Position numbers and translations under genes: made by a program. Below, piece by piece: positions 1 to 64,000 of a stretch of 64,000 nt of DNA. Origin of the DNA: an uncultured Lachnospiraceae bacterium (GTDB taxonomy: Bacteria; Bacillota; Clostridia; Lachnospirales; Lachnospiraceae); the NCBI GenBank assembly GCA_964619785.1, contig CAZUGH010000002.1, positions 11,355 through 75,354 of the forward strand, in the 5' to 3' direction. A model generated the notes under the pieces. It was not told where the DNA came from. It saw only the letters and a list, made by a program, of their open reading frames with translations, and did not search any database. Numbering within the stretch: position 1 is the first letter of the stretch; each line of letters begins with the position of its first letter.

Positions 1-1
1 T

Positions 2-241
2 CAGCTTTCGAAGTATGCGGATTCATATCAGACATGTGAGGCATGGAAGGACAATGCAATGCTTATGGTGGAGATGCTTTTTGATATAGCCGGTAGAACA
101 ATCATGGAAACATTTATGGCGGCAGATAATCAAGCTGTCTATGAAGCAGAAGCACAGAAGTATCAAAGGAAGATTGATTTAATCAGAAGAGGATTTTTGT
201 CATTGGGAGAAAGTGACATCCGTCATCTTGACGGTGAATAG
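2..241 (+). CDS. 3-prime end of an unidentified gene running in from the window edge
   Basis: The frame is open from nt 2 to TAG 239-241. The listed ORF 59-241 is only its Met-initiated tail. No family motif recognised. Confidence 0.35.
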   Translation, partial: QLSKYADSYQTCEAWKDNAMLMVEMLFDIAGRTIMETFMAADNQAVYEAEAQKYQRKIDLIRRGFLSLGESDIRHLDGE

Positions 242-299
242 ATATTTCCCTATAATTGACACAACGTAAACGTTTAACAACATCAGGAGGATATACAAC

Positions 300-3200
300 A
301 TGTTTTCAAAGTTTAGTGTAAGACGGCCTTATACAGTATTAGTTGCGGTTGTAATGATTATTGTATTAGGTATCGTTTCATTTTCTAAAATGCATACGGA
401 TTTGCTGCCAAACATGGAATTTCCATATGCAATCGTTATTACAACCTATCCAGGAGCAAGTCCTGAAGAGGTGGAGGCTACTGTAACTAAGCCAGTGGAA
501 CAGACGATGGCGAGTGTTAGTAATATTAAAAACGTGACATCTACATCTCGTGACAACATGTCGATGGTTATGCTTGAGTTCAATCAGGGCGCGAACATGG
601 ATTCAATCACGGTCGAGATGAGAGAGAGTCTTGATACCATCACAACAAATTGGGATGACACAATTAGCAATCCAATGATTATGAAAATTAACCCAGACAT
701 GATGCCAATTATGGTTACAGCAGTTAACTATGATGATGCAGATAGTGTTGAGGTTTCGGATAAGACAGTTGCAGACATTGTACCTGAATTAGAGAGTGTT
801 GAGGGTGTTGCATCGGTATCTACATCTGGTCAAGTGACAGAAAAGGTTGAAGTTGTTATTCGACAGGATAAGATTGATGCGATGAATCAGAAAGTTCAGG
901 ATGCGATCAATGGCAAGCTAGATGATGCAGAGAAGAAGATTAAAGACGGACAGAGTGAAATTAAGAATGGTAAGAGTACGCTTGATGATCAAAAGGAAAA
1001 AGCTGCGGATCAGATGGCTAAGGGCGAAACCAAGTTAAATACTGCTTCCACGAGTGTGGCGGATGGATTGAAAGAGATTAATAATCAGATTACAGAAGTG
1101 AAGAAGCAGCAGACGGAATTGTCTAAGACCGAGAAGCAGGTAACAGACGGCTTGGCTACCTGTGCAACACAAAAAGCAAATCTGAAGGCAACGCTTACGA
1201 CACTTGTGCAGACGCAGACGAGTCTGAATACATTGAGTTCATCTTTGGATCCTTTGTTAGCGACACAAGCTACCTTGCAGGCTCAGGTAGATGCAGGAAC
1301 TGCAACAGCAGAGATGAAGTCACAGTTGACCAGCGTAAATACGCAGATTGGTACGATTGATGCTACCTTGTCAGCGCAAGGAATGACAAGAGAGAGTTTG
1401 AAGACAAAACTTGCAGAAGTGAATGCAGGCATTACAAGTGCTCAGACTGGAATTACCACAATTGAAACACAGGAAGCTACGTTAAATGCGAATAAGACTA
1501 AGATTGATGCTGGTAAGAAGCAGATCACATCGGGTCTATCGAAGTTAAATGCAGCGAAGAGTAAGCTCGAGAAGGGCAAGACAACGACTACAAAGGCATT
1601 AGAGTCACTGAGTAAGCAGAAGATATTGGCTTCAATTCAGATGAGTGTTGCCGAGATTAAGTTGAGTAATGGCGAAACAAGTCTAAAGGATGCTGCTAAG
1701 ACTTTTAAAGAAACGAAGAAAACGACAAAAGATAGTTCAGACCTATCCAATATCATTACAGCGGATATGGTAAAAAATATTCTGACAGCGGAAGATTTTG
1801 AGATGCCAGCAGGATATATTACAGAAGGTGATGCGAAGTATCTTGTTAAGGTTGGAGATAAAGTAGAATCAACAGATCAGCTAGAGAATCTCGTAGTAGC
1901 AGATATGGACTTGGATGATTTAGATCCAATCACCTTATCGGATGTGGCAGATATTATCCATACCGATGATTCCGCAGATGTATATACATCTCTAAATGGA
2001 AGCCCTGCCGTGGCTGTTGTCATGGAGAAGCAGACAGGATATTCCACAGGTGATGTGACAGAACGACTGTTAGATAAGATGGCAGAGCTCGAGAAGACAG
2101 AAGAGGGATTCCACTATACAACACTGATGAACCAGGGTGTATATATTGATTTGGTTACTAATTCAGTTGCACAGAACTTGCTAATGGGTGGTGTCCTTGC
2201 AATCTTTATCCTGCTTCTATTCTTGAAGGATTTACGACCAACGGTTATCGTTGCCTGCTCAATTCCACTTAGTTTGGTGGCGGCAGTTGTTGCGATGTAC
2301 TTTAGTGGCGTGACGCTGAATATTATTTCCCTATCGGGTCTGGCGTTAGGTGTAGGTATGTTGGTAGATAATTCCGTCGTTGTTATCGAGAACATCTATC
2401 GACTAAGAAGAGAAGGCTATAGCGCAAGAAAAGCAGCTGTGGAAGGTGCCAAGGGCGTTGCCGGTGCCATTACGGCATCTACACTTACAACTGTTTGTGT
2501 ATTCGCTCCGATTGTATTTACCGAAGGTATTACGAGACAGCTTTTCGTCGATTTAGGATTGACATTAGCATACTCATTATTAGCTAGTTTGCTTGTGGCA
2601 TTGACACTAGTACCTGCTATGTCAGCTGGTATGTTGAAAAAAACAAGTGAGAAGAACAATAAATTATTAGATAAGATTCAGAATGTATATGCAGGCGTGC
2701 TTGCTAAGGTGCTTCGCTTCAAACCAATTGTTTTGATTGCAGCATTAGCAATTTTAGTTCTATCCGTTGTTTGGTCAGTTAGTAAGGGTACGGCATTTAT
2801 GCCAGAGATGGAAAGTACAGAGATGTCGATGACATTGACCACAGACAAAGAGACTAGCTTCGAAGATACAACGAAAGTTGCTAACCAAGTGATAGACAAT
2901 GTAAAAGGTATCGCAGATATCAAGACCATTGGAGCAATGAGTGGTGGTAGTGGTATGATGGCAAGTATGGGTGGTTCATCTTCAAGTAATAGCATATCGA
3001 TGTATGTAATCCTGAATGAGAAGAGAACGCTTTCGAATGATGAATTGAAGAAGCAGATTGAAGATAAAACGAAAGATTTGAAATGCACGTTGGATATTCA
3101 GACATCATCTATGGATATGAGTGCTCTTGGTGGTACGGGTATTACCATTAATATCAAGGGTAAGGATTTAGATAAACTCAAGAAGGTTTCGGAAGATGTC

Positions 3201-4232
3201 ATGAAACAGATTGAAGGCGTCAAAGGACTCAAGGAAATCTCAAATGGTCTTGAGGAAGGTACGGATGAATTCCGTGTTAGTGTTGATAAAGAAAAAGCAA
3301 TGCATTATACATTGACTGTTGCACAGGTGTTCCAGCAGATCAATGCAAAGGTTAAAGATGTTACAAGTGCAACAACAATCTCAACAGATACGAAGGATTA
3401 TGATGTGTTTGTTAAGAGTGAAGAGGATGAGAATTTCAGCCAGAATGATGTTAAAAACATGAAGATTGAGTATACGACGAAGGATGGCAAGAAGAAAAAG
3501 GTTAAGCTATCTAAGATTGCAACTTTTGAAAATGCTCTTTCACCAAATGCAATCACACGTGATAATCAGCAACGTCAGATGACTGTATCAGCTTCTCTTG
3601 AAGATGGTTACAACATCGGATTAGTAAGTAATGATGTTAATTCGGCAATGAAGTCATATAAAGCTCCAGACGGTTATACTGTGGAGATGGCAGGAGAAGA
3701 TGCTACAATCAACGAGTCCATGGGACAGTTGGTACTGATGTTACTCTTAGGCGTTATCTTCATGTATCTGATTATGGTTGCACAGTTCCAATCACTTCTA
3801 TCACCATTTATCATCCTGTTTACCATTCCATTGGCATTTACAGGAGGCTTCTTGGGCTTAGCTATGACAGGAAGTGAGATTAGTGTCATCGCTATGATTG
3901 GATTTGTCATGTTGTCTGGTGTCATTGTAAATAATGGTATCGTACTTGTTGATTATACAAATCAGTTACGACGTGAAGGTATGGAGAAACGAGAGGCGTT
4001 AGTAGAAGCCGGAAGAACTCGACTTCGTCCAATTCTTATGACAGCATTGACCACAATTCTTGGACTATCAACGATGGCGATGGGACTTGGAATGGGTGGA
4101 GATATGGTTCAACCAATGGCGATTGTAACAATCGGTGGTTTGATTTACGGAACCCTGTTGACACTATTTGTTGTTCCATGTATCTATGATGTATTGAATC
4201 GCAAGAAGGATATGGTAGAAAAAGAGATTTAG
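300..4232 (+). CDS. RND (AcrB/SwrC-like) efflux transporter permease with a large coiled-coil insertion
   Basis: 1310-aa ORF with AGGAGGA RBS 8 nt upstream. N-terminal TM, then two TM bundles with RND motifs (GMLVDNSVVVIENI and SGVIVNNGIVLVDY). Two large extracytoplasmic loops. Confidence 0.9.
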   Translation: MFSKFSVRRPYTVLVAVVMIIVLGIVSFSKMHTDLLPNMEFPYAIVITTYPGASPEEVEATVTKPVEQTMASVSNIKNVTSTSRDNMSMVMLEFNQGANMDSITVEMRESLDTITTNWDDTISNPMIMKINPDMMPIMVTAVNYDDADSVEVSDKTVADIVPELESVEGVASVSTSGQVTEKVEVVIRQDKIDAMNQKVQDAINGKLDDAEKKIKDGQSEIKNGKSTLDDQKEKAADQMAKGETKLNTASTSVADGLKEINNQITEVKKQQTELSKTEKQVTDGLATCATQKANLKATLTTLVQTQTSLNTLSSSLDPLLATQATLQAQVDAGTATAEMKSQLTSVNTQIGTIDATLSAQGMTRESLKTKLAEVNAGITSAQTGITTIETQEATLNANKTKIDAGKKQITSGLSKLNAAKSKLEKGKTTTTKALESLSKQKILASIQMSVAEIKLSNGETSLKDAAKTFKETKKTTKDSSDLSNIITADMVKNILTAEDFEMPAGYITEGDAKYLVKVGDKVESTDQLENLVVADMDLDDLDPITLSDVADIIHTDDSADVYTSLNGSPAVAVVMEKQTGYSTGDVTERLLDKMAELEKTEEGFHYTTLMNQGVYIDLVTNSVAQNLLMGGVLAIFILLLFLKDLRPTVIVACSIPLSLVAAVVAMYFSGVTLNIISLSGLALGVGMLVDNSVVVIENIYRLRREGYSARKAAVEGAKGVAGAITASTLTTVCVFAPIVFTEGITRQLFVDLGLTLAYSLLASLLVALTLVPAMSAGMLKKTSEKNNKLLDKIQNVYAGVLAKVLRFKPIVLIAALAILVLSVVWSVSKGTAFMPEMESTEMSMTLTTDKETSFEDTTKVANQVIDNVKGIADIKTIGAMSGGSGMMASMGGSSSSNSISMYVILNEKRTLSNDELKKQIEDKTKDLKCTLDIQTSSMDMSALGGTGITINIKGKDLDKLKKVSEDVMKQIEGVKGLKEISNGLEEGTDEFRVSVDKEKAMHYTLTVAQVFQQINAKVKDVTSATTISTDTKDYDVFVKSEEDENFSQNDVKNMKIEYTTKDGKKKKVKLSKIATFENALSPNAITRDNQQRQMTVSASLEDGYNIGLVSNDVNSAMKSYKAPDGYTVEMAGEDATINESMGQLVLMLLLGVIFMYLIMVAQFQSLLSPFIILFTIPLAFTGGFLGLAMTGSEISVIAMIGFVMLSGVIVNNGIVLVDYTNQLRREGMEKREALVEAGRTRLRPILMTALTTILGLSTMAMGLGMGGDMVQPMAIVTIGGLIYGTLLTLFVVPCIYDVLNRKKDMVEKEI

Positions 4233-4270
4233 GCTTATACTTGCATACACAACTTCAAAATGATATATTT

Positions 4271-4307
4271 ATAGCAGGCACATGAATTACTTGTGTCTGC
4301 TATTTGT
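4271..4307 (+). terminator. Intrinsic terminator after the RND gene
   Basis: 12-bp stem ATAGCAGGCACA/TGTGTCTGCTAT (one G-U) followed by TTTGT. Confidence 0.5.
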
Positions 4308-4337
4308 AACTAGAATTCTATGAATGGAGAATTGTTT

Positions 4338-5144
4338 ATGGTAGAATCACCCATTGGAGTATTTGACTCAGGAGTTGGCGGACTGACTGTGATGAAGGAA
4401 ATTATGCGTCAGCTACCAGGAGAGAGCGTTGTCTATTTTGGCGATACTGCACGTGTACCTTATGGCAGTAAATCCAAAACTACCGTTTTAAAATATAGTA
4501 AACAGATTGTACGTTTTTTGCAGGCGAAGAATGTCAAGGCTATCGTGATTGCATGTAATACAGCGAGTGCACTTGCGCTTGGTGAAATTCAGAAAGAGGT
4601 AGACATCCCTGTAATCGGCGTGGTAGAACCTGGTGCGAAGATGGCAGCAGAGACAACCCAAACAGGAAGTATCGGCATTATCGGTACGGAGAGTACGATA
4701 AAAAGTGGAATCTATAACGACTATCTACGCAAGATAAAACCAGATATTACAGTAGTTAGTAAAGCATGCCCATTATTTGTCCCATTGGTTGAAGAAGGAT
4801 TATGGGAAGATCGAATTACAGAAGATGTTGTAGGACGCTATCTCCATGAGATGAAGGAATATGATATTGATGCACTCGTATTAGGCTGCACACACTATCC
4901 ATTGCTTCGCCGGACGATTGGACGCGAGATGGGAGAAAACGTAAAACTTGTTAATCCTGCATACGAAACTGCGAAAAGCTTGAAGGCATTGCTCGAGGAA
5001 AAACAATTACTAGCACCAAGTGGAAGCATGCCAAAGTATGATTATTACGTCAGTGATGGCGTAGAGAAATTTATCGTTTTTGCTGATGAGGTACTGCCTT
5101 GTCATGTGGAGAAGACAAATGTTGTAGATATTGAGAGCTACTAG
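4338..5144 (+). CDS. murI: Glutamate racemase
   Basis: Motifs VFDSGVGGLTV, IACNTAS and LGCTHYPLL (the two catalytic Cys). ATG 4338 is better spaced from GGAG than ATG 4320. Confidence 0.9.
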   Translation: MVESPIGVFDSGVGGLTVMKEIMRQLPGESVVYFGDTARVPYGSKSKTTVLKYSKQIVRFLQAKNVKAIVIACNTASALALGEIQKEVDIPVIGVVEPGAKMAAETTQTGSIGIIGTESTIKSGIYNDYLRKIKPDITVVSKACPLFVPLVEEGLWEDRITEDVVGRYLHEMKEYDIDALVLGCTHYPLLRRTIGREMGENVKLVNPAYETAKSLKALLEEKQLLAPSGSMPKYDYYVSDGVEKFIVFADEVLPCHVEKTNVVDIESY

Positions 5145-5154
5145 AATGATTTAA

Positions 5155-5194
5155 ACACCTCCTCACATATACATAGTATGTGGGGAGGTGTTTT
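5155..5194 (+). terminator. Strong intrinsic terminator after murI
   Basis: 15-bp stem ACACCTCCTCACATA / TATGTGGGGAGGTGT, 7-nt loop, then TTTT. Its 3-prime arm contains the only SD for the next gene. Confidence 0.6.
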
Positions 5195-6022
5195 ATGTAT
5201 TGGCTTAAAAAAGTGGGATTCTTGCTGATTTGTGTAGTGCTGACCTGTTTGCTGACCAAGTTTGTGCTGGTGAAGGAGGAAGTGTCACAGATACAGGATT
5301 TCTCATCGAGAATAGAGACTTTTCGTCATTTTCAACTCGATCCTGATATGATACAAGAGATTATGGCTCATGAAAATGATTGGCAGCGCTGTCTGGCATT
5401 AAATTATCTATATGATGGTGAGCGATTAAATCGTGATGGGTTTATCTCGAAAGGTAGTTGGTTTCAGATGATGCTTCCGAATACACTGCTTGAGGACTAT
5501 CGGAAGGGGATGGAGCTTGTGTTGGCGGACGCCACCATTTTCCCAGTACCGATTGATGAGACGAGTGGATATACAATCAGTTATGAACAGTCTTGGCAGA
5601 TGCCACGTTCTTATGGTGGAAATCGAACACATGAGGGGTGTGATTTGATGCCATCGGTGAAGGAAGCGGGGTATTTTCCTGTACAGAGCGTCAGTGCGGG
5701 TACGGTGGAGAAGATTGGATGGCTAACGTTAGGAGGCAATCGTGTGGGGGTAAGGAGTCCATCGGGAACCTTTTTTTATTATGCACATCTGGATTCTTAT
5801 GCACATGGATTGAAGGTGGGAGATACGGTAGTACCGGGTCAGACGCTTGGACAGATGGGGGATAGTGGATATGGACCTGAGGGGACCGTGGGACAGTTTC
5901 CAACACATCTGCATTTTGGAATCTATATTCCATGGAAAGGGACAGATATCAGTGTGAATCCGTATTGTGTACTTAAATCAATTGAAAAAAATCGCAATTC
6001 CTTTCGCCAAAATGGTGCGTAG
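5195..6022 (+). CDS. M23/LytM family metallopeptidase, N-terminally membrane anchored
   Basis: HEGCDLM ... HLHFGIY (HxxxD and HxH of family M23). N-terminal TM LLICVVLTCLL. The GTG 5180 start lies inside the terminator stem, so ATG 5195 is preferred. Confidence 0.85.
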   Translation: MYWLKKVGFLLICVVLTCLLTKFVLVKEEVSQIQDFSSRIETFRHFQLDPDMIQEIMAHENDWQRCLALNYLYDGERLNRDGFISKGSWFQMMLPNTLLEDYRKGMELVLADATIFPVPIDETSGYTISYEQSWQMPRSYGGNRTHEGCDLMPSVKEAGYFPVQSVSAGTVEKIGWLTLGGNRVGVRSPSGTFFYYAHLDSYAHGLKVGDTVVPGQTLGQMGDSGYGPEGTVGQFPTHLHFGIYIPWKGTDISVNPYCVLKSIEKNRNSFRQNGA

Positions 6023-6067
6023 TATGTTATAATTATTAGACCAATGACAAGATGAAAGGTTAGAAGA

Positions 6068-6727
6068 ATGTTAAGTGATGTGGAAGCGGTACTTTTTGAT
6101 TTAGATGGGACATTGATTGATTCCATGTGGATGTGGAAGCAGATTGATATTGAGTATTTAGGAAGCTTTGGGATAGAACTTCCAGAGGATTTGCAGCAGT
6201 CCATTGAGGGCATGAGCTTTTCTGAGACGGCTACGTATTTTAAGAAACGATTCATGATTCCTGACTCAGAAGATGAGATGAAGGATAAGTGGAATCGTAT
6301 GGCTTGGGATAAGTACGAGCATGAGGTGCCTTTGAAACCGGGAGTTCTCTCTTTGCTTACATGGTGCAAGGAGCGCCAGATACCGATGGGAATTGGAACA
6401 AGCAATTCGATAGAACTTGTGGATGTGTGCTTGAATTCACTTGGTGTACTTGACTATTTTGATTCCATACACACCTCTTGTGAGGTGGCACAGGGTAAAC
6501 CTGCGCCAGATATTTATTTATTGGTTGCTCGTGATTTGGGTGTGTCGCCAAAGCACTGTATTGTGTTTGAAGATGTGGTCAGCGGTATACAAGCGGGTAA
6601 GGCAGCAGGCATGAAGACTTGCGCTGTATATGACAAAGGAAGCTATGACAATGAAGACAAGAAGCGAGCATTGGCAGACTATTATATAGAAGATTTCGAG
6701 GTGTTGAAAATTGAAGAAAATGAATAA
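6068..6727 (+). CDS. HAD-IA family hydrolase (beta-phosphoglucomutase-like phosphatase)
   Basis: Motif I FDLDGTLIDS, motif II GTSNS, and C-terminal FEDVVSGIQAGKAAGM. Confidence 0.85.
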   Translation: MLSDVEAVLFDLDGTLIDSMWMWKQIDIEYLGSFGIELPEDLQQSIEGMSFSETATYFKKRFMIPDSEDEMKDKWNRMAWDKYEHEVPLKPGVLSLLTWCKERQIPMGIGTSNSIELVDVCLNSLGVLDYFDSIHTSCEVAQGKPAPDIYLLVARDLGVSPKHCIVFEDVVSGIQAGKAAGMKTCAVYDKGSYDNEDKKRALADYYIEDFEVLKIEENE

Positions 6728-7277
6728 ATGCGAACATGGTTATATTAAATGGGAAAAACAGAAAAAGTTAATGGCGGTGATACTCTATGTCATCATCGGT
6801 GTTGCCATCTTTGTTACGGGTTATCTCTTGAATGATCATTCGAAGAGCAACGTATTTACTGTTGTTGCAGTTGTATTGGTGTTGCCCGCTGCGAAGCATG
6901 CTGTGGCTTTTATTATTCTTGCACCTTATCATACATTAGCAGAGGATGCCTTTCAGAATGTGATAGGGCATTTGCCACCAGAGGCGGTTGTCCTGACGGA
7001 TTATGTATTCACTTCACCAGAGAAGGTGATGGGACTTGCATATTTAATGCTCTATGAGGGGAACGCGATTGGACTCGTAGCAAATGACAAACAAGAGTTG
7101 AACTATATGAATACCTATCTTGGCAAAGGAATTCATGATTTATCGCCGAATTATCATGTGAAGATTGTGGCTGACGAGACGGATTTCTTGCGATTATGTG
7201 ACAAGGCAAATCATGTGGAGATAACGGACAAGCAGCAGGAGGCTGTCGAAGCCTGGGTTCGTTCACTGGCTGTGTAA
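6711..7277 (+). CDS. Hypothetical membrane protein (2 predicted TMs)
   Basis: ORF overlaps the HAD gene by 17 nt. Has two hydrophobic helices. No family recognised. Confidence 0.5.
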   Translation: MKKMNKCEHGYIKWEKQKKLMAVILYVIIGVAIFVTGYLLNDHSKSNVFTVVAVVLVLPAAKHAVAFIILAPYHTLAEDAFQNVIGHLPPEAVVLTDYVFTSPEKVMGLAYLMLYEGNAIGLVANDKQELNYMNTYLGKGIHDLSPNYHVKIVADETDFLRLCDKANHVEITDKQQEAVEAWVRSLAV

Positions 7278-7289
7278 TAGGAGGTATCG

Positions 7290-8252
7290 ATGGTACAACT
7301 GGAGATTACGACGGATGAGGCGGGACAGAGACTTGATAAATTTTTAAGAAAATATCTGAATCAGGCTCCTGGAAGTTTCATCTATAAGATGCTTCGCAAG
7401 AAGAATATTAAGTTAAATGGCAAGAAGGCTGACGGCTCGGAGAAGATTCAACCTGGCGACATTTTGAACTTATATTTAGCGGATGCCACCATTGCAGAGT
7501 TTCGTCAGGAAAAGGTAGTGTCAGGTGCGAATGGTCATCTAGATATCATTTATGAAGATGAGCAGATTGCTATGATTAATAAACCTGCAGGCATGCTGTC
7601 ACAGAAGGCAGATGCAGATGATATCAGCTTGGTTGAAGAGTTTCAGGCATATATGGAACGGAATGGATTGACCCAGGAGCAGAAGCGGGCATTTACCCCT
7701 GGAATCTGTAATCGCTTAGACCGTAATACGAGTGGATTAGTGGTCGCAGGCAAGACACTTCAGGGTTTGCAAAAGATGTCGGAGTTGCTTCGCGAGAGGC
7801 GTGTGGAGAAGTATTATCTCTGTATCGTGGTAGGCCATGTGAAGGAAAAACAGCATATTGATGGTTATCTTTCCAAAGAGGAGCGAACGAATCAAGTAAC
7901 GATTCATCGAGAAGATGGACCTGGTAGAACGAGAATTGAGACGGCTTACGAGCCGCTAGAGTATGGCGATGATTTTACATTATTGAAGGTTCACCTGATT
8001 ACGGGTAAGACGCATCAGATTCGTGCACATCTTAGTAGCCAGAGACATCCAATTATAGGAGATACAAAGTATGGTGATGCTCTTGTGAATCAACAGATGA
8101 AGAAAAATTTTGGATTGAAGTATCAATTACTTCATAGCTATGAGATTCATTTTCCTCAGATGGAAGAACCGTTTGAACAGTTGAGCAATCGTTGTGTTCA
8201 GGCACCTTTGCCAACGCGTTTTGTGAGGATTCGAGAAGCACTGATGAAATGA
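7290..8252 (+). CDS. RluA-family 23S rRNA pseudouridine synthase (RluD-like, with S4 domain)
   Basis: N-terminal S4-like segment, catalytic motif NRLDRNTSGLVV, and HQIRAHL. Confidence 0.9.
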   Translation: MVQLEITTDEAGQRLDKFLRKYLNQAPGSFIYKMLRKKNIKLNGKKADGSEKIQPGDILNLYLADATIAEFRQEKVVSGANGHLDIIYEDEQIAMINKPAGMLSQKADADDISLVEEFQAYMERNGLTQEQKRAFTPGICNRLDRNTSGLVVAGKTLQGLQKMSELLRERRVEKYYLCIVVGHVKEKQHIDGYLSKEERTNQVTIHREDGPGRTRIETAYEPLEYGDDFTLLKVHLITGKTHQIRAHLSSQRHPIIGDTKYGDALVNQQMKKNFGLKYQLLHSYEIHFPQMEEPFEQLSNRCVQAPLPTRFVRIREALMK

Positions 8253-8271
8253 TATGAAGAGAGGTTAGATT

Positions 8272-8805
8272 ATGGCAACATGGAATTCACGAGGATTACG
8301 TGGTTCATTTCTAGAAGAGCTAGTGAATGTGACAAATGAAAAATACAAGGTTCAGCATCTTGCATTGATTCAGAAGATTCCTACTCCGATTAAGCCGATT
8401 CAGATGGACCAACAGACGAGGCACATTACGTTGGCATATTTTGAACAAAAAAGTACGGTAGATTATATCGGAACAGTTCAGGGGATTCCTGTATGCTTTG
8501 ATGCGAAGGAATGTGCGACAGATCGTTTTCCTTTGGCGAATATTCATGAGCATCAGATGGAGTTTATGAAGGAATTCGAGTATCAAGGTGGCGTAGCATT
8601 TTACCTTGTGTATTTTAAGAATCAGGATTGTTTTTCCTATGTGCCATATCGTAAAGCAAGGGAGTTTTGGGAACGGATGCAAGCTGGCGGTAAGAAGAGT
8701 TTTCAATATGCGGAGCTTGACCCTGCCTATGAGATATCAACATATTCAGGCACATTTGTACATTATTTAGAGAAGATAGACCAAGACTTGAATGAAAGGA
8801 GTTAG
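8272..8805 (+). CDS. recU: Holliday junction resolvase RecU
   Basis: Collinear with B. subtilis RecU as recalled: NSRG...LEE, KxPTPIKPI, STVDYxG, FDAKEC, HEHQxEFM, FWER...GGKKS. Confidence 0.85.
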   Translation: MATWNSRGLRGSFLEELVNVTNEKYKVQHLALIQKIPTPIKPIQMDQQTRHITLAYFEQKSTVDYIGTVQGIPVCFDAKECATDRFPLANIHEHQMEFMKEFEYQGGVAFYLVYFKNQDCFSYVPYRKAREFWERMQAGGKKSFQYAELDPAYEISTYSGTFVHYLEKIDQDLNERS

Positions 8806-8808
8806 CAT

Positions 8809-9354
8809 ATGAAGGCAATTATGTTTTTTGCAGAAGGTTTTGAAGAAGTAGAGGCATTATCAGCAGTTGATGTACTACGTCGAGGTGGCGTAGAGGTACA
8901 GATGGTGTCGATTACAGAAGCAACAAAAGTGTGGGGCGCACACGACATTATGGTTGGGATGAATCACATTATTGAGGATGTGGATATCAGTTCAGTAGAT
9001 GCAGTGCTCTTGCCTGGTGGTATGCCTGGGACAATGCATTTGAAAGAAAGTGAGAAGGTACGCGAATTACTGATGCAGGCCAATGATGAGGGCAAGTTAA
9101 TTGGTGCTATCTGTGCTGCACCAATTGTGTTAGGTGCCTGTGGCTTGCTACAGGGAAAACGTGCGACTTGTTATCCGGGATTCGAGGAAGAATTGACCGG
9201 TGCTACGACTGTTGTAGAACCGGTTGTTATTGATGGAAACATTGTAACTAGCCGTGGCGTTGGAACGGCACTTGACTTCGGCTTAAAAATTCTTGAAATT
9301 TTAACTGATTTAAAAAATTCCGAGAAAATAGGTACAAGTATATTACATTACTAA
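8809..9354 (+). CDS. DJ-1/PfpI (ThiJ) family protein
   Basis: Nucleophile elbow GAICAAP, LPGGMPG, and about 180 aa in size. Confidence 0.85.
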   Translation: MKAIMFFAEGFEEVEALSAVDVLRRGGVEVQMVSITEATKVWGAHDIMVGMNHIIEDVDISSVDAVLLPGGMPGTMHLKESEKVRELLMQANDEGKLIGAICAAPIVLGACGLLQGKRATCYPGFEEELTGATTVVEPVVIDGNIVTSRGVGTALDFGLKILEILTDLKNSEKIGTSILHY

Positions 9355-9479
9355 GCCACAAATTACCACCATATTATTTGCAATCGCGGAGATAATAGTA
9401 TCAAGATAATTGACAGGGATTTCAAGGAAAATTTCAGTTTTTTATCTTTACTATAAATAATAGATGGAGGTAGAAAGAC

Positions 9480-9668
9480 ATGGCTAGTAATAAACAAGCA
9501 CAGGATTCACTGAACAGATTTAAAATGGAAGTTGCATCTGAACTTGGTGTCCCATTAAAGGATGGATATAATGGTGACCTTACAAGTGCACAGAATGGTT
9601 CTGTAGGCGGAGAGATGGTTCGTCAGATGATTCGTAGACAGGAAGAATCAATGTCTGGTCGTCAGTAA
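9480..9668 (+). CDS. Alpha/beta-type small acid-soluble spore protein
   Basis: 62 aa with KMEVASELGV ... GSVGGEMVRQMI SASP signatures. GGAGG RBS upstream. Confidence 0.85.
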   Translation: MASNKQAQDSLNRFKMEVASELGVPLKDGYNGDLTSAQNGSVGGEMVRQMIRRQEESMSGRQ

Positions 9669-9680
9669 CAGAGATATTTT

Positions 9681-9711
9681 GAGAGGGGCTTTTGCCCCTC
9701 CCCTCTTTTTT
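9681..9711 (+). terminator. Intrinsic terminator after the SASP gene
   Basis: GAGGGGC-TTTT-GCCCCTC hairpin followed by a T-run. Confidence 0.7.
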
Positions 9712-9778
9712 AATCTTGAAAAATAATATCTATTATGATAGTATAGATTAGATAAACGCTATTTGCATGGAGGGAAAA

Positions 9779-11128
9779 ATGAAATATTTTGGAACAGATG
9801 GTTTCCGCGGTGAAGCCAATGTAGACTTAAGAGTAGATCACGCCTACAAGGTAGGTCGTTTTTTGGGAAATTATTATAAAAAAGATGGTCACAAAGTGAA
9901 AGTGGCTATCGGCAAGGACACGAGAAGATCAAGTTATATGTTCGAGACAGCATTAGCAGCAGGACTGACTGCGAGTGGAGCAGATGTATTCCAGTTGCAT
10001 GTTACACCGACGCCAAGTGTTTCTTATGTGGTACGTACAGAAGGTTTTGATTGTGGTATCATGATTTCAGCGAGTCACAATCCATTTTATGATAATGGAA
10101 TCAAGGTGATTAATGGGGAAGGTTATAAGCTTGAACCGGAAGTCGAAGAGAAGATTGAAGCCTATATTGATGGAACGACAGAAGAGATTCCATTAGCAAA
10201 ACGTGCTGATATCGGAAGTGTTACTGATTTTTCTGTAGGACGTAATCGCTATATCGGTTATCTGATGTCATTGGCATCTCGTTCTTTTAAGAATAAGACA
10301 GTTGCTCTTGATTTGTCCAATGGATCTGCTTCAAGTGTGGCAAAAGGTGTATTTGATGCATTGGGTGCGAAGACGCTTGTTATCAATAGTGAGCCAAATG
10401 GTGTGAATATTAATAAGGATTGTGGTTCTACTCATATTGAAGTTCTGCAGAAGTTTGTAAAAGAGACAGGAGCCGATGTGGGATTTGCCTATGATGGTGA
10501 TGCCGACCGCTGCTTGGCAGTGGATGATAAAGGCGAGATTGTAGATGGTGACCATATTTTATACCTATGTGGTACATATCTTAAGGATAAAGGTGAACTG
10601 AATAATGATACCGTTGTTACAACGATTATGAGTAACATGGGATTATATAAAGCATTTGATGCAGCTGGTGTTCGCTATGAGAAGACAGCAGTTGGAGATA
10701 AGTATGTATGCGAGAACATGATGCAGAATAATCATTCTCTCGGTGGAGAACAGTCTGGGCACATCATTTTCAGTAAATATGCAGTAACAGGTGATGGTAT
10801 TCTAACATCCCTTATGATTATGGAAGTGATTCAGGAGATGAAGCGACCATTATCAGAATTGATGACAGGCCTTCACATTTATCCACAGTTATTGGTGAAT
10901 GTAAAAGTGAAAGACAAAGCAGCAGCTAGAGAAGATAAGGATGTCAAAGCGATTGCGAAAGAAGTAGAGGAAAAGCTTGGAGACGAGGGAAGACTTCTTC
11001 TTCGTGAAAGCGGAACAGAACCATTGGTTCGTGTTATGGTAGAGGCAGAGACCGATGCTATTTGCAAGACTTGTACCGATAAGGTGGTTGCTGTTTTGAG
11101 AGATAAAGGACACGTTGTTGAAGAGTGA
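9779..11128 (+). CDS. glmM: Phosphoglucosamine mutase
   Basis: MKYFGTDGFRG, phosphoserine loop SASHNPFYDNGIK, DGDADR, GGEQSGH. ATG 9779 follows GGAGGGA; 9767 is the longest ORF. Confidence 0.92.
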   Translation: MKYFGTDGFRGEANVDLRVDHAYKVGRFLGNYYKKDGHKVKVAIGKDTRRSSYMFETALAAGLTASGADVFQLHVTPTPSVSYVVRTEGFDCGIMISASHNPFYDNGIKVINGEGYKLEPEVEEKIEAYIDGTTEEIPLAKRADIGSVTDFSVGRNRYIGYLMSLASRSFKNKTVALDLSNGSASSVAKGVFDALGAKTLVINSEPNGVNINKDCGSTHIEVLQKFVKETGADVGFAYDGDADRCLAVDDKGEIVDGDHILYLCGTYLKDKGELNNDTVVTTIMSNMGLYKAFDAAGVRYEKTAVGDKYVCENMMQNNHSLGGEQSGHIIFSKYAVTGDGILTSLMIMEVIQEMKRPLSELMTGLHIYPQLLVNVKVKDKAAAREDKDVKAIAKEVEEKLGDEGRLLLRESGTEPLVRVMVEAETDAICKTCTDKVVAVLRDKGHVVEE

Positions 11129-11143
11129 TTTTGGAGGTAGCAT

Positions 11144-12283
11144 ATGAAAGGTGCTTTTTACACAGGTAAATATCGCAATGTATTTGCAGAATGTGGATAT
11201 TCCCAAGCAGAGATTGACCAGAAGTTGAAGGATTGTTTTCATACATGTTTTTATGATCCGGACGAACGTTTTTATTTTGAAGCGGATGATGATATGGGAT
11301 ATTTTGAAGACACAGGTAATCACGATGTGCGGACAGAAGGCATGTCTTATGCGATGATGATGTGTGTCCAGATGAATATGAAGGAAGAGTTTGATCGTGT
11401 CTGGAAGTGGACAAGAACTTACATGTACATGGAAGATGGCTATAATAAAGGCTACTTTGCATGGTCATGTCAGACCGATGGCAAGAAAAATGATTACGGT
11501 CCAGCACCAGATGGAGAAGAATTCTTTGCGATGTCACTGTTCTTTGCTTCCCATAGATGGGGCGATGGAGAAGGCATTTTCAATTATTCTGCTCAAGCAA
11601 GACAGATTTTACATGATTGTATACATAATGGAGTAGATCGACTAGGAGACCCAATCTGGGATCCGGACAATTACTTGATTAAGTTTATCCCATCTTGTGA
11701 TTGGAGTGATCCAAGTTACCACTGTGCACATTTCTATGAGCTGTTCGCTATGTGGGCAGAAGAAGAGGATCGTCCATTTTTTAAGAAGGCTGCGATGGCA
11801 AGTCGTGAGTATCTAAAGATGTCATGTCATCCGAAGACTGGTATGTCGGCAGAGTATGCATATTATAATGGTAAGCCTTTTGAGAAACACCGGGAACAAT
11901 TCGGTGGACGTCATGACTGGTTCTATAGTGATGCATATCGAACCGGTGCCAATATCGGTCTTGATTATGAATGGTTTGCACAGGATGATTGGAGCGTTGA
12001 GAATAATAACAAACTACAACAATTCTTCATGGATACTCATAAAGATGAGGAGTTCAAGATTTATGAGATTGATGGCAGGGTGATTGATCAGCCAGCACTT
12101 CATCCCGTGGCGATTATTGCTACGTTAGCACAATGCTCACTGTCTGCAGACGGACCATTTGCCAAAGAGTGTGTAGAACGTTTTTGGAATACCCCTCTTC
12201 GTAAAGGTGACAGAAGATACTATGACAACTGCCTGTATCTATTTGCCTTAATTGCATTGAGTGGAAATTATAGAATTTGGTAG
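11144..12283 (+). CDS. Glycoside hydrolase family 8, cytoplasmic (reducing-end xylose-releasing exo-oligoxylanase-like)
   Basis: No signal peptide. GH8-like catalytic Glu region RTEGMSYAMM. The size matches Rex8A-type enzymes. Call rests on recalled motifs only. Confidence 0.7.
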   Translation: MKGAFYTGKYRNVFAECGYSQAEIDQKLKDCFHTCFYDPDERFYFEADDDMGYFEDTGNHDVRTEGMSYAMMMCVQMNMKEEFDRVWKWTRTYMYMEDGYNKGYFAWSCQTDGKKNDYGPAPDGEEFFAMSLFFASHRWGDGEGIFNYSAQARQILHDCIHNGVDRLGDPIWDPDNYLIKFIPSCDWSDPSYHCAHFYELFAMWAEEEDRPFFKKAAMASREYLKMSCHPKTGMSAEYAYYNGKPFEKHREQFGGRHDWFYSDAYRTGANIGLDYEWFAQDDWSVENNNKLQQFFMDTHKDEEFKIYEIDGRVIDQPALHPVAIIATLAQCSLSADGPFAKECVERFWNTPLRKGDRRYYDNCLYLFALIALSGNYRIW

Positions 12284-12322
12284 TATAAGAAAAATAAAAT
12301 GGGAAAAACTCCAACCAAATGG

Positions 12323-12351
12323 TTTACATTGGCAAAAGTATATAGTATACT
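12323..12351 (+). promoter_or_regulatory. Putative sigma-A promoter of tig
   Basis: TTTACA, 17-nt spacer, TATACT, about 65 nt upstream of the tig ATG. Confidence 0.4.
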
Positions 12352-12417
12352 GTTAGTTTGGGGATACTTGCCCTTTTATATAGAAAACATAATAGTAGAA
12401 ATTTGGAGGAAAATTAA

Positions 12418-13731
12418 ATGAGTTACAAAGTTGAGAATCTTGAGAACAGTTTGGTGAAGTTGACAATCGAAGTTGGCGCAGATGAATTTGAGAAAGCAAT
12501 GGAGAAGTCATATCACAAGAATAAAGGTAAGATGGCAATTCAGGGATTCCGTAAAGGAAAAGCCCCACGTAAGATGCTTGAGAAGATGTATGGACCAGAA
12601 GTATTCTATGAGGATGCAGCGAATTTCATTATTCCTGAGGCATATGAAGAAGCAGCTAAGGATAGTAAGCTTGAGATTGTAGCTCGTCCTGACATTGATG
12701 TTACTGAGATTGGTAAGGACAAGCCTTTTGTGTTTACAGCTACCGTTGCGGTTAAACCAGAAGTTACACTTGGTGATTATAAGGGATTAGAAGTAACCAA
12801 GAAGGAAGTTAAGATTATGGCAGCTGATGTCAATGCTGAGATTGACAAGGTTCGCGAGCTGAATTCCAGAATGGTTACCGTAGAGCGTGCCATTAAGAAG
12901 AATGATATCGCAGTGATTGACTTTGAAGGTTTTGTAGATGGCGAACCATTCGAAGGCGGCAAAGCTGAGAATCATCAGTTAACAATTGGAAGTCATTCTT
13001 TCATCGATACATTCGAAGATCAGTTAGTTGGTAAGAAGACTGGTGAAGAAGTAGAAGTGAATGTAACATTCCCAGAAGAGTATCATGCTGAAGAGCTCAA
13101 AGGCAAACCAGCATTATTCAAAGTAACAATTAAAGAAGTTAAAGAAAAAGAGATGCCTAAGGCTGATGATGAGTTTGCTAGTGAAGTTTCTGAATTTGAA
13201 ACACTTAAAGAGTACAAAGCAAGCATCAAGAAGGATTTGACCGAGAAGGCTAAACAGGCTGCTAAGACGGAGAAGGAAAATGAAGTTGTAGAGAAGGCTG
13301 TTGCAAATGCGAAGATGGAGATTCCTGAACCAATGATTAACGAACAGATTAATCAGATGACACAGGAATTTGCAAGTAGACTTCAGCAGCAGGGTATCAA
13401 CTTTGAACAGTATATGCAGTTGACAGGTATGGATTCTGCTAAGTTCATCGAGCAGATGAAGCCAGAGGCAGTGAAGAGAATTCAGACAAGACTTACACTT
13501 GAAGCAATCGTTAAGGCTGAGAAGATCAAAGCAACTGCTAAGGACATTGAGAAAGAGATCGAAAATATGGCTTCTATGTACCAGATGGAAGTTGAGAAGA
13601 TTAAAGAGATTATCGGCGAAGATGAGAAAGAACAGATTGGTGCTGACATGGCAGTTCAGAAGGCTGTTGACTTCTTGATTAAGGAAGCAGTTGAAGTAGA
13701 AGCAAAAGAAGAGAAAAAAGACGAAGAGTAA
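12418..13731 (+). CDS. tig: Trigger factor
   Basis: Ribosome-binding motif QGFRKGKAP, central FKBP-type PPIase, immediately upstream of clpP-clpX. Confidence 0.92.
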   Translation: MSYKVENLENSLVKLTIEVGADEFEKAMEKSYHKNKGKMAIQGFRKGKAPRKMLEKMYGPEVFYEDAANFIIPEAYEEAAKDSKLEIVARPDIDVTEIGKDKPFVFTATVAVKPEVTLGDYKGLEVTKKEVKIMAADVNAEIDKVRELNSRMVTVERAIKKNDIAVIDFEGFVDGEPFEGGKAENHQLTIGSHSFIDTFEDQLVGKKTGEEVEVNVTFPEEYHAEELKGKPALFKVTIKEVKEKEMPKADDEFASEVSEFETLKEYKASIKKDLTEKAKQAAKTEKENEVVEKAVANAKMEIPEPMINEQINQMTQEFASRLQQQGINFEQYMQLTGMDSAKFIEQMKPEAVKRIQTRLTLEAIVKAEKIKATAKDIEKEIENMASMYQMEVEKIKEIIGEDEKEQIGADMAVQKAVDFLIKEAVEVEAKEEKKDEE

Positions 13732-13798
13732 TCATATAAGAGTATAATTGGAGAAGGACTTTTTCGTAAGTCCTTCTTTAAGAAATGGAGGGAATAAC

Positions 13799-14386
13799 AT
13801 GGCATTAGTACCTTACGTCATTGAACAGACAAGTCGCGGAGGCGAGCGTTCATATGACATTTATTCACGTTTATTAAAGGAGAGAATTATTTTCCTAGGA
13901 GAAGAAGTGTCTGACGCTTCTGCTAGTGTAATTGTTGCACAGTTACTTTTCCTTGAGTCTGAGGATCCGAATAAGGATATCAGCTTATACATCAACAGCC
14001 CTGGTGGTTCTGTAACAGCAGGTATGGCTATCTATGACACAATGAATTATATCAAGTGTGATGTTTCTACAATTTGTATTGGTATGGCAGCTAGTATGGG
14101 AGCATTTTTGCTTTCTAGTGGTGCGAAAGGGAAACGTTTTGCATTACCAAATGCTGAAGTTATGATTCATCAGCCATCTGGTGGAGCAAAAGGACAGGCA
14201 ACAGAGATTCAGATTGTGGCAGAAGAGATTTTGAAGACAAAGAAAAAGTTAAATGAGATTTTGGCTGCTAATACAGGCAAGCCAGTTGATGTAATCGCAC
14301 AGGATACAGAGCGCGACAACTACTTAACAGCAGAAGAAGCCAAGGAATATGGCTTAATTGATGAAGTTATGATAAATCGTAAATAA
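13799..14386 (+). CDS. clpP: ATP-dependent Clp protease proteolytic subunit
   Basis: [26 protein letters not shown]-terminus, GMAASMGA (Ser), MIHQP (His). GGAGGGA RBS before ATG 13799. Confidence 0.95.
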
Positions 14387-14422
14387 GTTTTGTGGAGGGA
14401 AAATCTCGCCTAAGGCGAGTGA

Positions 14423-15712
14423 ATGAATATGGCAAATCGAAATGATGATGAAGTATTGCGATGCTCATTTTGTGGTAAAACAGAGGATCAGGTTCGCAAA
14501 TTAGTGGCAGGCCCGAAAGGGGTATTCATCTGTGATGAATGTGTTGACATCTGCAGCGAGATTATTGATGAATCTGTACAGAGTGAGTATGGTAGCGATG
14601 CAGAAGAGATTGAGATTAATCTTCTAAAGCCAAAAGAAATTAAAGAATTTCTCGACGAGTATGTAATCGGTCAGGATGAAGCAAAGCGTGCTTTGGCTGT
14701 ATCTGTTTACAATCATTATAAGAGAATTATGTCAGGTGCAGATTTGGGCGATGTTGAGATTCAAAAGAGTAACATCATTATGGTCGGACCGACTGGTTCT
14801 GGTAAGACGTACTTAGCGCAGACACTTGCTAAACTGTTGAATGTACCATTTGCAATTGCAGATGCTACGACACTGACAGAGGCAGGTTATGTAGGTGAGG
14901 ATGTTGAGAATATTTTATTGAAGATTATTCAGGCAGCAGATTATGATATAGATCGTGCAGAGCATGGCATTATCTATATTGATGAGATTGATAAAATTAC
15001 GAAGAAGTCCGAGAATGCTTCGATTACAAGAGATGTGTCTGGCGAAGGTGTTCAACAGGCATTACTTAAGATTCTAGAAGGAACTGAGGCTAGTGTGCCA
15101 CCACAAGGTGGAAGAAAGCATCCTCAGCAAGAATTTTTCCATATTGATACGACAAATATTTTGTTTATCTGTGGTGGAGCTTTTGATGGTCTTGATAAGA
15201 TTATTAGTTCGCGTATCGGTAAAAAGTCAATTGGATTTAATGCAGAACTAGCAGATACAGAGAAGTATGATATTGGGGAACTGTTTAAGCAGGTTTTACC
15301 TCAAGATTTTGTGAAATATGGTATTATTCCAGAGTTCGTAGGACGTGTTCCTGTTGCAGTGGGACTTGACCTATTAGATGAGGAGGCGCTTTCTCGTATT
15401 TTGAAGGAGCCTAAAAATTCTATTGTGAAGCAGTATCAGAAGCTGTTTGAGCTAGATGGTGTTCGTCTGTCATTTACAGATGATGCAGTTCTAGCAATTG
15501 CTCATCAGTCATTTGAACGTAAGACGGGTGCTAGAGGTCTTCGTTCGATTATGGAGATGGCGATGATGGATTACATGTATGAACTTCCATCGGATGAGAC
15601 AGTGAAAGAGTGCGTCATTACCGAGGATGTTATTCTAGGTAAAGGAAAACCAGAGTATACCTTGTATGAAGATATTAAAAAGCCAAAGAAGATAAAAGGC
15701 GAAAGTGCATAG
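14423..15712 (+). CDS. clpX: ATP-dependent Clp protease ATP-binding subunit ClpX
   Basis: Zinc ribbon CSFCGK...CDEC, Walker A GPTGSGKT, Walker [10 protein letters not shown]. Confidence 0.95.
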
Positions 15713-15741
15713 AATTAAATGATACGGATTGTTCCGTGAGC

Positions 15742-15774
15742 GGCGCGAGTGCAAGACAGGACTCGCGCCTTTTC
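15742..15774 (+). terminator. Intrinsic terminator after clpX
   Basis: 9-bp GC-rich stem GGCGCGAGT / ACTCGCGCC, 10-nt loop, then TTTT. It lies inside the 5-prime extension of the listed lon ORF. Confidence 0.6.
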
Positions 15775-15801
15775 CAAATCAATAATGAAACGAAGGAGGA
15801 G

Positions 15802-18144
15802 ATTCAGATAGAGAGTCAGATTAAGACATTGCCAATTATTGCTCTACGAGGCATGACAGTGTTACCTGGTATGCTGATACATTTTGATATAAGTCGGGAA
15901 ATGACTTTGGCAGCAGTGAATGAAGCCATGGCAGGAGATCGATATGTATTTGTTACCAGCCAGAAGGATCCCGATATGGAGAAGCCTTCTTACTATGATT
16001 TGTTAGAAGTGGGAGTCATTGCGAAGATTAAGCAGATTGTGAAGTTGCAAGATAATATGATGCGTATTATGATTTCATCTAAGGTACGAGGAACGATGAT
16101 TTCTATGTCTCAGACAAGTCCATTTTTGCTTGGGGATATCACACCTTATGAGCCTACTTCGGAGCAGGTGCGAGATGAACTTGACGAGATGGATATGAAG
16201 GAGCGAGAAGCCGCTCTTCGTTATGTGAAGGAACTCTATGCATCTTATATGGTAGAGAATCCGAAAGCAGGAAAATCGGTCTATGATCGAATTCAGAAGG
16301 AAACAGACTTAGGAAGATTATTAGACTTAGTAGGAATGCATCTTCCGATAACGATGGAACGCAGGCAGGATTTGTTAGAGTGCTTTTCAATTCCTAAGAG
16401 ATATGAGGTACTGAGTAAGCTTCTTGCCAACGAAATACAGATTGCAAAGATTAAGGAAGAATATAAGTCGCGCGTCAAGGAAGAGGTTGAGAAGAACCAG
16501 AAGGATTATTTCTTGCGTGAGCAAATGAAAGTGATTCGAGACGAACTAGGTGATACACAGAGTCCGGAGGAGGATCATGATAAATACCTAGCGAAATTAA
16601 ATCAGCTTGAATGTAGTCAGGATGTATATGACAAGATTAAAGAAGAGATTCAGAGACTGAATTCATTAGGAACGAGTTCTTCGGAGTATAATGTGGCAAG
16701 GGGCTATGTGGAGACTTTATTAGACCTTCCATGGAATCATATGAGCCAGGATAATCAGAATCTGAGTAATGCAAAATATATATTAGACGAGGATCATTAT
16801 GGTCTTGAAAAAGTGAAGGAACGTATTCTTGAATTCCTGGCAGTTAGGACGTTGACAGGAAAGGGTGAGAGCCCAATCGTATGTCTTGTTGGTCCACCGG
16901 GTACAGGTAAAACTTCGATAGCGCGTTCCATAGCACGTGCGCTTGAGAAGGAATATGTTCGTATCTGTCTCGGAGGTGTGCGTGACGAGGCGGAGATTCG
17001 TGGACATCGTCGTACTTATGTGGGTGCGATGCCAGGAAGGCTGATTGCCGGTATTAAGAAGGCGAAAGTGAAGAACCCATTGATTCTACTTGATGAGATT
17101 GATAAGGTAAGTAACGATTATAAGGGCGACACATCATCTGCCTTGTTAGAAGTACTTGACCCGGAGCAGAATCGAAATTTTATTGATCATTATGTGGAAT
17201 TACCAGTGGATTTATCGGAAGTATTATTCCTATGTACGGCAAACTCGGTTGAGACAATTCCAAGACCGTTACTTGATCGTATGGAGATGATTGAACTTTC
17301 AGGCTATACAGAGAACGAAAAATATCATATCGGAAAGCAATATCTGATACCAAAGCAGTTAGAACGTAACGGGCTCAGTGCGAAAGAAGTATCCATTCAT
17401 GCAAGTGCGCTTCGACGTATGATTTCTGCTTATACTAGAGAAGCTGGCGTACGAGGTTTAGAACGTCAAGTGGGTAAAATCTGTCGTAAGGCAGCAAAGC
17501 AAGTGGTTGATGGCGAGACAGAGAAGATTAAAGTAACGACTAAGAATCTAGAAGAATATCTAGGCAAAGAAAAATATAGCATTAATCTAAAGAATGAAAA
17601 AGATGAGGTCGGTGTCGTTCGTGGTTTGGCGTGGACTAGCGTCGGGGGCGATACGCTTGAGATTGAAGTTAATATTCTATCGGGTGATGGCAAATTAGAA
17701 TTGACAGGACAGCTTGGTGATGTCATGAAGGAATCTGCGCAAATCGCATTAACTTATGTGAGAAGCTTAGAGAACAAACATGGTAGAGATGGTGAGTATT
17801 TCTCCAAACATGATATACATCTTCATGTGCCTGAGGGAGCTGTGCCAAAAGATGGCCCATCTGCTGGTGTGACGATGGCGACAGCAATATATTCTGCCGT
17901 TACTGGTAAACGTGTCCGTCGAGATGTGGCGATGACAGGAGAAATCACATTGCGTGGTCGTGTATTACCGATTGGTGGATTAAAGGAAAAATTACTGGCT
18001 GCCAAGATTGCAGGAATGAAGGATATCTTTGTCCCAATCAAGAATCAGCCAGATGTAGAGGAACTTGACCAAGAGATTACAGAAGGATTAAAGATTCATT
18101 ATGTAACTCATGCAGACCAGATTTTTACGGAAGTCATGGAGTAA
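15802..18144 (+). CDS. lon: Lon protease (LonA); start codon uncertain
   Basis: LPIIALRGMTVLPGM N-domain, Walker A GPPGTGKTS, LLDEIDK, protease Ser PKDGPSAGVTM. The longest ORF starts at GTG 15736 but contains the clpX terminator. AAGGAGGAG sits at 15793-15801. In-frame candidates are ATT 15802, ATA 15808 and TTG 15829. Confidence 0.88.
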   Translation: MQIESQIKTLPIIALRGMTVLPGMLIHFDISREMTLAAVNEAMAGDRYVFVTSQKDPDMEKPSYYDLLEVGVIAKIKQIVKLQDNMMRIMISSKVRGTMISMSQTSPFLLGDITPYEPTSEQVRDELDEMDMKEREAALRYVKELYASYMVENPKAGKSVYDRIQKETDLGRLLDLVGMHLPITMERRQDLLECFSIPKRYEVLSKLLANEIQIAKIKEEYKSRVKEEVEKNQKDYFLREQMKVIRDELGDTQSPEEDHDKYLAKLNQLECSQDVYDKIKEEIQRLNSLGTSSSEYNVARGYVETLLDLPWNHMSQDNQNLSNAKYILDEDHYGLEKVKERILEFLAVRTLTGKGESPIVCLVGPPGTGKTSIARSIARALEKEYVRICLGGVRDEAEIRGHRRTYVGAMPGRLIAGIKKAKVKNPLILLDEIDKVSNDYKGDTSSALLEVLDPEQNRNFIDHYVELPVDLSEVLFLCTANSVETIPRPLLDRMEMIELSGYTENEKYHIGKQYLIPKQLERNGLSAKEVSIHASALRRMISAYTREAGVRGLERQVGKICRKAAKQVVDGETEKIKVTTKNLEEYLGKEKYSINLKNEKDEVGVVRGLAWTSVGGDTLEIEVNILSGDGKLELTGQLGDVMKESAQIALTYVRSLENKHGRDGEYFSKHDIHLHVPEGAVPKDGPSAGVTMATAIYSAVTGKRVRRDVAMTGEITLRGRVLPIGGLKEKLLAAKIAGMKDIFVPIKNQPDVEELDQEITEGLKIHYVTHADQIFTEVME

Positions 18145-18154
18145 GGAGGAACTT

Positions 18155-18751
18155 GTGGTAATCAAATCATTAGAATTGGAAACGGTATGTGGAATCACAA
18201 GTACCCTTCCGGTTAACGACAAAATCGAATTGGCCTTTTGGGGCCGTTCCAATGTAGGTAAATCATCACTGATTAATACATTGATGAACCGCAAATCATT
18301 TGCCCGTATCTCATCACAGCCAGGTAAGACTCAGACCATCAATTACTATAATGTAAATGATGCTTGTTATCTGGTGGATTTGCCTGGTTATGGTTATGCG
18401 AAGGCATCCAAGGAAGTAGCAGAAAAATGGATGGTTATGATACGTAAGTACCTAAAAACTTCACAGGCACTTCGTGTTGTATTTCAGTTGGTTGATATTC
18501 GTCATGAGCCATCGAAGAAGGATGTTGAAGTCTATCACTTGTTGACAAAATTGGGCTTTAATCCGCTTATTATTGCCACGAAGTCAGATAAGGTAAGTCG
18601 CAATGAGAAGAATAAAAATCTCGCGTTGATTCGCAAGACATTGGGCCTGGTTGAGGATACTCCAATTATCCCATTCTCTGCGGTGAGCAAAGATGGCAAA
18701 GATGAGATTTGGGAATATGTAGATTATTTTGTCCAGGAACTTGGACTGTAG
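18155..18751 (+). CDS. engB: Ribosome biogenesis GTPase EngB/YsxC/YihA
   Basis: G1 GRSNVGKSSLIN, G3 DLPGYG, G4 TKSDK. GTG 18155 lies 6 nt after AAGGAGGA, just past the lon stop. Confidence 0.9.
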   Translation: MVIKSLELETVCGITSTLPVNDKIELAFWGRSNVGKSSLINTLMNRKSFARISSQPGKTQTINYYNVNDACYLVDLPGYGYAKASKEVAEKWMVMIRKYLKTSQALRVVFQLVDIRHEPSKKDVEVYHLLTKLGFNPLIIATKSDKVSRNEKNKNLALIRKTLGLVEDTPIIPFSAVSKDGKDEIWEYVDYFVQELGL

Positions 18752-18767
18752 AAAGGATGATACAATT

Positions 18768-19937
18768 ATGATAATTAAGCCAAAATCAAGAGGATTTATA
18801 TGTACAACAGCACATCCAACAGGATGTGAAGAGAGTGTTCGCAGACAGATTCAGTACGTAGAAGGTAAGGGAGCAATGAAGGGACCAAAGAAGGTTCTTG
18901 TTCTCGGTTCTTCGACTGGTTATGGACTGTCATCGCGTATTAGTGCCGCGTTTGGCTGTGGCGCAGATACATTAGGCGTTATGTTTGAAAAGGAGCCATC
19001 GGAGCGTCGTACGGCAACAGCAGGTTATTACAATACGAAGGCATTTGAGAAGTTTGCTAAGGAAAAAGGTCTGTATGCCAAGACAGTAAACGGCGATGCA
19101 TTTTCCCAGGAAATCAAAGACGAAGTAATCAAGATGATTAAAGAGGATATGGGTCAGGTAGACATGGTCGTATATAGTCTGGCTGCACCTAGAAGAACGG
19201 TTGCTGATGGAACAACATATTCTTCAGTACTTAAAACGATTGGCGACGAATTTGTAAATAAGAATATCGATTTATCAAAACGTGAAGTGACACAGGCCGC
19301 TATCCCACCAGCTACGGAGCAGGAGATTGCAGATACGGTCAAGGTCATGGGTGGTGAAGACTGGAGTGATTGGCTAAAAGCACTTGTAGCAGCTGATGCA
19401 ATCGCAGATGGCGCAATTACATTTGCATATTCCTACATTGGTTCAGAACTTACTTTCCCAATTTATCGTGATGGCTCAATTGGTCAAGCGAAGAAAGACC
19501 TTTATAAGACAGCAGATGATATCACAGCTACCTATAAGGACAAAGGGATTCGAGGCTTTGTATCCATCAATAAGGCTCTTGTAACACAGGCAAGTGCAGC
19601 AATTCCGGTTGTCCCACTCTATGTGACGATTCTGTATAAAATTATGAAAAAGCAGGGATTGCATGAAGGTTGTATCGAGCAGATTGACCGTTTGTTCCGT
19701 GATAAGCTACCAGCAGGACCAGAAGTTGACGAAGAAGGGCTCATTCGAATTGATGACTATGAGTTGCGTCCGGAGGTTCAGAAGGAAGTTATGGAAGTCT
19801 GGGATAAGATTTCCACAGAAAATATCGAAGAATATGCTGATATCGATGGATATTGGGAAGACTTCTTCCATATGTTTGGCTTTAACTATGATAATGTAGA
19901 TTACGAAGAAGATTTTGATTTATTGGCAACTAAATAA
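18768..19937 (+). CDS. fabV: Trans-2-enoyl-CoA / enoyl-ACP reductase (FabV/Ter family)
   Basis: The N-terminus MIIKPKSRGFICTTAHPTGC is diagnostic of FabV/Ter. GSSTGYGL dinucleotide loop. About 390 aa. Confidence 0.85.
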   Translation: MIIKPKSRGFICTTAHPTGCEESVRRQIQYVEGKGAMKGPKKVLVLGSSTGYGLSSRISAAFGCGADTLGVMFEKEPSERRTATAGYYNTKAFEKFAKEKGLYAKTVNGDAFSQEIKDEVIKMIKEDMGQVDMVVYSLAAPRRTVADGTTYSSVLKTIGDEFVNKNIDLSKREVTQAAIPPATEQEIADTVKVMGGEDWSDWLKALVAADAIADGAITFAYSYIGSELTFPIYRDGSIGQAKKDLYKTADDITATYKDKGIRGFVSINKALVTQASAAIPVVPLYVTILYKIMKKQGLHEGCIEQIDRLFRDKLPAGPEVDEEGLIRIDDYELRPEVQKEVMEVWDKISTENIEEYADIDGYWEDFFHMFGFNYDNVDYEEDFDLLATK

Positions 19938-19945
19938 TTGTTTTA

Positions 19946-19978
19946 TTAAAAAGGAGACCTCTCTAAGGTCTCCTTTTT
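19946..19978. terminator. Bidirectional intrinsic terminator between convergent genes
   Basis: AAGGAGACC-TCTCTAA-GGTCTCCTT hairpin flanked by an A-run and a T-run. Confidence 0.7.
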
Positions 19979-19984
19979 GGTGGC

Positions 19985-20500
19985 TTACAATAGTTCTCTT
20001 GCAAGATATTCGTAGATACCTTGTTGCTTTTCTTGAAAATGATTACATATTCCGATGGCCTCGTCTTCGGTTGTTGCACTGAGACTCACAGTTAATAGGG
20101 GAATTCCATTATCGTGGATGGAACACGTAGCTAGATATTCGCCGGTTTCTAGACGTTTATAGTCTGTCACTGTTGCCATCTCATCAAGGATGGAAAAGCG
20201 ATTTTCTTCTAGATAAGATATGATTTCGGTACGAATATCATTTGATAATTGTCCATAGAATAAACTGAGTGTCTCTTTGCCCGCATCGGTCAATGTGTAA
20301 TAGGTACTTTTGTATGTGGTCTTTGGCAGAATCAATTCAGCTTCTGTCAATTCCGAGAAAGCTTTCTGAATATTGAAATAATTCGTATAGCCTTTGTCCA
20401 AAATGTAATCTGAGATAATCTGATTTGTTAAAGGTGTGGAGACCTTTTCTAACATGAAGAGAATAATTAATTTATATAGTGTGTCTGGCTCGTTTGTCAT
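19985..20500 (-). CDS. DUF4364-like winged-helix protein
   Basis: TLYKLIILFMLEK...PLTN N-terminal wHTH pattern. The ATG overlaps the upstream stop (ATGA at 20497-20500). Confidence 0.65.
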   Translation of the reverse strand: MTNEPDTLYKLIILFMLEKVSTPLTNQIISDYILDKGYTNYFNIQKAFSELTEAELILPKTTYKSTYYTLTDAGKETLSLFYGQLSNDIRTEIISYLEENRFSILDEMATVTDYKRLETGEYLATCSIHDNGIPLLTVSLSATTEDEAIGICNHFQEKQQGIYEYLARELL

Positions 20501-21438
20501 AAGAATTCTCCTTTCTCTTTCCCTTGCCATAAATCCTCACGCTTCATAATTTGATGAAGATGATTCAATACGGCTCGCTTTTTACTACTCCAGGTTGGTG
20601 CCAATAAAAGTGATTTGGGACCATCTCCTGTGAGGCGATGGATTACGATATGTCCCGGTAAATGGGTTAAGGCATCGGTAATCCAGTGGAGATACTCGTC
20701 CTCTGATAATACATGAAGCATGTCAGTATCTAGGTACTTTGCTAAATCAGTACCTTTTAATATATGCAATAGTTGAAGCTTTATGCCATCAATTGGCATG
20801 TCGGCTAGATAATCAATGGTAGCCATCCAGTCATCATAGGTTTCCCCAGGGAGACCTGCGATAACATGAACAACAACTTCAATATTAATGGCTTTCAAAT
20901 CCCTTACAGCCTGTTCGAAAACGGGAAGTGTATATCCCCTTCGGATAAATTGAGCAGTTGACTCATGAATCGTTTGCAAACCAAGTTCAACAATGACAGG
21001 CTTTATCTGATTGCATTCGTCTAGAAGCTCTAACACATCTGGTGGCAGACAATCTGGTCTAGTTGCAATGGATAGCATAACAATCTTCTTGTGTGCAAGA
21101 GCCTCGAGGAAAATGGGCCTCAGCACATCTACTGGTGCGTATGTGTTGGTAAAGGATTGAAAATAAGCAATGAACTTATCTCCAACAGACTTTCTAGAAG
21201 AGAGTCCTTGAATGCCCAAATCAATCTGAGCAGTAATGCTGTCGCAGATAGGAGCGGCAAAGTCACCTGAACCACTGCCACTACAGAAGATACATCCCCT
21301 AGTCCCTAATGTACCGTCCCGATTGGGACAGGTCATATGGGACTCGAGAGAAATTTTATATACTTTTTCACCAAATCGTTGTTTGCATTCATAATCTAGC
21401 GAATGGTAGGGCTTATCACCCCAGTGTTTCGTTTTCAT
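20497..21438 (-). CDS. Radical SAM protein, TIGR01212 (YtqA-like) family
   Basis: CPNRDGTLGTRGCIFC cluster motif near the N-terminus. About 310 aa. Confidence 0.85.
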   Translation of the reverse strand: MKTKHWGDKPYHSLDYECKQRFGEKVYKISLESHMTCPNRDGTLGTRGCIFCSGSGSGDFAAPICDSITAQIDLGIQGLSSRKSVGDKFIAYFQSFTNTYAPVDVLRPIFLEALAHKKIVMLSIATRPDCLPPDVLELLDECNQIKPVIVELGLQTIHESTAQFIRRGYTLPVFEQAVRDLKAINIEVVVHVIAGLPGETYDDWMATIDYLADMPIDGIKLQLLHILKGTDLAKYLDTDMLHVLSEDEYLHWITDALTHLPGHIVIHRLTGDGPKSLLLAPTWSSKKRAVLNHLHQIMKREDLWQGKEKGEFL

Positions 21439-22589
21439 TATTTAATATGTGCCTTGACTGCACTGCTAACCACGTCAGCAACTTGTGGATTGAATGCTTC
21501 AGGCATAATGTTGTCTTCGTTAAGTTCCTCATCTGGAACGAGAGAAGCGATGGCAAGAGCTGCCGCTAACTTCATATCTTCTGTGATTGCTGTTGCACGT
21601 CCTTCTAATGCACCCTTGAAGATACCAGGGAAGGCAACGACATTATTTACCTGGTTAGGGAAATCTGAACGACCAGTTCCGACAACTTTAGCACCGGCTG
21701 CTTTCGCAACATCTGGCATAATCTCTGGAACTGGATTGGCCATTGCAAAGAGGATTCCGTCACGATTCATGGAAGAAACCATCTCAGGAGTTACGATATT
21801 AGGAGCGGATACCCCAACGAAGATGTCGGCACCAACAAAGGCATCAGCTAGTGTACCTTCTTTGCCTTCTAGATTTGTTACTTCCATCATCTCTTTCTGC
21901 ATCCAGTTCAAGTCTTTGGATTTCTTCGATAAGATACCGGACTTGTCACACAGATTGAGTGTCTTAAAACCATAGCGAAGCAGCAATTTTGAAATTGCGA
22001 TACCGGCAGAACCAGCACCATTGACTACAATCTTGCAATCTTCTTTCTTCTTATCAACAACCTTGAGAGCATTGATGATACCAGAGAGAACGACGATGGC
22101 TGTTCCGTGCTGGTCATCGTGAAATACAGGAATATCTAATAGTTCTTTTAAACGTTCCTCAATTTCAAAACAACGAGGAGCAGAGATGTCTTCGAGATTG
22201 ATTCCACCAAAAGCAGGTGCAATATTGACAACCGTTTTGATGATTTCTTCTGTATCCTGTGTATCTAAGCAGATAGGAAACGCATTGACGTCACCAAATT
22301 CCTTAAATAGTACTGCCTTTCCTTCCATAACGGGCATCGCAGCTTCTGGTCCGATGTTGCCTAGTCCAAGAACAGCACTTCCGTCTGAAACAACAGCGAC
22401 TGTGTTAGACTTGATTGTATATCGATAGGCAGCTTCCTTGTCTTTTGCAATTACCTTACAAGGTTCTGCAACCCCAGGAGTATAGGCGATTGCCAAGTCT
22501 TCCCGGGATTTTACTGAACATTTAGGGGTTGTATTAATCTTACCATTCCATTCTTCATGGAGTTTCAAAGCTTTTTCATTAAGTGTCAT
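21438..22589 (-). CDS. NAD(P)-dependent malic enzyme (short form)
   Basis: LAIAYTPGVA, NGSAVLGLGNIG-like motif, and NGAGSAGIAI Rossmann loop. 383 aa. Confidence 0.9.
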   Translation of the reverse strand: MTLNEKALKLHEEWNGKINTTPKCSVKSREDLAIAYTPGVAEPCKVIAKDKEAAYRYTIKSNTVAVVSDGSAVLGLGNIGPEAAMPVMEGKAVLFKEFGDVNAFPICLDTQDTEEIIKTVVNIAPAFGGINLEDISAPRCFEIEERLKELLDIPVFHDDQHGTAIVVLSGIINALKVVDKKKEDCKIVVNGAGSAGIAISKLLLRYGFKTLNLCDKSGILSKKSKDLNWMQKEMMEVTNLEGKEGTLADAFVGADIFVGVSAPNIVTPEMVSSMNRDGILFAMANPVPEIMPDVAKAAGAKVVGTGRSDFPNQVNNVVAFPGIFKGALEGRATAITEDMKLAAALAIASLVPDEELNEDNIMPEAFNPQVADVVSSAVKAHIK

Positions 22590-22672
22590 GATTCCATTCC
22601 TTCCATATATATGTTGTTACCCATATAATAACACGTTAGCCAGAGATTGACAACGGCGAAAAAATTGTTACA

Positions 22673-23932
22673 ATGGTAATACAGAATAAGAAAGGGTTGG
22701 AAAATATGACATTAGAACAAGCGAAGGTGAAACTTGCCAGTCAGAATCAAGAACATGTCTTGAAGTATTATGACCAGCTGAGTCGTGAGCAGCAGGCAGA
22801 GCTTCTTCTGCAGATTGATGCACTTGATTTAGGATTGTTAGACCTGGTTAAAGATGGAGCCAAAGAAGTGGCAAAGGGAAAACTAGAACCATTAGGTGCG
22901 GTGACCCTAGACAAGATTGCGAAGAATCGAGAGCAGTATGAAGCAATCGGACAGGAAGCAATTCGTTCAGGTAAGGTGGGTGCAGTTCTTCTTGCTGGTG
23001 GGCAGGGAACAAGATTGGGACTCGACAAGCCAAAGGGAATGCTAAACGTAGGAGAGAAAAAGGAACTATATTTATTTCAGCAACTTGTGCGTAATCTGAT
23101 GGATGTTGTGGATCAGACAGGAGCCTGGGTTCCACTCTTCGTTATGACGAGCGAGAAGAATAATGAGGATACAGTCAATTTCTTCCAGGAAAATGATTGT
23201 TTCGGCTATCAAAAGGACAAGGTATTCTTCTTTGTTCAGGAGATGGCAGCAGCGACTGATTATCAGGGTAATTATTATTTAGAGGAAAAGCATCGACTAG
23301 CGACATCGCCAAACGGTAATGGCGGCTGGTTCTCTTCCTTAGCGAAAGCTGGATTGCTCGAACAGATTCATAAGCTTGGGGTTGAATGGCTGAATGTATT
23401 TGCTGTGGACAATGTACTCCAGCGAATTGCGGACCCTGTTTTTGTGGGTGCGACGATTGATGCCGGATGCATCTGTGGCTCTAAGGTTGTTGCAAAAGCA
23501 GACCCGAATGAACGCGTGGGTGTTATGTGTCTTGAAGATGGGAAACCATCTATTGTTGAGTATTATGAGATGACAGATGAGATAATTCATTCGAGAGATG
23601 CACAGGGAACACTTTTGTATAATTATGGCGTTATTCTTAATTATCTGTTCCATGTAGAGAATCTTGAGAAGGTAATGAATGAGAATATGCCTGTTCATAT
23701 TGTTGAGAAGAAGATTCCTTACATCAATGAAGATGGGGAACTCGTGAAGCCAGAAGAGGCGAATGGTTACAAGTTTGAGACACTTGTACTTGATATGATT
23801 CGCATGATGGATAATTGCCTTCCGTTTGAGGTGGAACGCAATCGCGAATTTGCACCGATTAAGAATCGTACAGGTGTGGATTCTCTAGAGAGTGCAAGAT
23901 TACTTATGAAGGAAAATGGAATCGAGATATAG
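22673..23932 (+). CDS. UDP-sugar pyrophosphorylase, UDPGP/UAP1 (eukaryotic-type) family
   Basis: LLAGGQGTRLG nucleotide loop, NGNGG, VDNVL. Alternative start at ATG 22706. Confidence 0.8.
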   Translation: MVIQNKKGLENMTLEQAKVKLASQNQEHVLKYYDQLSREQQAELLLQIDALDLGLLDLVKDGAKEVAKGKLEPLGAVTLDKIAKNREQYEAIGQEAIRSGKVGAVLLAGGQGTRLGLDKPKGMLNVGEKKELYLFQQLVRNLMDVVDQTGAWVPLFVMTSEKNNEDTVNFFQENDCFGYQKDKVFFFVQEMAAATDYQGNYYLEEKHRLATSPNGNGGWFSSLAKAGLLEQIHKLGVEWLNVFAVDNVLQRIADPVFVGATIDAGCICGSKVVAKADPNERVGVMCLEDGKPSIVEYYEMTDEIIHSRDAQGTLLYNYGVILNYLFHVENLEKVMNENMPVHIVEKKIPYINEDGELVKPEEANGYKFETLVLDMIRMMDNCLPFEVERNREFAPIKNRTGVDSLESARLLMKENGIEI

Positions 23933-24124
23933 CATGTTTGCCAGGGTTTGACACAATCAGACTCTGGCTTACTATATTTTTATAAGAAGTGGTGTACAAA
24001 TATAATGAAATGATGTATAATAAAATCTACATAATTCAGAATTCATAAGAATTTTCTTTATCAATCTGATCGATATACTCCCAAATAGGAACAACTTCAT
24101 GAAGAAAGAAAGGATAGGTGTTAC

Positions 24125-25483
24125 ATGGATTTAGCATCCAAATCATTAAAAGAATTAAAAGATATGGCAAAAGAACTGGGGATTCGTAATGTGTCTACAC
24201 TACGTAAGCCAGACCTTGTGGATATTCTAACAAGAGCAAATAAGATGACAGAACATAACAAGGTTGAGAAGAGGGAAGAACCAAGGAGAACAAACGAAGA
24301 GTCGAAGCGAACGAATGATCCGACAGAACTTGGTGCTACGGAGATGAAGCAGCTAGATAGTGGAATCATGAAGAGTGGAATTTTGGAGGTTATGCCAGAA
24401 GGATACGGATTTATTCGCTGTGACAACTTTTTACCAGGAGAGAATGACGTCTATGTTGCTCCATCGTTAATTCGCAAGATGGATCTCAGAACAGGTGACA
24501 TCATTCAGGGGAATACGAGAGTGAAGACACAGAATGAGAAGTTTAGTGCACTTTTATATATTAAGACAATAAACGGACATAAGGTAGATGAACTACGACA
24601 TCGTAAGAAGTTTGAAGATTTGACTCCTATTTTCCCAAATGAACGAATTCATTTAGAGACACCTGGAGCAGGTATTTCGATGCGTATGCTTGATTTGATT
24701 TCTCCAATTGGTAAGGGACAACGTGGTATGATTGTATCCCAGCCTAAGACTGGTAAGACAACATTGCTCAAGCAAGTAGCGAAGGCAGTGACGAAGAATT
24801 ATCCGGATATGTATCTCATTGTCTTGTTGATTGATGAGAGACCTGAGGAAGTTACAGATATCAAGGAGTCTATCGAAGGCAAGCATGTAGATGTTATTTA
24901 TTCGACCTTTGATGAGTTGCCTGAGAATCATAAGCGTGTATCTGAGATGGTTATTGAGAGAGCGAAGAGACTTGTGGAGATGGGCGAAGATGTTGTAATT
25001 CTGTTAGATAGTATCACACGTTTGGCTCGTGCTTATAACTTGACGGTTCAACCAAGTGGCCGTACATTATCGGGCGGTCTTGATCCTGCGGCACTTCATA
25101 TGCCAAAGAGATTTTTTGGTGCAGCGAGAAACATGCGTGAAGGTGGAAGCCTAACCGTTCTTGCCACAGCTCTTGTTGATACAGGAAGTCGTATGGACGA
25201 TGTTGTATTTGAGGAATTTAAGGGAACTGGTAACATGGAACTTGTGCTTGACCGTCATTTATCAGAGAAGAGAATTTTCCCTGCGATTGACATTCAGAAG
25301 TCCAGTACAAGAAGAGAAGATTTGTTGTTAGACGCAAGAGAACAGGAAGCCGTATATATTATGCGTAAAGCTCTTGGCGGCTCGCGTTCAGATGATTCGT
25401 TAGAACAGATTACTAATTTGTTTAAGAAAACCAAGAATAACGATGAATTTATTGACATGGTAAAAAAGATTCGGTTGAATTAA
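24125..25483 (+). CDS. rho: Transcription termination factor Rho
   Basis: SAP-like N-terminus, EGYGFIR RNA-binding motif, Walker [19 protein letters not shown]-terminal SSTRRE. Confidence 0.95.
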
Positions 25484-25491
25484 AAAAAGCC

Positions 25492-25520
25492 TTGCATTTT
25501 TTAAAGTGTCATGCTACAAT
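25492..25520 (+). promoter_or_regulatory. Putative sigma-A promoter of rpmE
   Basis: TTGCAT, 17-nt spacer, TACAAT. Confidence 0.45.
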
Positions 25521-25602
25521 TATAAAGCCTTTTTGAGCAAAGATATGACGAATTTTGTCATGAAGTCATAGAATAAAAATAAGTAGTGAGGTGAATTAGA
25601 TC

Positions 25603-25812
25603 ATGAGAGAAGGAATCCATCCAGAATATTACCAGGCCAAGGTAACTTGCAACTGTGGTAATGAATTCGTAACAGGTTCAACCAATGAGGATATCCACGT
25701 TGAAGTTTGTTCCAAGTGCCATCCTTTCTATACAGGACAGCAGAAAGCTATTTCTGCTCGTGGAGCGATTGATAAGTTTAATCGTAAGTACGGTTTAAGC
25801 CAGGACAACTAA
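25603..25812 (+). CDS. rpmE: 50S ribosomal protein L31 (Zn-ribbon type A)
   Basis: [13 protein letters not shown] ... [10 protein letters not shown]. Confidence 0.95.
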
Positions 25813-25891
25813 GAAGACGTACACATAATAGGTTGAGATGTTGAGTCTCAGCCTATTTTTGCATTAATTAAGATTTTTTAGGAGGATGTAC

Positions 25892-27040
25892 ATGAGATCA
25901 TCTGAAATCGGAGGCCAGGCTGTCATCGAAGGGGTAATGATGAAGAACAAGGATCAGTACGCAGTTGCTGTCCGCAAGCCCGATCACCAAATTGAGATTA
26001 AGAAAAGTGAATACAAGAGTCTGAAAGACAAGAGCAAGATATGTTCTTTTCCTATTATTAGAGGTATCGTTGCATTTGTTGAATCCCTGAAACTGGGTAT
26101 GCAGACATTAACATATTCAGCAAGCTTTTTAGAGGAAGAAGAGGAAGCTGCTAAAAAGGAAAAGACCGAAGAAGAGCTTAAGAAGCAAGAAGCCAAGGAA
26201 AATGTTTTGATGGGGCTTACGGTGATGCTTGCCGTTGTCATTGCGATTGCAATCTTTGTTATGCTTCCTTTCTTTGTATCAGAAGCGCTTCGTAAAGTGA
26301 TTCCATCGATTCAACTTCGAGGATTAATCGAAGGTGTTATTCGTGTGGGATTATTTATTGGTTATGTGAAAGCAATTTCGCTGATGCAAGATATTAAGCG
26401 AGTATTTATGTATCATGGAGCAGAACATAAGACGATTAACTGTGTAGAGAATGGACTTGACTTGACGGTCGAGAATGTTCGAGGACAGTCGAAGTGTCAC
26501 AAGAGATGTGGAACTAGTTTTCTGTTAATCGTTATGTTGATTAGTATTTTATTTTTCTTGTTTATTGTAGTAGACAATATGTGGCTTCGTATGGTATTGC
26601 GATTGGTTTTGATTCCGATTGTTGCTGGAGTTGCTTATGAGTTTATCCGCTTGGCTGGAAGAAGTGATAATAAAGTTGTCAATATTTTGAGTAAACCAGG
26701 TCTATGGCTTCAGGGACTTACAACAAGTGAGCCAGATGATGACATGATAGAAGTTGCGATTGCATCTGTAGATGCTGTCTTTGATTGGAAGACCTATGTG
26801 GAAAAAGTCAGAGAAGAAGCTGCGGCCACTCCAGAAGAAGAGGACGAGACAGTAGAAGAGCCTGAGACACCAGAGGAGACTGAGACGCCAGAAGAAGAGA
26901 TGGCGGCAACAGAGGAGTCTACAGAAGTAGAAGATGATTTAGAGATAGTGGGTCTAGAAGAGACCGAAGAAGAGGATGAGATACTAAAGGCACTCGATTA
27001 TGTGTTCACAACACCAGATGATGCCAAGGATAAGGATTGA
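25892..27040 (+). CDS. DUF1385 (YqhQ-like) membrane protein with an acidic C-terminal tail
   Basis: GGQAVIEGVMM, YHGAEHK. Sits in the conserved position upstream of prmC-prfA. ATG 25892 is 6 nt after GGAGG. Confidence 0.8.
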   Translation: MRSSEIGGQAVIEGVMMKNKDQYAVAVRKPDHQIEIKKSEYKSLKDKSKICSFPIIRGIVAFVESLKLGMQTLTYSASFLEEEEEAAKKEKTEEELKKQEAKENVLMGLTVMLAVVIAIAIFVMLPFFVSEALRKVIPSIQLRGLIEGVIRVGLFIGYVKAISLMQDIKRVFMYHGAEHKTINCVENGLDLTVENVRGQSKCHKRCGTSFLLIVMLISILFFLFIVVDNMWLRMVLRLVLIPIVAGVAYEFIRLAGRSDNKVVNILSKPGLWLQGLTTSEPDDDMIEVAIASVDAVFDWKTYVEKVREEAAATPEEEDETVEEPETPEETETPEEEMAATEESTEVEDDLEIVGLEETEEEDEILKALDYVFTTPDDAKDKD

Positions 27041-27046
27041 TTCTCT

Positions 27047-27883
27047 ATGAGATTACGTGAATTATTAGAAGAAGGTACCAAGCAGTTATTATCACACCAA
27101 GTACCGGATGCTAAGATAGATGCCAGTCTGCTATTGTTTTATATATGTGGTATGGATCGAAGTGCTTATTTTATGAAACAAGATGAAGAGGCGACGCCAG
27201 ATGAAATTTGTAGGTATCGACAGCTGATTGAACAAAGATGTCAGCGCATCCCGTTGCAACATCTGACAGGTGAAGCAGAGTTTATGGGGTTGTCTTTTGA
27301 AGTAAATAAGCATGTACTAATTCCAAGACAAGATACAGAGTGTCTTGTGGAGGAAGTGTTGCAAGTATGCAAAGATAGGACTGTGCTTGATCTGTGTACT
27401 GGTTCAGGATGCATAGCAATTAGTATTGCAGCATTGGGAACACCTTCACAGGTGAGTGCAGTGGATGTCTCTCGGGCAGCCTTGCAAGTGGCTGAGAGGA
27501 ATATAGTGAAGAATCAAGTTCAGGTAGAACTGATTGAGAGTGATTTATTTGCAAATTGCCCAGGAAGATTTGACATCCTGGTGTCGAATCCGCCTTATAT
27601 TGAGACGGAGGTTATCGATACCCTAATGCCAGAGGTGAGAGAACACGAACCGATGATGGCACTGGATGGAAGTCCCGATGGGCTTTTCTTCTATCGTAAG
27701 ATTATCTATGAGGCGAGAGAGCATTTGCAAGAGGATGGGCACATTTTCCTAGAGATTGGATATAATCAAGGAGAGGCAGTGTGTGACCTATTAAGAGAAC
27801 AAGGTTTTGAACAAATTGAGTGTAAGAAGGATTTGGGCGGTCTCGATCGAATCGTGATGGCTCGAGTCAGGAAAGGACAGTAG
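27047..27883 (+). CDS. prmC: Release-factor glutamine N5-methyltransferase
   Basis: GTGSGCI SAM loop and NPPY motif. Confidence 0.9.
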
Positions 27884-27885
27884 TT

Positions 27886-28959
27886 ATGTTTGATAAATTA
27901 GAGGATCTACTCCTTCGATATCAGGAGGTTTTAGCTGAACTTAGTGAACAAGGAGTGTTAGATGATCAGGATCGCTATCGGAGATTGATGAAGGAACAGA
28001 CAGATCTTGAACCAATCGTAGAAAAGTACAAAGAGTATAAAGAGAAAAAAGCGGGTATCGAAGATAGTCTGGCAATGCTTGAAGAAGAGACAGATGAAGA
28101 GATGCGTGAGATGGCGAAGGAAGAGTTAAATGATTGCAAAGCCAGCATTGAAGTGATTGAAAAAGATTTGCAGATTCTGCTTCTTCCCAAAGATCCTAAT
28201 GATGACAAGAATGTTATTGTTGAGATTCGAGCAGGTGCAGGTGGCGATGAGGCAGCCTTGTTTGCCGCTGATTTGTATCGTATGTATGCAAAGTATGCAG
28301 AGACTCAGCATTGGAAAGTTGATATGATGAGTGCCAATGAAAATGGAATCGGTGGTTTCAAGGAAGTTGTATTCATGATTAATGGACTTGGTGCTTATTC
28401 CAAGTTAAAATATGAGAGTGGGGTACACCGTGTACAACGTATTCCTGCTACTGAGTCCGGTGGAAGAATTCATACCTCTACAGCGACTGTGGCAATTATG
28501 CCAGAAGCAGAAGAGGTTGATGTACAGCTTGATATGAATGATTGTCGTTTTGATGTATTCCGTGCATCTGGTAATGGTGGACAGTGTGTCAATACAACAG
28601 ATTCGGCGGTACGATTGACACATATTCCAACCGGAATCGTTGTTTCATGTCAGGATGAGAAATCTCAGCTTAAGAATAAAGATAAAGCGTTGAAGGTTCT
28701 GCGCTCTCGTTTATACGACTTAGAATGTGCGAAAGCGCATGATGCAGAGGCAGAGGCAAGACGAAGTCAGATTGGTACGGGTGATCGTTCCGAGAAGATT
28801 CGTACTTATAATTATCCACAGGGACGTGTGACAGATCATCGAATCAAGTTGACACTTCATCGTCTCGATGCGATTATTAATGGAGATATTGAAGAAATTA
28901 TCGACAGTTTGATTGCTGCGGATCAGGCAGCTAAGCTGAGTAATATGCAGGAGGCATAG
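27886..28959 (+). CDS. prfA: Peptide chain release factor 1
   Basis: PAT tripeptide (RIPATES) and GGQ ([10 protein letters not shown]). Confidence 0.95.
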
Positions 28960-28963
28960 GGAG

Positions 28964-30334
28964 ATGCTACTGAAAAAGACGCGTTCTTTAACGACAACGC
29001 AGATAATCATGTTTGGTTTCTTAGGGGCGATTGTGCTAGGGACAATTTTACTATCGCTACCAATTGCTAGTAGCAATGGCGAGGCAACGCCTTTGATTGA
29101 CGCTTTATTTACATCAACCACTTCAGTATGTGTAACGGGATTGGTCGTCGTACCTACATTAACTCATTGGAGTATGTTTGGTCAGGGCGTCATTATGCTG
29201 TTAATTCAGGTGGGTGGACTAGGTGTTATCACATTTACTACGTTAGTACTTTTGTTTATGGGTAAACAGATTAGTTTGAAAGAACGTCTCTTGATACAGG
29301 ACGCTTATAATCTAGATAGTGTTCGAGGTGTTGTAAGACTTACCATTCGGATTGTGAAAGGAACACTACGAGTAGAGGGCGTCGGTGCTGTATTGTATGC
29401 AATTGTGTACATTCCAGCGTATGGTGTTGGACCGGGTATATGGAAGAGCATTTTCAATTCGGTTTCTGCATTTTGTAATGCCGGAATGGATTTGATTGGC
29501 GATTACAGCTTACAACCATTTCAGGGAAATATAATCATCAATGTTACAACGATGGCACTTATTATCCTTGGTGGTTTGGGATTCCCTGTGTGGTGGAACA
29601 TATTAGATGTATTGAAAAAACGAAAGAAGTGCTATATGGGATGGCGCGATGCTGCTCATCATTTCACACTTCATACGAAAATTGTTGTTTCTGTAACGGT
29701 AATATTAATTCTCATCGGGGCAATACTAGTATTTGGATTGGAGTTTAGTAATCCAGCAACTCTTGGCAAGTTATCTATGTTTGACAAGGTTCAAGCATCG
29801 TTCTTCCAGTCTGTGACGACGAGAACGGCAGGATTTTTCACCATTCCACAGGAAAGTCTACGTAATGCTACGGCATTGATTTGCGTCATATTGATGTTTA
29901 TTGGTGGTTCTCCATCAGGAACAGCGGGTGGTGTGAAGACGACTACATTGGGAATCATTCTGTTAGCAGTATATTCGATTACAAGAGGGCGCAAGGATAC
30001 AGAGGCATTTGGACGCAAGATTTCCACATCACTTGTGAAGAAAGCGATGGCGGTATTTACATTAAGTATTAGTGTAATGTTTATATCAATTATTATATTG
30101 ACAATTGTGCAACCAGGAGACTTCTTGGATTTATTATATGAGAGTAGTTCTGCAATTGGTACGGTAGGACTTTCAAGAGCTTTTACAGGAAACTTGAATG
30201 TTTTCGGAAAAATAGTTATAATATGTACTATGTACGCTGGACGAGTTGGACCGATTTCATTAGCATTGTTCTTTAACTCACGTAAATACGTGAATGCTAG
30301 AAGTTTTCCAACGGAGAATATAAGAGTCGGATAA
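28964..30334 (+). CDS. trkH: TrkH/KtrB-family potassium uptake membrane subunit
   Basis: Polytopic protein of about 456 aa with repeated pore-loop G motifs (VTGL, NAGM, TRTAGF, GTVGLS). Confidence 0.9.
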   Translation: MLLKKTRSLTTTQIIMFGFLGAIVLGTILLSLPIASSNGEATPLIDALFTSTTSVCVTGLVVVPTLTHWSMFGQGVIMLLIQVGGLGVITFTTLVLLFMGKQISLKERLLIQDAYNLDSVRGVVRLTIRIVKGTLRVEGVGAVLYAIVYIPAYGVGPGIWKSIFNSVSAFCNAGMDLIGDYSLQPFQGNIIINVTTMALIILGGLGFPVWWNILDVLKKRKKCYMGWRDAAHHFTLHTKIVVSVTVILILIGAILVFGLEFSNPATLGKLSMFDKVQASFFQSVTTRTAGFFTIPQESLRNATALICVILMFIGGSPSGTAGGVKTTTLGIILLAVYSITRGRKDTEAFGRKISTSLVKKAMAVFTLSISVMFISIIILTIVQPGDFLDLLYESSSAIGTVGLSRAFTGNLNVFGKIVIICTMYAGRVGPISLALFFNSRKYVNARSFPTENIRVG

Positions 30335-30363
30335 TGACATATTAGAATGGAGATTAGGGATTC

Positions 30364-31017
30364 ATGAAAAAGAAAGAGTTTGCTGTTATTGGTTTAGGTC
30401 GTTTTGGCAAGACGGTTGCAACTTCATTGGCAAGTTCGGGAGCGCAGGTATTGGTTTTAGACCAGGATGAGAATGCACTTCAGGAAGTATCAGATGCTGT
30501 GACTCATACGATTCGTGGCGAAGCTACAAGTGCAAGTACAATTAATCAGCTCGGTTTAGGTAATTATGATGCTGCTGTTATTGCTATGAGTAGTAATCTA
30601 GAATCCAATGTTATGGCGACTATCCTTGTAAAAGAAGCTGGAGTTCCTTTTATCGTTGTCAAAGCGAAGACGGAATTAGAGGGACGTGTGCTGAAGAAGG
30701 TTGGAGCAGACAAGGTTATCTATCCAGAGAAAGAGACTGGTATGAGACTTGCAAACCATCTGATGCATGATAATTATTTTGAAGCAGTAGAATTGTCAGA
30801 GGAATATAGTATTGTTGATGTAGATATTCCGCAGGACTGGATTGGCAAGAGTTTGAAGACATTGAATATTCGTGCAAAATATGGAGTTAATGTTATCGGT
30901 GTTAAGGGTTCTAGTGAGTTAAATATTAACCCGGCACCAGATGATGTGTTGAAGGAAGATGACGTTTTGATTATGTTAGGACGTAACAATCTTCTCAATA
31001 AATTTACAGGCAGGTAG
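30364..31017 (+). CDS. trkA: TrkA/KtrA potassium uptake peripheral subunit (RCK domain)
   Basis: VIGLGRFG Rossmann loop plus a C-terminal TrkA_C region. Confidence 0.9.
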   Translation: MKKKEFAVIGLGRFGKTVATSLASSGAQVLVLDQDENALQEVSDAVTHTIRGEATSASTINQLGLGNYDAAVIAMSSNLESNVMATILVKEAGVPFIVVKAKTELEGRVLKKVGADKVIYPEKETGMRLANHLMHDNYFEAVELSEEYSIVDVDIPQDWIGKSLKTLNIRAKYGVNVIGVKGSSELNINPAPDDVLKEDDVLIMLGRNNLLNKFTGR

Positions 31018-31022
31018 AAGGA

Positions 31023-31802
31023 TTGATTGAGAGTTCAAGTAATCAACAAATCAAATATCTATTACATGTGAAAAAGAATGGACGCTTCCGCAGGAAAGAG
31101 CAGATTTTCCTCGTAGAAGGTTGGAAGATGGTTGAAGAAGCACTTGGACATGGTTTGGTACAGAGACTATATGTTTCTGAACAACACCAGATGGAGGCAC
31201 AGAATCGTTTTGGTGATGTGACTACGAAGGTGGAGGTCTTGTCGGAAAAGGTGTTTGCAGAGGTATCAGATACCATGACACCACAGGGAGTACTTGCAAC
31301 CGTGAAGATGCCAGAATATCATCTTCAGGACTATCTTAAGAAAGAGAATATTAGCTTTTTATGCCTGGAGGATATAAATGATCCTGGCAATCTTGGAACG
31401 ATGATGCGTACAGCAGAAGGAGCTGGTATGACCGGTGTGATTATGAGTAAAGGCACCGTTGATATATTTAATCCGAAAGTTGTACGAAGCACGATGGGCT
31501 CTCTTTTTCGTGTTCCGTTTTTTTATACGGAAGATTTTTGTGAGGCAATGAATTGTCTTCAAGATGCGAACGTCACTTTATATGCAGCACATCTAAAAGG
31601 AAGTACTGCATACATGCAAGAAAAGTATGAAGGTAATACTGGGATTATGATTGGCAATGAAGCGAATGGTTTATCGGAGGCGGCAACGTCGAAGGCAGAT
31701 TGTCTGGTTCGAATTCCGATGGATGGTCAGTTAGAATCTCTGAATGCGGCAGTTTCTGCTGCTATATTGATGTATGAGGTAAGGCGTAACAGACGGTCAT
31801 AG
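31023..31802 (+). CDS. TrmH/SpoU-family RNA 2-prime-O-methyltransferase
   Basis: DPGNLGTMMRTA, GNEANGLS, LNAAVSAAI SPOUT motifs. TTG start. Confidence 0.85.
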   Translation: MIESSSNQQIKYLLHVKKNGRFRRKEQIFLVEGWKMVEEALGHGLVQRLYVSEQHQMEAQNRFGDVTTKVEVLSEKVFAEVSDTMTPQGVLATVKMPEYHLQDYLKKENISFLCLEDINDPGNLGTMMRTAEGAGMTGVIMSKGTVDIFNPKVVRSTMGSLFRVPFFYTEDFCEAMNCLQDANVTLYAAHLKGSTAYMQEKYEGNTGIMIGNEANGLSEAATSKADCLVRIPMDGQLESLNAAVSAAILMYEVRRNRRS

Positions 31803-31820
31803 TGTCAGAAGGGAGGACAT

Positions 31821-32273
31821 ATGGTTACAATAGGAACAGTTCAGGTTAGTGCGGTAGTAATATGGTTGGTTCTTTTTGCTTTGTTCTTGATTTGTGAATT
31901 GGCTACCATGGGACTTACGACTGTATGGTTTGCTGGTGGCTCACTTGGTGGAATGGTAGTAGCGATTTGTGGAGGAGATATTCCGCTACAGATTGTCGTG
32001 GCTATTGTTGTATCAATTGTATTACTTGTTGCATTGAGACCATTTGCACGAAGATACCTTGATAAGGGTCGTGTGATGACCAATGTGGACAGCTTGATTG
32101 GTCAGGTGGCAAAGGTTACAAAAGAGATAGACAATCTTAACAATCAGGGACAGGTGGTCATTAAAGGAATGGAGTGGACTGCAAGAAGTGTCGAGGATAA
32201 AGTGATTGAGGTTGGAACAATGGTAACTGTTGAAGAGATATCCGGTGTGAAGGTTATTGTCCGGGCAAACTAG
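31821..32273 (+). CDS. NfeD-family membrane protein
   Basis: Three N-terminal TMs plus a C-terminal OB-like domain. Immediately upstream of the SPFH gene. Confidence 0.75.
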   Translation: MVTIGTVQVSAVVIWLVLFALFLICELATMGLTTVWFAGGSLGGMVVAICGGDIPLQIVVAIVVSIVLLVALRPFARRYLDKGRVMTNVDSLIGQVAKVTKEIDNLNNQGQVVIKGMEWTARSVEDKVIEVGTMVTVEEISGVKVIVRAN

Positions 32274-32284
32274 GAGGTAGAGAA

Positions 32285-33205
32285 ATGGAAGGATTTGTTG
32301 CAATTATTGTTATCGTAGTTATCGTGTTGATTATCGTTTCGTCCTGTGTAAAAATCGTACCACAGGCACAGGCTCTTGTTGTAGAGCGTTTGGGTGGATA
32401 TCACTCAACATGGAATGTTGGTCTTCATTTTAAATTACCAATCATTGATCGTGTTGCATGTCGTGTGGCATTGAAGGAACAGGTTGTTGATTTTGCTCCA
32501 CAGCCCGTTATCACAAAGGATAATGTTACCATGAGAATTGATACCGTTGTATTTTTCCAGATTACTGATCCTAAGCTTTACGCTTATGGTGTTGAGAATC
32601 CGTTGATGGCAATTGAGAATCTGACAGCGACTACTCTTCGTAATATTATTGGTGATCTTGAATTGGATCAGACACTGACATCTCGTGAGACAATTAATAC
32701 GAAGATGCGTTCTTCTCTTGATATTGCTACTGACCCATGGGGAATTAAGGTAAATCGTGTTGAGTTAAAGAACATTATTCCACCAAGTGAGATTCAGGAT
32801 GCGATGGAGAAACAGATGAAGGCAGAGCGTGAACGTCGTGAATCCATTCTTCGTGCAGAAGGTGAGAAGAGATCTACAATTCTTGTAGCTGAAGGTAAAA
32901 AGGAATCTGCAATCTTAGAGGCAGAGGGTGAGAAAGCATCGGCAATTCTTCATGCGGAAGCGGTAAAAGAAGCTACAATTCGTGAAGCAGAAGGTAAAGC
33001 AGAAGCTATTGAGGCAATTCAGAAGGCGAATGCAGAAGGTATCCGTTTCTTGAATGAATCCGCACCTAGCCAACAGGTTATTGCAATTAAGAGTTTAGAG
33101 GCATTTGAAAAGGCAGCAGATGGTCAGGCAACTAAGATTATTATTCCATCCGAGATTCAAGGAATGGCTGGACTTGCTAAGTCCGTTGCCGAGGTTATGA
33201 AATAA
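32285..33205 (+). CDS. SPFH/band-7 (stomatin-like) protein
   Basis: N-terminal TM, SPFH core (TKDNV...TRD), EAEG/AEGE-rich coiled C-terminus. Confidence 0.9.
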
Positions 33206-33222
33206 TAAGGAGATGTTTACAA

Positions 33223-34221
33223 ATGAATTTGACAGGCAAGAATTTTCTAACATTAAAAGACTTCACGCCAGCAGAGATTGAATATATGCTGGATTTGGCA
33301 GCTTACCTGAAGGAAAAAAAGAAAAAAGGCGAGGCTGTGGACCATTTTCACGGCAAGAATATTGCTTTGATTTTTGAAAAGACAAGTACTAGAACACGTT
33401 GTTCTTTTGAAGTGGCTGCCTATGATCTAGGTATGGGTGTGACGTATCTTGACCCATCAGGATCTCAGATTGGTAAGAAAGAGAGCATTGCCGACACAGC
33501 ACAGGTATTAGGACGTATGTATGATGGGATTGAATATCGTGGATATGGCCAGGAAATTGTAGAAGATTTGGCAAAGTATGCCGGTGTTCCTGTGTGGAAT
33601 GGTCTTACGAATGAATATCATCCAACACAGATGTTAGCAGATATGCTGACGATTCGTGAGCATTTTGGCAAGCTGAAGGGAATCAATTTTGTATATATGG
33701 GAGATGCCAGATATAACATGGGTAATTCCCTGATGATTGCTTGTGCAAAGCTGGGACTAAACTTTACAGCTTGCGCTCCTGAGAAGTATTTTCCAAATAA
33801 AGAGTTGGTGGAAGAATGTCAAGGTTATGCAAAGGAATCTGGTGCAACGATCACACTAACTACAGATGTAGAATCAGGAACCAAGGGCGCAGATGTCGTT
33901 TATACGGATGTCTGGGTGTCAATGGGTGAGCCTACTGAGGTTTGGGATGAGAGAATTCATGACCTGCTCCCATATCAGGTAAACAAAAATGTAATGGACA
34001 ACGCAGGAAGTCAAGCAGTATTCATGCATTGTCTTCCATCCTTCCATGACTTAAACACAGGAATTGGGAAGGATGTATATGAAAAATATGGTCTGAAGGA
34101 ATTAGAAGTAACAGATGAAGTGTTCCAAAAGAATGCTCAGATTGTATTTGATGAAGCTGAGAATCGTATGCATACCATCAAAGCAGTGATGGTAGCGACA
34201 TTAGGAGATTGGAGGGAATAG
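33223..34221 (+). CDS. argF: Ornithine carbamoyltransferase
   Basis: [24 protein letters not shown]. Confidence 0.92.
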
Positions 34222-35595
34222 ATGAGCAGCAAACATCTCGATACGGAATGCAACAGAGAGTGGCTACAAAAGATGGCAGCTGTGTGTGAACAGAATAGTA
34301 CTATTGATTCGAGTTTGTATACAAAATATGAAGTAAAAAGAGGTCTGAGAGATTTGAGTGGTCAAGGAGTTTTGACCGGCTTGACAGAGATTTCGGAGAT
34401 TCGTTCTTACACCATCGTAGATAGAGATTTGATTCCATGTGAAGGCAAGCTCTACTATCAAGGAGTGGACGTTGAGGAAATCGTTGACGGATTTTTACAT
34501 GAAAAACGTTTTGGATTCGAAGAGGTTGTCTACTTGCTTCTTTTTGGAAGTCTTCCTACCGAGACGCAGTTAGAGGAATTGAAGGCGTTACTGAGTCAGT
34601 ATCGTGCCAGCCTTCCACCAGCCTTTGTGCGTGATATCATTATGAAAGCACCAAGTGTGGACTTAATGAATACACTGGCAAGGAGTGTTCTTACCTTGTA
34701 TTCTTATGATAAGAAAGCGGATGACACAAGTTTGGACAACGTATTGCGTCAATGCCTACAGCTGATTGCTTTGTTCCCAATGTTTTTAGTATATGGCTAT
34801 CAGGCATCTAGTTATTTTCATGATGGCGCTGGATTTTTTATCCACCCACCAAAACCGGAGTATTCAACAGCGGAGAATATTCTTCACATGTTACGTCCGG
34901 ATAGTGTATTTATACCACTAGAGGCCAAGATTTTGGATATTGCACTTGTACTACATGCAGAACATGGCGGTGGTAATAATTCTACATTTACCAATCATGT
35001 TGTGACATCTTCGGGTACGGATACATATTCAGCGGTATCTGCATCACTTGGTTCACTAAAGGGACCAAGACATGGTGGAGCCAATGTGAAAGTATCACTT
35101 ATGTTTGAGGATATGAAAAAGCACATCAAGGATTGGACCAATGAAGATGAAGTTCGTCAGTATCTAGTTGATTTGGTAGAGAAGAAAGCATTTGACCATT
35201 CGGGATTGATTTATGGAATGGGTCATGCGGTGTATTCCATCTCGGATCCGAGAGCGAATACATTTAAGAAGTTCGTTCAGAGTCTGTCCAAGGAAAAGGG
35301 ACGGATGGAAGAGTTTGATTTATATACGATGGTAGAACGAATAGCACCTGAGGTTATCGCAAAGGAACGACAGATATATAAAGGCGTTAGTGCTAATATC
35401 GATTTTTATAGTGGTTTTGTTTACAATATGCTAGAGCTTCCCAACGAATTATATACTCCGCTTTTTGCAATGGGACGTATCACAGGTTGGAGTGCACATC
35501 GCTTAGAGGAGTTGATTAATGCAGGTAAGATTATTCGTCCTGCATACAAAGCCGTTAGTAAACATAAACCATATGTACCAATGGACGAGAGATAA
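34222..35595 (+). CDS. Citrate (or 2-methylcitrate) synthase
   Basis: HAEHGGGN, GMGHAVY, DFYSG catalytic-region motifs. The start abuts the argF stop. Confidence 0.88.
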   Translation: MSSKHLDTECNREWLQKMAAVCEQNSTIDSSLYTKYEVKRGLRDLSGQGVLTGLTEISEIRSYTIVDRDLIPCEGKLYYQGVDVEEIVDGFLHEKRFGFEEVVYLLLFGSLPTETQLEELKALLSQYRASLPPAFVRDIIMKAPSVDLMNTLARSVLTLYSYDKKADDTSLDNVLRQCLQLIALFPMFLVYGYQASSYFHDGAGFFIHPPKPEYSTAENILHMLRPDSVFIPLEAKILDIALVLHAEHGGGNNSTFTNHVVTSSGTDTYSAVSASLGSLKGPRHGGANVKVSLMFEDMKKHIKDWTNEDEVRQYLVDLVEKKAFDHSGLIYGMGHAVYSISDPRANTFKKFVQSLSKEKGRMEEFDLYTMVERIAPEVIAKERQIYKGVSANIDFYSGFVYNMLELPNELYTPLFAMGRITGWSAHRLEELINAGKIIRPAYKAVSKHKPYVPMDER

Positions 35596-35615
35596 GCAAC
35601 GATTACGGAGGATGT

Positions 35616-35945
35616 ATGAACCAAGAACAAATTCTCTGCGGAAGCAGTTCATATGAAGAAAAATTTTATTTAAATCCAAGATTCGCCAATCTGCCAGAAT
35701 CGATCCGTGAAGAGCTACAGATTATGTGTGTAAGTTTGACCGCGGAGGTTGGTGGAATCTTCACAATCGAGTTTGAGGAAAATGGTGAGCTTTTTCTGTC
35801 GACATTTGCGACAGAAGGAGATTTGCTTTACGATGAGATTGGTGCTCACTTAAAGGTGAAGCAACTACAATATGATAAGTCTGAGTTGTTAGAAGGACTT
35901 GAGATGTATTATCAATCATTTTACCTAGACAAGGGGGATAAATAA
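35616..35945 (+). CDS. Hypothetical protein
   Basis: 109-aa ORF with GGAGGA RBS. Its stop overlaps the coaX start. No motif recognised. Confidence 0.5.
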
Positions 35946-36727
35946 TGCTTCTTGTAATAGATGTAGGAAATACCAACCTGACCTTTGGTGTGTTTAAAGA
36001 ACAGGTGATTATGACCAGGTTTCGATTAACAACCGCGATTCCACGTACTTCGGATGAGTTTGGTGTGTATATACTGGATTTACTAGAACATCAGGGAATC
36101 ACAGGGGAGCAGATTGAGCATGTTATCATTGCCTCTGTTGTTCCGCAGGTGATGTATTCGTTAAGTAATGGTGTTCGCAAATATCTCAAGCGAGAACCAT
36201 TGATTGTGGGTATTGGTACTAAGACAGGTATTCGTATCTGTACTGGTAATCCGACTGAGATTGGTGCAGACCGTATTGTAGATGCGGTAGGAGGTCTTGA
36301 TCTTTATGGAGGACCACTGATTGTTGTTGATTTTGGAACAGCGACGACATATGACTTGATTGGTGAGGATGGTTCTTTCTTAGCAGGAATAACGAGTCCT
36401 GGTATTAAGCTATCTGCCAATGCGCTTTGGAATGGTACAGCTAAATTGCCAAAGATTGAGATTGAGAAACCTGATTCCATCTTGGCGAAGAATACGGTAA
36501 CTAGTATGCAAGCTGGTTTGTTCTATGGAGCACTAGGACAGACAGAATACATTATCAAGCAGATACGTAAGGAATCTGGGTTTGACAATCTCAAGGTGGT
36601 TGCAACTGGCGGATTGGGAAGATTGATTTCTGAAAATACAGGCAGCATTGATATTTATGATTCGGATTTGACGCTTCAGGGGCTGCGACTTATTTTTGAA
36701 AAAACGATTGGAATGAAAAAACGATGA
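35945..36727 (+). CDS. coaX: Type III pantothenate kinase
   Basis: [21 protein letters not shown]. Confidence 0.9.
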
Positions 36728-37692
36728 AATTAACAATAGGTAATGTCACATTAGATAATCCGGTGATATTAGCACCAATGGCAGGAGTAACCGACCTGCC
36801 ATTTCGTCTGCTTTGCAAAGAGCAGGGAGCTGGTTTGATTACCACAGAGATGGTTAGTGCAAAAGGGATTTTTTATAATAGCAAAAACACGAAGAAGATT
36901 ATGGAGATTCGGGAAAATGAACGCCCAGCTGCATTACAACTTTTTGGCTCAGATCCCAAGATTATGAGTGAGATGGCGAAACAAATTGAGAATCATAACT
37001 TTGATATTCTTGATATTAATATGGGCTGCCCAGTACCCAAAGTGGTAAACAATGGTGAGGGGTCGGCATTGTTGAAAAATATCCCATTGGCTTACGAGAT
37101 TATGAAAGCTGTTGTGGATGCTATTGATAAGCCAGTTACCGTTAAGTTTCGTAAGGGCTTTTTGGATGGAGAAACACAGGCACTTGAGTTAGCAAAGGCG
37201 GCAGAAGAGGCTGGCGTGGCAGCAGTTGCTGTTCATGGAAGGACGAGAGAGCAATATTATAGTGGAGAAGCGGATTGGAAAATTATCCGCCAGGTGAAGG
37301 AATTAGTAAAAATACCAGTGATTGGTAATGGAGACATTTTTCACGCAGAAGACGCAAAGCGGATGATGGACGAGACTGGTTGTGATGGTGTGATGGTGGC
37401 GAGAGGAGCAAAAGGAAATCCCTGGATTTTCCATGAGATACTTACCTACCTTGAAACTGGCGTGGTGCCAGCAAAACCATCTATGCAAGAAGTGGTTGAT
37501 ACCATATTACGACATGGTCAGATGCAGATTGAGTGGAATGGTGAGCTCGCAGCCATGCGAGAAATGCGAAAACATGTAGCATGGTACACAAGCGGATACC
37601 CTCATTCGGCGGCTTTACGAGGCAAAATTAACGAAATTGAGAAAATTGACGACTTACGCGAACTTTTATTTGAACATTTATGTAAAGTATAG
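36724..37692 (+). CDS. dusB: tRNA-dihydrouridine synthase
   Basis: [20 protein letters not shown]. 4-nt overlap with coaX. Confidence 0.9.
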
Positions 37693-37748
37693 TAAAATGG
37701 TAAAAAGGTTTATGCCTAAAGAAGAATAAACGAGAGAGGTGCAAAGTA

Positions 37749-38834
37749 ATGAGTAGTAAACTTAGAGTTGGTATCCTTGGCGGTACCGGAATGGTAGGAC
37801 AGCGTTTTATTTCTCTTCTTGAGAATCACCCATGGTTTGAAGTAGTTGCTATCGCAGCTAGTCCAAGAAGTGCAGGGAAGACCTATGAAGATGCCGTTGG
37901 CGGACGTTGGAAGATGCAGACACCAATGCCAGAGGCGGTAAAGAAGATTGAAGTTATGAATGTCAACGAAGTTGAAGCAGTAAGCAGCAAAGTTGATTTT
38001 GTATTTAGTGCGGTTGATATGACCAAGGATGAGATTAAGGCCATTGAAGAAGCATATGCCAAGACAGAGACACCAGTTGTATCCAACAACAGTGCACACC
38101 GTTGGACACCTGATGTACCTATGGTAGTACCTGAATTGAATCCAGAGCACCTTGAAGTTATTGAGCATCAGAAGAAGCGTTTGGGAACAACGAGAGGATT
38201 TATTGCTGTTAAGCCAAATTGCTCCATTCAGAGTTACACACCAGCATTGACTGCTTGGAAGAAATTTGAACCAGAAGTTGTCGTTGCTACAACCTATCAG
38301 GCAATTTCAGGAGCAGGCAAGACATTTAAGGAGTGGCCTGAGATGGAACATAATATCATTCCATATATCGGCGGCGAAGAAGAGAAGAGTGAGAAAGAGC
38401 CTCTTCGTATCTGGGGTAAAGTTGAAGACGGTGTTATCGTTCCGGCAACAACTCCACTGATTACAAGTCAGTGTATCCGTGTTCCTGTTTTAGATGGACA
38501 TACAGCAGCTGTCTTCGTTAATTTCAAGAAGAAACCAACCAAGGAAGAATTGATTCAGGCATTGGTTGAGTATAAGGGTGCTGCTCAAGAATTAGAGTTA
38601 CCAAGTGCGCCAAAGCAGTTCATTCAGTATCTTGAAGATGACAATCGCCCACAGGTATCATTAGATGTAAACTATGAAAATGGTATGGGTGTTTCCGTAG
38701 GTCGTCTGAGAGAAGACTCATATTTTGATTGGAAGTTTGTTGGACTTTCTCACAATACAGTACGTGGTGCTGCAGGTGGTGGAGTTTTGAGTGCAGAGCT
38801 TCTGAAAGCAAAAGGATATATCACAGCGAAGTAA
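37749..38834 (+). CDS. asd: Aspartate-semialdehyde dehydrogenase
   Basis: GGTGMVGQ, active-site KPNCSIQ, SHNTVRGAAG. Confidence 0.92.
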   Translation: MSSKLRVGILGGTGMVGQRFISLLENHPWFEVVAIAASPRSAGKTYEDAVGGRWKMQTPMPEAVKKIEVMNVNEVEAVSSKVDFVFSAVDMTKDEIKAIEEAYAKTETPVVSNNSAHRWTPDVPMVVPELNPEHLEVIEHQKKRLGTTRGFIAVKPNCSIQSYTPALTAWKKFEPEVVVATTYQAISGAGKTFKEWPEMEHNIIPYIGGEEEKSEKEPLRIWGKVEDGVIVPATTPLITSQCIRVPVLDGHTAAVFVNFKKKPTKEELIQALVEYKGAAQELELPSAPKQFIQYLEDDNRPQVSLDVNYENGMGVSVGRLREDSYFDWKFVGLSHNTVRGAAGGGVLSAELLKAKGYITAK

Positions 38835-38859
38835 TATGTACGACGTTTGAGGGGGTGTC

Positions 38860-39318
38860 ATGGTGAAGAGATTTAAGGTATTAGTCAAGGGAATTGTTCA
38901 ACATGAGAATCAGTTTCTAGTGGTCGAACGCTGGTATGATGATCGCATTTTTGACCCATATCAGTGGGAATTTGTTGATGGTGAATTAGAATTTGGAGAG
39001 GTGCCGGATAAGGCAGTTCTTCGAGTAATTCAAGAAAAGACCGGACTTACCGTAGCAATCGATGACATACTCTATACATGGGGATTCACCGCTGGAGAGA
39101 TTTGTACGTTAGGCATTGCATATCAATGCGTGTCGGCGACGGATGAAGTGACTCTAGCGGAGGATTACCGTGATTATAAATGGGTCACGCGTGATGAGAT
39201 GAGTGACTATATTACGAATAAAGCAGTGCTTGAAGATATTGACCGAGCAGGATTGACAAGAGATTTTGATCTCGAAGATTTTGGAAAGGTGGATATTTTT
39301 ATTGAACATTTGGATTAA
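38860..39318 (+). CDS. NUDIX-family hydrolase (Nudix box partly degenerate)
   Basis: The sequence is GELEFGEVPDKAVLRVIQEKTGL, against the consensus GX5EX7REUXEEXGU. Confidence 0.7.
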   Translation: MVKRFKVLVKGIVQHENQFLVVERWYDDRIFDPYQWEFVDGELEFGEVPDKAVLRVIQEKTGLTVAIDDILYTWGFTAGEICTLGIAYQCVSATDEVTLAEDYRDYKWVTRDEMSDYITNKAVLEDIDRAGLTRDFDLEDFGKVDIFIEHLD

Positions 39319-40606
39319 AAATGGACATTTACTGGACCCAGGAACCAACCGTGATGGTATGTTTGACATCTTTATTAAAGATGGCAAAGTAGCAGCTGTT
39401 GGTTCTTTTCCAAGTAAATACGTAAGTGAAGAAGAATTACAGGAAAGTCAGCAAGTAGATGCTACAGGCAAATATGTTATGCCAGGCTTCATTGATTTGC
39501 ATGTACATTATCGTGAACCAGGGTTTGAGTACAAGGAGACGATTGCCACAGGAACAAAAGCAGCAGTTCGTGGAGGGTTTACAGGGACATGCCCGATGCC
39601 AAATACTAAGCCTAGTACAGATTGTCCACAGATGATTGATAAGGTTCTTACGATTGCTAGTCGCGAAGGTCTCTGTAAAGTGTATCCAGTCGGTGCCGTA
39701 ACAATCGGTCAGATGGGTCAAGAGATGACGGATATTGAAGGTATGGTTCACGCGGGTGCCAAGGCAATTAGTGAGGATGGTAAGTCAGTTATGGATGCTG
39801 GTCTATATCGACGCGCGATGGAAGAAGCAGCTCGAATGGATATTCCGGTTATGGCTCACTGTGAGGATAAAAACCTTGTTGGAAAAGGTGCTCTAAACGC
39901 AGGAGATAAAGCACAGGAACTTGGTGTTGCAGGGATTACCAATGCGGTTGAAGATGTCATCGTTGCGCGTGATATTTTATTAGCAAAAGAGACTGGTGCT
40001 AGACTTCACCTTTGTCACTGCTCAACGAAAGATAGCGTTGAGATGATTCGTCTTGCCAAGGCAGAAGGTGTGTGTGTAAGCGGTGAAGTATGTCCACATC
40101 ATTTTGCTATGACAGAACAAGACATCCCTGGGGATGATGCCAACTATAAGATGAATCCACCACTGAGAAGCGCAGCGGATGTTCAGGCGTTGAAGGAAGG
40201 CCTACGCGATGGTGTGATGGATGTGATTTCAACGGACCATGCACCACACAGCGAGGAAGAAAAGCAAAGACCAATTGCGGAAGCGCCATTTGGTATTGTT
40301 GGTTTAGAGACTGCATTTTGTCTGACGGTGACACATCTTGTATTAGAGGGCTATTTGACACCGATGCAGATGGTTGAGAAGATGAGTACCAATCCAGCTA
40401 GAATTCTCGGTGTAGAAGGTGGAACTCTTCGAGAGGGGTCAGTAGCAGATTTGGTAATTGCGGACATGAATGAGAGATATCAGATTAATCCAAATGAGTT
40501 TGTTTCAAAGGGAAAAAACACACCATTTTCTGGACATGAAGCCGTAGGACGAGTTGAGAAGACGATGGTGAATGGACAGTTTGTCTATGAAATGGAGACA
40601 GTATAA
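39302..40606 (+). CDS. pyrC: Dihydroorotase
   Basis: DLHVHYREPG (HxH), AISEDG, HLCH, STDHAPH. TTG 39302 follows GGAAAGGTGGA. The listed ATG 39266 would overlap the NUDIX gene by 53 nt. Confidence 0.9.
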   Translation: MNIWIKNGHLLDPGTNRDGMFDIFIKDGKVAAVGSFPSKYVSEEELQESQQVDATGKYVMPGFIDLHVHYREPGFEYKETIATGTKAAVRGGFTGTCPMPNTKPSTDCPQMIDKVLTIASREGLCKVYPVGAVTIGQMGQEMTDIEGMVHAGAKAISEDGKSVMDAGLYRRAMEEAARMDIPVMAHCEDKNLVGKGALNAGDKAQELGVAGITNAVEDVIVARDILLAKETGARLHLCHCSTKDSVEMIRLAKAEGVCVSGEVCPHHFAMTEQDIPGDDANYKMNPPLRSAADVQALKEGLRDGVMDVISTDHAPHSEEEKQRPIAEAPFGIVGLETAFCLTVTHLVLEGYLTPMQMVEKMSTNPARILGVEGGTLREGSVADLVIADMNERYQINPNEFVSKGKNTPFSGHEAVGRVEKTMVNGQFVYEMETV

Positions 40607-40631
40607 GAGCATACCAGAAAAGGAGATCAAG

Positions 40632-41549
40632 ATGATTAATAAATTAGTAGAGAAAATCAAGAAGTTAGAGGCACCTATTGTTGTTGGACTAGATCCAATG
40701 TTGAGTTATGTCCCAGACTACATTTTAAATAAGGCAATTGAAGAAAAGGGCGAATCATTAGAAGCTGCTGCAGAAGCAATCTGGCAGTTTAATAAGGGAA
40801 TCGTTGATGCCACTTGTGATTTGATTCCAGCTGTGAAACCGCAGATTGCGATGTATGAGCAGTTTGGTGTTCCTGGAATGATGGCGTTTAAGAAGACAGT
40901 AGATTATTGCCATGAGAAAGATTTAGTCGTTATCGGAGATGTGAAACGTGGCGATATCGGTTCGACATCTACAGCCTATGCGGTTGGACATTTAGGACAG
41001 GTTCAAGTAGGAAGTAAGAAGTTTTACGGTTTCGATGAAGACTTCGCTACGGTTAATCCATACCTAGGCTCTGATGGTGTGAAACCATTTATTGAAGTAT
41101 GTAGGGAGGAAAACAAGGGATTATTTATTTTGGTGAAAACTTCCAATCCATCGAGCGGTGAATTCCAGGATCAAGAGATGAATGGACGTGCACTATATGA
41201 AGTTGTAGGTGAACGTGTCGCTGAATGGGGAACCACTCATATGGGGGATTCATATAGTTACATAGGAGCTGTGGTAGGAGCCACATATCCTGAACAAGCA
41301 AGGGTTCTTCGGTCAATTATGCCAAAAACTTATATACTAGTGCCTGGTTATGGTGCACAGGGTGGAACAGCGAAAGATCTGAAACCATTTTTCAATGAAG
41401 ATGGACTTGGTGCAATTGTTAATTCTTCTCGTGGTATTATCGCAGCTTATAAACAGGATAAGTATAGTAAGTTTGGACCTGAGAATTATGCAGATGCTTC
41501 ACGTCAGGCAGTGCTTGATATGAAGGCAGACATTCAAACTATTTTTTAG
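40632..41549 (+). CDS. pyrF: Orotidine 5-prime-phosphate decarboxylase (long type 2)
   Basis: VVGLDP, GDVKRGDIGST. ATG 40632 follows AAAGGAGA. Confidence 0.9.
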   Translation: MINKLVEKIKKLEAPIVVGLDPMLSYVPDYILNKAIEEKGESLEAAAEAIWQFNKGIVDATCDLIPAVKPQIAMYEQFGVPGMMAFKKTVDYCHEKDLVVIGDVKRGDIGSTSTAYAVGHLGQVQVGSKKFYGFDEDFATVNPYLGSDGVKPFIEVCREENKGLFILVKTSNPSSGEFQDQEMNGRALYEVVGERVAEWGTTHMGDSYSYIGAVVGATYPEQARVLRSIMPKTYILVPGYGAQGGTAKDLKPFFNEDGLGAIVNSSRGIIAAYKQDKYSKFGPENYADASRQAVLDMKADIQTIF

Positions 41550-41564
41550 AAAGCGAGAGTAGAG

Positions 41565-42482
41565 ATGAAAAAGAGAATTAGTGCAGTTGTATTAGTATTA
41601 GCAATGGTTGTATCCTGTATGACAGGATGTGGAAAAAAGGATGCATTACAGGCAGCAGTTGAAACCGCACAGAGTGCGAAGAACATGGATGCCACACTAA
41701 AGATGGATATGTCAATGAAGATGAGTGTCGCTGGTCAAGAACAGACGTTAGATATGAATATGGATGGCGATATGACAATTTTCACGGACCCACTAAAATA
41801 CAAAATGAATATGTCGATGAAGATGGCAGGACAAGATACAAAGATGGAAAGTTATATGGCAAAAGAAGGCGAAAACTATATGACTTATACCAATTCTGGT
41901 ACGACATGGAGCAAGGTAAAAGTTGCTAGTGCAGATGAGATGGATAAGGTAAAAGCACAGAGTGATGCTTACAATGTTGCAAGTTTTGTTAAGAATAAAG
42001 AAGACTTGAAACCAGGTGAAGATGCTACTGAGAACGATAAGACTTATAAAACTTATACAGCAGTGATGACGAAAGAAATGATGAAAGAAGCAATGGAGAG
42101 TTCAATGGGAAATTCATTGGACAGCTTAAGTTCTCTGACAGGCGGTAAGCTTGACAAAGATAAATTAGATAGCATTCTTGATAGTATAAAAGATGTTACC
42201 TACACAATTTGGGTCGATGAAGAAGAAGCTGTTATCTATCGTGTGAAGTATTCTATGGCAGAGATGATGGATTCCTTGATGAGCCAGTTATTTGCATCAA
42301 TGGCATCTGGTTCTGATGCGGATGGTATGACAGCCGAGCAAAAGAAAGTAATGAAGAGCCTAAAGATTGAGATTGGTAAATGTGATATTGATATCGTTTA
42401 CAAGAACTACAATGAAGCAACTGATTTTGAAATTCCAGCAGAAGCACTTGCTGCTAAAGAGACTACTTCAGCAACAGAGTAA
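41565..42482 (+). CDS. Met-rich lipoprotein of unknown function (LolA/LppX-like size class)
   Basis: Signal peptide with lipobox VSCMTG-C. About 10 percent Met, with clustered MxM motifs. Confidence 0.7.
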   Translation: MKKRISAVVLVLAMVVSCMTGCGKKDALQAAVETAQSAKNMDATLKMDMSMKMSVAGQEQTLDMNMDGDMTIFTDPLKYKMNMSMKMAGQDTKMESYMAKEGENYMTYTNSGTTWSKVKVASADEMDKVKAQSDAYNVASFVKNKEDLKPGEDATENDKTYKTYTAVMTKEMMKEAMESSMGNSLDSLSSLTGGKLDKDKLDSILDSIKDVTYTIWVDEEEAVIYRVKYSMAEMMDSLMSQLFASMASGSDADGMTAEQKKVMKSLKIEIGKCDIDIVYKNYNEATDFEIPAEALAAKETTSATE

Positions 42483-42508
42483 TATTTTCCTAGAGAGGAT
42501 GAATCACC

Positions 42509-43276
42509 ATGGCGAAAAAACAAATGATGGCGCATATCACAGCGATGACAAAAGTGACAACAGATATTTATAGTATGTGGCTCCGTGTCGAGGGTATCGC
42601 TTCTGAAGCAGTACCAGGACAGTTTATTTCCCTGTATTGCAACAATGAAGATCGATTGTTACCGAGACCAATTAGTATCTGTGAGATTAATCGTGAAGAA
42701 GAATTATTACGACTTGTTTTTCGAGTTGTTGGTAAGGGAACAGAGGAATTCTCACATTTACAACCAGGAGACACAATCAAGGTGCTAGGACCACTTGGCA
42801 ATGGTTTTCCATTGCAAGAGGGTAAGGCAATCCTGATTGGTGGCGGAATTGGAATTCCACCTATGTTACAGCTTGCTAAGGAATTGCCAGGCGACGTAAC
42901 CGTGGTGCTTGGCTATCGTGATGATGATTTGTTTTTAAAAGAGGATTTTGAACCTTATGCTAACGTTGTTATCTCTACTGAAGATGGCAGCGTTGGTACA
43001 AAGGGTAATGTTATTGATGCAATTCAAGAAGAAAAGCTCGAAGGATCCGTGGTCTACTCCTGTGGTCCAACACCAATGCTACGTGGTGTGAAGGCATATG
43101 GAGAGAAAAATGGCATACCGACTTATCTATCTATGGAAGAGAAGATGGCTTGTGGAATTGGGGCATGTCTTGCCTGTACTTGCCAGTCTACAGATGTAGA
43201 TGACCATTCTAAGGTCCATAATAAGAGAATCTGTAAAGATGGCCCAGTATTTTTATCTACGGAGGTGACACTATGA
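42509..43276 (+). CDS. pyrK: Dihydroorotate dehydrogenase B electron-transfer subunit
   Basis: RPISI FAD motif, GGGIGIPP, C-terminal 2Fe-2S Cys cluster CGIGACLACTC. Confidence 0.9.
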   Translation: MAKKQMMAHITAMTKVTTDIYSMWLRVEGIASEAVPGQFISLYCNNEDRLLPRPISICEINREEELLRLVFRVVGKGTEEFSHLQPGDTIKVLGPLGNGFPLQEGKAILIGGGIGIPPMLQLAKELPGDVTVVLGYRDDDLFLKEDFEPYANVVISTEDGSVGTKGNVIDAIQEEKLEGSVVYSCGPTPMLRGVKAYGEKNGIPTYLSMEEKMACGIGACLACTCQSTDVDDHSKVHNKRICKDGPVFLSTEVTL

Positions 43277-44181
43277 GTAAACTTTTGCAGACAGAATTTG
43301 CTGGTGTGAGTTTTGATAATCCGGTAACGACAGCTTCGGGCACATTTGGCTCAGGGCTTGAGTATGAAGATTTTGTTGATTTGACAAAATTAGGTGCTGT
43401 AACTACCAAGGGTGTTGCAAATGTACCATGGCCAGGTAATAAAACGCCACGAATTGCAGAGACACACAGTGGAATGCTCAATGCGATTGGATTGCAAAAC
43501 CCAGGTATTGATACCTTTATTCACCGTGATTTGGCTTACTTGAATCAGATTGGTGCCAGAGTGATTGTGAATGTGTGTGGTCATTCTACGGAGGAGTACC
43601 TTGAGGTGGTAGAACGGCTGGCAGAAGAGAAAGTGGATTTACTTGAAATCAATATCTCATGCCCGAATGTAAAAGAAGGCGGCATTGCCTTTGGACAAAA
43701 GCCAGAGATGGCAGAGGAGATTACGAAAGCTGTGAAAAAGGTTGCGAAGCAGCCAATCATTATGAAGCTCAGTCCGAATGTGACAGATATTACCGAGATG
43801 GCCAAAGCAGTTGAAGCTGGTGGTGCAGATGCGGTATCGTTAATTAACACATTGACCGGTATGAAGATTGATGTGAAACGACGTGCTTTTGCGATTGCTA
43901 ACCAAACAGGTGGTATGAGTGGACCTTGCGTGAGACCAGTTGCAATACGAATGGTTTATCAGGTCGCACAGGCTGTACAGATTCCAATCCTTGGTATGGG
44001 TGGCATTGAGAATACAGAAGATGCATTGGAATTTATGATGGCAGGTGCATCGATGGTTGCCGTAGGAACAGCCAATTTCTTTAATCCGATGGCAACAAGT
44101 GAGATTATCGATGGCTTAGAAGAGTATGCAAAACAAGAGAAACTTACTAATATACATGACATTGTTGGTTGTGTGAGATAA
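43273..44181 (+). CDS. pyrD: Dihydroorotate dehydrogenase B catalytic subunit (class 1B)
   Basis: NISCPNV active-site Cys, GLQNPG, GGMSG, GGI. 4-nt overlap with pyrK. Confidence 0.93.
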   Translation: MSKLLQTEFAGVSFDNPVTTASGTFGSGLEYEDFVDLTKLGAVTTKGVANVPWPGNKTPRIAETHSGMLNAIGLQNPGIDTFIHRDLAYLNQIGARVIVNVCGHSTEEYLEVVERLAEEKVDLLEINISCPNVKEGGIAFGQKPEMAEEITKAVKKVAKQPIIMKLSPNVTDITEMAKAVEAGGADAVSLINTLTGMKIDVKRRAFAIANQTGGMSGPCVRPVAIRMVYQVAQAVQIPILGMGGIENTEDALEFMMAGASMVAVGTANFFNPMATSEIIDGLEEYAKQEKLTNIHDIVGCVR

Positions 44182-44202
44182 GAAAACAGGGGGAATGAAT
44201 TT

Positions 44203-44877
44203 ATGGAGAGTTATAAGCAGGAATTTATCGAGTTTATGGTAGATTCAAAAGTTTTGAAGTTTGGTGATTTTACATTAAAGAGTGGTAGAAAATCTCCATT
44301 TTTTATGAATGCTGGTTTATATGTGACAGGTGCACAGCTTCGTAAGCTAGGTGCATATTATGCCAAAGCAATCTATAACAAATACGGTGATGATTTTGAT
44401 GTGTTATTTGGACCTGCCTATAAAGGTATTCCGCTGAGTGTCGCAACAACAATGGCATTTGATGAATTATATGGTAAGGAAATTCGTTACTGTTCGAATC
44501 GTAAAGAGGTAAAAGATCATGGTGATACCGGTATTTTATTAGGTAGTCCAATCTATGATGGCGATAAGGTTGTTGTAATCGAGGATGTAACTACTTCCGG
44601 CAAGTCAATGGAAGAGACGATTCCTATTGTGCGTGCCCAGGCAGATGTTGAGATTGTTGGCTTGATGGTTTCTTTAAATCGTATGGAACGAGGCAAAGGT
44701 AATCAAGGCGCGCTAGATGAAATTAAGGATCTTTATGGATTCGAGACCAATGCGATTGTAAGTATGGCTGAGGTAGTTGAGCATCTTTATAACAAGCCTT
44801 ATAAAGGACAGGTTATTATTGATGATGAGCTAAAGAATCGCATTGATGCTTATTATAATGAGTATGGTGTGAAATAA
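44203..44877 (+). CDS. pyrE: Orotate phosphoribosyltransferase
   Basis: PRPP motif VVVIEDVTTSGKS, GPAYKGIPL. Confidence 0.93.
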   Translation: MESYKQEFIEFMVDSKVLKFGDFTLKSGRKSPFFMNAGLYVTGAQLRKLGAYYAKAIYNKYGDDFDVLFGPAYKGIPLSVATTMAFDELYGKEIRYCSNRKEVKDHGDTGILLGSPIYDGDKVVVIEDVTTSGKSMEETIPIVRAQADVEIVGLMVSLNRMERGKGNQGALDEIKDLYGFETNAIVSMAEVVEHLYNKPYKGQVIIDDELKNRIDAYYNEYGVK

Positions 44878-44991
44878 AATACATTTATTTACAGAGGTGA
44901 ATGGAGGGTTTCTAGGCATCTCTGTTTTTTTGCGTCAAAATTTCGTAAGATGTGACAAAATCAGACATGTGGTTTTGTAAATGTTTGCTAA

Positions 44992-45020
44992 TTTACACCG
45001 GGTAAAAAGGGTGTTAAGAT
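44992..45020 (+). promoter_or_regulatory. Putative promoter of the Tad-like cluster
   Basis: TTTACA, 17-nt spacer, TAAGAT with an extended TG, about 30 nt upstream of ATG 45051. Confidence 0.3.
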
Positions 45021-45050
45021 AGAGCCATTCCACTTGAAAGGAGGGGCTGT

Positions 45051-45836
45051 ATGAAGATAGCCTTTTGGAGTAATTCAAGAGGAAGGAATGGGGTTACTAG
45101 CAATTTGGTGTGTATTAGTGTTTTGCTTGGTCTGCTTAAGCAGCAGAGGGCAGTATTACTTGAGAATCATTGTCATATGAATAATTTGGCTAGTGCATTT
45201 TCGGCACAATTAGAAGCTAGAGAACTATTATGTGAAACAAGTCCACTGATTGGAAAGGATGAGTGGAATCATATTCTACAAGTGGTTGGTCGAGGCTCTC
45301 TCGGACAGTCTACCATTTCTTTACTTGAAAACAATCTATTATATATCCCAGGGACTAGGAGCCTTCAGGAAGAGACCATATCAGAATGGATGCAGAAGCG
45401 GTTAGTATCCGTATTGTCTTTGATGGAGGAGTATGTAGAGAAGATATATATTGATACGGCATCAAGTCACTATGAGAGTTCTCAGATTATCTTACAAGAA
45501 GCAGATTGTGTTGTTGTGAACTTGTCTCAGAACCCACTCGTATTACAACATTTCTTTCGCAATTTTTCACAGGTTCAGAAGAAAGCATTTTATCTAATCG
45601 GCAATTACAGTGCTGATTCTATTTTCACAAAAGAACATATATGCCATAAGTATGGTATTTCAAAAAATCAACTTGGGGTTATCCCCTATCATGTACCATT
45701 CTCAGACTCGCTGGCAGAGGGCCGGCTGATTTCTTTCCTACAGGACAACTTGTATTGTAGGGAAACCAATGTAAATTATAACTTTATTCAGGAGGTTGTC
45801 GAGACTGCACAGAAGTTTCAATGTAGCTTAAATTAA
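45051..45836 (+). CDS. ParA/MinD-fold protein with degenerate P-loop (TadZ/CpaE-like, no receiver domain)
   Basis: MinD-like order of elements: KIAFWSN-SRGRNGVTS (in place of KGGVGKTT), VLLEN, IYIDTAS, ADCVVVNLSQNP, YLIGNY, LGVIPY..S..EG. The Walker A Lys is absent. Confidence 0.5.
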   Translation: MKIAFWSNSRGRNGVTSNLVCISVLLGLLKQQRAVLLENHCHMNNLASAFSAQLEARELLCETSPLIGKDEWNHILQVVGRGSLGQSTISLLENNLLYIPGTRSLQEETISEWMQKRLVSVLSLMEEYVEKIYIDTASSHYESSQIILQEADCVVVNLSQNPLVLQHFFRNFSQVQKKAFYLIGNYSADSIFTKEHICHKYGISKNQLGVIPYHVPFSDSLAEGRLISFLQDNLYCRETNVNYNFIQEVVETAQKFQCSLN

Positions 45837-45849
45837 TAGGGAGGTAGCT

Positions 45850-48798
45850 ATGAGAAGAATTCATATAGCTTTTATTTTCGCACTCTTTTTTATTATGCTG
45901 CTGCCCGGGAATCTTGCTAAAGCAGTAGATGTAAATAGTTACTCTTCGTTGAAAAAGGAGTTAGAGAAGAGTGGGAGTGCAACGGTAAATGTTACGGAGA
46001 AGATATTAATTAAGGGTGTTATTCATGTTAGGGGTACGAAGACTCTCAATGGCATGAACAATAATCTAAATCGTGATGCCACAACGGGAAAGCAGTATTA
46101 TGGTGTGTTGTTTCAGGTTGGTAAAGCGGGCGCCTACACAGGTCATCTGACAGTTAAGAATGCTGTAATTAGTGGGAATGGACAAGCAGCTTCCATGTCA
46201 GCTGGGGTTGATGGAAGATTGATTCGGGTTGTAGAGCCAGGTTCTTCCTTGGTGTTGACGGATGGTGCTGTTCTTAAGAATAATTTTAATTCGGATCGAA
46301 TAATGGATGGCGGTGGTGGAGTCACGGTACTGAATGGATGCACTGCCGAGATGAGAGGCAGTAGTCAGATTATTTCGAATCGTTCTAAGACAGGTGGTGC
46401 GGCCATTCGTGTCGAAGCCGGAGGTTCGTTTACACTGACAAACGGGTTGATTCAAGGAAACCAAGTGAATCAGTATCAGCTTGATGATATATATGGTGGG
46501 CTTGGAGGTGCCATTCACAATTTTGGTTATGTTGAGATTAAGAAAGGTGAGATTCTTGGGAATGTCGCTAACGGAGATGGTGTCAATGGTGGTCTCGGTG
46601 GTGGAATCTATAATCAAGGTGAACTTGTGATTGCGTCAGGTACGATACAAGGGAATCTGGCATCTTTAGGTGGCGGAGCTATTTATTCAAGTGGAAGTAG
46701 AAGCCTTACGCAAATAAAAGAAGGAAGTATTGTGAAAAATACTTGTGGAGATTGCGGTGGTGGCTTATTTATTAATAATGGTGGACGATTGCTTTTTGAA
46801 GGTGGTGAGATAGGTGGCAACCAGGCAGGAACGGGTGGCGGTGTGTATCTCAGTAAACAAGAGACACGAATGGAGATGAAAGGTGGATGGATTCATGGCA
46901 ATGTAGCAAGTAAGTCAACGAATCTAACAGGTGGTGGCCTTCGTGTCAATGGTGCTACAGCAGAGATTAGTGGTGGTGTGTTTGGAATCAATCGCCAGAA
47001 TAGAAAAAGCGATAATTTATGCCCGAACACAGGAAAACCGAATTATTCAAGTCTGATATATAATAGTGGCATTGTTCGTGCAACTGGTGGCAATCTATAT
47101 AGTAGTGCAGTTGGAGCAAGGGCAATTGTTAATATGGGTGAGATGGAACTAAAATTTAAACGAAATTGTGGTATTCATGGAGAGGGTGAGGTAGCAGTTC
47201 TTAATTATGCAACACTCATGTATGGGTCTATATCAGGTTCAGCACCATTAATTGATGGAAGTTTCAAAATTGGAGTCGAGAATAATCAGCAAATGGTCAT
47301 GAGACAAGGAAATATAAGCGCGAGCATAGATGGAATTAAGAATCATGGTGATCTTGAGATATATGGTGGCGCTTCTCATGGAAGACGCGGTGTCAACGCA
47401 TTGGCTGGTAGTTTGGTACTAGGTGGAAAAGTGACGATTCCATCGATTTATCTTGCGAGTGGTCAGATTGTCCACGTTGCAGGAGGAGTAGATATTAACG
47501 GGGGTTTACTTTGCCCAGACGATTATTATGAGGGTAGAGTACTTGTTCGTTCGGATATCGAAGACGCTGATTTCAACATGAAGCAGTTTCGGTTAGAACC
47601 TAAGAATCCTTATCGCATGCAAAGTGCAGGTAAAAAACTATATATTACGGTTATTCGATATATTGTGGAATTTGATAGTAATGGTGGAAAGGGCTACACA
47701 GATTCGATTGTTTCGATAGCAGGAATGCCAATTACGATGCCAAAGTGTGGATTTACTCGAAATGGCTGTGTATTCCTTGGATGGTCAAAGGTGAGGTTTT
47801 CGAAACCGGTCTTGAGTGAGAAACCAGATTATAAGGAAAAAGAGATTGTACCATCATTAGCAGATGAGAAGACAGTCATAACATTGTATGCTGTATGGGG
47901 GTCTGTTCCTACATTTAAACCAGTATATTCGGATGTGGAATTCTATCAGGGTGAATATGTTGATGAGAAGATTTTAAAGAGTCTTGTAACGGTTTATGAT
48001 GAGCTAGATGGAGATATCAGTCAAAGTGTACGAATTGAAAAGATTATATATCGAGGGGCGATTGCGTATTATCCGATTCATCTTGACACAGCAGCAAAAT
48101 ACATTGGCACAATTCAGATTCATTATAAATGTAAGAATCAAAGTGGAAGAAATACAGACTACTATTTATCGGTAAGATTGAAAGAGAATCAACCGCCTAG
48201 TATAAAAGGAAAAGATCGTTATTACTTTTTGGATGAACTAAAAGAGATGACGATTGATGAGGTGGTAGACGAACTAACTACAACTGTAGAATTTCGGGAT
48301 GACGTAGAATCTAAAGATGAATTAATGAAAGATTATTATATCAATAAGATTGATATTCCGATTGATCGAACAGGAAATCATACAGTATATATTAACGTGC
48401 GAGACCAATATGGACATCGTTTCTATATGAAACCAAATGAAAAGAAGAGGTATGGCTCAGGGAAAACAAGTGATTGTCTCTTTTTATTCCATATCATTGC
48501 TAATACACAAAATCATGATGAGTTCGCTGGGTATGTACGATTTATATCTAGTGCTCATATAGATACGCTTAGTCAATCTTCCAAATGGAGAGGTACTCAA
48601 TTAAGCCAACGAATCAAAACGTATTTTGAGAGAGAAACAGTGGGTGGTAATTGTGCTTCGATTTGGTGTTTTGATAAAACACAGATTGATGCAGTACAAG
48701 CGTTGAATGAAAGTGGTGAGGATCTGTTTGGAGAAGAGGCTAATCTGAATTTTCTCCAACGGTTTCACCCAATAATTCGAAAGGAGGATGAAGAATGA
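45850..48798 (+). CDS. Secreted 982-aa beta-helix / Listeria-Bacteroides repeat / Ig-like multidomain protein (candidate adhesin)
   Basis: Signal peptide ...PGNLAKA-VD. Eight tandem Gly-rich turns (GGxGGAI/GGGIY ... G.I.GN.A). VEFDSNGG...GFTRNGCVFLGWS...TLYAVW repeat. Two D..DGDIS-type Ig-like modules. No LPXTG motif and no C-terminal TM. Confidence 0.7.
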   Translation: MRRIHIAFIFALFFIMLLPGNLAKAVDVNSYSSLKKELEKSGSATVNVTEKILIKGVIHVRGTKTLNGMNNNLNRDATTGKQYYGVLFQVGKAGAYTGHLTVKNAVISGNGQAASMSAGVDGRLIRVVEPGSSLVLTDGAVLKNNFNSDRIMDGGGGVTVLNGCTAEMRGSSQIISNRSKTGGAAIRVEAGGSFTLTNGLIQGNQVNQYQLDDIYGGLGGAIHNFGYVEIKKGEILGNVANGDGVNGGLGGGIYNQGELVIASGTIQGNLASLGGGAIYSSGSRSLTQIKEGSIVKNTCGDCGGGLFINNGGRLLFEGGEIGGNQAGTGGGVYLSKQETRMEMKGGWIHGNVASKSTNLTGGGLRVNGATAEISGGVFGINRQNRKSDNLCPNTGKPNYSSLIYNSGIVRATGGNLYSSAVGARAIVNMGEMELKFKRNCGIHGEGEVAVLNYATLMYGSISGSAPLIDGSFKIGVENNQQMVMRQGNISASIDGIKNHGDLEIYGGASHGRRGVNALAGSLVLGGKVTIPSIYLASGQIVHVAGGVDINGGLLCPDDYYEGRVLVRSDIEDADFNMKQFRLEPKNPYRMQSAGKKLYITVIRYIVEFDSNGGKGYTDSIVSIAGMPITMPKCGFTRNGCVFLGWSKVRFSKPVLSEKPDYKEKEIVPSLADEKTVITLYAVWGSVPTFKPVYSDVEFYQGEYVDEKILKSLVTVYDELDGDISQSVRIEKIIYRGAIAYYPIHLDTAAKYIGTIQIHYKCKNQSGRNTDYYLSVRLKENQPPSIKGKDRYYFLDELKEMTIDEVVDELTTTVEFRDDVESKDELMKDYYINKIDIPIDRTGNHTVYINVRDQYGHRFYMKPNEKKRYGSGKTSDCLFLFHIIANTQNHDEFAGYVRFISSAHIDTLSQSSKWRGTQLSQRIKTYFERETVGGNCASIWCFDKTQIDAVQALNESGEDLFGEEANLNFLQRFHPIIRKEDEE

Positions 48799-48977
48799 CA
48801 GAGTTTCTTCAAGAGTATGGCAAGATTATTGTTGCTGTTCTGGTTATCTTAGCTTTGGTTGCGATTGTTGTATTATTCCGTACACCGATGTCTAATATGT
48901 TTGCCAATCTATTCAACAATTTCTTTTCTTCAGTAGGTTCAAGTGCTGGTTTGCCTGCACCAACCTTTAATCCATAA
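48795..48977 (+). CDS. Flp-like (type IVb/Tad) pilin candidate, leaderless; probable major subunit
   Basis: 60 aa starting MTEFLQEYGKIIVAVLVILALVAIVVLF. AAGGAGGA RBS. The ATG overlaps the upstream stop (ATGA). In-frame TGA 2 codons upstream. Confidence 0.55.
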   Translation: MTEFLQEYGKIIVAVLVILALVAIVVLFRTPMSNMFANLFNNFFSSVGSSAGLPAPTFNP

Positions 48978-48988
48978 GGAATTATTTT

Positions 48989-49016
48989 GCCGGGTGGATT
49001 TACCCATCCGGCCTTT
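48989..49016 (+). terminator. Hairpin after the pilin gene (possible partial terminator/attenuator)
   Basis: GCCGGGTGG-ATTTAC-CCATCCGGC (one G-U) followed by CTTT. Confidence 0.35.
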
Positions 49017-49061
49017 GAAAAAGAATACACAAGTGTGATATACACCTTAGATGGAGGACAT

Positions 49062-50126
49062 ATGAGTGATTTTCATAAAAAGTATTTATTAAATCGGGAA
49101 GATTACGGTTTGCTATATAACTATGTAGTAGATGATAATGTGACAGATATTAATTGGAATGGGAGGCAGCTGTGGATTGATGACTTGAGTAAAGGCAGAT
49201 ATCTGGCACCTGAAGTATTAGAGCCTGTATTTGTTGAGCGGTTATCTACTTTGATTTCGAATGTAGTTAGTGTCCCATATAATCGCATGAGTCCAGTTCT
49301 TGAAGCAGAGACAGAAGAGTTGAGAATTAGTATTGTGCATGGAAGTGTGGCACATTCTGGTGCAACGATTTCATTGCGTAAGATTCCTGCTGTTCGACGA
49401 ATGACGAGTGAGGATATGATTCACTCTGGATATTGCGATAAAGAGGTTCGAAACTTCCTAGTGAATTGCATTCGTGCACACTTTAATATTGCGATATGTG
49501 GCATGCCAGGTGCTGGCAAGACGGAACTTCTCAAGTTCTTGACACAATATATACCGGATACAGAACGAGTGATTACCATTGAAGACACACTAGAAATACA
49601 TTATCAGAAGATTAATCCTAACAAGGATTGTGTAGAGATGAAGGTCGCGGAGCAATTCACCTACACAGATGCAATTAAGGCGTGTCTGCGACAGCTTCCC
49701 AAGTGGATTATTCTATCAGAAGCACGCTCAACAGAGGTACGATATTTATTGGAGTGCTTTAGCACAGGTACATATGGAATGACGACGTTGCATACGGATG
49801 ATGTTCGGAATATCCCGGATCGGATAAAGAACATGGCTGGTGGTGAGATGGATGCCACACGTATTGTGAATGATACATATCGTTTTATTAATGTGGGGAT
49901 TTTAGTGAAAAGTATTGTTGAAAAGGATGGAAGAATTACAAGAAGGATTGAACAGATTGGTGTGTTTGACCGCTTCGGAGCAGATTTGATGCATGTGGTG
50001 AACCAGGTAAAGATGATTGTAGATAATGGAACCATTGTTGGTCGAGATATTGACCATAACATAGAGAGACGATTTCATGAGATGGGGATAGATAATCCGT
50101 TTGTGAGGGAGGGATTTGTTGGATAA
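49062..50126 (+). CDS. CpaF/TadA/VirB11-family type IV filament secretion ATPase
   Basis: Walker A CGMPGAGKTELL, Asp box RVITIEDTLEI, Walker B-like WIILSEARSTE, His box GMTTLHTDD. ATG 49062 is 4 nt after GGAGGA. Confidence 0.85.
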   Translation: MSDFHKKYLLNREDYGLLYNYVVDDNVTDINWNGRQLWIDDLSKGRYLAPEVLEPVFVERLSTLISNVVSVPYNRMSPVLEAETEELRISIVHGSVAHSGATISLRKIPAVRRMTSEDMIHSGYCDKEVRNFLVNCIRAHFNIAICGMPGAGKTELLKFLTQYIPDTERVITIEDTLEIHYQKINPNKDCVEMKVAEQFTYTDAIKACLRQLPKWIILSEARSTEVRYLLECFSTGTYGMTTLHTDDVRNIPDRIKNMAGGEMDATRIVNDTYRFINVGILVKSIVEKDGRITRRIEQIGVFDRFGADLMHVVNQVKMIVDNGTIVGRDIDHNIERRFHEMGIDNPFVREGFVG

Positions 50127-51435
50127 TCAATGGAGAGGTCGAATAATACGCTTTGGCATTACCGTTATTGGTGTATTGTTGGTGATGATGATTTATGAAT
50201 TGTGGTGGTGGTGTGGTCTGGGATTGGGGGTTATAGCTCTTTTTGCTGTACCACGAATGAATTATTATCGTAGAAAATCACGCGAGGAAGAGCAAGTATA
50301 TCACCAGGTGACAACATATATGGAACAACTTCTGTGTTCATATAAGAGAACAGGACAGATATTGCCTTCCTTACAGGATTGTGTGAGTATTTTTCAAGAT
50401 GATGATATGAAACAGACGATACTTAAGACAATACATGTTATGAGGACTGGAGAAGGTGTTGAGGATGGAGATATTACCAAGTCTGCTTTTGAGATTATGG
50501 AGAGAGCATATCCGAGTCGGCGTATGAAGATGATTCATAGCTTTATTTGTCAGGCAGAAGCCACTGGTGGTGAGCGAGAAGATGCATTAGATATTTTGTT
50601 AGAGGAGATTCAGCTTTGGAGACAAAGGACACAACTTTATCAGAAGAAAAAGTCATTTATTCGTATTGATACTATGATTGCCGTGGGACTCTCTGCATTG
50701 ATGTGTTATATCTCAAAGCTTTTGACGCCATCCGAATTGGGTATTCGATTACCTGAAACAATGTTATATCAGATTGCTACATCAGTTGTTTTAGGGGCAT
50801 TTGTAGGCACCATTGTATTGGTGTGGAAGAAGCTTACGGGAAGCTGGTTAGATTCAGATGAGATGGTAACGGAGAAACAAGAGCAGAGTATGGATAAGCA
50901 GTATGATATCTTGAAAGGGCATATTGAGACAAAGTCTAGAATTAAGCACAACTTGGCATTGAGAATTTGTCGACGTGAGGTTGAGAAAATATATCCTTAC
51001 TGGCTTTTATCCGTTACATTACAGATGCAGACAGAGAGTGTTTATTCGGCAATTGAAAAATCCTGTCATTCCATAGCAGGAATTTTTAAACGGGAAGTAG
51101 GAGTGTTATTAGAGGAGATATATCAGGAGCCATCTGCTTTACAACCGTACCTAAATTTTTTTCAGGAGTTATCCATACCAGAGGTACAGACAGGAATGAA
51201 AATACTTTACTCTGTTTGTCAAAACGGTTATGAGGATTCGAGAAGACAGTTGGACTTTTTGATTTCAAACAATAACCAGTGCATGGATCGTAGTCAATCT
51301 CATCATTATGAAAACCAAGTGGCGGGCCTATCAATGCTGAAGCATATGCCAATGATGATTGCATGCGTCAAGTTGTTAGCTGATTTGGTGAATTTGCTAG
51401 CACTTACCATGGGAATGTTTCAACAGATTGTTTGA
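50116..51435 (+). CDS. Polytopic membrane protein, candidate fused TadB/TadC (GspF-like) platform
   Basis: 11-nt overlap with the ATPase gene. Topology is 2 TM, then about 130 aa soluble, 2 TM, about 170 aa soluble, and a C-terminal TM. No sequence motif recognised; call rests on position and architecture. Confidence 0.45.
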   Translation: MLDNQWRGRIIRFGITVIGVLLVMMIYELWWWCGLGLGVIALFAVPRMNYYRRKSREEEQVYHQVTTYMEQLLCSYKRTGQILPSLQDCVSIFQDDDMKQTILKTIHVMRTGEGVEDGDITKSAFEIMERAYPSRRMKMIHSFICQAEATGGEREDALDILLEEIQLWRQRTQLYQKKKSFIRIDTMIAVGLSALMCYISKLLTPSELGIRLPETMLYQIATSVVLGAFVGTIVLVWKKLTGSWLDSDEMVTEKQEQSMDKQYDILKGHIETKSRIKHNLALRICRREVEKIYPYWLLSVTLQMQTESVYSAIEKSCHSIAGIFKREVGVLLEEIYQEPSALQPYLNFFQELSIPEVQTGMKILYSVCQNGYEDSRRQLDFLISNNNQCMDRSQSHHYENQVAGLSMLKHMPMMIACVKLLADLVNLLALTMGMFQQIV

Positions 51436-51463
51436 GCAACAAAATGCTCGGAAATGAGGGAGT

Positions 51464-51574
51464 ATGGAAGAATTTATAGAAGAATATGGTGAAATGTTAA
51501 TTATGACATTGATGGGCTCTGGAATGTTAGCCATTTTTATGGGACTAGCAAAGATGATTGGAGAAATGTTTTGA
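51464..51574 (+). CDS. 36-aa Flp-like mini-pilin candidate (not in the ORF track)
   Basis: Sequence MEEFIEEYGEMLIMTLMGSGMLAIFMGLAKMIGEMF. GAGGGAG RBS. In-frame TGA 3 codons upstream. Confidence 0.5.
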   Translation: MEEFIEEYGEMLIMTLMGSGMLAIFMGLAKMIGEMF

Positions 51575-51589
51575 CAGGGAGGATAGATT

Positions 51590-51739
51590 GTGAGTGAATG
51601 GATTGCAGAGTATGGACGTTTGATTATCATGGCGTTAATTGGAATTTTAATTATGTCGGTCATTATATTTATGTGGCAATATCTGGGATTTTTCATGAAT
51701 GCTTTGGGTGATTCACTGATGGGAGGGAATGCTTTGTGA
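51590..51739 (+). CDS. 49-aa Flp-like pilin candidate (not in the ORF track)
   Basis: GTG start 6 nt after AGGGAGGA. Sequence (M)SEWIAEYGRLIIMALIGILIMSVIIFMWQYLGFFMNALGDSLMGGNAL. The stop overlaps the next start (GTGA). Confidence 0.5.
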   Translation: MSEWIAEYGRLIIMALIGILIMSVIIFMWQYLGFFMNALGDSLMGGNAL

Positions 51740-52188
51740 GTACGTTGATTCGACAATATGGACTTGTTATGATGGCAGTACTGATTGGGATTTTTCTTAT
51801 TTGTGGCGTATATCAAACGTTTCAAAATGAATGGGAGAAGACAGGTGTGATTGCAGATGGTAAACAAATGGAATTCGAGGGAAGGGCATCAACTGGCGGA
51901 GGGTATCCGATACTTAAAACACAAGATTGTCAAGTAAAGGTTGGTGACGTATTGGATGTGAGAGATTTAGCTCATGCCGCTGATGTAGATGGAAAAGATT
52001 TGAGCAAAGAGATTACCTATAAAGAGATTTCAGGTAATCTTCTTGGTAAAGATGGTAAGTCTTACTTGATTGATACGACAAAAGAGGGTGTATCGTGGCT
52101 TCAATTTCAAGTAAAAGGAAAGAGTGGTCTAGTTACTTGTAAGGAAGCTATCGTTATCGTGGATTGGAGGAAGAGTAAACAACTATGA
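51736..52188 (+). CDS. Pilin-like N-terminus fused to an Ig-like domain (candidate minor pilin)
   Basis: (M)STLIRQYGLVMMAVLIGIFLICG N-terminus. The C-terminal part has VGDVLDVRDL..AADVDGKDLSKEITY, resembling the modules in the 982-aa protein. Confidence 0.5.
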   Translation: MSTLIRQYGLVMMAVLIGIFLICGVYQTFQNEWEKTGVIADGKQMEFEGRASTGGGYPILKTQDCQVKVGDVLDVRDLAHAADVDGKDLSKEITYKEISGNLLGKDGKSYLIDTTKEGVSWLQFQVKGKSGLVTCKEAIVIVDWRKSKQL

Positions 52189-52511
52189 GAATGATGATTG
52201 AGCATTTTATTACTTTTTTTCTACTGTTAGTATTTGTTTGGATTGGTGTTATGTATGTCATGCAAAACCTGTCCTATTCTAGTGCAAGACAATACCATAG
52301 TGGAGTTGTTAATCAAATTGAGGATAGCAATTTTTCAGAAGATATCATCGCGGAATGCAAGGATAAGGCAGAAAAGGTTGGATATGATTTAAATATTGAA
52401 CGATATTACAATGGGACTAATCAGGATGCTATGGTGACACTTTCTTTTATTTATGAGATTCCCATACTTCATACACAAAAGACTTATTCAATACAAGGCT
52501 ATGCTAGATAG
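52185..52511 (+). CDS. Pseudopilin-like small protein
   Basis: MRMMIEHFITFFLLLVFVWIGVMYV N-terminus is a degenerate version of the shared motif. ATGA overlap with the upstream gene. Confidence 0.4.
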   Translation: MRMMIEHFITFFLLLVFVWIGVMYVMQNLSYSSARQYHSGVVNQIEDSNFSEDIIAECKDKAEKVGYDLNIERYYNGTNQDAMVTLSFIYEIPILHTQKTYSIQGYAR

Positions 52512-52526
52512 GAATGGAGGAAGTTT

Positions 52527-52907
52527 ATGAAAAGTATAATGATATCATTTATTTGTGTACTTTGCTTACTCTTTACCGTTCAAGCACATTCCGATATAAC
52601 GAGCTACTCGGTTCGAAAGGGAGAACTACAGGATGCACTAGGAGTTGCGATGAGTCAGACAATGAGAGAGTGTATGGTTCAGGGAAGTTATGGCATTGTA
52701 GATGAGAAAACTTTTACAGCAGCATTTTTACGAAGTTTATTGAGTAAAGTGAATTCAGATGGGGAAATAACAGTGAAGATTGTGACGTTAGATATGGAAG
52801 AAGGATTTTTAGATGTGGAAGTGATTCAGAAATATCAAGATTATATCGGTAAAGAGCGAGAACTCAAACTGAGAAGAACTGTGATATTAGAAGAACCGAC
52901 CCTATAA
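52527..52907 (+). CDS. N-terminally anchored or secreted small protein, last gene of the cluster
   Basis: GGAGGA RBS. Hydrophobic N-terminus MKSIMISFICVLCLLFTVQAHS. Preferred over the overlapping ORF 52514-52705. Confidence 0.4.
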   Translation: MKSIMISFICVLCLLFTVQAHSDITSYSVRKGELQDALGVAMSQTMRECMVQGSYGIVDEKTFTAAFLRSLLSKVNSDGEITVKIVTLDMEEGFLDVEVIQKYQDYIGKERELKLRRTVILEEPTL

Positions 52908-52917
52908 GAGTCGGTTC
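52893..52917. terminator. Hairpin between convergent genes
   Basis: GAACCGAC-CCTATAAGA-GTCGGTTC. It overlaps the + gene stop. No clear T-run. Confidence 0.3.
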
Positions 52918-52922
52918 TAGTA

Positions 52923-54233
52923 TTAGTCTTCTTGAGAATCAGATGATTCTGTCAATGGTGGGTTCACATGAATCTGAATTTTGTCAATTCGGTTATTGTG
53001 TACCTCGAGAACAGTATAGATTGCATATTCGTCCTCTGTTCTCTCGCCGGCTTCTGGGAAGTGGGCAAGTAGATTGATGACATGACCAGCAATGGAATCA
53101 TAGTCATCAGATGTAATCGGTAGATGAAGATTTTCTTCGATATCATCTAGGCTAGTAGAGCCCAGAACGATATATTCATTATCTGCGATGATTTGAATAT
53201 CATCTTCTTCATCCTCATCATATTCGTCTCGGATATCGCCTACGATTTCTTCAAGTAAGTCTTCCATAGTAATGAGACCTGCCAAGGCACCATACTCATC
53301 CAAAACAATTGTCATTGAGATGAATTCTTTACGCATCTCGATGAAAAGTTCAGAAGTGTTTTTGTATTCATAAGTAAAATGTGCTTCTCGCACCAAACTC
53401 ATTAAATCAAAGCTCTCACGGTCGCCTTGATAGAATACAAAGTCTTTTAGATTTATTATACCTACGATATTGTCAATACTTTCGTAATAAACAGGCATTC
53501 GTGCAAATTTGTTATCTGTAAACTGTGCCAATAGTTCTTCATATGAAATATCCGTACTCACCATCTCGATGTCCATACGAGGGATCATAACATCTTTAGC
53601 AAGTGAATCGCCAAAATCAACAATATTGGTAATCATCTGACGTTCTTCACTTTCGATGACACCTTCTTCGTGGCTAACATCTACAAAGGTTCTAAGCTCG
53701 TCCTCGGTGATGGTGGCCTTCTCAGACATATCAACGCGTAGCAGACGAAGTATCAGATTGGATAATCCACTTACTAACCATACAATAGGTGTTAATATCT
53801 TTGTTATAAACAAGATCACGCTTGCATACATGAGCGACATTTTTTCGGCATTCATAGTGGCAAATGATTTTGGCGTAATTTCACCAAAAATCAAAATCAG
53901 GAATGTGAGGATTCCAGTAGCAATTCCAGCACCTAGACTGGCATTCTGACTGAGTCCCATACGTTCACAGATGGAAAATGCATAGGCTGTAGAAATTGAA
54001 GAAGCGGATAAGTTCACTACGTTATTACAAATCAATATAGTGCTTAACATCTTATGAGGTTCTTCAATAAGCTTTAATACAGTAGCAGCACGTTTCACTT
54101 TCTCTTCATCTAGGGCTCTCATACGTAATTTATTTACTGTAGTAAGAGCTGTTTCAGCAGAAGAGAAAAAGGCGGATAAGGTAATTAAAACAATAATTAC
54201 AATAATATTCACCGCATCACTCGGGTCCAACAA
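52923..54233 (-). CDS. CNNM/HlyC/CorC-family transporter (DUF21-CBS-CorC_HlyC)
   Basis: Four N-terminal TMs with GEITPK, a CBS pair, and a C-terminal CorC_HlyC region. Confidence 0.9.
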   Translation of the reverse strand: MLDPSDAVNIIVIIVLITLSAFFSSAETALTTVNKLRMRALDEEKVKRAATVLKLIEEPHKMLSTILICNNVVNLSASSISTAYAFSICERMGLSQNASLGAGIATGILTFLILIFGEITPKSFATMNAEKMSLMYASVILFITKILTPIVWLVSGLSNLILRLLRVDMSEKATITEDELRTFVDVSHEEGVIESEERQMITNIVDFGDSLAKDVMIPRMDIEMVSTDISYEELLAQFTDNKFARMPVYYESIDNIVGIINLKDFVFYQGDRESFDLMSLVREAHFTYEYKNTSELFIEMRKEFISMTIVLDEYGALAGLITMEDLLEEIVGDIRDEYDEDEEDDIQIIADNEYIVLGSTSLDDIEENLHLPITSDDYDSIAGHVINLLAHFPEAGERTEDEYAIYTVLEVHNNRIDKIQIHVNPPLTESSDSQED

Positions 54234-54304
54234 TAATCATCTCCAATTTTTATTTTATCTATCATATTGTACAATACATGATTTTATGTGTCAAGAAAGC
54301 GCGT

Positions 54305-55924
54305 TTAGCTCAGAGCCTGACGCTTTCTAGCCATATCATCGTTATCTAAGTATTCATCATAGGTTGTAATCTTATCAATCATTCCATTCGGAGTCAATTC
54401 AATGATTCGATTGGCGATTGTCTGAATAAACTGATGATCCTGGGAGGTAAACATAATAGCTCCAGGGAATTTAATTAATCCATTATTCACAGATGTGATG
54501 GCTTCCATATCAAGGTGGTTGGTAGGCTCATCGAGCATCAGTACATTAGCACCAAGCATCATCATCTTTGATAACATAACACGGACTTTTTCTCCTCCAG
54601 AGAGCACATTGACTTTCTTTAAACCGTCATCTCCAGCAAATAACATACGTCCTAGGAAACCACGAACATAAGTGGCATCTTTCTCTGGTGAGTATGGCAT
54701 GAGCCAATCAACGATGGTATCGTTACTACTAAAGTCCTTGGTATTGTCTTTTGGAAAATATGCCTGAGTAGTTGTGATACCCCATTTGTAATCCCCCTCG
54801 TCTGGCTCCATCTCGCCAGATAAAATCTGAAAGAGTGTAGTAGCAGCGATTCCATAAGAACCAACAAAAGCAATCTTATCTTCACGGCCTACAATAAAGG
54901 ATACATTATCGAGAACCTTTTCACCGTCAATTGTCTTAGACAAGTTGGTAACAGTGAGAACTTCATTTCCGATTTCTCGCTCTGGTTTGAAATCCACGTA
55001 TGGATACTTACGACTAGATGGTCGTATATTATCTAGTTCGATTTTTTCGAGAGCACGTTTTCTAGAGGTAGCCTGTTTTGATTTTGATGCATTCGCACTA
55101 AATCTCTGAATAAAGTCTTGTAACTCTTTGATTTTTTCTTCTTTTTTCTTATTGGCTTCTTTCATTTGCTTTACAATCAATTGACTTGATTCATACCAGA
55201 AATCATAGTTACCAGCATAGAGCTGCATCTTGGCATAATCAATATCTACGGTATGGGTACATACCTTGTTCAAAAAATATCTGTCATGGCTGACTACGAT
55301 AACAGTATTATCAAAATTGATTAAGAACTCCTCTAACCAACGAATTGCATCCAAGTCAAGATGGTTGGTAGGCTCATCGAGAAGAAGAATATCTGGATTA
55401 CCAAATAATGCTCTAGCTAAGAGAACTTTGATTTTCTCACTACCAGATAACTCACTCATTTTTTTGTAATGAAGCTCGGTGTCGATGCTCAATCCATTTA
55501 ATAGGGTAGCAGCATCGGATTCGGCTTCCCATCCGTTCATCGTAGCAAACTCACCTTCAAGTTCACTCGCGCGAATACCATCTTCTTCTGTGAAATCTTC
55601 TTTTGCATAGATGGCATCCTTTTCTTTCATGATTTCATATAATCTTTTGTTACCCATGATAACAGTATCTAGAACAGGGAATTCATCATACTTAAAGTGA
55701 TCCTGCTCCAATACAGAGAGACGTTCGCCCGGTGTGATAATAATATCACCAGTGGTGCTCTCTAATTCACCAGATAAGAGCTTTAGGAATGTGGACTTAC
55801 CAGCACCATTGGCGCCGATGATACCATAACAGTTTCCCTGGGTAAATTTAATGCTTACTTCTTCAAAAAGCGCCTTTTTACCAAAGCGCAATGAGACGTT
55901 ACTAACTTGAATCATGTTGTGCAT
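54305..55924 (-). CDS. ABC-F family ATPase (YbiT/YdiF-like)
   Basis: Two cassettes without TMs. NBD1 has GANGAGKST, LSGSEK and LLLDEPTNHLD. The linker has RFSANASKSKQATSR. NBD2 has LSGGEK and LMLDEPTNHLD, but its Walker A reads GSYGIAATT. Confidence 0.9.
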   Translation of the reverse strand: MHNMIQVSNVSLRFGKKALFEEVSIKFTQGNCYGIIGANGAGKSTFLKLLSGELESTTGDIIITPGERLSVLEQDHFKYDEFPVLDTVIMGNKRLYEIMKEKDAIYAKEDFTEEDGIRASELEGEFATMNGWEAESDAATLLNGLSIDTELHYKKMSELSGSEKIKVLLARALFGNPDILLLDEPTNHLDLDAIRWLEEFLINFDNTVIVVSHDRYFLNKVCTHTVDIDYAKMQLYAGNYDFWYESSQLIVKQMKEANKKKEEKIKELQDFIQRFSANASKSKQATSRKRALEKIELDNIRPSSRKYPYVDFKPEREIGNEVLTVTNLSKTIDGEKVLDNVSFIVGREDKIAFVGSYGIAATTLFQILSGEMEPDEGDYKWGITTTQAYFPKDNTKDFSSNDTIVDWLMPYSPEKDATYVRGFLGRMLFAGDDGLKKVNVLSGGEKVRVMLSKMMMLGANVLMLDEPTNHLDMEAITSVNNGLIKFPGAIMFTSQDHQFIQTIANRIIELTPNGMIDKITTYDEYLDNDDMARKRQALS

Positions 55925-56067
55925 CCTTTCTTATTAAAAATACATAGCAACTCTATTTTACTAAATATTAGGTATTTTGCAAGGATTTTTCAAATAAATA
56001 TTGTTACTAATGTAGTTTTTCGTTATAATGGTAGTACAATAGTCTAAGAAAGAGATGAGGATACCAT

Positions 56068-57852
56068 ATGAATATACAGCAGGGAGAGCCATTACCACTG
56101 GGTGTCACCGTATCTAAAGATGGAAACTATGTTCAGATTACCGTTTGGGCTAAAGATGAGAAAAAGTGTGAATTGCGTTTATATCAACAGGGGAAGAAGG
56201 CTCGCGTGTTTGCAATGTCCTCAATGGAACAACAAGGCGCGAAGGATATTTTTTCGCTACGATTTGTTGGTGAGCACATTACGGAGGAACTAGCTGACTG
56301 TGAATATATGATAAAAGCAGGTGGTGTTGAATTCATCGATCCTTATGCAAGGCGTATCAGTGGGAGAGATACATTTGGTCAGAAGGGGAAAGCACGAGGC
56401 GCATTTTCCTTTGATACGTTTGATTGGAGTGATGAAAAGCGTCCCGAGCTTGATTTCTCAGAGATGATTCTCTATCAATGCCATGTGAGAGGATTTACAA
56501 AGCACTCCTCATCAGGTGTCAGCGCACCGGGAACCTATCAGGGAGTTATTGATAAAATCCCATATTTGAAGGATTTAGGGGTTAACACGTTGCTATTTTT
56601 ACCATTGTATGATTTTAACGAGGTGGGTGAACGTGGTGATGGTAAGAAGATAGTAAATTATTGGGGATATACAAAAGATGCGTATTATTTTGCTCCCAAG
56701 AGTTCATATGGTACAGGACGAGAAAAACCTGGTATAGAATATAAGAAGATGATCAAGGCATTGCATCAGCAGGGGATGAACATACTGATGGATATTCATT
56801 TTCAAGATAAGTCACAATCGTTTATCCTCGATTGCTTGCGATATTATGTGATGGAATACCATGTTGATGGTTTCTTGGTGAACCAAGATGTCGTGTCTGC
56901 GCAATTAGTTATGAATGATCCCATTCTTCGTAATGTAAAATTGCTAGGGACGGGTTGGCCGGATTTGTGTGAGGGAAATCACAAGCCTAGATTGGCTACT
57001 TTTAATGATGGTTTCATGATTGACGCGAGACGTTATCTTAAGAGTGATGAAGGGATGACGGGAAACTTTTATCAGAGATTTAAGAATCAAGGTGGCAATC
57101 AGGCAGTCATTAATTATCTGACACAGAAAAATGGATTTACATTAAAGGATTTAGTTTCCTATGATGTGAAGCATAATGAAATAAACGGTGAGAAAAACCA
57201 AGATGGAACAGAGTATAATTATAGTTGGAATTGTGGAGTTGAAGGCGTTACTAGGAAGAAATCAGTCTTGCTTATGCGTAAGCAGCAGATGAAGAATGGA
57301 CTTGCTTTCTTATTACTTAGCATGGGGACACCAATGCTTTTGGCAGGCGATGAATTTGCAAATACTCAGAAAGGTAATAACAATGCATATTGCCAGGATA
57401 ATGTGACGACGTGGCTGGATTGGGATTTGCTCGAGAAGAACCAGGATGTCTACAATTACGTCAAGAAACTGATTGAGTTTCGCGTAAAATGCAGAGTTTA
57501 CGATGGTAGAACGTTTACTGGGATGGATGGTAAAGGAGCAGGGGCTCCGGATATTTCATGCCATGGTATCGAACCTTGGATGAATGAATTTGTGAATTAC
57601 AGTAGAGAGTTAGGAATCATGTTTTATAAAACGTATATTGATAGTACTAGTTCTATTTATATTGCGATCAATATGCATTGGGAATCACATGAGTTCTTTT
57701 TGCCTGTGGTGGACCACGGAAATTCATGGAAAGTGCTGATGGATACGAGTGGTAAGAATAAGGCTTTTAATAGTAAGTATCAAAAGTATGTAATGGACCC
57801 AAGAACCGTTGCTGTTTTTGAAGAAGTTCCTGGGTCAAAGAAGCCAGATTAA
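56068..57852 (+). CDS. GH13 glycogen-debranching-enzyme (GlgX) homologue, predicted catalytically inactive
   Basis: Collinear with GlgX (NYWGY, HVDGF, NGFTLKDLVSYDVKHNE.NGE.N.DG, GTPMLLAGDE, GNNNAYCQDN), but the catalytic residues are substituted. Confidence 0.85.
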   Translation: MNIQQGEPLPLGVTVSKDGNYVQITVWAKDEKKCELRLYQQGKKARVFAMSSMEQQGAKDIFSLRFVGEHITEELADCEYMIKAGGVEFIDPYARRISGRDTFGQKGKARGAFSFDTFDWSDEKRPELDFSEMILYQCHVRGFTKHSSSGVSAPGTYQGVIDKIPYLKDLGVNTLLFLPLYDFNEVGERGDGKKIVNYWGYTKDAYYFAPKSSYGTGREKPGIEYKKMIKALHQQGMNILMDIHFQDKSQSFILDCLRYYVMEYHVDGFLVNQDVVSAQLVMNDPILRNVKLLGTGWPDLCEGNHKPRLATFNDGFMIDARRYLKSDEGMTGNFYQRFKNQGGNQAVINYLTQKNGFTLKDLVSYDVKHNEINGEKNQDGTEYNYSWNCGVEGVTRKKSVLLMRKQQMKNGLAFLLLSMGTPMLLAGDEFANTQKGNNNAYCQDNVTTWLDWDLLEKNQDVYNYVKKLIEFRVKCRVYDGRTFTGMDGKGAGAPDISCHGIEPWMNEFVNYSRELGIMFYKTYIDSTSSIYIAINMHWESHEFFLPVVDHGNSWKVLMDTSGKNKAFNSKYQKYVMDPRTVAVFEEVPGSKKPD

Positions 57853-58037
57853 AGATCGTGGTTTTCTACGATTGGATCGATAAGATCTAGCTCACACAGA
57901 TGATTGTCTGTGAAATGTGTACAGGTGGTACATGACACTTCGCTATCTCCTGATTTGTTACTGCAGGAGCATCCAGATTTGGTGTCATAAGCACTACATT
58001 TTTCTGCAATATTTTTGTAGGTTTCCTGATTTAGCAT
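57849..58037 (-). CDS. Small Cys-rich protein of unknown function
   Basis: 62 aa with six Cys (C-x8-C-x-C-x10-C-x2-C-x8-C) and a GGAGA RBS. Convergent with the GH13 gene and overlapping it by 4 nt. Confidence 0.45.
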   Translation of the reverse strand: MLNQETYKNIAEKCSAYDTKSGCSCSNKSGDSEVSCTTCTHFTDNHLCELDLIDPIVENHDL

Positions 58038-58113
58038 AGATTGGTCTCCTTTCCATTGGAATCAAGATTAGTATGCGTCAGAAGAAAAAAATTATACAAG
58101 CGATGGAGGCAAA

Positions 58114-58557
58114 ATGGTTTCTTTAGAGATAGAAGATGTGAAAGAATTTATGGGACAGTTGTTTCATAGTGATTCAATGTTTGATACCTTTGATGTTCAT
58201 GATATTAAAGTACAGACTTTATATCTTACGACGATATCTGGACGTGTCAATACAAAATGGCTGGATACAGAGGAAGAGGCGGGAGAATTTGTACATTGGT
58301 CTGATGTAAGACCAATTGTTTTTCAATTGATTAAAGGAAAGAAAACGCCACAGTCTATGGTTCTGAATTTTACAAAAATATTGGAGGCTGGTAATCGTGG
58401 TGCATTACAAGTGCGATATGAAGAGAACGGTTTGCGTCTAATAACGGGGTATAGTATGGCTGAATTTTCTTTGGATAAAACGAAAGAACAAGATTGGGAC
58501 CAGCAGTGTATGCAATATCTTGTAAGCAAGGAAATTTCATATACGAAAATTAGTTAA
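58114..58557 (+). CDS. Hypothetical protein
   Basis: 147-aa ORF with GGAGG RBS. No motif recognised. Confidence 0.5.
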   Translation: MVSLEIEDVKEFMGQLFHSDSMFDTFDVHDIKVQTLYLTTISGRVNTKWLDTEEEAGEFVHWSDVRPIVFQLIKGKKTPQSMVLNFTKILEAGNRGALQVRYEENGLRLITGYSMAEFSLDKTKEQDWDQQCMQYLVSKEISYTKIS

Positions 58558-58569
58558 ACACGAACTTTG

Positions 58570-58596
58570 TTAGCACTCAATCAAAATGAGTGCTAA
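58570..58596 (+). promoter_or_regulatory. CIRCE operator (HrcA binding site)
   Basis: Perfect match to the consensus TTAGCACTC-N9-GAGTGCTAA. Confidence 0.85.
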
Positions 58597-58603
58597 TTTT
58601 CTA

Positions 58604-58632
58604 TTGACATCTTGATTTCTCTGTATTATGAT
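58604..58632 (+). promoter_or_regulatory. Putative sigma-A promoter of htpG
   Basis: TTGACA, 17-nt spacer, TATGAT, about 44 nt upstream of ATG 58676. Confidence 0.5.
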
Positions 58633-58675
58633 ATCCATTATAAAAGAAAAACATAAGAATTGGAGTGAATGAAAG

Positions 58676-60715
58676 ATGACAAAAGAACAGGGTAGCTTAA
58701 GTATTGAGTCGGAAAATATGTTCCCCATTATTAAAAAGTGGTTGTATTCGGACCATGATATTTTCATTCGTGAGTTAGTATCCAATGGTTGTGACGCTAT
58801 CACGAAGTTGAAAAAGTTAGAGGTCATGGGTGAGTACACAATGCCAGATGACTATCAGCCAAGTATTCAGGTATATGTGAATTCGACGGATAAAACCATT
58901 CAGTTTGTCGATAATGGTATCGGAATGACAGCAGATGAAGTGAAAGAGTATATCAATAATGTAGCTTTTTCTGGTGCAACAGATTTCTTGGAGAAATACA
59001 AGGATAAAGCAAGTGAAGAGCAGATTATTGGTCACTTTGGTTTGGGATTCTATTCTGCATTCATGGTGGCTGACAAAGTGACGATTGAGACGAAGTCATA
59101 TCGAGATGGTTCTGAAGCAGTTCGCTGGGAATCTGAAGGTGGTATCGAATTTGAGATGGAGCCATGCGAGAAGGATACGATTGGTTCTACGATGACATTA
59201 TATCTCAATGAGGACAGCTATGAATTTTGCAATGATTATCGTGTTCGCGAAGTTCTTGAAAAGTATTGTTCCTTCATGCCAGTTGAGATTTTCCTGACGA
59301 AGACAGATGGAGAACCTGAGACTGAGACAGTGAACGAGGAAGAACTATTAGATACCGATGAGGTTATCGAGAAGTTTGATGAGAAGATTCCTGCGAAAGA
59401 GAAGACTGAGACACAGGAAGCAGAGCCTGAGAAGACAATTAAGAAGGCAAAGATTAAGAAGCGTCCGGTATCGTTGAGTGATACGACACCACTTTGGACC
59501 AAGCATCCAAATGATTGTACAGAGGATGAGTACAAGGATTTCTACCGCAAGGTATTCCATGATTACAAGGAACCATTATTCTGGATTCATTTGAATATGG
59601 ATTACCCATTTAATTTGAAAGGTATCCTGTATTTCCCTAAATTGAATACAGAGTACGACAACCTAGAAGGTACGATTAAGCTTTACAATAATCAGGTATT
59701 TATCGCAGACAATATTAAAGAAGTAATTCCAGAGTTTTTGATGTTATTAAAAGGTGTGATTGATTGCCCGGATTTGCCATTGAATGTATCTCGTAGTGCT
59801 TTGCAAAATGATGGATTTGTTAAGAAAATTTCGGATTATATTACGAAGAAGATAGCTGATAAATTGACAGGAATGTGCAAGACAGATCGTGAGAACTTTG
59901 AGAAGTATTGGGATGATATCAGTCCATTTATCAAGTTTGGTTGCCTCAAGGACGACAAGTTCAAGGAAAAAGTAGAAGATTATATCCTATATAAAGACTT
60001 AAATGATAAATACATGACCTTGCAGGAATATCTTGATGCAGAAGGAGTTCCTGAGGTTGAGGTAGTTGATGCGGGCGATGAAGAGAAGGATGACGAAGCA
60101 GAGAAACCTAAGACAACAGTTTACTATGTAACGGACCTTCAACAGCAGAGTCAATATATCAACATGTTTAAGGAAGAGGGCAAGGATGCCTTCATCATGA
60201 CGCATAACATTGACCAGCCATTTATCAATGCAGTAGAGCAGAGCAAGGAAAATGTTCAGTTCCTTCGTATTGATGCTGAATTGACAGATGACTTTAAGGA
60301 AACGGTTGCTGAGGATGAATTGAAGGAAGAGACAGAGACTTTAACGGATATGTTCAAGAAGGCACTTGGTAAGGACAACTTAGAGGTTAAGGTCGAAAAA
60401 TTAAAAAATGAAAAGGTTTCTTCTATGATTACGATGTCGGAACAGACCAGAAGAATGCAGGATATGATGAAAATGTATGCTGCGAATGGAATGGGATTTG
60501 GCATGGACATGGAAGGACAGGGAGAGACCCTGATTCTGAATGCGAACAACGACTTGGTTCAGTTTGTATTTGAACACAAGAAGAGCAAGAAGATTCCAAT
60601 GATTTGTCAGCAGCTGTACGATTTAGCTAAGCTATCAAATCAGCCATTATCACCAGAGGCAATGAGCAAATTCATTGAACGAAGCAATGAGATTATGATG
60701 CTTCTAACAAAATAA
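58676..60715 (+). CDS. htpG: Molecular chaperone HtpG (Hsp90)
   Basis: RELVSNGCDA, GHFGLGFYSAF, LNVSR. 679 aa. Confidence 0.95.
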   Translation: MTKEQGSLSIESENMFPIIKKWLYSDHDIFIRELVSNGCDAITKLKKLEVMGEYTMPDDYQPSIQVYVNSTDKTIQFVDNGIGMTADEVKEYINNVAFSGATDFLEKYKDKASEEQIIGHFGLGFYSAFMVADKVTIETKSYRDGSEAVRWESEGGIEFEMEPCEKDTIGSTMTLYLNEDSYEFCNDYRVREVLEKYCSFMPVEIFLTKTDGEPETETVNEEELLDTDEVIEKFDEKIPAKEKTETQEAEPEKTIKKAKIKKRPVSLSDTTPLWTKHPNDCTEDEYKDFYRKVFHDYKEPLFWIHLNMDYPFNLKGILYFPKLNTEYDNLEGTIKLYNNQVFIADNIKEVIPEFLMLLKGVIDCPDLPLNVSRSALQNDGFVKKISDYITKKIADKLTGMCKTDRENFEKYWDDISPFIKFGCLKDDKFKEKVEDYILYKDLNDKYMTLQEYLDAEGVPEVEVVDAGDEEKDDEAEKPKTTVYYVTDLQQQSQYINMFKEEGKDAFIMTHNIDQPFINAVEQSKENVQFLRIDAELTDDFKETVAEDELKEETETLTDMFKKALGKDNLEVKVEKLKNEKVSSMITMSEQTRRMQDMMKMYAANGMGFGMDMEGQGETLILNANNDLVQFVFEHKKSKKIPMICQQLYDLAKLSNQPLSPEAMSKFIERSNEIMMLLTK

Positions 60716-60721
60716 AATAAT

Positions 60722-60767
60722 AAAAAACACGCCGTGACTATGAGAGTAGTGATGGCGTGTTTTTTTC
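60722..60767. terminator. Bidirectional intrinsic terminator
   Basis: A-run, then ACACGCC ... GGCGTGT stem, then a T7 run. Lies between convergent genes. Confidence 0.7.
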
Positions 60768-61054
60768 TAGATTAGTGCCGAGATGAGCATAACAGCAATG
60801 ACGACGGCTACAAGTACATAGATAATCGAGGACAATTTTCTTGTTGGGAAAAGTCTGACTGCGTTGACGAGTAACAAAAGTGCTAGAAGCGCCATAGCAA
60901 TACAGTTCATAAGATATTCGTTGCCAATTCCGCATAGACCTAGAATCGCTACAATTAAAACAAGAACAGAAACAAGTGTCTGAACAATCAGGATGATTCG
61001 TTCACGTAAGGACATTTCTAAAAATGCAGATTTCAGTGTGGTTTTTTCGTTCAT
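60767..61054 (-). CDS. Small membrane protein (3 predicted TMs)
   Basis: 95-aa hydrophobic ORF with GGGA-type RBS. No family recognised. Confidence 0.45.
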   Translation of the reverse strand: MNEKTTLKSAFLEMSLRERIILIVQTLVSVLVLIVAILGLCGIGNEYLMNCIAMALLALLLLVNAVRLFPTRKLSSIIYVLVAVVIAVMLISALI

Positions 61055-61206
61055 GGTATCCCTCTTCTTTCACAGTTAATTAGTATCTTCAGTATAGCCT
61101 ATTTAGAAGGAAAAGAAAAGTATGTGTTTATTGACAGGATGGCATATACAATGTATGATAAATATATAGGTAAAACTATAATAACAAATCAGATTGGATA
61201 AATAGT

Positions 61207-62043
61207 ATGGCATATAAAATAATAGCAGATAGTTGCATGGAACTTACAGATGATATGAGGAAAAGTGGTGTTTTCACTAATGTTCCTCTACAGTTGCATA
61301 TTGGCGATGAGACAATTATTGATGATGAGACGTTTGATCAGATTTCTTTTTTAGAAAAGATGAATGGCTCACCAGAATGTCCAAAGTCATCTTGCCCTGC
61401 ACCAGAAGCTTTTGAACAGACTTTTGAAGGTGCAGATGAGATTTTTGTTGTATCGATATCTTCACAGCTTAGTGGAACATATAATAGTGCAAAGCTTGCT
61501 ATGATGGATTATCAGGATCAGCATCCCGAAGTGAAGATTCATGTAATTGACTCAAAGTCGGCTTCTTGCGGTGAAACTTTGATTGGAAGGAAGATTCAAG
61601 AGCTGAAGAGTAACGGGCTTTCGTTTGAGACGGTAGTTGATAAGATTGAAGAATATCGTGATCAGATTGACACGAAGTTTGTATTAGAATCGTTAGATAA
61701 CCTTCATAAGAATGGTCGATTGACAGGAATGACTGCTCTGATTTGTCATGCATTGAATATTAAGCCTGTGATGTGTGCCACACCAGAGGGAACGATTGAT
61801 AAGTTGAGTCAGGCACGTGGCATGAAGAATGCACTGAATAAGATGGTAGCGAGTATGGCTGAAGATGTTGGCAATGCAAAAGAGAAGATACTAGCGATTT
61901 CTCATTGTAATAATGCAGAACGTGCACGCTATGTCAAAGAACAGGTTGAGAAAGTAATCAACTTCCGCGAGATTCTGATTCTTGAGCAGAGAGGTCTCAG
62001 TACACTCTATGCAAATGAGGGTGGAATTATCGTTGCGTATTAA
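61207..62043 (+). CDS. DegV-family fatty-acid-binding protein
   Basis: IIADSCMEL N-terminus, SSQLSGTYNSA, and about 280 aa. Confidence 0.88.
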   Translation: MAYKIIADSCMELTDDMRKSGVFTNVPLQLHIGDETIIDDETFDQISFLEKMNGSPECPKSSCPAPEAFEQTFEGADEIFVVSISSQLSGTYNSAKLAMMDYQDQHPEVKIHVIDSKSASCGETLIGRKIQELKSNGLSFETVVDKIEEYRDQIDTKFVLESLDNLHKNGRLTGMTALICHALNIKPVMCATPEGTIDKLSQARGMKNALNKMVASMAEDVGNAKEKILAISHCNNAERARYVKEQVEKVINFREILILEQRGLSTLYANEGGIIVAY

Positions 62044-62095
62044 TATAAGAAAATGCTTTACAAACTGAGATTCATTGGATATAATAATAACCGAT

Positions 62096-62168
62096 GCTGG
62101 AATAACTCAGTTGGTAGAGTAGCTCATTCGTAATGAGCAAGCCGTGGGTTCGAGTCCCATTTCCAGCT
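62096..62168 (+). tRNA. tRNA-Thr (anticodon CGU)
   Basis: Cloverleaf read by eye: acceptor GCTGGAA/TTCCAGC, D arm ACTC-AGTTGGTA-GAGT, anticodon arm GCTCA-TTCGTAA-TGAGC, T arm GTGGG-TTCGAGT-CCCAT. CCA is not encoded. Confidence 0.85.
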
Positions 62169-62182
62169 TTATAGAATATGAG

Positions 62183-62210
62183 AAACTGGCCCCTAAGGTC
62201 AGTTTTTTTT
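62183..62210 (+). terminator. Intrinsic terminator after the tRNA
   Basis: AAACTGGCC-CCTAA-GGTCAGTTT hairpin followed by a T8 run. Confidence 0.65.
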
Positions 62211-62227
62211 CGGAGGAGAGAAAAAAT

Positions 62228-62710
62228 ATGTCATTAATAATCAAGCATGGTGATATCACGAAGATGAAGGTGGATGCCATTGTAAATGCAGCAAACACAA
62301 AGTTGAAACGGGGAAGTGGTGTGTGTGGAGCAATCTTTGCGGTAGCAGGTGCTGCAGAACTGCAAGCAGAGTGTGACAAGTTCAAGGGCTGTCCGATGGG
62401 ATACGCCGTAATTACGAAAGGGTATCAGTTGCCAGCACCATATATTATTCACACCGTTGGCCCTGTGTGGCAAGGCGGCATGATGGGCGAGGAATTCTTG
62501 CTGAGAAGCTGTTATCAGAAGTCACTTGAACTGGCGGACCAATATGGCATGAGTTCGATTGCATTTCCCTTGATTTCAACAGGGATTTTTGCTTACCCAA
62601 TGGAGGAAGCTAAAAAGATTGCAGAAGATACGATTCGTGAATTTTGCAAGACACACAATATCGATGTGTATCTGATGATATATAAGGAAGGGGAAGCGGA
62701 TGAAGATTAG
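62228..62710 (+). CDS. Macro-domain protein (ADP-ribose binding/hydrolase)
   Basis: GDITKMKVDAIVNAANTKLKRGSGVCGAI, and SIAFPLISTGIFAYP. ATG 62228 follows GGAGGAGAG. The listed upstream extension overlaps the tRNA. Confidence 0.85.
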   Translation: MSLIIKHGDITKMKVDAIVNAANTKLKRGSGVCGAIFAVAGAAELQAECDKFKGCPMGYAVITKGYQLPAPYIIHTVGPVWQGGMMGEEFLLRSCYQKSLELADQYGMSSIAFPLISTGIFAYPMEEAKKIAEDTIREFCKTHNIDVYLMIYKEGEADED

Positions 62711-63221
62711 TAAATATAATAAGAAGCAACAGCAAGAAGTGAATGATTTGGTTCGTGAATCCTTTGGCATAGAGGAGGGTGATCATGTTGTAGCCTTAAT
62801 TCAAGAGATTCGTGAGGGAAAATACTATCTGCCAGAATATGATTTGGTTGCAACAGAAGGAAATGAAGTGATTGGCCATTGCATGATATCAATATTACCA
62901 TTTGAAGATTGTCAGGAAGAGATGCTACTTTTGTCACCCGTTGCTGTGAAGAAAAGCTGGCAAAATAAGAGCATGGGAACTAAGATGGTGAGAGAAGCAT
63001 TAAAGAAGGTTAAGAATAAAAAATATTTAGGAATTATCGTAGAGGGTGATCCTCATTATTATCATAGATTTGGTTTTACTACATCTGTAGAATTCGGAAT
63101 TTTCGCAAATGAAGCCATCCAGATGCCAAGTGAAGAATGCCTGATGGCAATGGAACTTGTGGATGGCGGGCTAGATGGCTTCTTTGGTGAAGTTGATTTT
63201 TCGATTTATACAACCTTATAA
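62700..63221 (+). CDS. GNAT-family N-acetyltransferase
   Basis: LLSPVAVKKSWQNKSMGTKMV acetyl-CoA loop (Q/RxxGxG/A-like). 173 aa. Confidence 0.8.
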   Translation: MKISKYNKKQQQEVNDLVRESFGIEEGDHVVALIQEIREGKYYLPEYDLVATEGNEVIGHCMISILPFEDCQEEMLLLSPVAVKKSWQNKSMGTKMVREALKKVKNKKYLGIIVEGDPHYYHRFGFTTSVEFGIFANEAIQMPSEECLMAMELVDGGLDGFFGEVDFSIYTTL

Positions 63222-64000
63222 CAAGGCCTTGCATTCTTCAATACTAAAGACATGCTTTGCATTACAAAAATGACAATTCATCTCGATGGGTTCTCCATCG
63301 TCGACGATATCCTGGATATCCTTTTTACTGATTCGACTAAGAGCTTTATACATGCGTTCCTTAGAACAATTACAGTGAAACTGGGTATCTAGTTTATCGT
63401 TAATGTGATAATCGGTATCTGCAAATATTTTTCCCATAATATCTTCAGGAGTAAATCCTTGATCGAGAAGAGAAGTGATAGGTGGAAAATTGTTCAGTTT
63501 CTGTTCAAGTGCTGAGATGGTTTCCTCTGTGGCAAATGGCATCAGCTGAATGATATAACCACCGGCTTGACGAACTGTGTTGTTCTTTTCCATTAATACA
63601 CCAAGACTGACAGAGGTCGGAATCTGCTCGCTAGAAGCAAAATAGAATGTTAAATCCTCTGCAATCTCACCAGAAACAAGATGGGTCTGACCACTGTAGG
63701 GCTCTTTCATTCCAATATCTTTGATGACTGTCAATACACCGAGATCTACTGCTTTACCAACATCGAGTTTGCCTTTATCGCTTGCAGGGAGATGTACAAC
63801 TGGATTATTGGCGAATCCCTTGACATTACCAACAGCATCTGCGGTAACAGTCAAGCCCTCAACAGGACCGTTGCATTGAATCTGTAGTGTGATGAGGTCA
63901 GTATCATTTTTACACATATAACCCATCATCGCGCCGGCGGTCAACAAACGCCCTAAAGCGGCAGTGATAACGGGACTTGTACCATGAGCAGCACGTGCGG
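63216..64000 (-). CDS. hslO: Hsp33 redox-regulated chaperone (5-prime end beyond the window)
   Basis: C-terminal zinc centre CNCSKER ... CHFCN. The frame stays open to nt 64000, so the listed Met 63947 is internal. Confidence 0.9.
   Translation of the reverse strand, partial: ARAAHGTSPVITAALGRLLTAGAMMGYMCKNDTDLITLQIQCNGPVEGLTVTADAVGNVKGFANNPVVHLPASDKGKLDVGKAVDLGVLTVIKDIGMKEPYSGQTHLVSGEIAEDLTFYFASSEQIPTSVSLGVLMEKNNTVRQAGGYIIQLMPFATEETISALEQKLNNFPPITSLLDQGFTPEDIMGKIFADTDYHINDKLDTQFHCNCSKERMYKALSRISKKDIQDIVDDGEPIEMNCHFCNAKHVFSIEECKALL

Follow-up and report, generated by a model that had tools for sequence, protein, structure and literature searches.

Within the window analysed here, a stretch of 64,000 nucleotides from an uncultured Lachnospiraceae bacterium, a segment between the genes for a platform-like membrane protein and a pilin-like protein looks non-coding under a 60-aa ORF cutoff. 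The segment holds two shorter reading frames, here called s1 and s2. The questions are whether these frames are genes and, if so, what part such small proteins could play in the pilus-like operon in which they lie.

Reading frames and their signals

The initial annotation had placed two successive ORFs in this segment, each behind a Shine-Dalgarno sequence and the second running into the gene downstream. The sequence and the ORF list confirm both frames and their signals (Table 1). The stop codon of s2 overlaps the start of the 150-aa gene (51736-52188) through the sequence GTGA. The distance between GGAGG and the GTG start of s2 is 7 nt, which is ideal. The GAGGGAG of s1 ends only 1 nt before the ATG, which is unusually short; counted from a GAGG core the distance is 4 nt, and those s1 orthologues that were checked have GGAGG-type sites 5-8 nt upstream.

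Table 1. Features of the operon region, with positions in the window
Feature	Position	Strand	Description
60-aa putative major subunit	48795..48977	+	MTEFLQEYGK, transmembrane helix, 32-residue polar tail; defines the paralogue family
Secretion ATPase, CpaF/TadA-VirB11 class	48987..50126	+	Pfam T2SSE, E 1e-25
439-aa polytopic membrane protein	50116..51435	+	Candidate fused TadB-TadC-type platform; hhalign via Priestia plasmid genes
Antisense frame	51397..51867	opposite	156 codons, spans both small ORFs
Shine-Dalgarno-like GAGGGAG of s1	51456..51462	+	Sequence read
Small gene 1 (s1)	51464..51574	+	ORF, ATG to TGA (51572-51574), 36 aa, MEEFIEEYGEMLIMTLMGSGMLAIFMGLAKMIGEMF; acidic nonapeptide MEEFIEEYG, then ~20 hydrophobic residues, 8-residue tail
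Shine-Dalgarno AGGGAGGA of s2	51576..51583	+	Sequence read
Small gene 2 (s2)	51590..51739	+	ORF, GTG to TGA (51737-51739), 49 aa, (M)SEWIAEYGRLIIMALIGILIMSVIIFMWQYLGFFMNALGDSLMGGNAL; nonapeptide (M)SEWIAEYG, then transmembrane helix, 18-21 residue amphipathic tail
150-aa pilin-like protein	51736..52188	+	MSTLIRQYG, transmembrane helix, soluble domain; ORF, motif scan
108-aa TadE-like pseudopilin candidate	52185..52511	+	ORF; starts MRMMIEHF
126-aa membrane-anchored protein, last operon gene	52527..52907	+	ORF; position conserved in related loci

The description of the two frames as missed genes does not hold in general, as only the 60-aa ORF cutoff passed over them and public annotations already call both. 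The exact s1 and s2 proteins are present in a public protein collection (NCBI, ENA and Logan; 9-10 contigs), s2 in four variants. Gene calling that takes small ORFs into account had been proposed as a check; gene callers do predict both s1 and s2 on independent metagenome contigs. The proteins are thus already predicted as hypothetical proteins, and no family model covers them: neither has a match to a Pfam, NCBIfam or PHROG family, and the Pfam models Flp1_like (PF16982) and Flp_Fap (PF04964) matched neither at E <= 1.

Conservation and selection

A word-based homologue search with the 49-aa s2 returned its own 90% cluster only. Synteny was used instead because these proteins diverge too fast for such a search. 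Alignment of the 439-aa membrane protein gave 12 related loci, found in Eubacterium and Lachnospira metagenome-assembled genomes and in the cultured strain [Lactobacillus] rogosae CLA-AA-H255. Three further loci came from contigs looked up after a profile search in 1.84 billion representative proteins, and two more from a scan of the class, one of these belonging to another family.

A counterpart of s1, 32-36 aa long, is present in 15/15 loci with readable DNA after the platform-like gene. Across the loci it has the form M-[D/E/K]-x-φ-φ-[E/D]-x-[Y/F/L]-G followed by a hydrophobic helix, and it is usually the first gene directly 3' of the platform gene. In L013 the codon at the expected start position is ATA, after a perfect AGGAGG. 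A counterpart of s2, 45-49 aa long, was identified in 12 of the 15 loci. In the cultured strain CLA-AA-H255 (locus L022) the two small proteins have 35 and 46 aa, and the major subunit has 54 aa. It is absent from L012 and L014, which are otherwise intact, and L065 is also not among the 12.

Conservation and dN/dS in related genomes, the second check proposed earlier, turned out in favour of the genes: the frames are kept and are under purifying selection. In four phylogenetically independent close pairs the pN/pS of s1 (Nei-Gojobori) was 0.08, 0.14, 0.08 and 0.40, and for s2 the independent close pairs gave 0.37, 0.46 and 0.36. Pooled, the s1 pairs have 38.7 synonymous and 30.3 non-synonymous differences where 21% synonymous would be expected (binomial p = 2e-10), and the s2 pairs have 49.2 and 66.8 (p = 3e-7). 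Each of three strain variants of s2 has a single base change relative to the window; they were selected for differing and are uninformative for dN/dS.

The N-terminal motif is specific to the locus. The whole 2.17-Mb genome was scanned in six frames, at every ATG, GTG and TTG, for M-x-x-[FIWLVM]-[ILVF]-x-[EQH]-[YF]-G. The strict motif together with a hydrophobic core was found three times, all within this locus, and gave no match in three codon-block shuffles of the genome. The s1 frame carries the strict motif with a hydrophobicity of 1.57, just below the cut of 1.6 used in the scan. A scan of the operon found no terminator-like site between 48.8 and 52.9 kb. There was no Rfam family match in the operon region, and a promoter scan gave no more matches than the shuffled expectation.

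With counterparts conserved in synteny and an excess of synonymous change, s1 and s2 are, as had been proposed, genuine genes of a pilus-like operon and co-oriented with it. That they are real genes is settled as far as computation allows.

The operon and its machine

The 60-aa protein that is the putative major subunit has a sub-threshold match to Pfam Flp1_like (E 1e-4, 22 bits against a cut-off of 33.5) and scores 20 bits with a profile of canonical Flp1 prepilins. The best solved relatives of the ATPase are CpaF of the Tad pilus (E 2e-20), then archaeal GspE and FlaI, and then VirB11. It is 29% identical to the canonical TadA of the same genome.

Searches of Pfam and NCBIfam gave no match for the 439-aa membrane protein, and its family aligned with the genome's own TadB and TadC at an hhalign probability below 1%. 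A PDB sequence-profile search gave no match, and comparison of its AF2 model (pLDDT 83) with PDB folds returned no match with E under 0.07. When plasmids were searched by tblastn, the single record obtained came from Priestia koreensis; its matching region covers two neighbouring genes in a cluster that includes CpaF. The first of these genes is annotated as type II secretion system F family and has a borderline T2SSF domain, and the second is its neighbour in the TadC position. The N-terminal half of the 439-aa protein aligns with the TadB-like protein of Priestia (hhalign 96.6%, E 5e-10) and the C-terminal half with the TadC-like protein (96%, E 4e-9). Since the two halves match a TadB-like and a TadC-like gene, the protein is on this comparison a fused TadB-TadC-type platform, the link being transitive through the plasmid intermediate, and the operon can be classed as a divergent Tad-like type IV filament system. 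The features of Tad systems found are a TadA/CpaF-type ATPase in the operon and a TadB/TadC-type platform, the latter through the transitive link only.

Downstream of s2, the motif of the 150-aa protein is without Glu; orthologues of this protein were found in L011, L058, L061 and L063. The 108-aa TadE-like candidate has no Pfam match. Compared by eye with the canonical TadE-like genes of contig C30 (G|SITVEAS and A|SFTVEAT), its start, MRMMIEHF, looks like the N-terminus of a mature TadE with a Met alone in front.

Contig C30 of the same genome carries a canonical Tad locus, with two A24 peptidases, a TadZ-like protein, TadA, and separate TadB and TadC. The two systems coexist in one cell and have the same functional parts list of ATPase, platform and small pilin. 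The canonical locus differs in its two peptidases and in TadB and TadC being separate proteins with T2SSF domains. Its Flp1_like prepilin (MGKFMKDFWEDEEA|IGIVEIILIL..., 73 bits against Pfam Flp1_like) differs in having a leader of 14-16 residues and Glu5. A canonical Flp1-like pilin is nearly universal in the family (59/61 genomes). The divergent system is sporadic, being carried by 3 of 41 relatives and, in the class, by 3 of 399 genomes, and its platform family forms 950 clusters at 50% identity in a metagenome-rich library.

Relationship to the major subunit

The N-terminus of xEYG and a transmembrane segment had been noted as common to several proteins of the operon. Profile comparison upholds this for s1, s2, the 60-aa subunit and the 150-aa protein, with hhalign probabilities of 90-96%. 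Against the major-subunit family s1 gave 90% (E 2e-6) and s2 gave 96% (E 2e-9), and the two small proteins gave 94% against each other. By these alignments s1 and s2 are paralogues of the major subunit (54-67 aa) and of each other through the N-terminal module. Major and minor pilins of type IV filament systems share their N-terminal module in this manner (PMC10191384). Minor pilins are in addition low in abundance and needed for filament initiation. The traits of minor pilins seen in s1 and s2 are this module, held in common with the major subunit, and the position in a machinery operon.

The hydrophobic cores have a mean Kyte-Doolittle value of 1.9-3.1 over 18 residues and are hydrophobic stretches of the pilin type. 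The AF2 model of s2 is one continuous helix over residues 2-43 (pLDDT 87.5). The proteins differ in what follows the core. The tail of the major subunit has a median of 32 residues, of which about 20 are polar, and that of s2 has a median of 18 residues with 7 polar. In s1 the median is 4 residues (range 2-8) with a single polar one, and most s1 proteins are without a basic C-terminus.

The 36-aa product is, as described before, little beyond an N-terminal helix, with ~20 hydrophobic residues and a short tail. The further suggestion that it is one of the shortest conceivable filament subunits finds no support in the comparison of its tail with that of the major subunit. Because s1 has almost no polar tail it cannot make up a filament surface that faces water. 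It must either be covered by other subunits or remain within the membrane.

The N-terminal motif as leader or mature end

Type IV pilins have as hallmarks a class III signal peptide with a hydrophilic leader ending in Gly or Ala, followed by 20-25 mainly hydrophobic residues that are helical, a Glu at mature position 5 that is frequent but not obligatory, and processing by an A24 peptidase (PMC10191384). In s1 and s2 the motif xEYG had been equated with Glu5-Tyr6 of a mature Flp pilin. This is not supported by the canonical Flp1 profile, an alignment of 12 Flp1-like prepilins from the same bacterial family, which places EEYG at the leader end, with the hydrophobic stretch following as the start of the mature protein. 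With this profile, major subunits from the window's clade reach 19-27 bits. Their F-L-Q-E-Y-G aligns to the canonical leader end f-l-e-e-e-d-G, and the end of the helix together with the tail (IVVLFRTPMSNMFANLF) lies opposite canonical IVLIFKTKITTIVTNAF. In three alignments of 4-8 bits, of one major, one s1 and one s2 protein, E-E-[Y/A]-G lies exactly on e-e-d-G(-1). The stronger profile alignments put Gly9 one column before the cleavage-site glycine, and hhalign of the majors against canonical Flp1 gave an offset that puts Gly9 on the -1 column. When s1 and s2 were compared directly with canonical Flp1 by hhalign, the result was not significant.

All 13 s1 and all 8 major sequences aligned have Gly9, as do 8/11 s2 sequences. 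Residues 1-9 are hydrophilic and end in this glycine; they are acidic and in this genome contain no basic residue. One canonical prepilin has a possible leader of equal length, MEFLSEEDG, given a start at the last upstream Met. Taken together the alignments incline towards the nonapeptide being a shortened leader of the Flp1 type, with Gly9 as the cleavage-site glycine.

After cleavage at Gly9, position +5 is M, A, I or S and not Glu. A Glu near +5 is obtained only if the proteins are read as leaderless, with Glu6 or Glu7 counted from Met1, and the spacing between Met1 and the motif is the same throughout the paralogues and lineages. In a class III signal peptide, positive charge keeps the N-terminus inside the cell, and an acidic segment is atypical.

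The Pfam scan of all locus proteins found no A24 prepilin peptidase (TadV), and tblastn with three A24 peptidases against 19 locus stretches gave no match while the positive control was found. Since A24 peptidases are encoded elsewhere in the genome in 12 of the 13 carriers of the divergent locus and none was found within the 19 stretches, the peptidase would be borrowed from elsewhere. The presence or absence of A24 peptidases across carrier genomes does not discriminate between the cleaved and the uncleaved reading. In the TadE-like genes of the locus (MRMMIEHF..., MKIIVEAS...) no glycine precedes the helix; their products are therefore not processable in the usual way, and the whole system may need no cleavage. 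The system may in that case be partly or wholly independent of a peptidase.

Alternative explanations

It is most improbable that the frames are not genes, being either chance ORFs in an intergenic spacer or overlaid by a real gene in the antisense frame. The long antisense frame does cover both ORFs in the window and in its nearest relative L011, and the Shine-Dalgarno spacing of s1 is poor. The antisense frame is open only in these two, however, and is broken in 10 of the 12 loci checked, and was rejected as a gene. The sense frames, on the other hand, keep their starts and ribosome-binding sites in all lineages, with a strong synonymous excess and a motif specific to the locus. Pf3-type coat proteins and some type I toxins are similar in size and hydrophobicity and have an acidic N-terminus, and s1 and s2 could be unrelated small hydrophobic peptides of such a kind, i.e. 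a membrane toxin, a bacteriocin-like peptide or a coat protein of the inovirus type. This is very improbable given the lack of a PHROG match, of a basic C-terminus in most s1 proteins and of any phage or toxin-antitoxin context. The N-terminus is moreover common to the other pilin-like proteins of the operon, and s1 and s2 have a fixed place in a conserved gene order.

A weightier alternative, although an unlikely one, is that s1 and perhaps s2 are real but not part of a filament, and serve as a permanent single-pass membrane partner of the fused platform or of the ATPase. Such a partner could be a pilin mimic that occupies or gates the subunit-docking site of the platform, or an anchor at the filament base. 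It would agree with the end of s1 just 2-8 residues past the core, which leaves nothing to expose to water, with its usual place directly 3' of the platform gene, with its co-occurrence with the platform in every one of the 15 loci and with its stronger constraint (pN/pS 0.08-0.14 in close pairs) compared with s2. The lack of a polar tail in s1 fits a permanently membrane-embedded accessory protein equally well as it fits a subunit. The N-terminal nonapeptide of s1 is nevertheless exactly that of the putative major subunit, and in type IV filament systems such sharing marks substrates and not machine parts; nor do the known Tad, T2SS and Com machines have such a component (Table 1 of PMC10191384). 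An improbable reading is that the proteins are leaderless, with EY as Glu5-Tyr6 of a mature Flp end and no cleavage, and that s1 itself is polymerised and is among the shortest filament subunits. The anchoring of the motif at Met1, at a constant distance in all paralogues and lineages, the TadE-like starts of the form M-K/R-x-I-V-E, which by eye match the mature canonical TadE N-terminus, and the lack of a peptidase gene in or near any locus are in its favour. It is contradicted by the profile alignments, which put EEYG on the canonical leader end and not on mature Glu5, and by the first ten residues, 7-8 of which would carry charged or polar side chains, a make-up not known from any mature pilin. 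Polymerised s1 would be hydrophobic on its outside (compared with PMC10710030), and the polar-tailed 60-aa protein is the obvious bulk subunit.

Comparison with known systems

The closest likeness is to the Flp and Flp1 pilins of Tad pili. These are also tiny single-helix proteins with a short hydrophilic N-terminus ending in Gly and then ~20 hydrophobic residues, a CpaF/TadA-type ATPase and a TadB/TadC-type platform are encoded alongside them, and alignment of the 60-aa paralogue with canonical Flp1 extends over the helix end and the tail. The Tad pilin PilA of Caulobacter has a mature helix of 45 residues (PMC10710030), and s2 is likewise predicted as one continuous helix. The small proteins differ from Flp and Flp1 in falling below the Pfam and NCBIfam thresholds, in the nine-residue acidic N-terminal segment without a basic residue and in having no Glu5 after Gly9. 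In addition, s1 is without the polar C-terminal patch that forms the surface of the Tad pilus. In contrast to Tad systems, the s1 and s2 genes lie downstream of the platform gene and not beside the gene of the major pilin, and there is no dedicated peptidase.

As paralogues, probably of low copy number, with the N-terminal module of the major subunit, encoded after the machinery genes, s1 and s2 also resemble the minor pilins TadE/TadF, GspH-K and ComGD-GG (PMC10191384). In loci of the Lachnospira type four such proteins follow the platform gene (s1, s2 and two of 120-140 aa), and T2SS and Com systems also have four. The match with the four core minor pilins of these systems is an analogy, not evidence. 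Known minor pilins differ in having 100-200 residues or more and folded domains that build a tip complex, whereas s1 and s2 have 32-49 residues and no domain.

In the account of Geobacter given in PMC10710030, PilA-N is a truncated pilin with the N-terminal helix only, and PilA-C supplies the globular part. The likeness lies in a pilin reduced to its helix and needing partners to cover its hydrophobic surface. PilA-N differs in having 65 residues and the type IVa hallmarks Phe1 and Pro22, and here no helix-less partner is evident.

Proposed role

The best reading of s1 and s2 is as Flp-type or minor pilins of unusually small size whose signal region is atypical. A cautious preference is given to the more specific proposal that they are miniature Flp-type pilin paralogues with a leader cleaved at Gly9, acting as minor subunits of low abundance that prime or cap the filament.

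On this proposal both proteins would be translated from the divergent Tad-like operon, which is related to type IVc systems. Each would consist of the nine-residue acidic segment ending in the conserved Gly and a membrane helix of ~20 residues, with almost nothing beyond the helix in s1 and a short amphipathic helix in s2. They would be inserted in the membrane through the single helix and recognised through the common N-terminal signature. A prepilin peptidase from elsewhere in the genome would cut after Gly9 and leave mature peptides of ~27 residues (s1) and ~40 residues (s2). Together with the 150-, 108- and 126-aa pilin-like proteins, s1 and s2 would form a low-copy set that is incorporated in the filament and starts, caps or anchors it. 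The bulk of the filament would be made of the 60-aa subunit, with assembly on the fused TadB-TadC platform driven by the CpaF-like ATPase.

Against this role stand the acidic N-terminal segment, the lack of Glu5, the lack of a peptidase in the locus and the absence of s2 from two loci, L012 and L014. A bolder version is doubtful, namely that s1 represents the smallest class of pilin-type protein yet, with 32-36 residues encoded and ~27 after cleavage, and as a bare helix bearing the N-terminal signature is an obligatory membrane-embedded primer or plug of a widespread undescribed Tad-like machine, one with a fused TadB-TadC platform, without its own peptidase and with over 900 platform-family clusters in metagenomes.

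Significance

On current understanding, type IV filaments are begun by a complex in which the minor pilins have folded domains. In the present case two conserved putative subunits, 32-49 residues long and without a domain, are found in a Tad-like system in which the signal region is cut to nine residues. Literature searches found no paper on this Tad-like system. If s1 and s2 prime or cap the filament, they would show a minimal pilin that is recognised by an ATPase-platform motor. If Gly9 is uncleaved, they would bear on the question of whether type IV filaments can assemble with no prepilin peptidase. Because the system occurs among common gut Lachnospiraceae, one of which, [Lactobacillus] rogosae CLA-AA-H255, is in culture, the matter is open to laboratory experiment. 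The value of the small genes lies in the larger undescribed Tad-like system to which they belong.

Presence of the small genes in related loci

The second small gene of the operon (s2, 49 aa) is not found in two closely related loci that have the first (s1, 36 aa), and in these approximately 10 nt separate s1 from the next gene. At least one lineage can therefore dispense with the second gene. A repetitive stretch lies in the spacer that separates the platform gene from s1 in one related genome; several of its frames read as Lys/Gly/Gln-rich repeats (GQKIGTKDWDKRLGQKD...). The s1 frame of this genome has ATA, and not ATG, GTG or TTG, at the position where a perfect AGGAGG site predicts the start.

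An antisense ORF of 156 codons covers both small genes. It is not conserved among the other loci and is a by-product of AT-rich, hydrophobic sense coding.

Platform and pilin-like proteins

The 439-aa 'platform-like' protein is, on sequence grounds, a fused TadB-TadC, recognisable as such only by way of an intermediate from a Priestia koreensis plasmid. The platform family comprises 950 clusters (at 50% identity), and DUF4234 or DUF5684 domains occur in N-terminal extensions of some members.

In the 150-aa pilin-like protein, Arg6-Gln7 (MSTLIRQYG) takes the place of the Glu found in its paralogues and also in its orthologues of L011, L058, L061 and L063. Lacking the acidic residue, this protein is reminiscent of the capping minor pilin of other systems, which lacks Glu5. 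In the last two of these loci, which are more distant, the putative major subunit gene is located at the operon end, 3' of the TadE-like gene, and not upstream of the ATPase. Every pilin-like protein of both loci starts with M-K (MKSFLEEYG, MKTFLEEYG), a basic residue in the N-terminal segment that is absent from the clade of the window.

Coordinates of the features in the window and in the compared loci
Feature	Sequence	Coordinates	Strand	Remark
Platform-like protein	window	50116-51435		439 aa
Antisense ORF	window	51397-51867	minus	156 codons
150-aa pilin-like protein	window	51736-52188
Repetitive spacer	L013	7259-7634
Same spacer	L006	9095-9519	minus
s1 without s2	L012	6530-6672
s1 without s2	L014	7386-7529
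Putative major subunit	L061	6594-6785
Putative major subunit	L063	4170-4334
TadB-TadC intermediate	L067 (NZ_CP061869)	5710-7467
Canonical Tad locus	L026 (contig C30)	5502-14166		two A24 peptidases, TadZ-like protein, TadA, TadB and TadC (both with T2SSF domains)
Flp1_like prepilin	L026	10288-10476		Pfam E 1e-20
Two TadE-like proteins	L026 (contig C30)			N-termini G|SITVEA and A|SFTVEA

Canonical Tad genes

G009, a Lachnospira genome with the divergent locus (L007/L021), gave no match to Flp1_like (PF16982) at E <= 1e-5, yet two A24 peptidase genes are present in it. The genome to which the window belongs contains, on another contig, a complete canonical Tad locus in addition to the divergent operon, and two Tad-type systems are therefore present in one cell.
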